From: an uncultured Bdellovibrionales bacterium
Lineage (GTDB): Bacteria > Patescibacteriota > Minisyncoccia > Moranbacterales > UBA2206
Direction of reading: 5' to 3'
Length of the DNA: 37,776 nt
Assembly: GCA_964567695.1 (NCBI GenBank)
Contig: CAZMNQ010000003.1
Coordinates: 1-37,776 of the forward strand
The notes under the pieces are model-generated. The model was given only the letters and a program-made list of their open reading frames with translations, had not been told where the DNA came from and searched no databases. Below are positions 1 to 37,776 of this stretch, piece after piece. Within the stretch, counting starts at the first letter, position 1, and every line of letters begins with the position of its first letter. The translations under genes and the position numbers were made by a program.

Positions 1-231
1 GGTGCACCAAACATCAAGGTTGGCGATAATGTGCCGGTGGCAATGGTGGGTGCAAAATTACCCAATGGTCTTGAAATCAAAGAAGCCGAAATTCGCGGGG
101 TAAAATCTTTTGGAATGCTTTGTGCTGAAGATGAGCTTGGGTTGGGTTCAGATCATGGCGGAATTATGATTTTAGATGAAAATGCCACGGTTGGAATGGA
201 GTTTACAAAATATATTGATTTACATAAATAA
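1..231 (+). CDS. 3' end of an ORF entering from upstream. It encodes a PheT-B2 / YtpR / Trbp111-type OB-fold tRNA-binding domain and stops right after that domain.
   Basis: Frame 1 is open from base 1. The translation GAPNIKVGDNVPVAMVGAKLPNGLEIKEAEIRGVKSFGMLCAEDELGLGSDHGGIMILD fits the classic PheRS beta-subunit N-terminal tRNA-binding signature (GAPN..G..V.VA..GA.LP.G..I....IRG..S.GMLC...ELGL). TAA stop at 229-231. Confidence 0.6.
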   Translation, partial: GAPNIKVGDNVPVAMVGAKLPNGLEIKEAEIRGVKSFGMLCAEDELGLGSDHGGIMILDENATVGMEFTKYIDLHK

Positions 232-234
232 TTA

Positions 235-297
235 ACCCTGTAGAGTAAATTCGCCGTGACGAATTATTTTTCCTAGGGGAAAATTACTCCACAGGGT
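235..297 (+). repeat. 63-nt inverted-repeat-bounded structured element, 4 nt after the stop codon of the upstream ORF
   Basis: Outer arms ACCCTGTAGAGTAA (235-248) and TTACTCCACAGGGT (284-297) pair at 13 of 14 positions. They enclose two small hairpins: AATTCG/CGAATT at 248-265 and TTTTTCC/GGGAAAA at 267-283. Confidence 0.6.
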
Positions 298-307
298 AAA
301 TAAAACT

Positions 308-1447
308 ATGAGAAAAATTGTTATTGAAGATCCGGACGAAAAAACACTAATAGAAGAGTTGAACAAAAGAAGTGATATAAAAGCCGAGCGCATAAAAAGG
401 CTTTTGGCTTTGTCAGACCTTACAAAAAAAGAGCATTCACCGGTGAAAATTTTATTTGATCAGATAATTAACCTGCCAAGGTTTGATGGTTTCGATATTG
501 TTGAATTTCCAAAGGTTATAACCGTAGAACAATGTTTCGATCTTCTGAACACGCCCAAAAATCATCCAAGTCGAGGAGAAACTGACACCTATTATCTGGA
601 TGACATTCATATTTTGAGAACGCAGATGACGGCTTTTTGGTCTTTTTATTTAAAAGACAAAGAGGTTTTAAAAAGATTGGAAGAAGAGGGCGAAATCAAA
701 GCTTTGGCTCCGGGAATCGTTTATAGAAAAGATGAAATAGACAGACATCACTTTCCCGCCTTTCATCAAATTGACGGGTTATTGATTTGCAAAAAAGATA
801 AAAAAATTATTACCCAAAAGGATCTGAAAGATGTTCAGATTGATTTAGCCAAGGGAATTTTCGGACCGGATATTGAGTATAAATTTTTGGAAGACACTTT
901 CCCGTATACAGTAGAAAGTTTGGAGATGGATATTAAATTCAATGGAAATTGGCTGGAAGTCAATGGCGCTGGGCTGGTTAATCCTGTTGTTTTAGAAAAA
1001 TTTGGCCTAGATCCCGAGGTTTATAATGGCTGGGCTTTTGGTTTTGGAGAAAGATTGGTCATGATAAAGATGGAAATACCGGATATTAGAATTCTTTGGT
1101 CGAATGACGAGCGAATTACAAGTCAATTTAAGGATATTAACAGCAAGTTTAAAGAAGTCAGTAAATTCCCCGCAACCATCAGAGATATCTCGTTTATCAT
1201 TAATAAGGATGTAAGCCTGAATAATTATTATGAAATTGTTCGGGATTACGCGGATAATCTGATTGAGGAAGTAAAACTTTTGGATGAATATGAAAATGAG
1301 GAAAAGTTTGGCAAGGATAAAAAAAGCTACACCTTTCGCATCGTTTATCGTTCATCTGAAAGAACATTAACTAACGAGGAAATTAATAAAATACAAACTG
1401 AAATCCGCACAAAAACCGAGAAGGAGTTAGGCGCATTACTCCGATAA
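308..1447 (+). CDS. pheS: Phenylalanyl-tRNA synthetase, mitochondrial-type single-chain architecture (class II catalytic core plus C-terminal FDX-ACB anticodon-binding domain)
   Basis: Class II motifs are present: NHPSRGETDTYYL, motif 2 region FPAFHQIDGL, motif 3 GWAFGFGERLVMIKMEIPDIRILW. About 95 extra C-terminal residues follow (KFPATIRDISFIINKD...KKSYTFRIVYRSSERTLTNEEIN...LGALLR), typical of the FDX-ACB fold. Confidence 0.85.
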   Translation: MRKIVIEDPDEKTLIEELNKRSDIKAERIKRLLALSDLTKKEHSPVKILFDQIINLPRFDGFDIVEFPKVITVEQCFDLLNTPKNHPSRGETDTYYLDDIHILRTQMTAFWSFYLKDKEVLKRLEEEGEIKALAPGIVYRKDEIDRHHFPAFHQIDGLLICKKDKKIITQKDLKDVQIDLAKGIFGPDIEYKFLEDTFPYTVESLEMDIKFNGNWLEVNGAGLVNPVVLEKFGLDPEVYNGWAFGFGERLVMIKMEIPDIRILWSNDERITSQFKDINSKFKEVSKFPATIRDISFIINKDVSLNNYYEIVRDYADNLIEEVKLLDEYENEEKFGKDKKSYTFRIVYRSSERTLTNEEINKIQTEIRTKTEKELGALLR

Positions 1448-1499
1448 ATTAAAAGTGGAAATTAGAAAATAAAATTGATAAGAATGTATTATATTTGAT

Positions 1500-4124
1500 A
1501 TGCGAGAAATTTCCAAACAATTTGATTTCAAAGAGAGGGAAGGGAAAATTTACGCGCTTTGGGAGAAGAGTGGGTTTTTTAATCCGGATAATATAAAATC
1601 TTCTAACCTGCCTGCCGGTAGGCAAGGAAAATATTGCAATGTTTTGCCGCCACCGAATGCCAATGGCGAATTGCATATCGGCCACGCCAGCGGTTATGCG
1701 GTGATGGATATTTTCGGCCGTTTCGAACGGATGGGTGGCAAAAAAGTTTTGCTTTTGCCAGGCAAAGATCATGCCGGCATCCAGACGCAAGTTGTTTTTG
1801 AGCGAAAAATAAAAGAAGAGCAAGGGATAATTCGCCAAGAAATGGGCCGGGGAAAATTTTACGCGGCTTGTTATGATTTTTGCATGGATCGCTCGAACTA
1901 TATGCGCTCGCAGGAAAAGAAAATCGGTATCAGCGCGGATTGGTCGCGGGAAAAATTTACACTGGATCCGGACGGATTGAAAATCGCGCTGGAGACTTTT
2001 GTAAAAATGTATAAAGATGGTTTGGTATATAAGGGTAATCGGATTATCAATTGGTGTTCGCGTTGCGCGACAGCTTTGAGTGATGTTGAGGTGGAGCACA
2101 AAGAAAGAGAGGGAAAATTATATTATATCAAATATCCAATCAAAGATTCCAAGGAATTCATTGTGGTGGCGACAACTCGTCCGGAAACAATGTTGGGAGA
2201 CTCTGCTGTGGCAGTTAATCCAAAAGACAAGAGATTCTTGGGTTTTATCGGCCAGAACTTGATTTTGCCATTGCAAAACAGGGAAATTCCCGTGATTGCC
2301 GATCGGCGAATTGATATGAAATTTGGAACCGGTGCGGTGAAGATTACGCCGGCGCATGATCCATTGGACTGGCAAATTGGCAAGGATCATAAATTGGAAG
2401 AAATTTTTGTCATTGATGAAAAAGCTAAAATTACGGAAGCCGGCGGTGAATATGTCGGTCTGGATGTTTTGGAGGCCAGAGAAAAAATTGTAGCCGATTT
2501 GCAAGGGCTGGGATTTTTGGAAAAAGAAGAATCTTTGACTAATGCTGTTTCTGTTTGTGAAAGATGTAAGACTATAATTGAGCCGTTGATTTCAAACCAA
2601 TGGTTTGTGTCGGTGGACTCGGAAAAATATTCCTTTAAGAAAAAAACTTTAGAGATGATCAAGTCCGGCAAGGTTGAGATTTATCCGGAAAATTTCAAAA
2701 AAATTCTCATCCATTGGTTAAATAATTTGCAGGATTGGTGTATTTCACGACAAATATGGTGGGGACCGCAGTTTCCAGTGTGGTATCGTGGCGAAGAGAT
2801 TTATGTCGGACTGGAAAAACCCAAAGGCAAGGATTCCGACTCCGCCAAGGCTACGACGGGCAAGTGGATTCAGGACGAAAATACTTTGGACACTTGGTTT
2901 TCTTCAAGTCAGTGGCCATATACAGCACTGGGTTATCCCAACGGAAAAGACTGTAAAAACTTTTATCCAACCGACGCTATGATTACGGGTCGTGATTTGT
3001 TGTTCTTTTGGGCAGCAAGAATGTTGATGATGGGTGGTTATCGTACCGGGAAAGTTCCTTTCAAAAATCTATATTTTACTGGCTTAATTTTGGACAAGGA
3101 TGGGCATAAATTTTCCAAGTCGCGAGGCAATGGCATTGACCCGCTAGAAATCATTGAAAAATATGGCGCGGATGCACTGCGTTTGAGCTTAGTGATGGAT
3201 ATTGCGCCGGGACAAGACGCGCGGCTCTATGAGGAAAAAATTGAAAGCTTCCGCAATTTTGTGACCAAGCTGTGGAATATTTTCCGCTATTGCAAGCAAT
3301 CGGATGAAAATTTTGCTTTGGTGGAAAAAATAAGCAAAAAAGATTTGAAAACTTTGTCAGACAGATGGATTGTTTCTGAATTGGAAGAGGTGACAAAAAA
3401 AGTTACACAATGCATGAAAGACAAGCAGATTTCTTTGGCGCAGGACGCATTGCGCAAATTTACTTGGGATAGTTTCGCTGATTGGTTCGTTGAAATAAAT
3501 AAACTGGAAAAGAATACTAAGGTTTTGGGCTATGTTCTGGACAAAATTTTGAAACTTTGGCATCCGTTCACGCCTTTTGTGACAGAGGAAATTTATCAAA
3601 TTTTGAATAAGAGTGAAGATATTTTGATGATGGCTAAATGGCCGAAAAGTGAAAAGAAATTTATTGATGCCAAGGCGCAGGCTAATTTTGCCGATCTGCA
3701 AGAATTGATTGCAAAAATTCGAAATATTCGGGCGAGTTATCACATTAATCCAGCGGAGTTGATAGAGGCGTATGGCAAGCTTAAGACCGAAAAAGAAATC
3801 GTGGAAAAACTCGGTCGAGTTAAAATTGAAACTAAGATTGCCAAAGAGAAAATGACCCAAATTTCTACTCGCAAGAGATCATTGCAACTGAATATCTCCA
3901 AATCGATAGATGTGGAAAAAGAAATTATTGCTTCAGCCAAAGAAATTCAAAATTTGACACAACTTGTGGCCAAAAACGAAGGTATGTTGAAAAACAAACA
4001 GTTTGTGGCTGGAGCGCCCAAGGAAATTATTGAGGCAACAAAGACAAGATTAGAAGAATATAAGGAAAAATTGGAGGTGCAAGCAGCGCTTAAGAATAGC
4101 CTAGAACAGCTTAAAAGAACTTAA
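1500..4124 (+). CDS. valS: Valyl-tRNA synthetase
   Basis: 874 aa. HIGH motif PPPNANGELHIGHA, KMSKS-type KFSKSRGN, DTWFSSSQWP and a C-terminal coiled coil. Carries a 21-nt palindromic insert near the N-terminus (1607-1627). Confidence 0.95.
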   Translation: MREISKQFDFKEREGKIYALWEKSGFFNPDNIKSSNLPAGRQGKYCNVLPPPNANGELHIGHASGYAVMDIFGRFERMGGKKVLLLPGKDHAGIQTQVVFERKIKEEQGIIRQEMGRGKFYAACYDFCMDRSNYMRSQEKKIGISADWSREKFTLDPDGLKIALETFVKMYKDGLVYKGNRIINWCSRCATALSDVEVEHKEREGKLYYIKYPIKDSKEFIVVATTRPETMLGDSAVAVNPKDKRFLGFIGQNLILPLQNREIPVIADRRIDMKFGTGAVKITPAHDPLDWQIGKDHKLEEIFVIDEKAKITEAGGEYVGLDVLEAREKIVADLQGLGFLEKEESLTNAVSVCERCKTIIEPLISNQWFVSVDSEKYSFKKKTLEMIKSGKVEIYPENFKKILIHWLNNLQDWCISRQIWWGPQFPVWYRGEEIYVGLEKPKGKDSDSAKATTGKWIQDENTLDTWFSSSQWPYTALGYPNGKDCKNFYPTDAMITGRDLLFFWAARMLMMGGYRTGKVPFKNLYFTGLILDKDGHKFSKSRGNGIDPLEIIEKYGADALRLSLVMDIAPGQDARLYEEKIESFRNFVTKLWNIFRYCKQSDENFALVEKISKKDLKTLSDRWIVSELEEVTKKVTQCMKDKQISLAQDALRKFTWDSFADWFVEINKLEKNTKVLGYVLDKILKLWHPFTPFVTEEIYQILNKSEDILMMAKWPKSEKKFIDAKAQANFADLQELIAKIRNIRASYHINPAELIEAYGKLKTEKEIVEKLGRVKIETKIAKEKMTQISTRKRSLQLNISKSIDVEKEIIASAKEIQNLTQLVAKNEGMLKNKQFVAGAPKEIIEATKTRLEEYKEKLEVQAALKNSLEQLKRT
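1607..1627. repeat. Family P1 palindromic core, degenerate copy, in frame inside valS
   Basis: CCTGCCTGCCGGTAGGCAAGG differs at 2 positions from the P1 consensus CCTGCCTGCCGGCAGGCAGG. It encodes LPAGRQG in the variable segment just before the HIGH motif. Confidence 0.7.
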
Positions 4125-4153
4125 CTGTATTGTTGGGCATTGGAAAATACCTG

Positions 4154-4162
4154 TGATATAAT
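4154..4162 (+). promoter_or_regulatory. Extended -10 promoter element upstream of eno
   Basis: TGATATAAT (TGnTATAAT) 34 nt upstream of the ATG. TTGGGC lies 18 nt upstream as a weak -35. Confidence 0.5.
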
Positions 4163-4195
4163 GTAGTTAGTAATAAAAAATAAATAAAAACTTTT

Positions 4196-5476
4196 ATGTC
4201 TAAGATAAAAAAGATTTTTGCCAGGGAGATTTTGGATTCACGGGGTAATCCGACAGTGGAAGTGGAAGTTGAATTGGAGTCGGGAATTAAAGCTGTGGCA
4301 GCGGTGCCGTCAGGCGCTTCGACTGGAATTTTTGAGGCTTTGGAATTGCGAGATGGCGATAAGAAAAGATTTAGTGGGTTGGGAGTTTTGCAAGCCGTGG
4401 AGAATGTGAATGAAAAAATCCAAAAAGTTGTGGTTGGTATGGAAGTGGAAGGTCAAATTGAAATTGATCAAAAAATGCTGGAATTGGATGGAACGGAAAA
4501 TAAAACTAATTTGGGAGCCAACGCAATTTTAGGTGTCTCACTGGCTGTTTGCCGCGCCGCGTCTGTTGAGGCTGGCATACCGTTGTATAAATATATTTCT
4601 AAGGCCTACAAACTACCTGCCTGCCGGACAGGCAGGAAAACCACGGGCTTTAAAATGCCCATTCCCATGTTTAATATCATCAATGGCGGCAAGCACAGTG
4701 ATTCAGGACTTTCAATTCAGGAATATAAGTTGGTACCCAATGGCATTAAATCGTTCAAGGAGCAATTCCGTGCTGGCAGTGAAATTTTTCATAAATTAAA
4801 AGATATCTTGGCTTCTGAGGGACAAAGCGTGGCTGTGGGTGATGAAGGTGGTTTTGCGCCTCGCCTGGAAAGCAACTCCAAACCCTTGGAACTGATTAAT
4901 CGTGCTATAGAAGAAGCCGGTTATAAAAAAGGAAAGGAAGTCAGTACGGCGATAGATGCGGCGGCTTCATCTTTTTTTGACGAAAAAGAAGGACAATATA
5001 TTTTCAAACCGGAAAGCAACGGCATCACTCGTGAAATGTTGGTGAATATTTATAGCGAATGGATAAATAAATATAATGTAATGTCAGTTGAGGACGGTTT
5101 GAATGAGCAAGATTGGGAAGGCTGGCGCGCGATGGAAGAAAAAATTGGAAAGACGGTGATGACAATTGGCGATGATCTCTTGGTGACCAATGTAAAAAGA
5201 TTGGAAATAGCGATCAAAGAAAAAGCGTGCAATTCTGTTTTGATCAAGGTTAATCAGATCGGCACCCTAACAGAAACGATGGCGTGCATAAAATTGGCCA
5301 AGAAAAATAAGATGCGAATCGTCATTTCGCATCGTTCAGGCGAAACCACTGATGACTTCATAGCCGACCTAGCCGTGGGCGTGCAAGCCGACTACATAAA
5401 ATCCGGCTCCCTTTCCCGAGGCGAGCGAATTTGTAAATATAATCGCTTGTTGAGGATTGAGGAAGAAATAAAATAG
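4196..5476 (+). CDS. eno: Enolase (phosphopyruvate hydratase)
   Basis: MSKIKKIFAREILDSRGNPTVEVEV..., SGASTG, NIINGGKH, IKVNQIGTLTET and SHRSGETTD are textbook enolase motifs. Carries a 21-nt palindromic insert (4616-4636). Confidence 0.95.
   Translation: MSKIKKIFAREILDSRGNPTVEVEVELESGIKAVAAVPSGASTGIFEALELRDGDKKRFSGLGVLQAVENVNEKIQKVVVGMEVEGQIEIDQKMLELDGTENKTNLGANAILGVSLAVCRAASVEAGIPLYKYISKAYKLPACRTGRKTTGFKMPIPMFNIINGGKHSDSGLSIQEYKLVPNGIKSFKEQFRAGSEIFHKLKDILASEGQSVAVGDEGGFAPRLESNSKPLELINRAIEEAGYKKGKEVSTAIDAAASSFFDEKEGQYIFKPESNGITREMLVNIYSEWINKYNVMSVEDGLNEQDWEGWRAMEEKIGKTVMTIGDDLLVTNVKRLEIAIKEKACNSVLIKVNQIGTLTETMACIKLAKKNKMRIVISHRSGETTDDFIADLAVGVQADYIKSGSLSRGERICKYNRLLRIEEEIK
4616..4636. repeat. 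Family P1 palindromic core in frame inside eno
   Basis: CCTGCCTG-CCGGA-CAGGCAGG. It encodes PACRTGR, within the LPACRTGRK segment, in the loop preceding PIPMFNIINGGKH. Confidence 0.75.
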
Positions 5477-5561
5477 TTCAACTTATTAATGTGAGAGTGC
5501 CATTGATTACCTTCCAGTTATAAATACAAAAAACCCTTTTTAATAATTTAAAAAAACAAAA

Positions 5562-7505
5562 ATGCAAGAAGAACAAAACAATTTGGGGGGAGTGGAAGAA
5601 AAATTGGATGGCATAATGAATGCCTTGAAAGTTCTGAATGAAAAAATTGAAAAACAGGGGGAGCGGATTGAGAGATTGGAAATAATTTCCAGCCAAAATG
5701 GAGTATCTCAGGCTTCTGTAACTAGCGCTGTTTCGGCGCCTCCGACACCGCCAGTGCCCGAAAATAAACTCACACAAGAATGGGCGACAAATGTTTCTGC
5801 TAAAATAGATGCGCCTGAGGAAAAAATCAATTTTGAGGAAAACATCGGTGGGACATGGTTTGCCAGAATCGGAATTACCTCCTTGGTGTTGGGTGTTTCT
5901 TTCTTGCTGAAATATGCTTTTGATAATAATTGGATTGGAGAAACTGGCCGAGTGATGATCGGGATTATTATTGGCTTGATTCTGTTAGGCTTGGGAGAAA
6001 AATATATCCGTAAATATTTTGTTTATGGACAGCTCATTACTGGCGGCGGAATCGCGGTTTTGTATCTTTCAATTTTTGCGGCTTTTAATTTCTATCATTT
6101 GATTGGTCAATTGCCGGCTTTTTTTATGATGATATTGATTACGGCCATCGGAATTGTTTTAAGCTTGCGTTATAATACATTATCATTGATAATTGTTTCC
6201 ATTATTGGCGGTTTTGTGACGCCCTTTCTTGTTTCAAATGGACAGAATAATCAAATTGGATTATTGTCATACGTTTTGCTTTTGGATGTGGCTATCCTAG
6301 TCATTTCTGTTTTCAGAAAATGGCGCGAATTGAATTTCATCGGTTTTATTGGAACTGTAATTCTTTTTGGTTCTTGGGCGGCAGAATTTTATACCACGAA
6401 AGATTTGGGAATGACAATGTTTTTCCTAACAACCTTTTTCATTGTTTATTCGATTTCTTCGTTGATTTATAATTTAGTAAAAAAGGAGAAGTCCTCCCAA
6501 ACAGAACAAATGCTGACATTGTTTTCGGCGACGGCCTATTTTGGCGCGAGCTATGCGCTTTTGAATGACGATTATCATCTATTTATGGGCTTTTTCTCTT
6601 TAATTTTGGCAATTTATTATTTCCTTTGGGCATATTTGGTCAAAGCAGTGACGCCGGAGGATGAAAATCTATATAATTTTCTCGCCTTTCTGACCGTTGG
6701 TTTTATAACTTTGGCCATTCCTTTGCAATTTGAGAAAAATATAATCTCAATCGGTTGGTTGATTGAATCAATAATCTTAATTTATTTGGGAGTTAAAACC
6801 CGAGGAAGTGAAATTAAGATTCTCGGAGTAGCAGTTTTGGTGTTGGCATTGCTTAGATTAATGACAATTGATTCCGTATATGCGCAAGACAGCGGTATGA
6901 TACTCAATCAAGTATTTTTGACTTTTATTTTTGCGGTGTTAATTTCTTATGTGGCGGCTTATCTCTTTAAGTTAATTTCAATCAGTGATGGGGACAAAAA
7001 TTATGCCCAGTCTAGGCAAATGACTGTAATCTTGCTGGTCGTGGCTAATTTCTTAACGATATATGCCATTAGCCGTGAAATAAGTTTTTATTATCAAAAA
7101 CAAACCACGGAAATCAGAGTGAAACAAGATAAAGCCAGGGCGGATGCCAGAGCTTTAAATAGTGCTGGAAGCTATAATAAAAATTATTATAATAGCATCT
7201 ATGATGATGCTGGCACATATGAAGAAATTCAAAGAATTGGAAATAAAAACAGCGTGTCGCTATCTATTTTCTGGCTGATGTACAGTATAATTTTATTGGC
7301 AGTTGGAATCATTGGAAAATATAAGGGGGTGCGCGTTGGCGGCTTGATCCTCCTATCAGCAGCTATTTTGAAACTATTTTTCTATGACTTATGGAGCTTG
7401 GGCACGCTTTATCGAATTATCTCATCAATCAGCTTGGGTGTCGTGCTTTTGTCAATTTCTTTCGCCTATCAAAAATATAAGGATAAAATTAAGGAAATAA
7501 TTTAA
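5562..7505 (+). CDS. Polytopic membrane protein, DUF2339-like
   Basis: N-terminal coiled-coil (EEKLDGIMNALKVLNEKIEKQGERIERLE), then many hydrophobic helices with the repeated pattern typical of DUF2339 (WFARIGITSLVLGVSFLLKYAFDNNWIG..GR...G). Recognised from memory, not searched. Confidence 0.65.
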   Translation: MQEEQNNLGGVEEKLDGIMNALKVLNEKIEKQGERIERLEIISSQNGVSQASVTSAVSAPPTPPVPENKLTQEWATNVSAKIDAPEEKINFEENIGGTWFARIGITSLVLGVSFLLKYAFDNNWIGETGRVMIGIIIGLILLGLGEKYIRKYFVYGQLITGGGIAVLYLSIFAAFNFYHLIGQLPAFFMMILITAIGIVLSLRYNTLSLIIVSIIGGFVTPFLVSNGQNNQIGLLSYVLLLDVAILVISVFRKWRELNFIGFIGTVILFGSWAAEFYTTKDLGMTMFFLTTFFIVYSISSLIYNLVKKEKSSQTEQMLTLFSATAYFGASYALLNDDYHLFMGFFSLILAIYYFLWAYLVKAVTPEDENLYNFLAFLTVGFITLAIPLQFEKNIISIGWLIESIILIYLGVKTRGSEIKILGVAVLVLALLRLMTIDSVYAQDSGMILNQVFLTFIFAVLISYVAAYLFKLISISDGDKNYAQSRQMTVILLVVANFLTIYAISREISFYYQKQTTEIRVKQDKARADARALNSAGSYNKNYYNSIYDDAGTYEEIQRIGNKNSVSLSIFWLMYSIILLAVGIIGKYKGVRVGGLILLSAAILKLFFYDLWSLGTLYRIISSISLGVVLLSISFAYQKYKDKIKEII

Positions 7506-7509
7506 AAAC

Positions 7510-8760
7510 ATGAAACGAAAACTTATTTTAATTGCCTCTATTTTAATTTTTCCGTCAATGTGCCTTGGCGCATTTGATGTTGCGCAGTGGAAATATTATA
7601 AAGACATCAGCATTAATTCAGTCGGTAGTAATTTGATTAAAATTACATTGGATGACGAAATTTTTTCCGGATCGAATAAAAATCTTAGTGATGTGCGAAT
7701 CGTCGGGGGCGGTGGAAAAGAAATTCCTTTCAAAATTGTTTCCGGAAAACAAGAAACAAAAACAACTAGCCATCCTTTGAAAATGATTAACAACTCATTT
7801 GTTCCTAGCCAGTATTCTTCAGTGATTATGGATCTGGGTGAAAAAGGAAAATTGACAAACAATTTGAAGGTTGCAACGACTTCAGAAAATTTTCAAAGAA
7901 ATGTGACGGTCTATGGCAGTGATGATATGAGCAACTGGAATATATTGCGAGACAAGGCTTATATTTATGATTATACCGATCGCAAGGGCAATTTTAAATC
8001 TCAAAATACCGGCGTATCTTTTCCGGAAAGCGCCTTTCGCTATCTGAAGTTGGAAATTTCAGATGAAAACAATAGCCCGGTAAAAATAAATTCAGTAACC
8101 GCAAGTCAGAATATTGATGAGAAAAATCGCGAGGCTGAACGACATCCGCAATTTTCAAGCAGTGAAAATGCGCTAAGACAATCAACGGAGATTATCGCCG
8201 ATTTGGGACTTCAAGGTGTTCCAATGAATCGTTTGCTCTTGCGAAGCGATGATGCTAATTTCAATCGGGGAGTATTGATTTTTTCCAGTAAGGATAAAAA
8301 TGATTGGAAATTGCTCGGACAGGGATATATTTTTCGTTATAACACGCCTAAGTTTTCCGGAGAAAATTTACAGCTTAATTTTACTGAAACAAATGATCGC
8401 TATTTGAAAATTGAAGTTTTAAACAAAGATGATGCACCGCTGACATTCAAAGATGTCACGACCTATTCAATCTACCGGGAAATTATTTTTCAAGGAGAAA
8501 AAAATAAAAACTATCAAATTTTTTATGGCAATCAAAAAGCTAATTATGCGGAATATGATCTGGATAAATATTTTCAATATTTAGATGTAAATAGTGCTCA
8601 AAATGGAACGCTTTCAGCGCAAAAAGACAATGTGAGTTATGTTCCGGAAATAGAACCGGTTAAGCCTCTTTCAGAGAGAATTCCTTATTTATTTCCGACG
8701 GTTCTCGGCGTAGTTTCAGTGCTGTTGCTTTCATTAGTGTATAGATTCTTAAAGAAATAA
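7510..8760 (+). CDS. Signal-peptide protein with C-terminal TM anchor, DUF3999-like
   Basis: N-terminal signal peptide (MKRKLILIASILIFPSMCLGA). W.YYK.I......L..I.L..EIF.......LSDVRIV...GKEIPFKIV resembles the DUF3999 N-terminus. C-terminal hydrophobic anchor LFPTVLGVVSVLLLSLVYRFLKK. Starts 4 nt after the DUF2339-like gene. Confidence 0.5.
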   Translation: MKRKLILIASILIFPSMCLGAFDVAQWKYYKDISINSVGSNLIKITLDDEIFSGSNKNLSDVRIVGGGGKEIPFKIVSGKQETKTTSHPLKMINNSFVPSQYSSVIMDLGEKGKLTNNLKVATTSENFQRNVTVYGSDDMSNWNILRDKAYIYDYTDRKGNFKSQNTGVSFPESAFRYLKLEISDENNSPVKINSVTASQNIDEKNREAERHPQFSSSENALRQSTEIIADLGLQGVPMNRLLLRSDDANFNRGVLIFSSKDKNDWKLLGQGYIFRYNTPKFSGENLQLNFTETNDRYLKIEVLNKDDAPLTFKDVTTYSIYREIIFQGEKNKNYQIFYGNQKANYAEYDLDKYFQYLDVNSAQNGTLSAQKDNVSYVPEIEPVKPLSERIPYLFPTVLGVVSVLLLSLVYRFLKK

Positions 8761-8765
8761 AAACT

Positions 8766-10322
8766 ATGAACAACAAAAAATCACCCATGCTTTTGGTAAT
8801 CCTAGATGGCTGGGGTATTGCGCCACCATCCAAAGGCAATGCTATAACCTTGGCTAAAAAACCGACCCTTGATCGGCTGTATGAAATTTATCCCTCAACT
8901 CTGCTTGGTGCGACTGGCAAAGATGTTGGACTTGAAGATCATAAGATGAGCGGGTCGGAAGCTGGGCATATGAATATTGGCGCTGGCAGAGTCGTGAAAC
9001 AGGATTCACGCCATATCACTAAGAGCATACACAACAAGAGTTTTTTTGTAAATCCGGTTTTAGTTAGTGCTGTTCATCATGCGCAAAAAAATAATGGCAA
9101 TTTGCATCTGATGGGACTCATGGGAAACTCGGACAGCCCGCATAGCGTGCCGGAACATTTTCGCGCTGTTTTGCAGCTGGCAAAAAATCATAACATCAAA
9201 GAAGTTTATTGTCATTTATTTACGGATGGTCGGGATTCATATCCCAAAAGCGCGCAGGAACATTTAAAAAATTATAAACAGATAATGGCAGAAGTCGGAA
9301 TTGGAAAGATTGCAACCCTGTGCGGTCGATTTTATGCCATGGATCGCGCTAAAAATTGGAAAAGATTAACGATGGCCTATGATGCGATGGTTTTTGCCAG
9401 AGGGGAAAAGGCTAATTCGCCGGAAGAGGCTATTGAACAGGCATATGCAAATAATTTAACGGACGAGTATCTGTTGCCGACAGTTATTTTTGAACAAGGT
9501 GAGCCAGTAGTTAAAATTAGCCAGGATGATGCGATTATTTTCTATAATCTGCGTTCTGATCGAGCCAGACAATTTACCAAGCTTTTTGTGGCGATGAATA
9601 AAAAAAGCATCCTTGATGACAATATGCCAATAATCGATAAGATAAAAAATTTATATTTCGCCGCGATGACAGACTTTGGTCCGGATTTGGATATCCACAC
9701 TGCTTTTCCTGGACACACTATTTCAGCTACTTTGCCAATGATTTTAGGTGATATAAAGCAATTATATATAGCGGAGTCAGAAAAATTTGCGCATATTACA
9801 TATTTTTTGAATGGAGGCTATGCTGATCCGGTGGATGCGGAGGCTAGAATTATGATCCCATCGCCGGTAGCTGATTCATATGCTAAAGTTCCGGAAATGT
9901 CAGCGGAAGCCATAACAGATAAGGTTTTGGAATATATAAACAAGGAGGAATATGATTTTATTGCTATCAATTACGCCAATGCTGATATGGTTGGGCACAC
10001 TGGTGATTTGCTAGCAACAATCAAGGCGGTTGAATTTTTAGATAAACAGCTTAGTCGAATTGTGCCGGAAGTTCTGCAGCGCAAAGGCGTGGTAATTATC
10101 ACAGCGGATCATGGCAATGCGGACGACATGATGGATTTTGATAGCGATCAGCCCAATACCTATCACACTAAAAATCCAGTACCGTTTCTGCTGATCGGAG
10201 AAAAATTTAAAGATAGGAAATTGCGGGATGGAGGAGTACTGGGAAACATTGCTCCGACTATTTTGGATATTTTAGACATAGAAAAACCAGAATTGATGAA
10301 AAAGGAATCATTGTTAAAATAA
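8766..10322 (+). CDS. gpmI: 2,3-bisphosphoglycerate-independent phosphoglycerate mutase
   Basis: LLVILDGWGI, GSEAGHMNIGAGR, TDGRDS, ITADHGNAD. Typical length of 518 aa. Confidence 0.9.
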   Translation: MNNKKSPMLLVILDGWGIAPPSKGNAITLAKKPTLDRLYEIYPSTLLGATGKDVGLEDHKMSGSEAGHMNIGAGRVVKQDSRHITKSIHNKSFFVNPVLVSAVHHAQKNNGNLHLMGLMGNSDSPHSVPEHFRAVLQLAKNHNIKEVYCHLFTDGRDSYPKSAQEHLKNYKQIMAEVGIGKIATLCGRFYAMDRAKNWKRLTMAYDAMVFARGEKANSPEEAIEQAYANNLTDEYLLPTVIFEQGEPVVKISQDDAIIFYNLRSDRARQFTKLFVAMNKKSILDDNMPIIDKIKNLYFAAMTDFGPDLDIHTAFPGHTISATLPMILGDIKQLYIAESEKFAHITYFLNGGYADPVDAEARIMIPSPVADSYAKVPEMSAEAITDKVLEYINKEEYDFIAINYANADMVGHTGDLLATIKAVEFLDKQLSRIVPEVLQRKGVVIITADHGNADDMMDFDSDQPNTYHTKNPVPFLLIGEKFKDRKLRDGGVLGNIAPTILDILDIEKPELMKKESLLK

Positions 10323-10341
10323 ATTTTTTAAAAGTAACTGT

Positions 10342-11322
10342 ATGAATAAAGTAATTTGCATCGGGTCTTCAACCAAAGATATTATTTTTCCTATTACGAA
10401 TGGAGAAATTATGGAAACGCCGGAAGACTTGGAGGCGCAGAGAAAAATTGTTTTTGAGTTGGGTGCTAAGTATCAAGTTTCGCAAGGGCGCCATGAAACT
10501 ATTGGCGGTTGCGCGGCCAATGTGTCTTGTGGGTTGGCACGCCTCAGTATTGAAACGCATTGTTGCACCAGAGTGGGAGATGATGAATCAGGCAATTGGC
10601 TCAAAAAAGAATTAGAAAAAAATGGCGTTGGAATTGATTTGGTTCAGACTGGAACAAATCATCGAAGCGACCTTTCCGCTATCATCGCGCACATTCCCAG
10701 TGAAGACCGGATTATTTTTTCTGATCGCGATTCTAACGAAAATTTGGAAATATTGCCGGAAGAAATCCAGAAAATCGGGGCTGAATGGATTTTTGTCAGT
10801 TCGCTGAATGGAAATAGCAATGAGAGTTGGGACAAAAAACTGGATAAGATTTTGGAATTGGCTGCACAAGAAAAAATAAAATTAGTTTTCAATCCTGGGC
10901 AGAAAAATATCAAAAGTGATCCGCAAAAAATTATAGAAGCTATCCGTCAAACAGAAGTTTTGATAATTAACAAGGATGAGGCAATTGAAATAGTTGATAA
11001 ATTAGATGGTTTTGATAAAACATTAATCAATGATGAAAAATTTTTGGCAGAAAAATTGCGAGACTTGGGCGCAAAAATTGTTGCCATGACGGATGGCGTT
11101 CGCGGCGCATGGGGATTAGGCGAGCAAGAATTTTTGCATGTGGACGCCAAAAAAGAAAAGGTGGCTGACACCTTGGGCGCTGGCGATGCTTTTTCCAGCG
11201 GATTTATAGCCTATCACATCAAAGGCAAGAGCTTGCAAGAATGTTTGGGTATGGGTATAGCAAACTCATCTAGTGTCATTAAATATTATGGCGCGGTGGA
11301 GGGATTGTTGAAAGAAAAATAA
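10342..11322 (+). CDS. PfkB-family carbohydrate/nucleoside kinase
   Basis: N-terminal GG dipeptide region (IGGCAANV) and C-terminal DTLGAGDAFSSGF anion-hole motif of the ribokinase/PfkB family. Confidence 0.8.
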   Translation: MNKVICIGSSTKDIIFPITNGEIMETPEDLEAQRKIVFELGAKYQVSQGRHETIGGCAANVSCGLARLSIETHCCTRVGDDESGNWLKKELEKNGVGIDLVQTGTNHRSDLSAIIAHIPSEDRIIFSDRDSNENLEILPEEIQKIGAEWIFVSSLNGNSNESWDKKLDKILELAAQEKIKLVFNPGQKNIKSDPQKIIEAIRQTEVLIINKDEAIEIVDKLDGFDKTLINDEKFLAEKLRDLGAKIVAMTDGVRGAWGLGEQEFLHVDAKKEKVADTLGAGDAFSSGFIAYHIKGKSLQECLGMGIANSSSVIKYYGAVEGLLKEK

Positions 11323-11336
11323 ATAATAAAACAAAA

Positions 11337-13487
11337 ATGTCTGATCTAAAAAAATTATTCAATCCGCAATCTATTGCCATTGTTGGCGCTTCGCAGGAGC
11401 GGGGCAAGGTTGGAAATGTGATTGCGAAAAATATTTTGGAGCTGGGTTATGCCGGCAAGGTTTTTTTGGTTAATCCGAAACACGAGAAGCTTTTTGAGAA
11501 AAAAAGCTATCGCAGTTTGACGGAAATCACGGACAAAGTTGATTTGGCAATCGTTGTTTTGCCGTCCAAGATTGTTGTGCCGATTATCCGAGAAGCATCG
11601 GAGCGAATAAACCTCTACACCAATTCTAAAAATTATAATGCTTTAAAAAATAAACTTGGTCTAACTGATATAAAAGAAAAAATTGGTGTGGGGGTGAAAA
11701 ATTTCGTGGTGGTTTCGGCTGGTTTTTCGGAAACAGATGAGGAGGGGAAAGCACGCGAAACAGAATTAAAAAAGTTGGCGCAAGAAAAGGGGCTCAACAT
11801 TCTCGGGCCCAATTGTCTGGGATTTATAATCCCCAAATTGAAATTGAATGCGTCTTTCGCGGGCGGCCTGCCAAAGGCCGGCAACATTTCTTTTGTTTCG
11901 CAATCGGGCGCCTTGGCGGTAGCGATTATGGACATTGCTAGAAAGGAAAACATAAAATTTTCCAATATAATTTCGGTCGGCAACAAGATGCAAGTGGATG
12001 AATCGGAAATTTTGGAATATTTGGCGCAAGACGGCGAAACAAAAGTTATTGGAATGTATTTGGAAGGTATTAAAAATGGACCAAAATTTATTGAAGTTGC
12101 TCAAAGAGTTTCTATGGTCAAGCCGATTGTAATCATCAAGGCTGGCAAAAATGAGAAAACACAAAAAGCTATTGCTTCCCACACTGGCGCTTTAGCTGGC
12201 AGTGCGGATATCATGGAGGCGGTTTTTCAGAAAACCGGAATTTTGCGGGCAGAAAACTTAGAAGATTTTTTTGCATTGATTGAATTTATTTCTGTGGCGA
12301 AGCCGCCGAAAAATAATCAAGTGGCGGTCATTACTAACGCCGGTGGACTGGGCGTTCTCACGGCCGACGCTTTCAATCAAAAAGAAATCCGACTGTTTGA
12401 TTTGAACGAAAAAACAAAAAAGGAGCTGCGTGAATTTTTGCCAGACGAATCTTCGGTAGAAAATCCCGTGGATCTTTTGGGTGATGCGATGGAAGATCGT
12501 TACGAAAAAGCTTTGCAGGTGTTAGACGCGGAAAAAGAAATTGGCTCAATCTTGTGTGTTTTGACATCGCAAGATCAAACGCCAGTGGGAAAGATTACGG
12601 ATAAGATAATTGAATTTAAAAATAAGACAGACAAATTGGTGGCTACGATTTTTATCGGCGGAGAAAGGGTGGAAAAATCAATCTCAAAATTGAGAGAAAA
12701 TGATGTTCCAAATTTTTTATTTCCAGATTTAGCAGTGAAGACAATCAATGCTTATTATAATTGGAGTGTAAATATGAGTTCGATACAAAATAAAGAATTG
12801 GCTATAAATATTGAGCGAAAAAATAAAGTCGCGGAGATTATTGCGGTGGCTAAAAAGGAAAAGCGCGGCGCCTTGTCTTTTCCGGAAGCTAGCAGAATTA
12901 TGGCGCTCTATGGCATAAAAACACCTAGTGTTATAAATATCGGAGCAAAGGATATTTTACCGAAGGAGATTGGATTTCCCGTAGTTATGAAAGTGGATAG
13001 TGATAAAGTTTTGCACAAAACTGATAAACAAGGCGTTATCTTGAACATTAAAAATCAGGCTGAGTTAGAAAAAGCGCATGCACAAATGCAAGCAAATTTT
13101 CCGGGAGAGAATTTAATCTTGCAACAGATGCGTTCGATTAAAACGGAATTAATTTTGGGAATTAAAAATGACAGCATCTTTGGTCCAATCGTAGTATATG
13201 GATTGGGTGGAATTTATACCGAGGTTTTTAAAATGGTGAATTTTTTGGTTCCACCACTTAATATCCAGGAAATTAAAAATTCTTTATTGCAAAGCAAAAT
13301 AAAGTTTTTGTTTGCGGAAACCAGGGGACAAAAGGCCTATAATGTTCAAGAATTGGCTGAAATCCTGCTGGGGCTGTCAAAATTAGCCCAAGAAGCACTG
13401 GAAATACAAGAGCTGGATATTAATCCATTACTTGTCTATAATGATAACAAGGAGGCAGTGGCCATTGATGTAAAAATAATAATTTAA
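11337..13487 (+). CDS. ADP-forming acetyl-CoA synthetase / NDP-forming acyl-CoA synthetase, fused alpha-beta
   Basis: LFNPQSIAIVGAS CoA-binding start, GPNCLGFI, SQSGAL and ASHTGALAGS (phosphohistidine loop), plus a C-terminal ATP-grasp part. Contains an IR-bounded insert at 11612-11694. Confidence 0.8.
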   Translation: MSDLKKLFNPQSIAIVGASQERGKVGNVIAKNILELGYAGKVFLVNPKHEKLFEKKSYRSLTEITDKVDLAIVVLPSKIVVPIIREASERINLYTNSKNYNALKNKLGLTDIKEKIGVGVKNFVVVSAGFSETDEEGKARETELKKLAQEKGLNILGPNCLGFIIPKLKLNASFAGGLPKAGNISFVSQSGALAVAIMDIARKENIKFSNIISVGNKMQVDESEILEYLAQDGETKVIGMYLEGIKNGPKFIEVAQRVSMVKPIVIIKAGKNEKTQKAIASHTGALAGSADIMEAVFQKTGILRAENLEDFFALIEFISVAKPPKNNQVAVITNAGGLGVLTADAFNQKEIRLFDLNEKTKKELREFLPDESSVENPVDLLGDAMEDRYEKALQVLDAEKEIGSILCVLTSQDQTPVGKITDKIIEFKNKTDKLVATIFIGGERVEKSISKLRENDVPNFLFPDLAVKTINAYYNWSVNMSSIQNKELAINIERKNKVAEIIAVAKKEKRGALSFPEASRIMALYGIKTPSVINIGAKDILPKEIGFPVVMKVDSDKVLHKTDKQGVILNIKNQAELEKAHAQMQANFPGENLILQQMRSIKTELILGIKNDSIFGPIVVYGLGGIYTEVFKMVNFLVPPLNIQEIKNSLLQSKIKFLFAETRGQKAYNVQELAEILLGLSKLAQEALEIQELDINPLLVYNDNKEAVAIDVKIII
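11612..11694 (+). repeat. 83-nt inverted-repeat-bounded element inside the acetyl-CoA synthetase CDS
   Basis: Arms CCTCTACACCAATT (11612-11625) and AATTGGTGTGGGGG (11681-11694). Nine Watson-Crick pairs extend to 14 with G-U pairs on the plus strand. It coincides with an extra peptide RINLYTNSKNYNALKNKLGLTDIKEKIGV between conserved blocks. Confidence 0.6.
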
Positions 13488-13510
13488 ATTTAATCGGGGT
13501 AAACAAATTT

Positions 13511-14071
13511 ATGAGCGCGCTAAAAATTTTATTAGTAGATGATGACGAAACAATCAGAGGTATGTATGATGATATTTTCAAGAAAGAAGGTTTTGAGGTG
13601 TTTGAAGCAATAGATGGAGTAGATGGTTTGGATAAGGCGACAAAAAACATCCCAGATGTTATTTTCACCGGTATCGTTATGCCGACGATGGATGGCTTTC
13701 AACTAATGGAAGCTTTGAAAAAAAATGTCGTGACTAGCAATATTCCGGTGGTAATTTCTTCTCATCTCGGAAGGGAAGAGGATCAGAAAAAAGCGCGGGA
13801 GCTCGGAGCTAAGGAATTTTTTGTCAGAGGGCTCTACACCCCGCATGAAATAATTGATAAAATTAGAGCTTTATTTAAGGCGGATGAATATAAATTAAAA
13901 TTCAATGTAGTTGAAATGGATGCAAAAAAAATAATTAGTGATATGCAATTTAGCGAAAACTTCAAATGTTCTAAATGCGGATCTGAACTGATATTGTCAA
14001 TGAAACCCGTGGGCGCTAAAAAGAATGAATTTGTTGCCAAATTTATTTGTCCTGAGTGCGGTATTGTATAG
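13511..14071 (+). CDS. Atypical (pseudo-)receiver domain protein with C-terminal CxxC...CxxC zinc ribbon
   Basis: LLVDDDETIRGMY...MPTMDGFQLMEALK is a CheY-like REC fold. The phospho-acceptor position reads FTGIVMP (Gly instead of Asp). C-terminus is CSKCGSE...CPECG. Confidence 0.75.
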   Translation: MSALKILLVDDDETIRGMYDDIFKKEGFEVFEAIDGVDGLDKATKNIPDVIFTGIVMPTMDGFQLMEALKKNVVTSNIPVVISSHLGREEDQKKARELGAKEFFVRGLYTPHEIIDKIRALFKADEYKLKFNVVEMDAKKIISDMQFSENFKCSKCGSELILSMKPVGAKKNEFVAKFICPECGIV

Positions 14072-14074
14072 AAT

Positions 14075-14234
14075 AGACCTGTTGCGTAATAACTTACTAC
14101 TGCAATTTCCATATTTTGGCCAAATTTTCCAAAAATTTTCTTGGCTTAGCGTAGGCTAAACCGCAAAAATTGTTTGAAAAATTATGCCTCAAAATCTGAA
14201 AATTTCGTTACGCAATTTATTACGCAACGGGTCT
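14075..14234 (+). repeat. 160-nt MITE-like or structured-RNA element with 18-nt terminal inverted repeats
   Basis: AGACCTGTTGCGTAATAA (14075-14092) and TTATTACGCAACGGGTCT (14217-14234) pair at 17 of 18 Watson-Crick positions, plus one T-G pair that is a G-U wobble only on the plus strand. It begins 4 nt after the TAG stop. Confidence 0.65.
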
Positions 14235-14245
14235 AATAAATAAAG

Positions 14246-15961
14246 ATGGCAGAAAAAAACTGGAAGCTAAAAAACGCAATAGGCGAAGTTGATATCGAAT
14301 TGAAAAATAGTTTTCATCCGATAATTTTGCGGTTGCTTGCAAATAGGGGAATTTCGGACAGTAAGAAATTAGAGAGTTTTTTTAATTTAAACTATGATGG
14401 CGATGTGCATGATCCATATTTATTTTCCGATATGGGAAAAGCGGTGGAAAGAATCGTGCGAGCCAAAAAAAATCAAGAAAAAATTGCCATTTTCGGTGAC
14501 TATGATGCGGACGGCGTGACGGCCACCGCACTTTTGTATGAAGCGCTGACTAATCTGGGTTTTCAAAATATTGTGGCCTACATTCCCGACCGGCAAACGG
14601 AGGGCTATGGCATGAATGAGCCGGCGGTTGAGTATTTGAGCAAGGAGGGTGTGAAATTAATTATTACTGTTGATTGTGGCATCACTAGTATCAAGGAGGT
14701 TGAAATGGCTAAACAATTAGGCATTGATGTGGTTATCACCGATCATCATCATGTGCCAAAAACTTTGCCACAAGCCGCGGCGATTATCAATCCGCATAGG
14801 GATGATTGCGGCTATCCTGAAAAAAATTTGGCTGGAGTCGGCGTGGCTTTCAAGTTGGCGCAGGCTTTATATAAAAAAATGGACGCTGATAATCTAGATC
14901 AATTAAAATGGCTTTTGGATTTGGTGGTCATCGGAACGGTGGCGGATTGCGTGCCGCTCATTGGTGAAAACAGAGTGCTAACAAAATATGGTTTAGTCGT
15001 TCTGTCCAAAACTCGTCGAGTTGGCCTTTTGGAAATGTTTAAAGTTGGTCGGATTACGATTGACGAACAAAATATTCCGAATGCGCAAAAAATCGCTTTT
15101 CAAATCGCACCGAGAATAAACGCAGCTGGCCGAATGGATCACGCCAGCATTTCCTATGAACTGATGATTGAAAAAAGCGCCGTTATGGCACGCGATATGG
15201 CCTTGGAAGTGGAGGATAAAAATAAAAGCCGGCAAAAAGTGACTGCGGAAATTGTGCGCGAAGTGCGAGCTTTGGCAGAAAATTTCTTCAAAGACCGAAA
15301 ACTTATTTTTGCGTCCAATGAACATTGGCAGGTGGGCATTCTGGGTCTCATTGCTGGCAGAATCGCGGAAGAATTTAACAAACCCACGGCGGTTTTTCAA
15401 AAACAAGAGACCGGTTTTGTTGGATCCTTTCGCAGCATTGATCAGGTGAACATTATTGAAGCACTGGAGCAATGTTCAGATTTGCTCATTCGCTTTGGCG
15501 GACATTCCCAGGCTGCGGGTGCGCAAGTGTTGGAAGAAAATATGGAAAAATTTTATACTAAATTATCCGGTTTAATTGAAAAAGAATTGGTAGGCAAGGA
15601 TATTACTCCAGCCATTGAAATTGATTTGGAAGTTTCTCCGCAAGACCTTGATTGGAATTTAGTGGACGGCATTAATAAATTGCAACCGTTCGGCGAAGGC
15701 AATGAAGAGCCAATTTTTCTGATGAAAAATTTGCTGATTGAAAATATGAAAGTTGTCGGCAATGGCAGTAAACATTTAAAATTGTCCTTGCGCGCGAAGT
15801 CGAGTCCCAAAATTTTTGAATCAATCGGTTTCGGCTTAGGCGAAAATATTCTCAATCTGAAAGTTGGCGATGCGGTGGACATCGTCTTCAATCTGCAAGA
15901 AGATGAGTGGAACGGTAACAAAAAAATGCAGTTGAATTTGGTTGATATTAAAAAGGGATAA
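14246..15961 (+). CDS. recJ: Single-stranded-DNA-specific exonuclease RecJ
   Basis: DHH family motifs: IFGDYDADGVTA, TVDCG, ITDHHH, plus the GGHSQAAG DHHA1 motif. Confidence 0.9.
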   Translation: MAEKNWKLKNAIGEVDIELKNSFHPIILRLLANRGISDSKKLESFFNLNYDGDVHDPYLFSDMGKAVERIVRAKKNQEKIAIFGDYDADGVTATALLYEALTNLGFQNIVAYIPDRQTEGYGMNEPAVEYLSKEGVKLIITVDCGITSIKEVEMAKQLGIDVVITDHHHVPKTLPQAAAIINPHRDDCGYPEKNLAGVGVAFKLAQALYKKMDADNLDQLKWLLDLVVIGTVADCVPLIGENRVLTKYGLVVLSKTRRVGLLEMFKVGRITIDEQNIPNAQKIAFQIAPRINAAGRMDHASISYELMIEKSAVMARDMALEVEDKNKSRQKVTAEIVREVRALAENFFKDRKLIFASNEHWQVGILGLIAGRIAEEFNKPTAVFQKQETGFVGSFRSIDQVNIIEALEQCSDLLIRFGGHSQAAGAQVLEENMEKFYTKLSGLIEKELVGKDITPAIEIDLEVSPQDLDWNLVDGINKLQPFGEGNEEPIFLMKNLLIENMKVVGNGSKHLKLSLRAKSSPKIFESIGFGLGENILNLKVGDAVDIVFNLQEDEWNGNKKMQLNLVDIKKG

Positions 15962-15977
15962 TTTTTTTAGAAAATAT

Positions 15978-16011
15978 AAAAGGAGTCTTGCGTGTTGGCA
16001 AGGCTCCTTTT
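15978..16011. terminator. Bidirectional rho-independent terminator between convergent recJ and the pyrD-like gene
   Basis: AAAAGGAGTCTTGC-GTGTTG-GCAAGGCTCCTTTT: 14-bp stem including one G-T pair, an A-run on the left and a T-run on the right. Confidence 0.7.
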
Positions 16012-16032
16012 CTGAGTGGTTGATACTGTTGC

Positions 16033-16992
16033 TCATTGATTTAATTCCCAAAGCAACTTAGCGGTTTTAATAGGATTATAAGTAGCGGCAGTGCAAATCG
16101 CGAAAAAGGTGTCTCGAGCATCTCCCTCTTTATTTACCAAAGCCGTTTTGTTAAATAGCATGGCGATATTATCCGCTGATACCCCTCCGCCGAAGATCAA
16201 AGGAATCGTGGCGGTAGGCACAACGGTCGACATAGTATAGTCGAAAGCCGGTTGCATGATGATATTGCCCGAATAACCTCCTTTGGTTTTTTCTCCGAGT
16301 GGAGATACTTCATAGGGAGATATTCCAAGTTTGACGGCGACATCAAAAGGAATAGTATTCATGCTGTGTATAATGTCCACACCAGCTTCTTCGAGTTGAG
16401 CATAGAAGCTGCTAGGATATACGATGCTGCCTTTGACTATCAGAGTTAGGTATGGAAATTCTCGCTTGATTGCCTCGCAAAGGCGTAAGATATTTCTCTG
16501 ATTGCTCAGAATATCTTCACCGGAATTTGGGCAGGATGGGTTTAGTTCGAGGATGCAGAATTTTTTCCCCAACACCCTTCGAAATATAGACAGGGCTTCC
16601 ATCGTTTCTTTGTATCCTGTCTCGTAACCCTTTGAGAAATTAACAAAGAAGCTGGGGACGACATTAAATCCCAGCGTCCAAGCAATTTTTATCATAATGG
16701 CACAAACCCATACGCCAGGATTTGTTAGTCCGTATGAATTCAGGATGCTCTGTAGGTCTTTAATTCTGTGGATGAATTTGTAGGTGAATAGATTCCACCA
16801 GATATAATTTCCATGGTGCCTGTAGCGGGTGGCCGACTTCGCAATTATCGCAGTATTGGTTAGCCAAGCTGTGAAAAGAAGAATCCAAAAAGGTGGATAA
16901 AAAATGTAGGGAAACATACCCATGCCACCATGTCCAAAGCAGGTGGATATGAGTATGTTTGTGAGTGGTTTATGCTCAGATGATTTGTTCAT
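16033..16992 (-). CDS. pyrD: Dihydroorotate dehydrogenase-like flavin TIM-barrel oxidoreductase (class 1 type)
   Basis: NSYGLTNPGV, ILELNPSCPNS (active-site Cys loop), LIVKGS, GGYSGNIIMQPA, PLIFGGGV. The likely start is ATG at 16992 (the ORF track starts 3 nt upstream at TTG), 7 nt downstream of a canonical AAGGAG (plus strand 17000-17005). Confidence 0.7.
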   Translation of the reverse strand: MNKSSEHKPLTNILISTCFGHGGMGMFPYIFYPPFWILLFTAWLTNTAIIAKSATRYRHHGNYIWWNLFTYKFIHRIKDLQSILNSYGLTNPGVWVCAIMIKIAWTLGFNVVPSFFVNFSKGYETGYKETMEALSIFRRVLGKKFCILELNPSCPNSGEDILSNQRNILRLCEAIKREFPYLTLIVKGSIVYPSSFYAQLEEAGVDIIHSMNTIPFDVAVKLGISPYEVSPLGEKTKGGYSGNIIMQPAFDYTMSTVVPTATIPLIFGGGVSADNIAMLFNKTALVNKEGDARDTFFAICTAATYNPIKTAKLLWELNQ

Positions 16993-17018
16993 CAAGATAC
17001 TCCTTTTTTCTGATTGAA

Positions 17019-18114
17019 TTAGTCCCGTACGGGAAATAATAATCTCGACCCGTTCCAGGGATTAGTGATAATCCCGTTGTTATAGGTCAAATCGTCAACT
17101 TTTTCGACAAGCTTACAGCGGTTAAATTCCTTGGAAATCGGAATCCCGAAAATCTTTCCGGCGTTCCAAGAAAGCAGTTCTGCTACGCGTTGATCAGAAA
17201 TGCCATGTTTTTGGGCGAGCGTGCAAATGACCGGAACCATTTCTTGGTTCGTGGGCAATCCTCCAAGTTTCTTTTCGATTTTTTCAGAGGTCGTGTGGTT
17301 TGCGTTGTCAGAACCGATAATAATCAATTTGATTATTTGTCAGAAGAAGACTTACGAGAAATTCACGATCTTCCCCTGAGCGTAGATTATTAAAGCACTT
17401 ATAAAAAACCGGATCCAAACTCGGATTCCAATTTGTGCCGTCCGCATCAAACCAGAGGTATTGCGGACAGAGCTCGATAACAATCCAAGGTCCTCGTAGT
17501 TGAGCTCGTAAGATAAGTTCGGCGTTTTGCCGGCACGAAACATGACAGATAACAATCTTGGCGCCTGGCACTTCTGATTCCAATGAAATCATATCTTCCA
17601 CATCAGCCACTTCGGCGTTAATGGAATTTCCTTCAATGGCAATAATTTCCGGGTTGTCGCAGTGGCGAGCATAAACCTTGCCATATTTCTTAGTAAGGCG
17701 CAGGCCGGCCAAGCGAGTTTCGCGACGACAAACCCCAATAGTTCCAGTTGTGACAGTTTTGCCGTCGGCGCTCAGGGGGTAATCCTTGAGTCCAATAACT
17801 TCATGATATTGGAGTGCGGCCTCGCATTCAGCCAGATTTGTATCTGTGATACCGAAATAGATAAATTGAGGGCATTGAATTCCAAGGACTGACTTGGCAT
17901 AGCGAATGAGGTTGATGTAGCGTCGGAGTATTTCCAATGTCGTGATTGCTGGTTTTGTATTCGGCATAAAAATGGAAGTTGAAATATGCGCTCCCATTGC
18001 TTCCAATAGAGTTTGATAGGGGGTTGTTTTATAAGATTGTTCCATGCCCCGGCTATGACAATGGCTGTCAATTATCATTGCTATCAAATACAAATACATT
18101 ATTGATCTAGACAT
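17019..18114 (-). pseudogene. pyrC: Dihydroorotase-like cyclic amidohydrolase split by a 1-nt frameshift (ORFs 17308-18114 and 17019-17327)
   Basis: N-terminal ORF has DSHCHSRG (HxH metal site), MPNTKP and CHVS. C-terminal ORF continues with IIIGSDNANH (equivalent to the D-H-A-P-H region). The two ORFs overlap by 20 nt in different frames. A canonical AAGGAG lies 8 nt upstream of the ATG at 18114. Confidence 0.7.
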
Positions 18115-18262
18115 GGATTATTCTCCTTGGTAGCTAGGGTTATATTGATTGAAAATCGGGTTATTTTGTTGGGAAGGTGCACAGTATTTGTAGCAAATTT
18201 ATATAGTTAGTGTCAACAGGAAATGGCTTTGCAACCCTTCAATAATAGTGTAGAATTAAGTT

Positions 18263-18691
18263 ATGGAAAAAAAGATAATTATGTACACAGACGGCGGATC
18301 GCATAATAATCCTGGACCGGCTGGAATTGGCATTTGGATTGAGACGCTAAATAAAAAATATGGTGAATATATTGGCATAAAAACCAATAACGAGGCGGAA
18401 TATATGGCCTTGATTTCTGGTCTGAAAAAGCTGAAACAACTGTTAGGTAAAACAGTCAAACAAGCGGAAATCGAGTGCTATTTGGATAGTGAGTTGGTAG
18501 TGAAACAATTGAATCACGAATACAAACTCAAAGATGAACGGATTCAGCAATTTTTTATCGAGATTTGGAATTTGATGCTGGAATTCAAGGCAGTTAAATT
18601 CAGGCATATTTTGCGCGAGAAAAATAAAATTGCTGACGCTTTGGTTAACGAAGCTTTGGACGCGCAGGAAAGACAAAAAAGTTTTTTATAA
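18263..18691 (+). CDS. rnhA: Ribonuclease HI
   Basis: MYTDGGSHNNPGPAGIG, NNEAEYMALISGL, DSELVVKQL, N..AD.L. DEDD catalytic pattern of type 1 RNase H. Confidence 0.85.
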   Translation: MEKKIIMYTDGGSHNNPGPAGIGIWIETLNKKYGEYIGIKTNNEAEYMALISGLKKLKQLLGKTVKQAEIECYLDSELVVKQLNHEYKLKDERIQQFFIEIWNLMLEFKAVKFRHILREKNKIADALVNEALDAQERQKSFL

Positions 18692-18711
18692 AAATTAAAA
18701 TATAGATCATC

Positions 18712-19722
18712 ATGAATATGAAAAAATATAGAAAAAGAATAATTTGGAGCCTGATTATCTTGGCGGTGATTTATGGCGGTTATAAATATTTTTCCGACAA
18801 CAAGCCGGTGACTACCTATGTCACGGAAGATGTGGCCAAAGGCACTTTGACGCAAACTGTTTCGGCGACGGGAAGATTTGATTCCAACGAACAAGTGGAT
18901 TTGTCATTCAAATCAACTGGTCGAATTGAAAAAATAAATGTGCAAATTGGCGACAAGGTTGTGAAAGGCCAACAATTGGCGGTGATGGAAAAAGGCGCTT
19001 TGGCGGAACAATTGCGACAAGCGGAAGCGGATATACAAGCGCAAAAAAATACTTTGAGCGATATGGTGGATAAAAAAGACACCACGACAAAAGATCAGCG
19101 CGACACGCAAAGAGCGATTGTGCAGAAAGTGGAAGCGGCGCGAGATGGGGTTTTGCGCCAGATAAGAGAAACTTCCATAGTTTCGCCGATAGACGGAATT
19201 GTGATTCAAAAAAATAATGAGGCAGGTGAATTGATTGCGGCGAACTCGCTGGTTCTGGCCGTAGCCAATCCAAATGATTTGGTTATTGAATCAAATATTC
19301 CGGAAGTCGACATTATTAAGGTGGCTATCGGGCAATCTGCCATAGTAACTTTTGATGCCCTGACGGAGAAGGATGTTTTTATAGCCAAGGTGATTGAAAT
19401 TGATCCGGCTTCGACCGTGATTCAGGATGTGGTTTTCTATCGCGTCAAATTGAAAATTGATAACGCTGACGGTCGGCTCAAGATTGGCATGAGTTGCAAT
19501 GATGATATTTTGACGGCGGAAAAAAATGATGTATTAATGATTCCGGAGCGCGCCGTGAAAACAGAAGGCGAAAAACAATTTGTAGAAGTTTTAAAAGCCG
19601 ATGGCATCACGATTGAAAAAGTCTATGTTGAAACCGGTTTGTCAGGGGACAACGGAATGATTGAAGTGAAGAACAATTTGAAAGAAGGCGAGAAAGTTGT
19701 GACTCTTACAAAAAGCGTATAA
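18712..19722 (+). CDS. Membrane-fusion / periplasmic adaptor protein (HlyD/MacA/YknX type)
   Basis: N-terminal TM, lipoyl-like hairpin (GRIEKINVQIGDKVVKGQQLAVM ... SPIDGIVI), central coiled coil and beta-barrel C-terminus. Confidence 0.8.
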   Translation: MNMKKYRKRIIWSLIILAVIYGGYKYFSDNKPVTTYVTEDVAKGTLTQTVSATGRFDSNEQVDLSFKSTGRIEKINVQIGDKVVKGQQLAVMEKGALAEQLRQAEADIQAQKNTLSDMVDKKDTTTKDQRDTQRAIVQKVEAARDGVLRQIRETSIVSPIDGIVIQKNNEAGELIAANSLVLAVANPNDLVIESNIPEVDIIKVAIGQSAIVTFDALTEKDVFIAKVIEIDPASTVIQDVVFYRVKLKIDNADGRLKIGMSCNDDILTAEKNDVLMIPERAVKTEGEKQFVEVLKADGITIEKVYVETGLSGDNGMIEVKNNLKEGEKVVTLTKSV

Positions 19723-19777
19723 AACAGGCAGTTCTTCAAATTTACCAAGGCACTTTTTTTAATTATACTCTTATTTT

Positions 19778-20506
19778 ATGAATTTGTCAAGTTTAATTCA
19801 GATAAAAAATTTATCAAAAACTTACGAAAATGAAGGGGTCGCGACTCCGGCAGTTTGCAGCGTGTCATTTGCGATTGAAAAAGGTGAATTTGTTTCAATT
19901 ATGGGACCGTCCGGTTCCGGCAAATCAACCCTGATGCAGATGTTGGGTTTTTTGGATCGGCCGACTGACGGAGAATATTTGTTTGAAGAAAAAAACACCG
20001 AGGGTTTCTCGGATGATGAGCTGGCGGAAATTCGCAATTCCAAAGTTGGTTTTGTTTTTCAAACCTTCAATTTGTTGCCCAGAACGACAGTTTTTGAAAA
20101 TGTCGAACTGCCGCTTCTATATGACAAAAAATTTTTCGAAGATAACACGCAAAAAGTTTTACAAGCTTTGCGCAGCGTTGGTATGGAACACCGCAAGGAC
20201 TATTTTTCCAATCAACTTTCCGGCGGTGAACGGCAGCGCGTGGCCATTGCGCGCGCTTTGGTCAATGACCCAAGTGTGATTTTTGCCGATGAACCAACTG
20301 GCAACCTGGATTCCAAATCCGGCACGCAAGTGATGAAAATTTTGCAGAAACTCAACGACGAAGGCAAGACAATAATCCTTGTTACACATGAGACTTTCAC
20401 CGCTGAGCATGGCAAGAGAATTATTAAGATGGTGGATGGAGCCATTGTTTTTGATGAGCTGATTGCCAATCGTCGTATTGCAACCGATGGTGAATTATTG
20501 AAATAG
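19778..20506 (+). CDS. ABC transporter ATP-binding protein, MacB/LolD family
   Basis: Walker A GPSGSGKST, signature LSGGERQRVAIARAL, Walker B VIFADEPTGNLD, H-loop VTHE. Confidence 0.9.
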   Translation: MNLSSLIQIKNLSKTYENEGVATPAVCSVSFAIEKGEFVSIMGPSGSGKSTLMQMLGFLDRPTDGEYLFEEKNTEGFSDDELAEIRNSKVGFVFQTFNLLPRTTVFENVELPLLYDKKFFEDNTQKVLQALRSVGMEHRKDYFSNQLSGGERQRVAIARALVNDPSVIFADEPTGNLDSKSGTQVMKILQKLNDEGKTIILVTHETFTAEHGKRIIKMVDGAIVFDELIANRRIATDGELLK

Positions 20507-20523
20507 AAAAATAGGCTAATATT

Positions 20524-21774
20524 ATGCGATTCACTGATCCGGTTAAAATTTCATATCGCAATTTGGTGGCGAACAAGTTTCGTTCTTTTTTGACGATTCT
20601 GGGAATTGTGATTGGAGTGGGGTCGGTGATTGTGATTATGGCGATTGGAGGTTCAGCGCAATCCTTGATTTTGAGTCAGATTTCCGGAATCGGTTCAAAT
20701 TTAGTCGGTGTTTTGCCGGGAGCTTCCGATGAAAAAGACCCGCCGGCGCAAGCGCTGGGAATTATCATTACCACTTTAACCTATGACGATTTTCTATCCT
20801 TGGTAGATAAAAAAAATGTTCCGAGTGTGGAAACCGGAGCGGCCTATGCGCAAGGAACACAAACTGTTTCACATCAGGATAATGATTTTTCTCTTGCGAT
20901 TATGGGTGTTACGCATGACTATATAAATGTGGAAAGTGTCGAAGTGGCGGAAGGAAGATTTTTTTCCTTGGAGGATGATGGGAGCCTTTCGCGAATTGTT
21001 GTTTTGGGCGCGAATGTCAAGGAAGATCTTTTTGGACAGGATAACGCGCTGGGAAAAAAAATAAAAATAAAGAACGAAAATTTTACGGTAATTGGAATTT
21101 TGAAGAAAAAAGGGAGCGCCGGCTTTGGCGTGGCAAGTCCGGACGATTCAGTCATTGTTCCATTAAAAACCGCGCAAAAAATAATTCTTGGAATAAATCA
21201 TTTGTCTTTTTTACGCTTGAAAATAAAAAGCATTGATGAAATTTCCAACGCAAAAGAAGACATCGTAATAACTTTACGAGAGCGCCATAATATTAAAAAT
21301 TCGAAAGATGATGATTTTTCGGTGCGTGATATTGCATCAGCTCTGGATACGATTACCAATGTTACTAATGTTTTGAAATATTTTTTGCTGGCCGTCGGAT
21401 CCATTTCTCTCTTGGTGGGCGGAGTGGGGATTATGAATATAATGCTTATTTCGGTTAATCAGCGGATTCGAGAAGTGGGGCTGAGAAAAGCGGTGGGAGC
21501 AAAAAACGGAACGATTATGACCCAATTTTTGATTGAATCGGTAACAATAACCTTGATTGGAGGAATTATTGGAATTATTTTGGGAGTATTAATTGCTTTT
21601 CTTATTTCAATCATCATCATTAATATATTCGGATATGATTGGAAGTTTATTGTTTCTTGGCAATCGATTGCGGTAGCAACGACAGTTTCAATTCTAATTG
21701 GTTTGATTTTTGGGTTGTATCCCGCCCGCAAAGCTTCACACATAAGTCCGATGGAAGCCTTGCGATATGAATAA
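20524..21774 (+). CDS. ABC transporter permease, MacB-PCD plus FtsX domain (paralog 1)
   Basis: N-terminal TM, large extracytoplasmic domain, C-terminal FtsX-type helices with GGVGIMNIMLISVNQRIREVGLRKAVGA and YPARKASHISPMEALRYE. Confidence 0.85.
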   Translation: MRFTDPVKISYRNLVANKFRSFLTILGIVIGVGSVIVIMAIGGSAQSLILSQISGIGSNLVGVLPGASDEKDPPAQALGIIITTLTYDDFLSLVDKKNVPSVETGAAYAQGTQTVSHQDNDFSLAIMGVTHDYINVESVEVAEGRFFSLEDDGSLSRIVVLGANVKEDLFGQDNALGKKIKIKNENFTVIGILKKKGSAGFGVASPDDSVIVPLKTAQKIILGINHLSFLRLKIKSIDEISNAKEDIVITLRERHNIKNSKDDDFSVRDIASALDTITNVTNVLKYFLLAVGSISLLVGGVGIMNIMLISVNQRIREVGLRKAVGAKNGTIMTQFLIESVTITLIGGIIGIILGVLIAFLISIIIINIFGYDWKFIVSWQSIAVATTVSILIGLIFGLYPARKASHISPMEALRYE

Positions 21775-23029
21775 AATTATGCATGGAATTTTAATTTCAA
21801 TTAAATTAGCTCTACACAATTTGCGTTCTAATGTGGGCAGAACGACTTTGTCCGTTTTAGGAATTGTGATTGGCGTGGTGTCAGTCGTTCTGGTTCTTTC
21901 ACTTGGTTTTGGAGTGAAAAACTATATTGTTGGCCAAATCGAATCTTTTGGAACGGATATAATTCAAGTGGAAGTGAAAGTTCCCCAAACGAAGCAGATG
22001 TCCGCAAAAAATATACAAGGAACAGCAAGCGGTTCAATTACTACTTTGAAAATTGACGATCTGGAAGAGGTTGGAAAATTGCCAAACATTGCCGGTTGGT
22101 ATGGAGCAAGTATTGGACAGGCTATTGCAAGTTACGGCTCAGAAACCAAACAGACCATAATTTATGCTGCCACAGCCGGAATTTTTGATATTGATCAACA
22201 AATAAAATTTGCAGCTGGTCTGGGTTATACAAATGATGAAGATAGGAGTTTGAATCAAGTGGTTGTTTTGGGGAGTCAAATCAAAGAAACTCTTTTCAAG
22301 GATGAAAATCCGGTAGGAAAAAACATTAAAGTAAAGGGCTTAAACTATCGGGTAATTGGTTATCTTGAAGAAAGAGGTTCGATGGCTTTTTTTAATTTTG
22401 ATGATTTGATATATATTCCGCTGGAAACTTATCAGAAAAAAATTGCAGGCATAGATTATGCGCAATCATCAATTTTTAAATTAAAAGATAAAAAGTTGAC
22501 TGATTTGACCATAGCTCAAACCGTGGATGTTATGCGGGATCGTCACAACATCACCGATCCGGAAAAAGATGATTTTGTGGTGGCATCTATTGAGGAGTTT
22601 ACAACGATGCTGGAGGATGTCTTTTTGATTGTCAATTTTCTTCTGATCTCTCTGACCTCAATTTCTTTGATTGTGGGCGGAGTGGGGATTATGAATGTGA
22701 TGTATGTTTCAGTGGTGGAGAGAACGCCAGAAATAGGCCTGCGCAAGGCCGTTGGAGCTAAAAATTCCAATATTCTTAAGCAATTTTTATTTGAATCAAT
22801 CTTTATAACAATTTTGGGCGGATTAGCGGGTATTGCTATTGGAGTGATTGTGGCTTTTTTTGCCACCAAGATGGCCATAAATGCCGGATATACAATATCC
22901 TTTGAAGTGTCCTGGTACGCCATTTCAATAGGCATTGTTTTTTCTGTTATAACCGGGGTGGGTTTCGGACTCTATCCGGCGCGCAAAGCTTCGCAATTGT
23001 CGCCGATGGAAGCATTGAGAAAAGAATAA
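21767..23029 (+). CDS. ABC transporter permease, MacB-PCD plus FtsX domain (paralog 2)
   Basis: Same architecture: GGVGIMNVMYVSVVERTPEIGLRKAVGA and YPARKASQLSPMEALRKE. Overlaps the previous gene by 8 nt. Confidence 0.85.
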   Translation: MNKIMHGILISIKLALHNLRSNVGRTTLSVLGIVIGVVSVVLVLSLGFGVKNYIVGQIESFGTDIIQVEVKVPQTKQMSAKNIQGTASGSITTLKIDDLEEVGKLPNIAGWYGASIGQAIASYGSETKQTIIYAATAGIFDIDQQIKFAAGLGYTNDEDRSLNQVVVLGSQIKETLFKDENPVGKNIKVKGLNYRVIGYLEERGSMAFFNFDDLIYIPLETYQKKIAGIDYAQSSIFKLKDKKLTDLTIAQTVDVMRDRHNITDPEKDDFVVASIEEFTTMLEDVFLIVNFLLISLTSISLIVGGVGIMNVMYVSVVERTPEIGLRKAVGAKNSNILKQFLFESIFITILGGLAGIAIGVIVAFFATKMAINAGYTISFEVSWYAISIGIVFSVITGVGFGLYPARKASQLSPMEALRKE

Positions 23030-23148
23030 TAATATTACGCAATACAAACAAATATGGTGCAAGTTGTTGCCTTTTTATGTTTATGCTAGTCTTTAGATAG
23101 GAGTATTTAAAAATTACAAAATTAAAAATTATAAAATTTAAATAAATT

Positions 23149-23475
23149 ATGGAAGAAGAAAATAAAATTAGCGAAGCGGAAGTTGAAAAAATAGAAAAAA
23201 TTGAAACAGAGCGGAATAAAAAAATGGATGTCTATATTGAATTCGCCCTGATTTTTATTTTAGGGATCCTCATCGGCATCGCTGTCAAAACCGAGGCTAA
23301 CAAAAAAATAACAATCGGCTTTGATGATTATCAGATGAAATTGTCCAAGCAGGATTTTAATATTAATAATTTGCAATTCGAGGTCGCTAAAAAGAATGTG
23401 GAGGAAGCGAAGATGGCCGAAGATGAAGCGCAAAAACAAAACAATGAAGCGCCAGTTGATGGAAGTGGAAATTAA
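23149..23475 (+). CDS. Small single-pass membrane protein, unknown function
   Basis: Charged N-terminus, one hydrophobic helix (VYIEFALIFILGILIGIAV), charged C-terminus. No recognisable family. Confidence 0.4.
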   Translation: MEEENKISEAEVEKIEKIETERNKKMDVYIEFALIFILGILIGIAVKTEANKKITIGFDDYQMKLSKQDFNINNLQFEVAKKNVEEAKMAEDEAQKQNNEAPVDGSGN

Positions 23476-23504
23476 TTTATAAATAAAAATATTTAATAAA
23501 AACT

Positions 23505-24521
23505 ATGGAATCAAAGAATGATAAAAAAATAAAGAATTTAATTTCAATCGCAATTCTTTTGGGCGGTCTTTTTGTCGGCAGTCTGTTTGTGGATGTGACA
23601 CAAATCATCAAGGGCAGTGGATTTTCTTCTAAGAATTTGAGCAAATCTGAAATTTTTGAGGCGAATGGCAAAACTTGGGTGGCCTACAGCGAGCCGGTGG
23701 TGGGCGTGAAAGTCATCAGTGATGATGCTTGCGACAAATGTGATCCATCCGAGGCCTTGGTGTGGTTGCGACGGGTCTTGCCGACAATCAGCGCGGAAAA
23801 GGTGGCTTTCGACAGCCAAGACGGCAAGGATTTGATTAACAAATTCGGCATAACGACTTTGCCAGCCTTTATTTTTGATGGAAATATTGCCAAGACGGAT
23901 TTTTATTCCCAGGCGCAAGTTCTGTTTGACGCAAAAGATGATTTGTATATCTTAAAAACGCAAGAGCTGGGGCTGACTCCTGGCAAATATTTGAATATTC
24001 CGGAAGTGAAAGAGGGCGATGCAACCTTTGGAAAGGCTGATTCAACCGTGAAAGTTGTGGTCTTTTCTGATTTTCAATGTCCATTTTGCAGATCTTTCTG
24101 GAATTCGCTACGCACGACGATGAAAGGCTATGAAGACAAGGTTTTGTTTGCCTATAAACATTTGCCACTTGGCATCCATCCGCAAGCTAATAATGCCGCG
24201 CTGGCTTCCAGTTGCGCGCAAGAACAAAATAAATTCTGGGAATATGGCGATAAGCTATATGCGACGCAAGCTGCTTGGGCATCGACAGCTGACACTCAAA
24301 TATTCAAAGACTATGCCAAAAGTCTAAGATTGGATGAAAATCAGTTCAATGAATGTCTGGACAGCAAAAAATATCAGGACAAAATCGATGCGGACAAAAA
24401 TGAAGCCAACAGCTTCGGCGTCTCAGGCACTCCTGCCACCTTCATCAACAGCCAGTTCAAAAATGGCGTCGTCAGCGCCGATGATTTGAAAACAGCAATC
24501 GATCAAGAATTAGCGAAATGA
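23505..24521 (+). CDS. Membrane-anchored DsbA-family thiol:disulfide oxidoreductase
   Basis: N-terminal TM. Thioredoxin-fold active site FSDFQCPFCRSF and cis-Pro region FGVSGTPATFIN. A degenerate second thioredoxin-like segment lies N-terminal. Confidence 0.8.
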   Translation: MESKNDKKIKNLISIAILLGGLFVGSLFVDVTQIIKGSGFSSKNLSKSEIFEANGKTWVAYSEPVVGVKVISDDACDKCDPSEALVWLRRVLPTISAEKVAFDSQDGKDLINKFGITTLPAFIFDGNIAKTDFYSQAQVLFDAKDDLYILKTQELGLTPGKYLNIPEVKEGDATFGKADSTVKVVVFSDFQCPFCRSFWNSLRTTMKGYEDKVLFAYKHLPLGIHPQANNAALASSCAQEQNKFWEYGDKLYATQAAWASTADTQIFKDYAKSLRLDENQFNECLDSKKYQDKIDADKNEANSFGVSGTPATFINSQFKNGVVSADDLKTAIDQELAK

Positions 24522-25300
24522 AAAATATAGAAATTATCACAAGTTCTCAGAATGCTCAGATAAAATTGTTGGGCAAATTGTCGCAAAAAAAGTATCGTCA
24601 TAAATTCGGAAAATTTATGATTGAAAATTTGGCGATTATTTATGATGCTTTGCGAGATGGCTATGCAGCGGAGTCTTTGTTTGCCACGCAGGAATTTATT
24701 AACAAGCATCTTGAGAAATTTGAATATTTACAAAAAAATTCACCCGACACCCAATTTTATTTAATCGATGAAAAGTTGAATAAGCAGTATTCCGAATTGG
24801 AAATGCCGTCTGGGATTACGGCGGTCTATAATATAAAAAAATCAGCTCTTGTACAAGGCCAATCAGTTGTCTATTTAAACGGCGTTCATGACCCAGGCAA
24901 TTTGGGCACGATTTTGCGCACGGCGCTGGCTTTCGATTTTGTGAATGTTGTGGTGGATGAAACTTGCGTTGATTTGTATAATGCCAAAACTTTGGGTGCA
25001 GCTAAGGACGCAATTTTCAAATTAAATATAATTGAAGATAAGGATTGTGAATGGTTGAAAGAAAATAAAAATGTTTTGCCGATTTATGCAGCCAATTCGA
25101 ATACCGGCACGCCTCTCCAAAAATTCCAAGCGCAAGAAATATTTTGTTTAGTTATGGGTAGTGAAAGTCATGGTGTGAGTGAGGATGTTTTGAGTTTGGC
25201 GCAGGAAAGTATCAAGATAGAAATTTCAGAAAAAATGGAATCATTAAATGTGGCCATCGCCACGGCTATTTTGCTATACAAATTACGCAAAGGCGCATAA
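24518..25300 (+). CDS. TrmH/SpoU-family RNA 2'-O-methyltransferase
   Basis: SpoU motifs GVHDPGNLGTILRTA, LVMGSESHGVS and SLNVAIATAILLY. ATGA start/stop overlap with the DsbA-like gene. Confidence 0.8.
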   Translation: MKNIEIITSSQNAQIKLLGKLSQKKYRHKFGKFMIENLAIIYDALRDGYAAESLFATQEFINKHLEKFEYLQKNSPDTQFYLIDEKLNKQYSELEMPSGITAVYNIKKSALVQGQSVVYLNGVHDPGNLGTILRTALAFDFVNVVVDETCVDLYNAKTLGAAKDAIFKLNIIEDKDCEWLKENKNVLPIYAANSNTGTPLQKFQAQEIFCLVMGSESHGVSEDVLSLAQESIKIEISEKMESLNVAIATAILLYKLRKGA

Positions 25301-25374
25301 AAGCACGCTCAGTTTAGGTTGGTTTCGTGACTATTGACAAAAAGCTAGAGATACTAGCATTTTTTTACGGGTAG

Positions 25375-25382
25375 TGTATAAT
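25375..25382 (+). promoter_or_regulatory. Extended -10 promoter element upstream of the HU gene
   Basis: TGTATAAT about 72 nt upstream of the start codon. Confidence 0.45.
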
Positions 25383-25453
25383 AAATGAGTACAAATGCAC
25401 TTGGGATAAACTGGGTGCAAAATTAAATAAATAATAATTAAAAAAACAATACT

Positions 25454-25735
25454 ATGGCAAAGATGACAAAGTCACAGTTGCTCGTTACTCTTGCAGAGCA
25501 AACAGGGCTGGCAAAGAAAGATGTGAAAAACTTTCTTGATGTGCTAACAGCACTAGCGTACAAAGAAGTTAAGAAGGTTGGAGAATTTGTTCTACCTGGG
25601 TTTGGAAAGATGGTAAAAGCAAAAAGAAAGGCGCGAGCTGGAGTTAATCCTGCTACAGGAGAAAAAATCCAAATTGCCGCAAAAACTGTTGTTAAATTTA
25701 GATTGGCAAAAGCTGCTAAAGAAGCAGTTCTATAG
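25454..25735 (+). CDS. hup: HU-family DNA-binding protein
   Basis: 93 aa. MTKSQLL..LAEQTGL.KKD...FLD, GFGKMVKAKRKARAGVNPATGEKIQIAAK (beta-arm with RNP-like signature). Confidence 0.9.
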   Translation: MAKMTKSQLLVTLAEQTGLAKKDVKNFLDVLTALAYKEVKKVGEFVLPGFGKMVKAKRKARAGVNPATGEKIQIAAKTVVKFRLAKAAKEAVL

Positions 25736-25760
25736 GCTGATTTTACTTTCAAATGGAAAT

Positions 25761-25798
25761 AGTCCCTCTGCCAGTTGGCAAATAGGGACTGTTTTTTT
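25761..25798 (+). terminator. Rho-independent terminator after the HU gene
   Basis: AGTCCCT...TGCCAGTTGGCA...AGGGACT stem-loop followed by GTTTTTTT. Confidence 0.75.
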
Positions 25799-25817
25799 AT
25801 TGGATTTTAAAGGCGAT

Positions 25818-25846
25818 TTGACAAAGTATCACATCTAATTCATAAT
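25818..25846 (+). promoter_or_regulatory. Sigma-70-type promoter upstream of the KH-protein gene
   Basis: TTGACA (25818-25823), 17-nt spacer, CATAAT (25841-25846). Confidence 0.55.
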
Positions 25847-25937
25847 TCAGTTATAAAAGATGATGGGGGAATGACTGGTCGATCTTCCGATAAACTCATC
25901 GTTTTGAAAGAGATAATAAATCAAAGAAATTACTAAA

Positions 25938-26282
25938 ATGACAGAAATTATTCAAGACAGAGACTTCGTTGAATATATTGTGAAACAAATTGTTAACAAT
26001 CCAGACGCAGTCAAGGTTGACAGAAAAATTGACGAAATGGGTGTTCTTATTTCATTGGATGTAGCTCCAGAGGATATGGGAATGGTTATTGGTCGAGAAG
26101 GAGCAACAGCGAAAGCTCTTCGAACTCTACTTCGAGTTATCGGTGCCAAGAACAACGCCAGAGTTAATCTTAAAATAAACGAACCGGAAGGATCAACCAG
26201 AGAACCTCGCGAACCTCGTGAAAATAATGAAAATCGTGAAAGAAAAAGTATTGATGAGGTTGTTGGAGATATTCAAATATAG
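25938..26282 (+). CDS. KH-domain RNA-binding protein (KhpA/YlqC, UPF0109 type) with charged C-terminal tail
   Basis: IVKQIVNNPDAVKV......L.VAPEDMGMVIGREGATAKALRTLL matches the UPF0109 KH fold. Tail is EPEGSTREPREPRENNENRERKS. Confidence 0.8.
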   Translation: MTEIIQDRDFVEYIVKQIVNNPDAVKVDRKIDEMGVLISLDVAPEDMGMVIGREGATAKALRTLLRVIGAKNNARVNLKINEPEGSTREPREPRENNENRERKSIDEVVGDIQI

Positions 26283-26335
26283 TATTTAGCATTTTTATCC
26301 TCAGTTTGCATTTTTAATGTAGCGGGGTAGCTAAC

Positions 26336-26361
26336 AAAAAAGACCATAAACGGTCTTTTTT
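26336..26361 (+). terminator. Rho-independent terminator after the KH-protein gene
   Basis: AAAAAAGACC-ATAAAC-GGTCTTTTTT. Confidence 0.75.
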
Positions 26362-26494
26362 GTTTCCCTTTTGTGTGGTATTATTAGATTGCATTCGCCC
26401 CAGTAGTATATTTTGGGTGGGTGGATTAATACATAAATAAAAATCTTGAAGTATTAAAAAACAGCTAGTTAATGCTTTAAGATTATACTGTGGG

Positions 26495-27208
26495 GTGAAA
26501 TTTGATATAATTACAATTTTTCCTGAGATATTTGACTCCTATTTTTCCGAGTCGATTATTAAGCGCGCGCAAGGCGCTGGTTTTGTAGATATAAATATTA
26601 TTAATTTGCGTGACTACACGACAGATAGTCATAAGACTGTTGACGACACGCCCTATGGCGGAGGAGCGGGTATGGTTATGAAAGTTGAACCGATATATCG
26701 AGCTGTTGGCTCGATAATTTCCAATTTCCTCCGCCGCGGCGGACCAATTTCCAATGAATTTTCAAATTCAAATTCCAAAATTTCTAAACCAGATAATGTA
26801 TGTATTATTTTATTTTCAGCTAAGGGGAAGCGCTATACACAGCAAGACGCAGTTAGATTATCTAAATATGAAAATATTATAATGATTTGCGGTCGCTATG
26901 AAGGCGTGGATGAAAGAGTGATTGAACACATCGCGGATGAAGAAATTTCCATCGGAGATTTTGTTTTAACGGGTGGTGAAATTCCGGCGATGGTGGTTGT
27001 GGATAGCATCACGCGTCTCATTCCGGGTGTTCTTGGCAATAGTGAATCAATTGTGGCAGAGTCCCACAGTGAAGAACAATATTTGGAATATCCGCAATAC
27101 ACAAAACCGGAGTATTTTTCAGGTTGGAAAGTCCCTGAAGTGCTTTTGAGCGGCAATCATAAAAAAATTTCCGTTTGGCGCGAAGATAGTTCTAAATCAG
27201 TGAAATAA
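26495..27208 (+). CDS. trmD: tRNA (guanine37-N1)-methyltransferase
   Basis: GTG start. [53 protein letters not shown]. Carries an in-frame repeat element at 26715-26784. Confidence 0.9.
26715..26784 (+). repeat. Family P2 element (core TCCGCCGCGGCGGA at 26730-26743) in frame inside trmD
   Basis: AATTTCCAATTTCC-TCCGCCGCGGCGGA-CCAATTTCCAATGAATTTTCAAATTCAAATTCCAAAATTTC. The 9-mer CCAATTTCC directly flanks the core on both sides. Encodes [23 protein letters not shown]. Confidence 0.8.
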
Positions 27209-27225
27209 TTTTTTAGAAAAGAATT

Positions 27226-28332
27226 ATGACTAAAGGTGACGCAAAAAAAGCTGATGCAATTTTATTATATTCAGTTTTTGGATTGATTATTTTTGGCCTA
27301 ATCATGATTGCCAGTGCTGGAGTCGGCTATTCCTTAACGCATTTCGGAGATGAATATTATTTTCTCAAGCGGCAACTATTATTTGGTGTTTTACAAGGCT
27401 TGCTCATCATGAGTATTGTAAAAAACATTGATTATAGGATTTGGAGAAAATTGTCCTTTCCATTTTTTGTCGCAAGTATAATTTTTCTGATCCTGGTATT
27501 TATTCCGGGGATTGGATCAAAAATTTATGGAGCAAATCGCTGGATTCAACTTGGGTTCTTTTCTTTTCAGCCGGCTGAAATGCTGAAAATATCTTTAATT
27601 TTATATTTAGCGGCTTGGCTTGAAAGCAGGCAGGAACGAATAAAAGACTTCTATGAGGGACTTGTGCCGTTCCTGATGATTGTTGCTCTGGTTAGTTTTC
27701 TTTTAGTGAAACAGCCGGATATCGGAACGCTGGGCATTATAATATTTATTGCCATGTCAATTTTTTTTGTTTCCGGTGCAAAAATTTCCCACATACTTTT
27801 AATGGGCGGGGCGGGTGTTATGTTGCTTTTTGCCTTGATTAAATTAGAATCATACCGAATGGACAGGTTTTTAGTTTTTTTGCATCCTGAGCTTGATCCG
27901 CGCGGAATTGGCTACCAGATTAACCAAGCGCTTCTGGCAATCGGCTCGGGCGGAATTTTTGGGGTTGGATTAGGCCATAGTATGCAAAAATTCAATTATT
28001 TGCCGGAACCGGCGGGCGATTCAATTTTTGCTATAATCGGGGAGGAATTGGGAATTTTCGGAGAATTTATTTTGATTGTTTTGTTTGTTATATTGGCGAT
28101 GCGCGGATTGCGTATTGCAAAACATGCTCCGGATATTTTTGGAAGATTGACGGCTGTCGGGATTGTTTCCTGGATAATGTTTCAAGCCTTCATAAATATC
28201 GCAGCTATTTCCGGTTTAATTCCATTAACTGGAGTTCCATTGCCATTTATCAGTTATGGAGGAACATCGGTCGTGTTTTTATTGACTGGCATTGGAATTT
28301 TATTGAATATTTCTAAACAAGCTAAAATTTAA
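27226..28332 (+). CDS. ftsW: SEDS-family peptidoglycan polymerase (FtsW by dcw context)
   Basis: 10-TM profile. RWIQLGFFSFQPAEMLK, PDIGT, GLGHSMQKFNYLPEPAGDSIFA, PLPFISYGGTS. Confidence 0.8.
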   Translation: MTKGDAKKADAILLYSVFGLIIFGLIMIASAGVGYSLTHFGDEYYFLKRQLLFGVLQGLLIMSIVKNIDYRIWRKLSFPFFVASIIFLILVFIPGIGSKIYGANRWIQLGFFSFQPAEMLKISLILYLAAWLESRQERIKDFYEGLVPFLMIVALVSFLLVKQPDIGTLGIIIFIAMSIFFVSGAKISHILLMGGAGVMLLFALIKLESYRMDRFLVFLHPELDPRGIGYQINQALLAIGSGGIFGVGLGHSMQKFNYLPEPAGDSIFAIIGEELGIFGEFILIVLFVILAMRGLRIAKHAPDIFGRLTAVGIVSWIMFQAFINIAAISGLIPLTGVPLPFISYGGTSVVFLLTGIGILLNISKQAKI

Positions 28333-28392
28333 TTTACAATTATCAATGATCAATTTTCAATAAAGTTACAATAATCAATGTTCAATTTTTAT

Positions 28393-28469
28393 CTTGAAAA
28401 TTTAGTAATTGAAGATTGATTGTAAATTCCTGCCTGCCGGCAGGCAGGGAAAATTGTAAATTGAAAATT
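28393..28469 (+). repeat. Family P1 full-length element (core 28429-28448), intergenic between ftsW and murG
   Basis: CTTGAAAATTTAGTAATTGAAGATTGATTGTAAATT-CCTGCCTGCCGGCAGGCAGG-GAAAATTGTAAATTGAAAATT. Perfect 20-nt palindrome. The arms are homologous to the copy inside miaB. Confidence 0.8.
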
Positions 28470-28480
28470 AATATCAAATT

Positions 28481-29581
28481 ATGAAAATTATATTAACGGG
28501 TGGTGGAACGGGCGGTCATTTGATGCCACTTATAGCAGTAGCTAGAAAAATTAAGGAGAAAGTTCCAGCGGTCGAATTTATTTTTATTGGTCCAAAAGGG
28601 AAAATGGAAGAGGCATTTATGGGCGCCGAAAACATCTCTTCCAAATGGATATCTGTTGGCAAGATGCGCAGATATTTTTCCTTGCTTAATTTCGTAGATT
28701 TTTTTAAAGTTATTTTTGGGGTTATGCAGTCGCTTGTAATCCTGCTGATTGAAATGCCCGACGCAATCTTTTCTAAAGGCGGCTATGCTTCATTTCCAGT
28801 TGTTTTTGTGGGCTGGCTCTATCGCATTCCGATTTTGATCCATGAATCAGACGCGACGCCCGGTTTGGCCAATAGAATATTGAAAAAATTTGTTGATCGC
28901 GTAGCAGTGGCTTATGTGGAAGCTGAAAAGGAATTTCCGGCTGCGCAAGTTGTGGTGACTGGCAATCCGTTGCGAGCCGATATTAATCTGGGTGATGCCA
29001 AAAAAGCCAGAGAAATGTTTTCTCTGGCTGAATCAAAAAAAGTAATTTTTGTTTATGGCGGGTCTCAGGGGGCGAGAGCTATTAATAATAAAATCTTGGA
29101 TATTTTGCCGGAACTTTTGCAAAAATATCAGGTTATACATCAGACTGGAGAAAGCAATTTTAATGAGGTTTGCCATCGCGCCGGAGAAATGGGTATCAAG
29201 GCGGGCCGGGAAGGTTATATCCCACTGTCTTTTATCGGGGAAGAATTAAAGGATATTTTGGCGGTTTCCGATTTAGTTATTTCGCGGGCGGGCGCCAATT
29301 CAATTTCCGAGATTGCGGCCAATGGAAAGCCATCAATCCTGATTCCCTTGCAAACAGCCGCCAATGACCATCAGCGGATGAATGCCTATGTTTTAGCGAA
29401 AATTGGCGGATGCGTCGTGCTGGAAGAAAGTAATTTGGGAGAGAATTTGTTCATGAGCAGAATTTCGGAAATTATGGAGAGCCCGGAGTTACAAAAGAAG
29501 TTATCCGAAAATATAAAAACATTTTATCACGCTGACGCGACTGAAAAAATTGCTGTGGGAATTTTGGATATGATAAAATAG
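28481..29581 (+). CDS. murG: UDP-N-acetylglucosamine--N-acetylmuramyl-(pentapeptide) pyrophosphoryl-undecaprenol GlcNAc transferase
   Basis: MKIILTGGGTGGHLMPLIAVA, GGSQGA, ISRAGANSISEIAANGKPSILIP, DHQ..NA. Confidence 0.9.
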   Translation: MKIILTGGGTGGHLMPLIAVARKIKEKVPAVEFIFIGPKGKMEEAFMGAENISSKWISVGKMRRYFSLLNFVDFFKVIFGVMQSLVILLIEMPDAIFSKGGYASFPVVFVGWLYRIPILIHESDATPGLANRILKKFVDRVAVAYVEAEKEFPAAQVVVTGNPLRADINLGDAKKAREMFSLAESKKVIFVYGGSQGARAINNKILDILPELLQKYQVIHQTGESNFNEVCHRAGEMGIKAGREGYIPLSFIGEELKDILAVSDLVISRAGANSISEIAANGKPSILIPLQTAANDHQRMNAYVLAKIGGCVVLEESNLGENLFMSRISEIMESPELQKKLSENIKTFYHADATEKIAVGILDMIK

Positions 29582-29583
29582 TA

Positions 29584-29645
29584 ATTTAATTTCAAAAACC
29601 AAATTTCAAATTTCAAATCAACTTTAAAAAACAAATTTCAAACTA
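29584..29645 (+). repeat. AT-rich AATTTCA heptamer tract without a GC core (murG-murC intergenic)
   Basis: ATTTAATTTCAAAAACCAAATTTCAAATTTCAAATCAAC...CAAATTTCAAAC carries the same heptamer as the P2 flanks. Confidence 0.5.
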
Positions 29646-29652
29646 ACTATAA

Positions 29653-31086
29653 TTGAAAAATATGGATTTATCAAAAATTAAAAATGTCTATGTGATTGGC
29701 ATTAAGGGCTCGGGTATTGTGGGTATTGTGGAAATTCTCACAAAAATGGGCATATTTGTGAGCGGATCGGATGTACCGGAGAAGTTTTTTACTGATGAAA
29801 TTTTGCAAAAATTAGATATAAAATATTTTGAGGAATTCTCAGAAAAAAATATTCCGGAAAATGTTGATTTAATTTTATATTCAACCGCCTATAACGCGGA
29901 GAATAATATTGAATTTAATGCGGCTAAAGAAAGAGATGTGTTGATGATGAGTTATCCGGAAATTTTAGGGGAACTTTTTAATCAAAAATATGGCATTGCG
30001 GTTTGTGGAACACATGGCAAAACTACAACTTCTGCCATGATGGCCTTTGTTTTGCAGGCAGTGGGCGTTTCTCCGACCGCGGTCATTGGTAGCCGCGTCA
30101 AACAGTGGGGTGGCAATGCTCTAGTTGGCACAGGAGAATATTTTGTTATTGAAGCGGATGAATATCAAAATAAATTAAGACTATATGAGCCAAAAGGAGT
30201 AATTCTTACAAGTGTGGATTGGGACCATCCAGACACATATCCAACTCTTAATGAATATAAAAAAGCTTTTACAGATTTTGTGGCTAAAATTCCCAAAACT
30301 GGTTTTCTAGTCGTTTGGGGAGATAGTATTGATACAAATGAAATTGCTAAGTATTGTACTGCTAAAGTAATTAAATATGGATTTGGAGAGGATAATGATG
30401 TTGTAATTTCAAATTTCAAATTTCATCCGCCGCGGCGGACAAATCAAAATCAAATGTCAAATGATCAAAATGATGAATTAAAATATCAGAGTTTTGATGT
30501 TATGTATAAAAAAGAGAATCTGGGTAGTTTTCAAATTAAACTTATTGGAAAACATAATGTTTTGAATGCTGGAGCGGTAATTGCAGTGTGTCACAAGTTG
30601 AATTTGGATATGGAAAAGGTGCGTGAAGCATTGAAGGATTTTTCCGGAACTTCAAGGCGCTTTGAAATGATTGGGCAGAGGAATGGCGCTATTTTAATTG
30701 ATGATTATGGCCATCATCCGGAAGAAATCAAAGCTACGCTGAAAGCGACTAGAGAAATTTATCCGGACAAAAATATTATTGCAGTCTTTCATCCGCATTC
30801 CTATTCACGAACCGAAGCCTTGTTACAAGATTTTGCGCAAAGTTTTGATGACGCGGACCGTGTGATTGTGCTGGACATCTATGGTAGCGCCCGGGAAAAC
30901 ACAGGCAATGTTTCTTCTGAGGATCTAGTAAAATTGATTAACAAATATAATCGCGGCAAAGCTGAATATATTGCAACCATTGATGGAGCCGTAGAATCCT
31001 TGCAAGATAAAATCAGCGACACGGATATTGTTCTGGCGATTGGCGCCGGCAATGTTTTTGAGGTGGTGAAAAAATTAAAATTTTAA
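29653..31086 (+). CDS. murC: UDP-N-acetylmuramate--L-alanine ligase
   Basis: GIKGSGI..., VSGSD, VCGTHGKTTTSAM, EADEYQ, GKHNVLNA, IDDYGHHPEEI. The ORF track starts at TTG 29653; ATG at 29662 is an equally plausible start. In-frame repeat element at 30404-30470. Confidence 0.9.
   Translation: MKNMDLSKIKNVYVIGIKGSGIVGIVEILTKMGIFVSGSDVPEKFFTDEILQKLDIKYFEEFSEKNIPENVDLILYSTAYNAENNIEFNAAKERDVLMMSYPEILGELFNQKYGIAVCGTHGKTTTSAMMAFVLQAVGVSPTAVIGSRVKQWGGNALVGTGEYFVIEADEYQNKLRLYEPKGVILTSVDWDHPDTYPTLNEYKKAFTDFVAKIPKTGFLVVWGDSIDTNEIAKYCTAKVIKYGFGEDNDVVISNFKFHPPRRTNQNQMSNDQNDELKYQSFDVMYKKENLGSFQIKLIGKHNVLNAGAVIAVCHKLNLDMEKVREALKDFSGTSRRFEMIGQRNGAILIDDYGHHPEEIKATLKATREIYPDKNIIAVFHPHSYSRTEALLQDFAQSFDDADRVIVLDIYGSARENTGNVSSEDLVKLINKYNRGKAEYIATIDGAVESLQDKISDTDIVLAIGAGNVFEVVKKLKF
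30404..30470 (+). repeat. Family P2 element (core 30426-30439) in frame inside murC
   Basis: TAATTTCAAATTTCAAATTTCA-TCCGCCGCGGCGGA-CAAATCAAAATCAAATGTCAAATGATCAAAA. Encodes SNFKFHPPRRTNQNQMSNDQ, a different reading frame from the trmD and miaA copies. Confidence 0.8.
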
Positions 31087-31090
31087 ATTT

Positions 31091-32023
31091 ATGTTAAATA
31101 TTCAAAAAAATATAAATATAGCTCCCTACACAACTTTCAAAATCGGCGGACCAGCGAAATATTTTGCAGAGGTTAATTCGGAGGAAGATATTTTTGAGGC
31201 GCTGAGATATGCCAAGGATAATGGCCTGCAATTTTTTATATTGGGTGGCGGTAGCAATATTTTGGTGAATGACAAAGGCTTTGACGGGTTGATTATAAAA
31301 ATGAAATTAGATGATCTCAAGATGGATGTGTCTCGGGGCATAATCGAAATCGGGGCAGGGGTGATTCTGGCGAAAATAGTGAAAAATTCCACTGCCGAGG
31401 GATTGACGGGCCTAGAATGGGCTTCCGGCATCCCTGGGACGGTTGGCGGAGCATTGAGGGGCAATGCGAGAGCTTTTGGACGCAATATCGGTATGTCAGT
31501 CGAAACTATTGAGGCACTAGATATTACGACCCTAGAAAGAACCACTTATAATAATTCCGAGTGTGAATTTGCCTATTGGGGTAGTATGTTTAAAAAAAAT
31601 CCCAACCTGATTATTTTGTCCGCTAAGATTAAGCTGGAAAAAGGTGACGCGGAAAAAAGTCAACAAGAGGCCAGGAATATTATAGTCAAAAGAATGGCTA
31701 TACATCCGACAGGCAGCAGCGCAGGTTCATTTTTTCTAAATCCAGTGGTGTTTGATGAAAAATTGCGGGAGAGATTTGAAAAGGATTCCGGAACAGCCTG
31801 TCGAGACAACAAAATTCCTGCTGGCTGGCTAATAGACGAAGTTGGACTGCGCGGTAAAAAAATAGGCGGAATTCAAGTGAGCGAAAAACATGCGAACTTT
31901 GTAATAAATATTGGGGGCGGAACAGCCGAGGAGGTTGTGATGCTGACAAGCTTTGTTAAACAGCAAGTGCGTGATAAACTAGGGATTGAGTTGCAAGAAG
32001 AAATTCAATTTGTAGGGTTCTGA
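31091..32023 (+). CDS. murB: UDP-N-acetylenolpyruvoylglucosamine reductase
   Basis: YTTFKIGGPAKYF, ILGGGSNILV, GIPGTVGGA, GSFFLNP, AGWLID..GLRG...G...VS.KHANF. Confidence 0.9.
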   Translation: MLNIQKNINIAPYTTFKIGGPAKYFAEVNSEEDIFEALRYAKDNGLQFFILGGGSNILVNDKGFDGLIIKMKLDDLKMDVSRGIIEIGAGVILAKIVKNSTAEGLTGLEWASGIPGTVGGALRGNARAFGRNIGMSVETIEALDITTLERTTYNNSECEFAYWGSMFKKNPNLIILSAKIKLEKGDAEKSQQEARNIIVKRMAIHPTGSSAGSFFLNPVVFDEKLRERFEKDSGTACRDNKIPAGWLIDEVGLRGKKIGGIQVSEKHANFVINIGGGTAEEVVMLTSFVKQQVRDKLGIELQEEIQFVGF

Positions 32024-32182
32024 GAGCCTGTTCATAATCTCCGTATTCTGCTGCGAAATTGAAATTCCGGCTGCAAATTGTTCAAAATTCGTCGAAATAT
32101 CCAGATATTCCTCCTCATTTTTCACAATTTTCGCTCGAAATTTCAATCTCTCGCGACGAAAGAGAGATTATGAGCAGGCTCT
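32023..32182 (+). repeat. 160-nt MITE-like or structured-RNA element with 19-nt terminal inverted repeats
   Basis: AGAGCCTGTTCATAATCTC (32023-32041) and GAGATTATGAGCAGGCTCT (32164-32182) pair at 18 of 19 Watson-Crick positions, plus one T-G (plus-strand G-U). It starts at the last base of the murB TGA stop. Internal sub-hairpins are present. Confidence 0.65.
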
Positions 32183-32212
32183 TAATTTGTTAATTAATAA
32201 TTTTAAAAATAT

Positions 32213-32581
32213 ATGGTTGTTGCAAGTACGAACAATGTGCGTTTTATGTACAAAGGTGTCAAAATAGATGACAGAACAAAGGAATATATTTTTAAAAGAC
32301 TGGGGCGGCTAGACAAAGTATTGGAAAAAGTTTTACACAAGGAAATTGAGATCGATATGGACAAAAAAGGCAAGTTTCGAGTGGAGGTTCTAATTAAAAC
32401 CCCCTACGATTTGTATCGAGCGGAGGAAATTACAGAAAGCATCGAGGGTTCAATCGATATTGTGGTTGATGAATTAAAGACGCAAATAACCCGCGGCAAG
32501 GAAAAGCAAAAAACCTTGATCAATCGCGGCGCCCGGTCCATCAAAAAGAAAATTGTCCTCGACAAAAGAGCCCGTTTCTAA
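32213..32581 (+). CDS. hpf: Ribosome hibernation promoting factor / RaiA family (short form)
   Basis: G..I.D....YI.KRL.RLDK, F.VEV.I........AEE..ES...SIDIVVDELKTQI fits the sigma-54 modulation protein/S30EA fold. Confidence 0.75.
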   Translation: MVVASTNNVRFMYKGVKIDDRTKEYIFKRLGRLDKVLEKVLHKEIEIDMDKKGKFRVEVLIKTPYDLYRAEEITESIEGSIDIVVDELKTQITRGKEKQKTLINRGARSIKKKIVLDKRARF

Positions 32582-32662
32582 ATGCATTAATCCAAAAACT
32601 TTTTGAAAGCTCGTCCCAAGTGGATGAGCTTTTGCTTGAGGATAACTTTTTTGGTAAAAAGG

Positions 32663-32671
32663 TGGTATAAT
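32663..32671 (+). promoter_or_regulatory. Extended -10 promoter element upstream of the secreted-protein gene
   Basis: TGGTATAAT about 30 nt upstream of the ATG at 32701. Confidence 0.4.
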
Positions 32672-32700
32672 AAAGGCAGGTAAAAAAACCAGAAATAATT

Positions 32701-33399
32701 ATGAACAAAAAAATAAAAATCGAGATTGCAGTGGGGACAATAGTGTTGCTTGCGCTAATGAGCGGATTGTATATTTGGAAAAGCAGCCAAGAAATTAAGT
32801 TTGCCAGTCCCGTGGTGGAAATTGGCAAAAAGCCGGAGCAAAAAATGTGTACTCAGGATGCAAAACTTTGCGCGGACGGAACCTATGTTTCCCGCACTGG
32901 CTCAAATTGTGAATTTGCAGCGTGTCCGGAAGTTAAAAATGATGTAACGGCTGATTGGCAAACATATCGAAATGAAGAATATGGATTCGAATTTCAATAT
33001 CCAAAAAATTGGAGTGTCACAGAAACTAAGGGTATAAATATGCCACAAAAAACATCAGTTGCTGTCACTTCAAATATTGATGATAAACTTGGTTTTGGTG
33101 TGCTTTTGTTTAAATCAACGGATGATTTGAAGACATTATACGATCATTTTTTTGGTTGCGTTGAATGTGGCAGGAAGGCTGGATATAAAATTGATACAAA
33201 GCAACTAACTATCAATGGTTATCCGGCATACTATGTCCATTCAGAAACGGTTAGTCCACATGTTAAATTTCACTACGCCATTTCTGATAATAAGGGAATG
33301 ATATTAGTAGCTAATTTTTATGAAAAAGACAATTCATACGATTCCTATTTACCAGATTTTAATCGTTTTGCTAATTCGATAAAATTCACTAGTAAATAA
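32701..33399 (+). CDS. Secreted or membrane-anchored hypothetical protein with a Cys-rich module
   Basis: N-terminal TM (IAVGTIVLLALMSGLYIW), CTQDAKLCADGTYVSRTGSNCEFAACPE four-Cys module, then WQTYRNEEYGFEFQYPKNW. In my recollection this motif is common in CPR surface proteins. Confidence 0.55.
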   Translation: MNKKIKIEIAVGTIVLLALMSGLYIWKSSQEIKFASPVVEIGKKPEQKMCTQDAKLCADGTYVSRTGSNCEFAACPEVKNDVTADWQTYRNEEYGFEFQYPKNWSVTETKGINMPQKTSVAVTSNIDDKLGFGVLLFKSTDDLKTLYDHFFGCVECGRKAGYKIDTKQLTINGYPAYYVHSETVSPHVKFHYAISDNKGMILVANFYEKDNSYDSYLPDFNRFANSIKFTSK

Positions 33400-33429
33400 T
33401 CTTGAAACATTATAAAAAATACTTTAAAT

Positions 33430-33458
33430 TTGCAATAAGCTTTGTTTTTAGCTAAAAT
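33430..33458 (+). promoter_or_regulatory. Sigma-70-type promoter upstream of gatB
   Basis: TTGCAA (33430-33435), 17-nt spacer, TAAAAT (33453-33458), 23 nt before the ATG. Confidence 0.5.
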
Positions 33459-33481
33459 GAATAAGTAATTAAGAAATCTTT

Positions 33482-34957
33482 ATGACAAAATACATTCCCG
33501 TCATTGGCATGGAAATCCATGTTGAACTGAAGACTAAATCAAAAATGTTTTGTAGTTGCAAAAATGGTTTGGGCATGGAGAAGGAACCTAATGTAAACAT
33601 TTGTCCGGTTTGTACGGCGCAACCGGGGACTTTGCCGGTGGCTAACAAACAGGCAATTGAGTTTGTGCAAAGAGCGGGCTTGGCGTTGAATTGTCAAATT
33701 GCTGAAAATTCCAAGTTTGATCGTAAAAACTATTTTTATCCGGATATCCCGAAAGGCTACCAGATTTCACAATATGATCAACCACTTTGCGAACACGGGA
33801 ATATCAAAATTGACGGTAAGAATGTGGGCATCACGCGCATTCACATGGAGGAAGACACGGGCAAATTAGTGCATCCGAAAGGCGCTGACCATTCCTTGAT
33901 CGATTTTAATCGTGCGGGTGTGCCTTTGATGGAATTGGTGACTGAGCCGGACATTGAGAGTGGCAAAGAGGCGCGGTTGTTTTGTCAGAAATTGCAGCAG
34001 ATTTTCCGTTATTTGGAAATTTCCGAAGCGGACATGGAAAAAGGGCATATGCGCTGTGAAGTCAACATTTCTCTGCACAAAGAAGGTGAGGAAAAGTTGA
34101 GTGGCACCAAAGCGGAAATTAAAAATCTGAATTCTTTTCGTGTGGTGGAAAAAGCGGTGGATTATGAGATTGTGCGCCAGACAGAAATTTTGGAGAAAGG
34201 TGAAAAAGTGGTGCAAGAAACCATGGGCTGGGATGAAGCGCATGGCATCACGGTGACGCAAAGAAAAAAAGAATCCGCGCATGACTATCGCTATTTTCCG
34301 GAACCGGACATTCCGCCGATGAAATTTACGCAGGATCATGTGGAAAATTTACGCCGACATTTGCCGGAGCTTCCAGATGCTAAATCTGCACGGTTTATGG
34401 AAGAATATGGTTTGTCTCCAGAAAATGTCAGCGTGATAACTGGCGAGCGGGATTTGGCTGAATATTTTGAGCAAGTTATTTCCGAACTGAAAGAAAAAAA
34501 ACAAAGCGGCGAGGTGGTTGCGGCCGAAGAAAAATTGGTCAAACTAGCGGCGAATTATATGGCGAGTGAATTGCAAAAACATTTTGTTAAAAATTTCCAG
34601 ACCATCAAGGATGTGAAAATCAGCGCGGAAAATTATGCTGAACTGATTGGCATTTTGGCTGATGGAAAAATAAATTCCAGCGCGGGTCAATTGGTCTTGA
34701 AAGAAATGTATGCCACGGGCGGCGATCCATCACAAATTATCGAAAGTAAAAATTTGGCGCAGATGAGTGATTCATCAGAATTGGAAAAAATTGTGGATGA
34801 AGTTATGTCCAAAAATCAAAAATCAGTAGCGGACTTTCACGCCGGCAAGGATAATGCTTTGCAATTTTTGATAGGACAAGTTATGGCTGCTTCAAAAGGC
34901 AAGGCGAATCCTAAAGTAGTAACCGATTTATTAAAAAGTAAATTAGAGAGTAGTTAG
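33482..34957 (+). CDS. gatB: Asp-tRNA(Asn)/Glu-tRNA(Gln) amidotransferase subunit B
   Basis: IGMEIHVELKTKSKMFCSC, CPVC.AQPGTLPV, MEEDTGK, DFNRAGVPLMELVTEPD, plus a C-terminal GatB/YqeY domain. Confidence 0.9.
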   Translation: MTKYIPVIGMEIHVELKTKSKMFCSCKNGLGMEKEPNVNICPVCTAQPGTLPVANKQAIEFVQRAGLALNCQIAENSKFDRKNYFYPDIPKGYQISQYDQPLCEHGNIKIDGKNVGITRIHMEEDTGKLVHPKGADHSLIDFNRAGVPLMELVTEPDIESGKEARLFCQKLQQIFRYLEISEADMEKGHMRCEVNISLHKEGEEKLSGTKAEIKNLNSFRVVEKAVDYEIVRQTEILEKGEKVVQETMGWDEAHGITVTQRKKESAHDYRYFPEPDIPPMKFTQDHVENLRRHLPELPDAKSARFMEEYGLSPENVSVITGERDLAEYFEQVISELKEKKQSGEVVAAEEKLVKLAANYMASELQKHFVKNFQTIKDVKISAENYAELIGILADGKINSSAGQLVLKEMYATGGDPSQIIESKNLAQMSDSSELEKIVDEVMSKNQKSVADFHAGKDNALQFLIGQVMAASKGKANPKVVTDLLKSKLESS

Positions 34958-35949
34958 TTTTTTATAAAAACTGAAACTTCTTTCTCCATATCCTTGTATT
35001 TTTTCAACCACTTTATGCGATGGTCTTTTTGAAACCAGGTCATTTGCCGTTTAGCATAGTCTTTTTCGGCTAAATAGACTCGTTCGTATAATTCTTCAAG
35101 AGTTATTTTTTCTTGCAGATATTCCGGTATCCAAAAATAGCCCAGTCCGAAGCTTTGAATTTTTTGAAAACTTAAGCCGGATTTTTTCAGTTTTTGTACC
35201 TCAGAAATCATGCCGGCCTGCCAGCGCGTATCGAGGCGTTTTTTGATTTTAGCGTGCAGTTTTTCTTTGGGAACGGAAATGCCGATTTGGAGAAACTCGT
35301 AACTCGTAACTTGTAATCCGTAACTCATGTCGGGAACTTTACCTAAAGTTTTGCAAATTTCAATGGCGCGAATGAGGCGCACTTTGTTTTTGGCATCGAT
35401 GTTTTCAGCGCGTCTAGGATCTAGTTTTTTTAATTCATGAATTAATTCAGTAATTTCTTTTTGCTCAAGTTTCTTGCGTAATTTCCAATCCGGCTTGACT
35501 TCTGGATAGGTTATATTATCCACAGCAGCTTTTATCCAAAAGCCGGTACCGCCACACAAGATGGGCAACTTTCCGCGTCTCAGAATGTCTTTAATAATTT
35601 TGTCTGCTTTCTTTTTAAATTGTGCTGCGCTGAAATTGGTTTTAGGACTGACAATGTCCAGCATATGATGCACGACGCCTTCGGAAATAAAAGGTTTTAT
35701 TTTTTTAAATTTAGTATTTTGAATTTGATTTGAAATTTGTCCGCCGCGGCGGATGAAATTTGAAATTTTATCTTGTGTCACTTTGCCCGTACCAACATCC
35801 ATGCCACGATAAATCTGGCGTGAATCAACCGAAACAACTTCGCCATCGAATTTCTGGGCAAGTTTAATCGCCACCGCTGATTTTCCAGCCGATGTAGGAC
35901 CTAATATCACGATAATTTTATTCAGTGGTAATTTATTGTATTTTGTCAT
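34954..35949 (-). CDS. miaA: tRNA dimethylallyltransferase
   Basis: ILGPTSAGKSAVAIKLA P-loop, SVDSRQIYRGMDVGTGK, HHMLDI, ILCGGTGFW, RLIRAIEI. Contains an in-frame repeat element at 35707-35769 and a heptamer microsatellite at 35296-35326. Confidence 0.9.
   Translation of the reverse strand: MTKYNKLPLNKIIVILGPTSAGKSAVAIKLAQKFDGEVVSVDSRQIYRGMDVGTGKVTQDKISNFIRRGGQISNQIQNTKFKKIKPFISEGVVHHMLDIVSPKTNFSAAQFKKKADKIIKDILRRGKLPILCGGTGFWIKAAVDNITYPEVKPDWKLRKKLEQKEITELIHELKKLDPRRAENIDAKNKVRLIRAIEICKTLGKVPDMSYGLQVTSYEFLQIGISVPKEKLHAKIKKRLDTRWQAGMISEVQKLKKSGLSFQKIQSFGLGYFWIPEYLQEKITLEELYERVYLAEKDYAKRQMTWFQKDHRIKWLKKYKDMEKEVSVFIKN
35296..35326. repeat. Heptamer microsatellite inside miaA
   Basis: CTCGTAA CTCGTAA CTTGTAA TCCGTAA CTC on the plus strand. 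Encodes YGLQVTSYEF on the coding (minus) strand. Confidence 0.6.
35707..35769 (-). repeat. Family P2 element (core 35740-35753) in frame inside miaA
   Basis: Coding strand reads AAAATTTCAAATTTCA-TCCGCCGCGGCGGA-CAAATTTCAAATCAAATTCAAAATACT. The 9-mer CAAATTTCA flanks the core on both sides. Encodes KISNFIRRGGQISNQIQNT. Confidence 0.8.
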
Positions 35950-36042
35950 ATATTTTTTTATACGCGTATTCGTTAGATGCTCAAATTTTTAATTTTTAAT
36001 TTTCAATTTTTAAACAAATCTCAATGATTAAATTTTTAAATA

Positions 36043-37494
36043 TTAAACGATTTCTCCTTCCAAATTCCAAATGCTAACTTTAGTAATTTTAACTTTTATA
36101 ATCTTGCCAATCAGAGATCCCTCGACAAGTTCGGGATGACAATCGTTACTGATTGTCATTTTGACATTTTTTCCGGTGCGGGTTTTGCCGAAATAAATAT
36201 GGTGCTTTCCTAGAGCTAAGCTCTTGGAATCCAAGAGCTTAGCTCTAGGAGAACTTTCCTTTTCGATCAGGATTTCGACAGTCGTGTTGAGGAATTTTTT
36301 GCTATTTTTCAGCGCGGTCTTTTTCAGGATTTCATTTAAAAATTGTTCGCGACGGGCTTTTTCGGTTTTGGAAACTGAGTCTTTCATATTCCAAGCCGGT
36401 GTGCCGGGGCGGGGGGAAAATTGGCCAAAGAAAACCATGTCGTAACCGACTTTTTCCATGATTTCCGCAGAGTCTAAAAATTGTTTTTTGGTTTCACTTG
36501 GGAAGCCGACAATGATATCGGAAGTGATGACGGCTGGCACGCCCGATTTATTTTTTTTGAAAGCGGCTTGAATTTTTTTAACTAAAATCAAATATTCTTG
36601 CGCGGTGTATTTGCGATTCATTTTTCTGAGGACTTCATCATTGCCAGCTTGGATGGGCAGATGAAAAGCTTCGCAAACTTTTTTGCATTTCGTTACTGTT
36701 TCAATCATTTCTGGCGACACATCTTTCGGGTGATTGCTGACAAAGCGAATCCAAAATTTTCCCGGGATGGCGTTGACTTTTTTTACGAGCTTAGAAAAAT
36801 TTATTTTGCCATCCGAGTATGAATTAACATTTTGTCCAAGCAAAGTTATTTCTTTGTAGCCTTTTTTCACTAGATTTTTTACTTCATAAATTATTTCTTC
36901 CGCCGGTCTGGAAACTTCCCGTCCACGAGCATAGGGCACGACGCAGTAGGCGCAGAAATTGTTGCAGCCGGTCATAATCGGCACAAAAGCTTGATATGCA
37001 TTTGTAAGTTTTGGTTTAATGGATAGATAAGAGATATTTTCTTTGCTTAGTTCGATATTTTTTTGTGCCGAAATTTTCAATTTACAATTTACAACCTTGC
37101 CTGCCGGCAGGCAGGTTTTCAATGAATTTTCAATGATAAAATTTTCAAACAGCTCAAAATTGTTAATAGGGGAAAATAAATCAACTTTATTTTTTAGTCT
37201 TCTTTGCACATCTTTGCGGTTGGCGAGACAACCAGTTAAAACAATCTTGATTTTTGGATTAGCCTTTTTGAGATTATGAACTTGTCCATAGACCCGATCT
37301 TCGGCCATTTGGCGCACCCCACAGGTGTTGAAAATGACCAAACCTGCCTTCGCTAAGGCTTCGGCAGGCAAGTCAGCATTTTCGTTCCTAGTAAGTGGTT
37401 CTAGTCCTTGTGATTCCAGAAAACTGGCAATCCGCTCACTGTCTGAATGGTTCATCTGGCAACCAAAAGTTTTGATAGAGTATGTTTTATTCAT
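36043..37494 (-). CDS. miaB: tRNA-i6A37 methylthiotransferase (radical SAM MTTase)
   Basis: TFGCQMNHSDSE and FNTCGVR (N-terminal cluster), GCNNFCAYCVVPYARGRE (radical SAM CxxxCxxC), C-terminal TRAM domain. Contains at least three palindromic in-frame inserts. Confidence 0.9.
   Translation of the reverse strand: MNKTYSIKTFGCQMNHSDSERIASFLESQGLEPLTRNENADLPAEALAKAGLVIFNTCGVRQMAEDRVYGQVHNLKKANPKIKIVLTGCLANRKDVQRRLKNKVDLFSPINNFELFENFIIENSLKTCLPAGKVVNCKLKISAQKNIELSKENISYLSIKPKLTNAYQAFVPIMTGCNNFCAYCVVPYARGREVSRPAEEIIYEVKNLVKKGYKEITLLGQNVNSYSDGKINFSKLVKKVNAIPGKFWIRFVSNHPKDVSPEMIETVTKCKKVCEAFHLPIQAGNDEVLRKMNRKYTAQEYLILVKKIQAAFKKNKSGVPAVITSDIIVGFPSETKKQFLDSAEIMEKVGYDMVFFGQFSPRPGTPAWNMKDSVSKTEKARREQFLNEILKKTALKNSKKFLNTTVEILIEKESSPRAKLLDSKSLALGKHHIYFGKTRTGKNVKMTISNDCHPELVEGSLIGKIIKVKITKVSIWNLEGEIV
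36116..36159 (-). repeat. Hairpin-containing in-frame insert in the miaB TRAM domain
   Basis: ATGACAATC-GTTACT-GATTGTCAT hairpin at 36136-36159, next to CCCTCGACAAGTTCGGG. Encodes TISNDCHPELVEGS between conserved V.M and LIGKIIKVKI. Confidence 0.55.
36208..36250. repeat. Near-perfect 41-43-nt palindrome in frame inside miaB
   Basis: CCTAGAGCTAAGCTCTTGGA-A-TCCAAGAGCTTAGCTCTAGG: 20 of 20 pairs around a single central base, and each arm is itself palindromic (AGAGCTAAGCTCT). Encodes SPRAKLLDSKSLALG. Confidence 0.75.
37072..37149 (-). repeat. Family P1 full-length element (core 37095-37115), 78 nt, in frame inside miaB
   Basis: Minus strand reads TTTGAAAATTTTATCATTGAAAATTCATTGAAAA-CCTGCCTGCCGGCAAGG-TTGTAAATTGTAAATTGAAAATT. 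It shares ATTGTAAATTGAAAATT and the left arm with the intergenic copy at 28393-28469. Encodes FENFIIENSLKTCLPAGKVVNCKLKI. Confidence 0.8.
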
Positions 37495-37776
37495 AGATAT
37501 TCACTTGCTCCGCCCCAATTCACTCACAAAATGTAGATTTGGTTATAACTTGAGCCGGAGGCGACTATGCAAGCAAAATTAACAGTTAATATGCAATTAA
37601 ACCTAGAATTGGGGCTGGGGTTTGACAGCCAAGTTTTTATGTAATAATGATGTGTCATAGTTTTTTGACAAATGAATAATTGACTATAGGGAAGTATATC
37701 AGTAATGGGGGAAAAATCCAACATCAAGTAGGGGGGGCAGAACATGTCAAAGAGGTATGTGTCAGAAATCGAGAGT

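Follow-up and report, generated by a model that had tools for sequence, protein, structure and literature searches.

P2, a probably young and translated hairpin repeat in heptanucleotide arrays of Moranbacteria genes

The miaA gene of a tiny groundwater bacterium of the Moranbacteria (CPR/Patescibacteria) carries a perfect 14-nt palindrome, here called P2, between two identical 9-mers, and the question it raises is how such a palindrome came to stand in the reading frame of a conserved gene. The original prediction allowed two readings, integration of a 14-bp palindrome with a 9-bp duplication or birth of the palindrome inside a heptamer microsatellite, and expected either to give a handle on how the family spreads. 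Both are weighed here against the window (the whole 37.8-kb stretch of DNA that was analysed) and against related loci, the analysis covering about 190 kb of Moranbacteria DNA. The reading that we favor, at a probability of about one half, is that P2 forms the GC-rich hairpin at the core of a Moranbacteria short interspersed repeat that replaces an array unit and spreads by homology-templated copying. The organism is also present in an aquifer time series.

The palindrome in miaA and its copies in the window

The features of the miaA locus are as follows.

34954..35949, minus strand: miaA, tRNA dimethylallyltransferase, 331-aa ORF (PF01715/PF01745)
35683..35766, minus strand: lineage-specific MiaA loop insertion, about aa 62-89, ~27 aa, ISNFIRRGGQISNQIQNTKFKKIKPFIS
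35754..35762, minus strand: gene-sense upstream 9-mer CAAATTTCA, the final heptamer unit plus CA of a perfect (AAATTTC)x2
35740..35753, strand ".": P2, perfect 14-nt palindrome TCCGCCGCGGCGGA, (I)RRGG in the MiaA translation
35731..35739, minus strand: gene-sense downstream 9-mer CAAATTTCA, the next heptamer unit

The ORF matches PDB entries 3d3q and 2qgn (E about 1e-51 to 1e-53), and its reading frame is continuous through P2. The coding strand reads CAAATTTCA, P2 and CAAATTTCA between the GMDVGTGK and HHMLDI blocks, just as had been described, and the plus strand reads TGAAATTTG (35731-35739), TCCGCCGCGGCGGA (35740-35753) and TGAAATTTG (35754-35762). The exact sequence AATTTCAAATTTCA occupies 35754-35767 of the minus strand, and the downstream 9-mer is followed by degenerate units (AAATC, AAATTC, AAAATAC and so on). 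The linker between the two blocks had been described as overlong, and so it is: 37 aa in the window MiaA vs 10 aa in solved structures and in many Moranbacteria MiaA. The loop insertion is low-complexity, A+T-rich coding sequence derived from the heptamer, with P2 inside it and ISNFIRRGGQISN as the predicted stretch across the insert. Query residues 62-89 are unmatched in the PDB alignments, and AlphaFold models residues 46-82 as disordered (pLDDT <50).

P2 belongs to a repeated family, as proposed: the exact 14-mer occurs three times in the window (at 26730, 30426 and 35740) vs 0.03 times expected from shuffles. The two further copies and a related array are listed here.

26721..26752, plus strand: second P2 copy, in trmD (P2 itself 26730-26743), reads LRRGG
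30405..30448, plus strand: third P2 copy, in murC (P2 itself 30426-30439), reads HPPRRT
29588..29618, plus strand: AATTTCA array without P2, 4.4 units, intergenic between murG and murC

The trmD copy has CCAATTTCC on either side, inside a (CCAATTT)n array, and the murC copy is directly preceded by (AATTTCA)x3 and followed by CAAATCAAA. The suggestion that the palindrome lies within a heptamer microsatellite is borne out in miaA too, the 9-mers being neighboring units of an (AATTTCM)n array. The window has four exact (AATTTCM)2 tracts; P2 adjoins the 3' end of three of them, and the one at 29588..29618 is the sole exact double-heptamer tract without it. P2 has a G+C content of 86%, whereas its flanks are 67-83% A+T. 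All three copies lie inside ORFs of conserved genes (miaA, trmD, murC), the host ORFs are intact, and the P2-bearing segments of MiaA, TrmD and MurC have no counterpart in the solved structures of PDB homologues. Depending on the frame, P2 is read as IRRGG, LRRGG, HPPRR or SAAAD.

P2-less alleles and the flanking 9-mers

Moranbacteria orthologues that lack P2 are available for all three window copies (L001 for miaA, L247 for trmD and L251 for murC), and in each of them AATTT stands exactly at the P2 site, with both flanks colinear and gap-free and the array uninterrupted. The net difference between AATTT and P2 is +9 nt, in frame, in all three cases, and thus the reading frame is kept and P2 is simply translated. 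The MurC loop, for example, is 57 aa long in the window vs 54 aa, uninterrupted, in four further relatives. Presence or absence between close relatives is therefore seen at three P2 loci, and also for a sister family, P1, described below. In the window's lineage P2 is recent, and the heptamer array is older than P2. Deletion between the 9-mers was rejected as a source of the empty alleles: it would lose 23 nt and leave two units, whereas L001 has four units, in frame.

Whether the flanks are copy-specific or constant had been posed as a test, and they vary (CAAATTTCA in miaA, CCAATTTCC in trmD and CAATTTTCA in the tsaD-like gene of L107), the flank type matching the local array variant, CA or CC. 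Varying flanks and empty sites for all three window copies do provide the expected handle on how the family spreads, and the pattern named as a refutation of mobility, constant flanks with no empty sites, is not what the data show. Such copy-specific perfect 9-mers are also what a genuine 9-bp target-site duplication would leave, but that reading is extremely improbable. An insertion of 14 + 9 = 23 nt is no multiple of 3 and would shift the frame of the host gene, yet every host ORF is intact; the difference from each of the three P2-less orthologues is +9 nt, not 23 nt, with AATTT at the site; and removing P2 with one 9-mer restores no observed allele. The flanks match at only 5/9 positions at the murC copy and at 6-7/9 at L005 and L103. 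Moreover, the repeat is 9 nt long in heptamer arrays (window miaA and trmD; L107), 10 nt in octamer arrays (L198, L232) and 8 nt in L036; a "duplication" of 10 nt at period 8 means that its length tracks the repeat period + 2. The fixed-length target duplication of a MITE or transposon was accordingly not found, the empty sites being off by +9 and not by 23 or 16 nt. The perfect 9-nt identity of the flanks arises because a 7-nt heptamer period is joined by a 2-nt (CA/CC) phase overlap; it is real, yet carries no independent weight as evidence. CA, CC or TCA flank most array-type P2 copies, and in periodic arrays these are indistinguishable from in-register unit replacement.

The other reading first offered, birth inside the microsatellite, holds insofar as the array is the older component, but the same 14-mer with its junctions recurs in at least seven different genes and genomes, so that P2 was copied in. 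A separate de novo origin at each locus, by slippage or by quasi-palindrome snap-back synthesis, is on this ground highly improbable, although it would account for P2 always lying within heptamer arrays and for the many other GC-rich palindromes held by similar arrays in other species (LRQPADP, CRQAG, LPTGRQV, PASPAGGS, PLRQLADGG). AATTTCA repeats cannot repeatedly yield an identical 14-mer of 86% G+C, and snap-back synthesis would copy the A+T-rich local sequence.

Proposed copying between arrays and its rivals

In other CPR-type genomes P2 is found with like flanks in a UvrD-like ORF (L103), in L005, in a glycosyltransferase-like ORF (L095) and in a TsaD-like ORF (L107), sense-oriented every time and with all three frames used. 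At least four related copies lie inside ORFs in addition to the three of three in the window. The window murC and L103 are identical over up to 41 nt, and P2+CCAATTTCCAAT is common to the window trmD and L005. Two trmD orthologues keep the stem at the same site and change the loop (TCCGCC-AGCC-GGCGGA+T in L246 and TCCGCC-AGCT-GGCGGA+T in L249); each variant is 17 nt long, 2 mod 3 like P2. Decay is visible in a same-species contig (L003), where GGCGGA has become GGCGAA and the miaA palindrome is broken, and in the trmD copy, which has an internal C>T variant in two aquifer samples. P2 behaves like a passenger, selfish or neutral, in which point mutations cause decay; it is a translated hairpin repeat of recent origin and probably a selfish one. 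Divergence jumps just downstream of the trmD loop vs a relative that is otherwise 91-97% identical, a step that fits the import of an allele by recombination.

Scans of larger collections returned a mixed population. Among the matches listed from an unbiased scan of genome contigs, unrelated hairpins of terminator-like or REP-like kind that share the 14-mer prevailed, in many phyla; those listed from metagenomes, where the query had a flank on one side, came mostly from a single conserved gene family of 60% GC. The k-mers of P2 with its flank were ~30-fold above a single-copy genome in one sample of Logan contigs; these contigs, which are broken at the repeat, constitute the sequencing-run data, and indel alleles are not scorable from them. 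Assemblies break at these repeats: Logan contigs end at P2 and at P1, and one GenBank MAG has an N-gap at exactly the P2 site.

The many terminator-like matches bear on whether P2 is instead a selected cis signal, be it an attenuator or terminator, a hairpin for RNA stability, a protein-binding site, an uptake signal or a recoding element (translational bypass). In many unrelated phyla the 14-mer does form the apex of AAAA-hairpin-TTTT terminator-like structures, or of longer inverted repeats, and for miaA the RNA context gives a somewhat better fold than shuffles do (z = -2.9). Folding is no better than shuffles, however, for two of the three copies; P2 is internal to the ORFs of three unrelated genes, is missing in close relatives, and has a broken palindrome in same-species variants. 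A selected signal is thus quite improbable. An intrinsic terminator was rejected in its own right, since P2 is internal to ORFs, has no T-tract and was not called as terminator-like in the scan that did pick out the canonical terminator of this genome at 26333-26364. Bypass during translation and excision from the RNA were likewise rejected: the reading frame runs on unbroken, and with 23 nt from one identical 9-mer to the other a jump between them would be out of frame. An Rfam search with the P2 element gave no match.

P2 is not the only palindrome of this kind in the window, and two copies of its sister family P1 are listed here.

28429..28448, strand ".": P1, perfect 20-nt palindrome CCTGCCTGCCGGCAGGCAGG, in the ftsW-murG spacer, among A+T-rich short repeats
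37095..37115, minus strand: P1 copy in miaB, 21 nt (20 + 1), in frame, TCLPAGK

The spacer copy is cleanly absent (a 20-nt gap) in the close relative L248, and the miaB copy has no counterpart in the L243 orthologue, an exact difference of +21 nt. A P1 flank of 17 nt, a possible sign of co-conversion, is common to two window copies and not to the empty L243 site, L243 being distant and the flank low-complexity. miaB contains four recent, translated palindromic inserts. A 43-nt palindrome lies in miaB. The inserts occupy loop positions that are hot-spots of insertion throughout the clade: the same loops of MiaA, TrmD and MurC contain unrelated repeat-derived peptides in different species.

How might P2 have reached its present sites? 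First, permissive surface loops (MiaA, TrmD, MurC and others) and some spacers gained A+T-rich arrays of a heptanucleotide without stop codons, (AATTTCA)n or (AATTTCC)n, which read ISNFKFQ or ISNFQFP. Later, in the window's lineage, a hairpin-bearing variant replaced one array unit, the 14-mer taking the place of AATTT; equivalently, a 16-nt unit of P2+CA/CC stands instead of the 7-nt unit AATTTCA/CC. The variant may then have spread by in-register, homology-templated copying between dispersed arrays, through ectopic gene conversion or template switching, during which the flanking heptamers would pair and the hairpin unit would loop out across from a single ordinary unit. Between lineages, entire alleles are probably exchanged too, via homologous recombination. 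The copying model covers the spread of P2 and takes the first P2-bearing unit as given.

We consider in-register copying the likeliest mode of spread, and insertion by an enzyme with a 2-nt duplication its main rival. In that rival P2 is a non-autonomous mobile hairpin, inserted with a 2-3-nt duplication (CA, CC, TCA) by a trans-acting enzyme, such as a hairpin- or ssDNA-specific Y1/HUH transposase (IS200/IS605-RAYT type) or a GC-cluster-type endonuclease, that favors TTTCN^ sites in A+T-rich repeats; within genes, frame selection would leave as survivors only those insertions in which one heptamer unit was lost (16 - 7 = 9). Several observations argue for it, and most of them also against copying. 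The bases adjoining P2 are local, of CC type in trmD and of CA type in miaA and murC, and a CC junction in trmD requires that a tract from a CA-type donor stop precisely where the palindrome begins and ends, or else that the donor array was of CC type; a CC-type right flank does occur in L005. Across phyla, P2 occurs in A+T-rich, non-repetitive contexts, often with direct repeats of 2-4 nt (CA, TCA, TTA, TTAA) that look like a short enzyme-made target duplication: of 24 A+T-rich contexts without an inverted repeat, taken from several phyla among the matches listed, about 14 had sequence-variable short repeats (CA, CC, TCA, TAA, TTAA), vs about 3 expected by chance. The stem TCCGCC/GGCGGA is constant and the loop variable (GC, AGCC, AGCT, ATA, AACT, CACT), as in protein-recognised hairpins (REPs). 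P1 enters cleanly without array homology (+20 nt in the intergenic spacer, +21 nt in miaB), and at least some such hairpins therefore reach DNA by another route.

The mobile-hairpin alternative is nonetheless doubtful. A 16-nt insert would shift the frame of the essential trmD and murC, and the simultaneous loss of a 7-nt unit would be needed at all three sites. A trans-acting candidate had been anticipated, but neither the window, with its 30 ORFs, nor the genes called in about 150 kb of related loci included a transposase or nuclease (HNH and Y1 among those looked for). Viral contigs scanned for P2 gave no match, and the GTAG/CGTC tag of REPs is absent.

Comparison with known palindromic repeats

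By analogy, the closest likeness of P2 appears to be the mobile GC clusters of yeast mitochondria, as P2 behaves like these and unlike a transposon that duplicates 9 bases of its target. In-frame GC clusters are optional in yeast var1. P2 and the clusters (e.g. GC42) are short, G+C-rich palindromic units scattered in very A+T-rich DNA, and P2, like them, is a G+C-rich palindrome with variable presence between close relatives. Yeast clusters carry AG or ACT flanking repeats with no dedicated transposase, turn over fast with merging and nesting of units, and are exchanged via homologous recombination of conserved flanks (PMC4478555). The 2-3-nt direct repeats at P2 are CA, CC or TCA, a possible parallel that would also speak for enzymatic insertion. 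Turnover is rapid for P2 as well, and merging or nesting is seen in L103, where P2 lies beside a P1-like unit, and in L249, which has a nested 86-nt GC-rich block. The two differ in that P2 is found in a bacterial chromosome and not an organelle, is 14 nt long vs about 30-50 nt, and is bound to a heptanucleotide array, with one unit replaced, mostly in conserved protein-coding genes.

Other families share single properties with P2. The palindromic elements of Rickettsia (RPE) are in-frame, translated inserts of about 100-150 bp with no obvious function, in permissive regions of conserved housekeeping proteins, in a bacterium whose genome is reduced; unlike P2 they do not form G+C-rich islands within microsatellites. 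P2 is likewise a palindromic repeat that is translated in frame in conserved proteins, in a permissive region that is probably dispensable for the fold (unmatched in PDB homologues); however, it has 14 nt, a net gain of three codons, and shows no sequence relationship to RPE and no Rfam or other match. Rickettsia palindromic elements are mentioned in a review of MITEs (PMC10969869). REPs (RAYT, IS200-IS605) resemble P2 as small, G+C-rich stem-loops in many copies with a conserved stem and a variable loop, but they have a GTAG or CGTC tetranucleotide tag at the 5' end (PMC3733652), where P2 is flanked by TTTC[AC] and C[AC]AAT. REPs are also extragenic, 20-40 nt long and accompanied by a RAYT gene, none of which is seen for P2, whose window copies and at least four related copies are in ORFs. 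Inverted repeats are tolerated within protein-coding sequence elsewhere too. The cyanobacterial HIP1, an iterated 8-mer palindrome, accumulates by substitution, unlike P2, which is an indel in repeat arrays. Mitochondrial genes of Nematomorpha contain coding palindromes of up to 284 bp with both arms coding (PMC6649704), unlike the short P2.

A literature search found no description of such elements for CPR/Patescibacteria. Here conserved genes that an ultra-small genome needs are peppered with recent, translated palindromic inserts, which lower the apparent protein identity among close relatives as well as breaking assemblies. The regularity with which the 14-mer stands for AATTT (+9 nt, three of three) makes the idea of a mobile palindrome testable. 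The copying model predicts that in coding arrays only hairpin units congruent with the array unit length modulo 3 will spread, and that homology, not a transposase, is required. It is a tentative but possible extension that the Moranbacteria hold a bacterial counterpart of the mitochondrial GC clusters, with several tiny hairpin families of 14-43 nt (P2 and its loop variants, P1 and the 43-nt miaB palindrome) that spread without a transposase and would be actively colonising A+T-rich arrays and essential-gene loops through in-register copying and allele exchange by natural transformation. How mitochondrial GC clusters spread has been a question for decades, and comparative and population genomics of a bacterial system, for which thousands of metagenomic genomes exist, could help to answer it. 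If the Moranbacteria do have such a counterpart, the hairpins would be a major and so far undescribed source of lineage-specific protein insertions in ultra-small genomes.

The P2 copy in miaA and its flanking repeats

The P2 palindrome of miaA lies between two identical 9-mers, and on re-reading its coding strand runs CAAATTTCA-palindrome-CAAATTTCA, which confirms the original prediction.

35731-35739, + strand reading: flank 9-mer TGAAATTTG
35740-35753, + strand reading: palindrome P2 TCCGCCGCGGCGGA
35754-35762, + strand reading: flank 9-mer TGAAATTTG
34954..35949, minus strand: miaA host ORF (PDB and database relatives)
26495..27208: trmD (PF01746), holds a P2 copy
29653..31086: murC (Mur ligase domains), holds a P2 copy

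The miaA ORF matched tRNA dimethylallyltransferases in the PDB (E about 1e-51 to 1e-53), and its top database relatives are named MiaA in Candidatus Moranbacteria and Parcubacteria. The GMDVGTGK-HHMLDI stretch is indeed unusually long, at 37 aa in the window against 10 aa both in solved structures of MiaA and in many Moranbacteria MiaA. Query residues 62-89 have no counterpart in structural (PDB) alignments, and an AlphaFold model from 50 homologues shows residues 46-82 without secondary structure and with pLDDT below 50. P2 is also a true repeat, with three exact 14-mer occurrences in the window versus 0.03 expected, all three inside conserved genes (miaA on the minus strand, trmD and murC); the P2-bearing segments of TrmD (aa 73-99) and MurC (aa about 256-271) lack counterparts in solved homologues. 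On the sense strand one kind of A+T-rich heptanucleotide array surrounds all three copies. Exact (AATTTCM)2, where M is A or C, occurs at only four window loci, three adjoining P2 at the array 3' end and the fourth an intergenic array upstream of murC, not adjoining P2.

DNA of related genes was taken from public assemblies for comparison with P2-less alleles, with about 190 kb of Moranbacteria DNA covered.

Sense-strand contexts of P2, and window alleles versus P2-less alleles of relatives
miaA: context ...AATTTCAAATTTCA-P2-CAAATTTCAAATC...; window AAAATTTCAAATTTCA-P2-CAAATTTCAAATCAAAT; relative L001 (74% aa identity) GAAATTTCAAATTTCA-AATTT-CAAATTTCAAATCAAAT
trmD: context ...AATTTCCAATTTCC-P2-CCAATTTCCAATG...; window TCGATAATTTCCAATTTCC-P2-CCAATTTCCAA; relative L247 TCGATAATTTCCAATTTCC-AATTT-CCAATTTCCAA
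murC: context ...(AATTTCA)x3-P2-CAAATCAAAATC...; window TAATTTCAAATTTCAAATTTCA-P2-CAAATCAAAATCAAATGTCAAATGA; relative L251 TAATTTCAAATTTCAAATTTCA-AATTT-CAAATAAAATCCAAATGTCAAATGA

Both flanks align colinearly and free of gaps at each of the three loci, and the sole length difference is AATTT (5 nt) versus the 14-mer, a net change of +9 nt, or three codons, relative to the P2-less allele. At the protein level an uninterrupted MurC loop of 54 aa (57 aa in the window) is found in four further relatives and IISNFQFPIS is common to several TrmD relatives; given these P2-less loops, gain in the window's lineage is the parsimonious polarity. The array is wholly absent in more distant and even in closer relatives, and the TrmD loop is 20 aa in GCA_017973795.1, whose neighbouring proteins are 91-97% identical to those of the window.

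Two origins had been offered for the 9-mers. Integration of the palindrome with a 9-bp target duplication is rejected, because the resulting 14+9 = 23 nt would break the trmD and murC frames and deleting P2 plus one 9-mer regenerates none of the observed alleles. The 9-mer is instead one array period (7) plus a 2-nt spacer, since replacement of the middle AATTT in ...CA AATTT CA AATTT CA AATTT CA... leaves CAAATTTCA on each side. The flanks are copy-specific and match the type of array around them (CA in miaA, CC in trmD, CAATTTTCA in the TsaD-like gene of locus L107); the repeat is a 10-mer where the period is 8 (L198, L232), an 8-mer in L036, and imperfect where downstream units degenerate (murC, L005, L103). 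The second origin, a palindrome born inside a heptamer microsatellite, stands insofar as P2 is set in a heptamer array, but local birth is rejected because the identical 14-mer with identical junctions turns up in seven or more different genes and genomes.

Proposed spread between arrays

The regular outcome is a 16-nt unit, P2 plus CA or CC, in place of one heptamer unit with register kept on both sides. We infer, at a probability of about one half, that P2 spread by homology between arrays. The flanking units of two arrays would pair, the P2-bearing variant unit would loop out opposite one ordinary unit, and ectopic gene conversion or template switching would then yield a P2 unit in the recipient; as 16 - 7 = 9, the product would be in frame in a single step. 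This fits the exclusive association of P2 with arrays, the long stretches of identical flank shared by copies from different genes, the L005 flanks, which are CA/CC chimeras, the failure to find a transposase within the window, and a local divergence spike beside the trmD loop. The spike suggests that whole alleles may also be exchanged by recombination, and that the divergent trmD segment may have been imported with its array and P2. Across window 26690-26900, nucleotide identity to the close relative L248 drops from about 90-95% to about 61% and then recovers, the dip spanning roughly 100-200 nt directly downstream of the loop.

Three observations count against spread by homology and speak for insertion by an enzyme, with a duplication of 2-3 nt and accompanying or later loss of one unit: the trmD bases touching P2 are of local type, several phyla have the 14-mer in A+T-rich, non-periodic DNA with short variable flanking repeats (CA, TCA, TTA, TTAA), and the sister palindrome P1 enters without array homology. 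The enzyme model therefore stays a serious rival, one we consider rather unlikely. P2 shows a constant sense orientation and three different frames (IRRGG/LRRGG and HPPRR in the window, SAAAD in relatives) because only that way round is the array free of stops in all three frames, its complement having TGA, and P2 has no stop codon in any frame.

Related units, landing sites and the wider community

The orthologous trmD site carries TCCGCC-AGCC-GGCGGA+T in locus L246 and TCCGCC-AGCT-GGCGGA+T, plus a nested 86-nt G+C-rich block, in L249; both units are 17 nt, like 14 nt equal to 2 mod 3, and therefore in frame when replacing AATTT. Further hairpins in related loci keep the P2 stem with different loops. 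With the stem conserved, the loop variable and units turning over at a single site, P2 and its loop variants look like a family of related units. At the trmD 5' end of L249 (2900-3010) the N-terminal 30 codons lie out of the called gene's frame (MLKFNIITIFPQIF... versus VDIAVHNL...); either the assembly is wrong here or a real frameshift lies 5' of the nested hairpin block.

P1 (CCTGCCTGCCGGCAGGCAGG) occurs at 28429-28448, in the spacer between ftsW and murG, as a perfect 20-mer that is cleanly absent in L248. All three coding copies have one base more, at varying internal positions, and genes seem to retain only length variants that keep the frame.

1607-1627: P1 copy in valS, 21 nt
4616-4636: P1 copy in eno, 21 nt
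37095-37115: P1 copy in miaB, 21 nt; miaB insert, +21 nt (exact versus locus L243)
37343-37368: miaB insert, +30 nt
36208-36250: miaB insert, +48 nt
36117-36137: miaB insert, +24 nt

The four miaB (36043-37494) inserts are in-frame, G+C-rich and palindromic, and none is present in the closest relative's orthologue (L002); identity to a relative without them is 87%. The insert at 36208-36250 is a perfect 43-nt palindrome, SSPRAKLLDSKSLALGK, with a same-site copy in the more distant L245, and other species have its peptide (KSLALGNSESS...) in their MiaA hot-spot loop. In MiaA, TrmD and MurC the loops that carry P2 here are filled across Moranbacteria by many repeat-derived peptides with no relation to each other; such permissive loops are recurrent landing sites. 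Composites occur as well: P2-TCAAATTTTCA-P2, two copies 11 nt apart, in L141 (5262-5300), and a P1-like unit 11 nt after P2 inside a UvrD-like ORF in L103 (4244-4290). Similar mergers and tandem arrays have been described among mitochondrial GC clusters.

Repeats of the P2/P1 type fragment assemblies and cut gene calls short. The sequencing runs were examined as contigs, which break at the repeat; Logan contigs end at P2 and P1; and in the miaA of the GenBank MAG GCA_017973795.1 (L002, about 5780-5890) an N run falls exactly at the GTGK-HH linker and reduces the gene call to a 240-aa fragment. The miaA-miaB spacer (35825-36217, AATTTTT repeats) reaches a contig k-mer depth of 290-1200x in four aquifer metagenomes, versus about 5-10x for the flanking genes; this A+T-rich repeat is common to very many genomes or loci of the community.

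Two large collection scans were dominated by unrelated hairpins sharing the 14-mer. It tops longer inverted repeats with conserved outer arms in many Flavobacterium species (ctttttta-P2-taaaaaag; loci L012, L015, L021, L033, L045, L051, L055, L067, L097, L110, L116) and others in Terracidiphilus/Acidobacteriaceae (ccatccttttcg-P2-cgaaaaggatgg; L027, L034, L061, L098), which look like separate REP-like families with an identical tip. In a Ferruginibacter MAG (L083, 4953-5040) the 14-mer and an identical 30-nt unit, taccccgacatcctaaaacatgaatccgat, repeat in tandem with a 44-nt period; the identical 'spacers' led us to reject a CRISPR-like identity. GC skew follows gene strand, being strongly positive (about +0.2) where genes lie on the + strand (1-35000) and about 0 across the minus-strand miaA-miaB block (35000-37776), in line with reports of compositional asymmetry between the strands in some CPR genomes.

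Known systems and effect on the host genes

The closest analogues of P2 are yeast mitochondrial mobile GC clusters, palindromes rich in G+C that lie in A+T-rich DNA, bear 2-3-nt flanking repeats, turn over rapidly, merge and are exchanged via flanking homology, by a mechanism that is unresolved (PMC4478555). Rickettsia palindromic elements, likewise translated as in-frame inserts of housekeeping proteins, also come close. REP elements carry a GTAG/CGTC tag and are extragenic (PMC3733652); P2 lacks the tag and lies within genes, and REP identity was rejected, as was that of a classical MITE, since P2 has no fixed target duplication. Full-text literature searches gave no account of such elements in CPR bacteria.

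An Rfam search with P2 matched no family. The terminator scan found canonical terminators elsewhere in the genome and did not call P2, ruling out that identity, and RNA folding of two of the three P2 contexts was no better than shuffles. Translational bypass is excluded because the ORF is continuous and the 9-mers are spaced out of frame. The palindrome is broken in a same-species contig (GGCGGA to GGCGAA), the trmD copy has an internal C>T variant in aquifer samples, and P2 is missing in relatives. Like the Rfam, terminator and folding results, these observations count against a cis-acting function. P2 is best read as a translated passenger, neutral or slightly deleterious.

Follow-up and report, generated by a model that had tools for sequence, protein, structure and literature searches.

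Here we report on a short stretch of repeat DNA that lies in frame within miaB, a tRNA-modification gene, in a tiny candidate-phyla-radiation bacterium of the groundwater type. The window, by which we mean the whole stretch of DNA that was analysed (37,776 nt), was searched for open reading frames, protein domains, structural RNAs and dispersed repeats. The product of the host gene contains the Pfam domains UPF0004 (aa 5-98) and Radical_SAM (aa 171-344) and a weak TRAM domain, was matched to MiaB in the PDB (7MJV, E=1e-64), and had MiaB (7mjz/7mjv) as its best solved-structure matches in Foldseek. The original prediction had placed a complete intergenic-type element of 78 nt (positions 37072-37149) in the part of miaB that separates the MTTase N-domain from the radical-SAM core. 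Its position is borne out by the Pfam limits; the segment, on the minus strand, indeed comprises 26 codons without a stop, translated as FENFIIENSLKTCLPAGKVVNCKLKI; and the presence in the reading frame of repeat DNA of the intergenic type is confirmed by a repeated core and by a 42-mer that has copies in spacers. The filled allele was identical in four independent assemblies (L007-L010), which rules out an assembly artefact. We infer that the insert is read through by the ribosome, and the resulting MiaB would contain the junction-spanning peptide ...ENSLKTCLPAGKVVNCK...

The boundaries of the element had to be revised, because the dispersed AT-rich unit is not 78 nt but 42 nt long (ATTGAAAATTCATTGAAAATTGTAAATTGTAAATTGAAAATT; 14 codons, IENSLKIVNCKLKI) and is split in miaB by a 21-nt GC-rich palindrome, the P1 core (Table 1). 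The 42-mer is composed of TTGWAAA-like heptamers, and repeat and core together span 63 nt, or 21 codons. The outer 15 nt, which had been counted as part of the element, lie outside the repeat, and the flanks of the 42-mer differ between loci; they are part of a predicted helix (residues 113-124) whose counterpart by position in solved MiaB is a native segment that forms a helix, and the alignment pairs them with the 7MJV segment LTLPELIASVEAG. Base pairing is limited to the core, and the arms in miaB are direct heptamer-like repeats.

Table 1. The miaB gene, the parts of its insert and further copies of the P1 core in the window.
Feature	Position	Strand	Sequence and translation	Basis or context
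miaB ORF, host gene of the insert	36043..37494	-	483 aa	ORF list, Pfam, PDB and Foldseek matches
Right half of the 42-nt AT-rich repeat	37072..37094	-	23 nt, TTGTAAATTGTAAATTGAAAATT; VNCKLKI	42-mer copies; 20/23 at the intergenic copy
P1 core, GC-rich palindrome	37095..37115	-	21 nt, CCTGCCTGCCGGCAGGCAAGG (coding strand); 7 codons, (K)TCLPAGK(V)	ortholog indel, repeat scan
Left half of the 42-nt AT-rich repeat	37116..37134	-	19 nt, ATTGAAAATTCATTGAAAA; IENSLK	metagenome 42-mers, ortholog miaB
Outermost part of the element as originally predicted	37135..37149	-	15 nt, TTTGAAAATTTTATC; FENFI	outside the conserved 42-mer; in predicted helix 113-124
Composite intergenic copy 5' of murG	28408..28469	+	diverged AT-rich repeat with a perfect 20-nt palindrome at 28429-28448	
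P1 core in valS, in frame	1607..1627	+	21 nt, CCTGCCTGCCGGTAGGCAAGG; NLPAGRQG, just before the HIGH motif	pattern match, ValRS Pfam domains
P1 core variant in the enolase gene, in frame	4616..4636	+	21 nt, CCTGCCTGCCGGACAGGCAGG, extra A in the loop; PACRTGR	

The gap of 26 aa that had been expected in other MiaB proteins was not seen. Among 39 Patescibacteria orthologs, most carry the arm-encoded residues (consensus FENFxIxNxLKIxNxKLKIS), and only about 7 aa, TCLPAGK(V), are missing. Two orthologous miaB genes (L001 and L003) are empty sites, whose DNA differs from the window by exactly the 21 nt of the core; both have the 42-mer uninterrupted and at the same place, L001 matching it exactly and L003 showing 3 mismatches, and the flanks of the core are identical between L001 and the window (48/48 nt). 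Since the palindrome is missing from these two genes, the gap relative to close orthologs is 7 aa rather than 26 aa, and the occurrence of arms without a core leads to a nested reading: as judged from these alignments, the miaB element is two nested insertions of different age and not one 78-nt unit. The distant MiaB of Bacteroides uniformis (7MJV) is about 15 aa shorter in the region of the insert. A homologous segment in other MiaB proteins, which had been named as evidence against an insertion, thus exists within the clade for the arms and is not found across phyla. The same tract has been hit independently in other loci: the miaB gene of L002 has a second insertion of the P1 core, 8 nt away and in another frame (NLPAGRQGW), and that of L005 contains a different, 30-nt double hairpin, twice in the AT-rich tract.

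Structure prediction, which had been suggested as a check for an exposed linker, agrees with this expectation: in an AF2 model of the miaB product, pLDDT falls below 50 at residues 126-164, a low-confidence and probably exposed linker, and the insert is thus probably located in the disordered interdomain linker of MiaB. It is not purely linker, because the helix predicted at residues 113-124 and the left part of the 42-mer overlap. Since the insert spans the disordered linker and the end of the last helix of the N-domain, the enzyme most likely still works. Two extra cysteines, C128 and C137, are brought in by the insert.

Copies of the 42-mer were also found outside miaB. A metagenome scan with an exact query of 37 nt recovered the uninterrupted repeat at 16 loci (0/16 in miaB), of which 13 were exact and 3 had one mismatch in the left half. 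Six of these loci are mnmA-like ORFs, one is a GT2-like (glycosyltransferase-like) ORF and one another ORF, and the remainder are intergenic; the carriers outside miaB are related bacteria, with copies in genes and in spacers. The idea that the arms are purely native linker was dropped after the scan had revealed them in other genes and spacers. The arm region is the best-conserved DNA of miaB between the window and L001 (0.96 vs 0.69 gene-wide), and the identity of the 42-mer across species may be due to gene conversion rather than common ancestry.

The 21-nt palindrome in miaB is a +1 variant of the 20-mer CCTGCCTGCCGGCAGGCAGG. When up to 3 mismatches were allowed, this pattern was matched three times in the window, compared with 0.00 expected from 100 shuffles; together with the copy at 4616-4636, which has a 1-nt indel, the P1 core is present four times in 37.8 kb. 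At the position of the core, the valS product is about 8 residues longer than ValRS 1GAX, and the enolase product about 12 longer than solved enolases; both cores sit at alignment gaps, which are likely loops. Of the seven GC cores in the 38-kb window, six are found within ORFs of housekeeping genes, namely valS, eno, miaB, trmD, a Mur ligase gene and miaA. In miaA, the arms-plus-core of a second family is wholly missing from the two closest orthologs, so composite units are able to appear as a block. The arms in miaB match the composite intergenic copy at 27/34 (left) and 20/23 (right) nt in the right relative positions, each value being equal to the maximum of 200 Markov-shuffled windows. 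The core is offset by 2 nt between the intergenic composite and miaB, which leaves room for a composite that moved whole and then drifted.

Beyond the window, scans of genome and viral collections recovered the 20-mer from 53 viral stretches and from at least 120 genome stretches, the latter spread over many phyla. Its carriers are Bacteroidota, Patescibacteria, Omnitrophota, Nitrospirota and viral contigs, and its total in public collections amounts to hundreds of copies, mostly in non-coding DNA. An origin of the cross-phylum matches by chance or artefact was excluded, as two composition-matched control palindromes yielded 0 and 0 matches in the viral collection and the core is present in cultured isolates (L218 is the cultured flavobacterium Salinimicrobium sediminis). 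The core has the ends CCTG and CAGG and is flanked by a purine at -1 and T/G at +1. It is free of stops in all three reading frames and occurs in all three in unrelated proteins (LPAGRQG, CLPAGK, PACRTGR). Cores nested in cores and in other hairpins were observed, and short-period arrays are about 12 times commoner beside the core than at control positions. Where the core is non-coding, it forms an insertion of exactly 20 nt and leaves no target duplication (six filled-versus-intact tRNA comparisons, each within a locus). A 7-nt direct repeat flanks 5.6% of the copies vs 0.35% of the controls, and only where arrays adjoin the core; with so small a share and with duplication-free comparisons within loci, an origin of the heptamer arrays as piled-up 7-bp target duplications was rejected as a general rule.

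The length of the core follows its coding context. All three in-ORF P1 cores of the window measure 21 nt and the intergenic core 20 nt. Among loci with a GC content below 0.5, 7/9 copies of the 21-mer variant but 17/102 of the perfect 20-mer lay in open frames of 150 aa or more (Fisher p = 2.7e-4), and this enrichment argues that the core is translated and not spliced out.

The 20-mer adjoins small stand-alone GIY-YIG nuclease genes, inside duplicated fragments of tRNA genes. GIY-YIG loci picked without regard to the core carried the 20-mer inside adjacent tRNA fragments in five of five cases, and at P1-ascertained loci all GIY-YIG family matches (7/7) were within about 150 nt of a core. The ORF of about 80 aa encodes essentially the catalytic domain alone and belongs to a very large family; carriers include the cultured Salinimicrobium sediminis (L218) and a Chitinophagaceae strain (L213). 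When ORFs lying no more than 2 kb from a core were clustered (about 170 cores), this small GIY-YIG ORF was the only recurrent enzyme; no transposase recurred, and no parent IS for the P1 core was detected among them. In distant phage relatives of the nuclease (32-37% identity), the core is absent upstream of the gene. Neither the window nor about 190 kb of related loci has an ORF of this GIY-YIG family, so the link to the nuclease is correlative and drawn from other organisms. Within tRNA-gene sequences, the core is located at loop positions, with insertion points in the D loop, at the anticodon stem-loop junction and in the T loop, and most interrupted copies are shortened duplicates beside an intact gene. 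The core was also considered as a tRNA intron and rejected as such; in L068, an intact tRNA-Lys is preceded upstream by the interrupted copy, a truncated duplicate, and the situation is similar elsewhere. Literature searches for GIY-YIG with tRNA and a palindrome gave nothing relevant, nor did full-text searches for the core itself or for the peptide LPAGRQ. The searchable literature yielded no account of a 20-mer that is shared across phyla, inserted without duplication, filtered for multiples of three in ORFs and tied to GIY-YIG genes.

The explanation that we favour, with a probability of roughly 70%, is that miaB received repeat DNA, selfish or neutral, in two steps, and that the ribosome reads through it. 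In an older step, which would date back to an ancestor of several Moranbacteria-like lineages, the 42-nt AT-rich repeat would have settled in the linker between the MiaB domains; in a later, lineage-specific step, the 20-nt GC palindrome would have entered the centre of this repeat. We infer this order, 42-mer before core, from the comparison with orthologs. What persists of the palindrome in miaB would be the 21-nt variant, one A longer, since an ORF tolerates only lengths divisible by three. Both steps together would have added 21 residues, IENSLK-TCLPAGK-VVNCKLKI. The insert appears to be neutral, and no function need be assumed; the nesting in an AT tract could reflect tolerance of the site rather than target preference.

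Four other explanations were weighed. That arms and core moved together into miaB, as a complete 78-nt element of intergenic origin whose 26 residues other MiaBs lack, is unlikely: the order of arms and core is the same in miaB and in the intergenic copy, and the block-wise absence in miaA sets a precedent, but L001 and L003 have the arms at the same place without the core, the arm residues are present in the majority of the 39 orthologs, the core offset differs between miaB, the intergenic copy and L002, and the dispersed repeat does not include the 15 outer nt. We give as little credence to an insert that is kept because it is useful, either because the two new cysteines or the longer linker tune the two Fe-S domains, or because a hairpin in the mRNA pauses translation between the domains or ends antisense transcripts. 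In line with such a role, the core hairpin forms within the minimum-free-energy RNA fold of the 78-nt segment (-16.8 kcal/mol, z = -2.05) and is followed on the antisense strand by TTTT, terminator-like by prediction; moreover, the allele is fixed across the four assemblies and the conservation of the arm DNA is unusual. On the other hand, the z-score is just about -2, the region is predicted to be disordered, orthologs manage without the core, and most copies of the core are non-coding, while those in unrelated proteins use all three frames.

Removal of the segment as an intervening sequence (a mini-intron or intein-like element) before MiaB matures is very improbable. The loop positions of the core in tRNA-gene sequences would fit, as would one viral tRNA-Met in which the core forms a long variable arm and which ARAGORN still calls as a gene; however, interrupted tRNA copies are mostly truncated duplicates, a spliced element would be free of the constraint that makes ORF cores 21 nt and non-coding cores 20 nt long, an insert of 7 to 21 aa is far below the size of an intein, Pfam found only MiaB domains and no splicing domain in the product, and no Rfam family reached its gathering score in the window. 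Hardly credible at all is an ordinary lineage-specific linker, without any insertion, whose likeness to spacers stems from AT-rich low complexity. The GC content of the window (39%) and arm matches that merely equal the shuffled extremes are what such a linker would predict, but it is contradicted by the 16 non-miaB loci recovered with the exact 37-nt query, by the exact 21-nt indel relative to orthologs, and by the core matches, for which none are expected by chance in the window and none were found for the control palindromes in the viral collection.

For the spread of the palindrome itself, our leading guess is that the 20-mer is a non-autonomous hairpin that would enter unpaired or loop-prone DNA precisely and without duplication, and that the widespread stand-alone GIY-YIG nucleases of about 80 aa at tRNA genes would mobilise in trans or propagate along with themselves. 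The nuclease, or the repair that it provokes, would insert the hairpin into the D, anticodon and T loops of tRNA genes, into other hairpins and into heptamer tracts, and copies in ORFs, that in miaB included, would be kept only at 21 nt. It is conceivable, though rather doubtful, that CCTGCCTGCCGGCAGGCAGG represents the non-autonomous half of an undescribed mobile system, whose autonomous half would be a GIY-YIG cassette of about 80 aa homing into tRNA genes. No smaller mobile insertion unit would then be known from bacteria, and proteins would have in it a general source of 7-residue insertions.

Several known systems resemble parts of this picture. REP sequences (GTAG- or CGTC-tagged), which are associated with RAYT transposases, are palindromes of 20-40 bp that occur in high copy number, mostly extragenic, in species-specific families (PMC3733652). 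The P1 core is likewise a short palindrome with many copies, some of them in ORFs including tRNA synthetase and tRNA-modification genes, and no target-site duplication is expected in either case; unlike REPs, it has no terminal GTAG/CGTC (GTAG is only internal, in the T variant), it is identical across phyla as a 20-mer, and no Y1 (IS200/IS605-type) transposase recurs within 2 kb of about 170 cores. Membership in the REP/RAYT system was rejected for lack of a terminal tag and of a recurrent transposase near these cores. MITEs are larger (~70-300 bp, with terminal inverted repeats of 15-30 bp that derive from an IS), whereas P1, at 20-21 nt, can be read as two abutting inverted ends of 10 nt; in the six filled-versus-intact tRNA comparisons, the 20-mer differs from them also by the absence of a target-site duplication. 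The GC clusters of yeast mitochondria, e.g. GC42, measure 30-50 bp and have a putative AG target duplication (PMC4478555); hairpin elements also occur in other mitochondrial genomes (PMC2800124), and intron-encoded endonucleases have been suggested as helpers (PMC4478555, PMC2800124). Such clusters share with P1 that GC-rich hairpins in AT-rich DNA nest, merge and shuffle and are polymorphic between relatives, but they are organellar, while P1 is bacterial and viral, has 20 nt, causes no duplication and has a free-standing GIY-YIG gene as its suggested partner. The tie between 20-mer and GIY-YIG genes makes the movement of REP-like and GC-cluster-like hairpins testable.

The arms recall the TAACTGA heptamer arrays of Beggiatoaceae, Cyanobacteria and Bacteroidetes, which are patchy and located mostly in spacers and sometimes in ORFs (PMC4679880). 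The 42-mer also consists of 7-nt units (TTGWAAA-like); unlike these arrays, it has another unit and forms a fixed irregular block, not an expandable pure array, with exact copies in coding regions. SegB of phage T4 is a free-standing GIY-YIG homing endonuclease at a tRNA gene cluster (PMC2330249). Both settings have a small GIY-YIG gene next to tRNA genes and duplicated tRNA segments in its surroundings, which suggests a homing-type spread; Seg proteins, however, have extra DNA-binding domains and no reported fixed palindrome, whereas here an ORF of about 80 aa is accompanied by the 20-mer in the neighbouring tRNA fragment. The miaB copy differs from a free-standing GIY-YIG homing cassette in that no GIY-YIG ORF lies next to it; the adjacency seen at loci of other organisms is a lead on the mechanism and does not make the miaB copy a member. 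Inteins and self-splicing introns are distinguished from the 7-21 aa insert by a splicing domain, of which Pfam showed none in the miaB product, or by a ribozyme, of which Rfam showed none in the window.

To our knowledge, in-frame palindromic repeats in essential genes are textbook material for Rickettsia alone. Rickettsia palindromic elements (RPE) are about 100-150 bp long, mostly palindromic, and described only in Rickettsia and relatives (PMC10969869). The repeats reported here resemble them in their in-frame location in many unrelated housekeeping genes, including tRNA-related enzymes, and in their additional presence in non-coding DNA (PMC10969869), and also in that the extra peptide segments, in miaB presumably translated, are found at structurally permissive places. 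They differ from RPE in their architecture, a 20-21-nt palindrome nested in a non-palindromic 42-nt AT-rich repeat (63 nt in total), in their host, which its best protein hits place in the Patescibacteria, and in the identity of the 20-mer in many phyla and in viral contigs. In-ORF cores help to explain the patchy short insertions that hamper protein alignment and annotation in such organisms, and they offer a clean natural experiment on insertion-tolerant sites of proteins. The miaB case thus extends an RPE-like phenomenon to a candidate-phyla-radiation bacterium, on a far smaller scale (21 nt in 42 nt).

The 78-nt stretch of miaB that the original prediction had described as one full-length P1 element of intergenic type is probably a nested, translated and neutral pair of selfish repeats in a permissive linker, an AT-rich 42-mer ("arms") split by a GC-rich palindrome (P1 core). 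The observation itself is real: the stretch is read in frame as FENFIIENSLKTCLPAGKVVNCKLKI, 26 stop-free codons for MiaB residues 116–141, upstream of the radical-SAM motif CNNFCAYC. The host ORF was identified by its Pfam domains (UPF0004, residues 5–98; Radical_SAM, residues 171–344; a weak TRAM match) and by a solved relative, the closest being MiaB of Bacteroides uniformis (7MJV, E = 1e-64); the top solved-structure matches of its AlphaFold model are also MiaB structures. The closest proteins are MiaBs from Moranbacteria, Parcubacteria and other Patescibacteria, and the filled allele is identical in four independent assemblies.

The boundaries were wrong and the interpretation only partly right. 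Where a gap of 26 residues had been expected in MiaB orthologs, most of 39 aligned orthologs retain the arm-encoded residues (consensus FENFxIxNxLKIxNxKLKIS), and only about seven residues, TCLPAGK(V), are specific to the window protein. Ortholog DNA was compared at six loci. Two of them (L001 and L003) read ...CATTGAAAA^TTGTAAATTGTAAATTGAAAATTTCG, L001 matching the window exactly across 48 nt, and at the caret the window holds exactly 21 extra nt, CCTGCCTGCCGGCAGGCAAGG. In a third (L002), a T variant of the 21-mer is shifted 8 nt downstream and read in a different frame (NLPAGRQGW), which makes it an independent event. In L005 this tract carries another 30-nt double hairpin in duplicate, and protein P0024, encoded on L004, has a similar insert there, QPKAGPPLEE; the window region is about 15 residues longer than that of the distant 7MJV protein. 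L004 and L005 also have reverse-transcriptase (RVT_1) genes in the neighborhood of miaB, the one on L004 adjoined by a bAvd gene (DGR-like), and DnaE of one relative (L004/L005) contains an intein that bears a LAGLIDADG domain.

Metagenome contigs were scanned for both arm halves with a spacing of 0–30 nt allowed between them, and all 16 loci recovered, none of which is miaB, had a gap of 0 nt. Six lie in mnmA-like ORFs (...IENSLKIVNCKLKIAKD.NKDQSYFLW...), one in a glycosyltransferase-like ORF, one in another ORF and the remainder in spacers. The conserved block comprises 42 nt (ATTGAAAATTCATTGAAAATTGTAAATTGTAAATTGAAAATT, 14 codons) made up of TTGWAAA-like heptamers, and its flanks are variable; in miaB the block is split by the 21-nt core, and the outer 15 nt of the predicted element (FENFI) fall outside it. 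In the mnmA-like ORFs of related bacteria (L186, L187, L190, L192, L193, L195) and the GT2-like ORF (L196), the 42-mer is exact, in frame and read as IENSLKIVNCKLKI; in the former, further AT-rich repeat-like codons (SNFKFLNKSKIKK...) precede it. Between the window and L001, the 42-mer stretch is the best-conserved DNA of the whole miaB (identity 0.96 vs. 0.69 overall and 0.51 at third codon positions), which fits a repeat family held uniform or recent gene conversion.

In the AlphaFold model (mean pLDDT 76.6), a helix spans residues 113–124, so that the left end of the 42-mer is predicted to code for the closing part of the N-domain's last helix; judged by its location it would correspond to LTLPELIASVEAG of 7MJV, the gapped HMMER alignment being arbitrary in this region of low similarity. 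The pLDDT is below 50 at residues 126–164, and the core and the right half of the 42-mer are modeled with low confidence as interdomain linker.

Core and arms both recur in an intergenic copy in the window. The core sequence CCTGCCTGCCGGCAGGCAGG was matched three times in the window with at most three mismatches (0.00 expected), and a fourth copy, which differs by a 1-nt indel, is located at 4616-4636. The miaB arms agree with those of the intergenic composite copy at 27/34 and 20/23 positions, in the same order, each value equaling the highest reached in 200 Markov shuffles. Only three (TTGWAAA)3-like tracts occur in the window, two of which abut a P1 core. All three ORF copies of the core are 21 nt long, through two different one-base additions, and the intergenic copy is a perfect 20-mer. 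The region around the ORF copy has about 8 extra residues in valS (compared with ValRS 1GAX) and about 12 in enolase (compared with solved enolases). Of the seven GC palindromes in the 38-kb window, six lie inside ORFs (see table).

Coordinates of repeats and associated features in the window and in other loci
Feature	Source	Position	Strand	Remarks
miaB ORF	window	36043..37494	minus	483 aa; last complete ORF
Predicted element	window	37072-37149	minus	
42-mer in miaB	window	37072-37094 + 37116-37134		
P1 core in miaB	window	37095-37115		21-nt variant
P1 core in valS	window	1607-1627		in frame, NLPAGRQG, just ahead of HIGH motif
P1 core in enolase gene	window	4616-4636		in frame, PACRTGR
Intergenic composite (arms + core)	window	28408-28469		upstream of murG
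AT-rich tract without core	window	35984-36013		miaA-miaB spacer
Second family, trmD	window	26716-26780		in frame
Second family, Mur ligase gene	window	30411-30461		in frame
Second family, miaA	window	35703-35768		in frame
45-nt hairpin in miaB	window	36207-36251		20-bp stem, 15 codons
Patchy insert-like segments in miaB	window	36131-36164; about 37340-37390		imperfect hairpins
Imperfect inverted repeat	window	32023-32182		spacer after murB
RVT_1, bAvd and intein features	L004	9630-11013		
RVT_1 and intein features	L005	1-788 + 2821-7626		
tRNA-Met (CAT) with 20-mer	L165	about 2240-2330		viral contig
GIY-YIG/tRNA locus	L068	2100-2480		
GIY-YIG/tRNA locus	L177	490-870		
GIY-YIG/tRNA locus	L111	1400-1790		
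GIY-YIG/tRNA locus	L039	3540-3900		
GIY-YIG/tRNA loci	L213, L216, L217, L218, L219			

The window contains further repeats and insert-like segments. A second repeat family, with the core TCCGCCGCGGCGGA and AAATTTC-type arms, occurs in three genes, and its block of about 27 residues in miaA is missing entirely from the two closest orthologs. The 45-nt hairpin of miaB encodes the SSPRAKLLDSKSLALGK region; only some MiaB orthologs have it, and it falls within a low-confidence loop of the model (residues 419–428). The patchy segments of miaB encode NDCHPELVEGS and LTRNENADLPAEALAKAG, and similar peptides occur in few orthologs only; the LTRNENADLPAEALAKAG segment has the outer stem CCTGCC...GGCAGG in common with the P1 core. 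Between miaA and miaB, the spacer includes a tract that is related to the 42-mer and matches its left arm at 27/34 positions (at 36007) and its right arm at 19/23, and the inverted repeat after murB has 79-nt arms that are 71% complementary and 2 nt apart.

Beyond the window, the core was present in at least 120 stretches of the genomes scanned (one per species), its hosts among the matches listed being Patescibacteria, Saccharibacteria, WWE3, Bacteroidota (including cultured isolates), Omnitrophota, Planctomycetota, Proteobacteria, Nitrospirota, Chloroflexota and others. A viral collection yielded 53 stretches with the core and none with two control palindromes of the same composition. About one fifth of the copies fall within long open frames, where they encode LPAGRQ, CLPAGR or PACRQAG. 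Among loci below 50% GC, open frames of at least 150 aa contained 7 of 9 copies of the 21-nt variant vs. 17 of 102 perfect 20-mers (p = 2.7e-4), and this filter for lengths divisible by three argues that ORF copies are translated and not removed. Tandem repeats of short period (7–8 nt) are about 12 times as frequent beside the core as beside control positions, and 7-nt flank duplications accompany only 5.6% of the copies. Some cores are nested within other GC hairpins, and in L033, L040, L077 and L083 the 20-mer lies at the center of a second 20-mer. In further loci (L030, L094, L117, L159, L160) it repeatedly comes right after a different hairpin (CCCTCTCC..GGAGAGGG) and ahead of GGTGAGG-like sequence. 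These arrangements suggest that GC hairpins form a network, inserting into one another. In L165, ARAGORN calls a tRNA-Met with the 20-mer in the variable loop, like a long variable arm (92 nt), and also after removal of the 20-mer (72 nt); in the similarly flanked L133 it calls no tRNA with or without the 20-mer. In the literature searched, neither the core sequence nor its peptide was found in a relevant context.

Clustering of ORFs within 2 kb of cores revealed no recurrent transposase; what did recur is a small ORF of about 80 aa that encodes a GIY-YIG domain on its own (Pfam E about 1e-14), and each of the seven hits of its profile is at most about 150 nt away from a core. The recurring layout, verified with ARAGORN for L068, consists of a 30–45-nt 5' tRNA-gene fragment with the 20-mer in the D loop, followed by the GIY-YIG ORF and then by that tRNA gene in intact form. 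The family is very large: a cutoff of E ≤ 1e-10 gives at least 7082 proteins, which are named from several core-carrying phyla (Bacteroidota, Patescibacteria, WWE3, Omnitrophota, Nitrospirota). In a reciprocal test with five members picked independently of the core, one of them from cultured Salinimicrobium sediminis, all five had a core within about 250 nt, inside partial tRNA copies (D loop, anticodon stem-loop junction or T arm). Where interrupted and intact tRNA copies were compared within a locus, they differ by exact 20-nt insertions without target duplication. Since neither a tRNA gene nor such an ORF was found in the window, and no core near distant phage relatives of the nuclease, the GIY-YIG link is a lead on the spread of the 20-mer rather than a feature of the copy in miaB.

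The behavior of P1 in ORFs is the same as that of Rickettsia palindromic elements (PMC10969869), and it is also similar to that of the minority of REPs that lie within genes (PMC3733652). P1 does not carry the REP tag, and a RAYT was not seen; it is unlike MITEs in size and in lacking target duplication. In its heptamer units, the 42-mer is reminiscent of TAACTGA arrays (PMC4679880). In size class and nesting, the nearest analogue is the GC clusters of yeast mitochondria (PMC4478555), which are however organellar. The cross-phylum 20-mer with its GIY-YIG/tRNA association may be something new.
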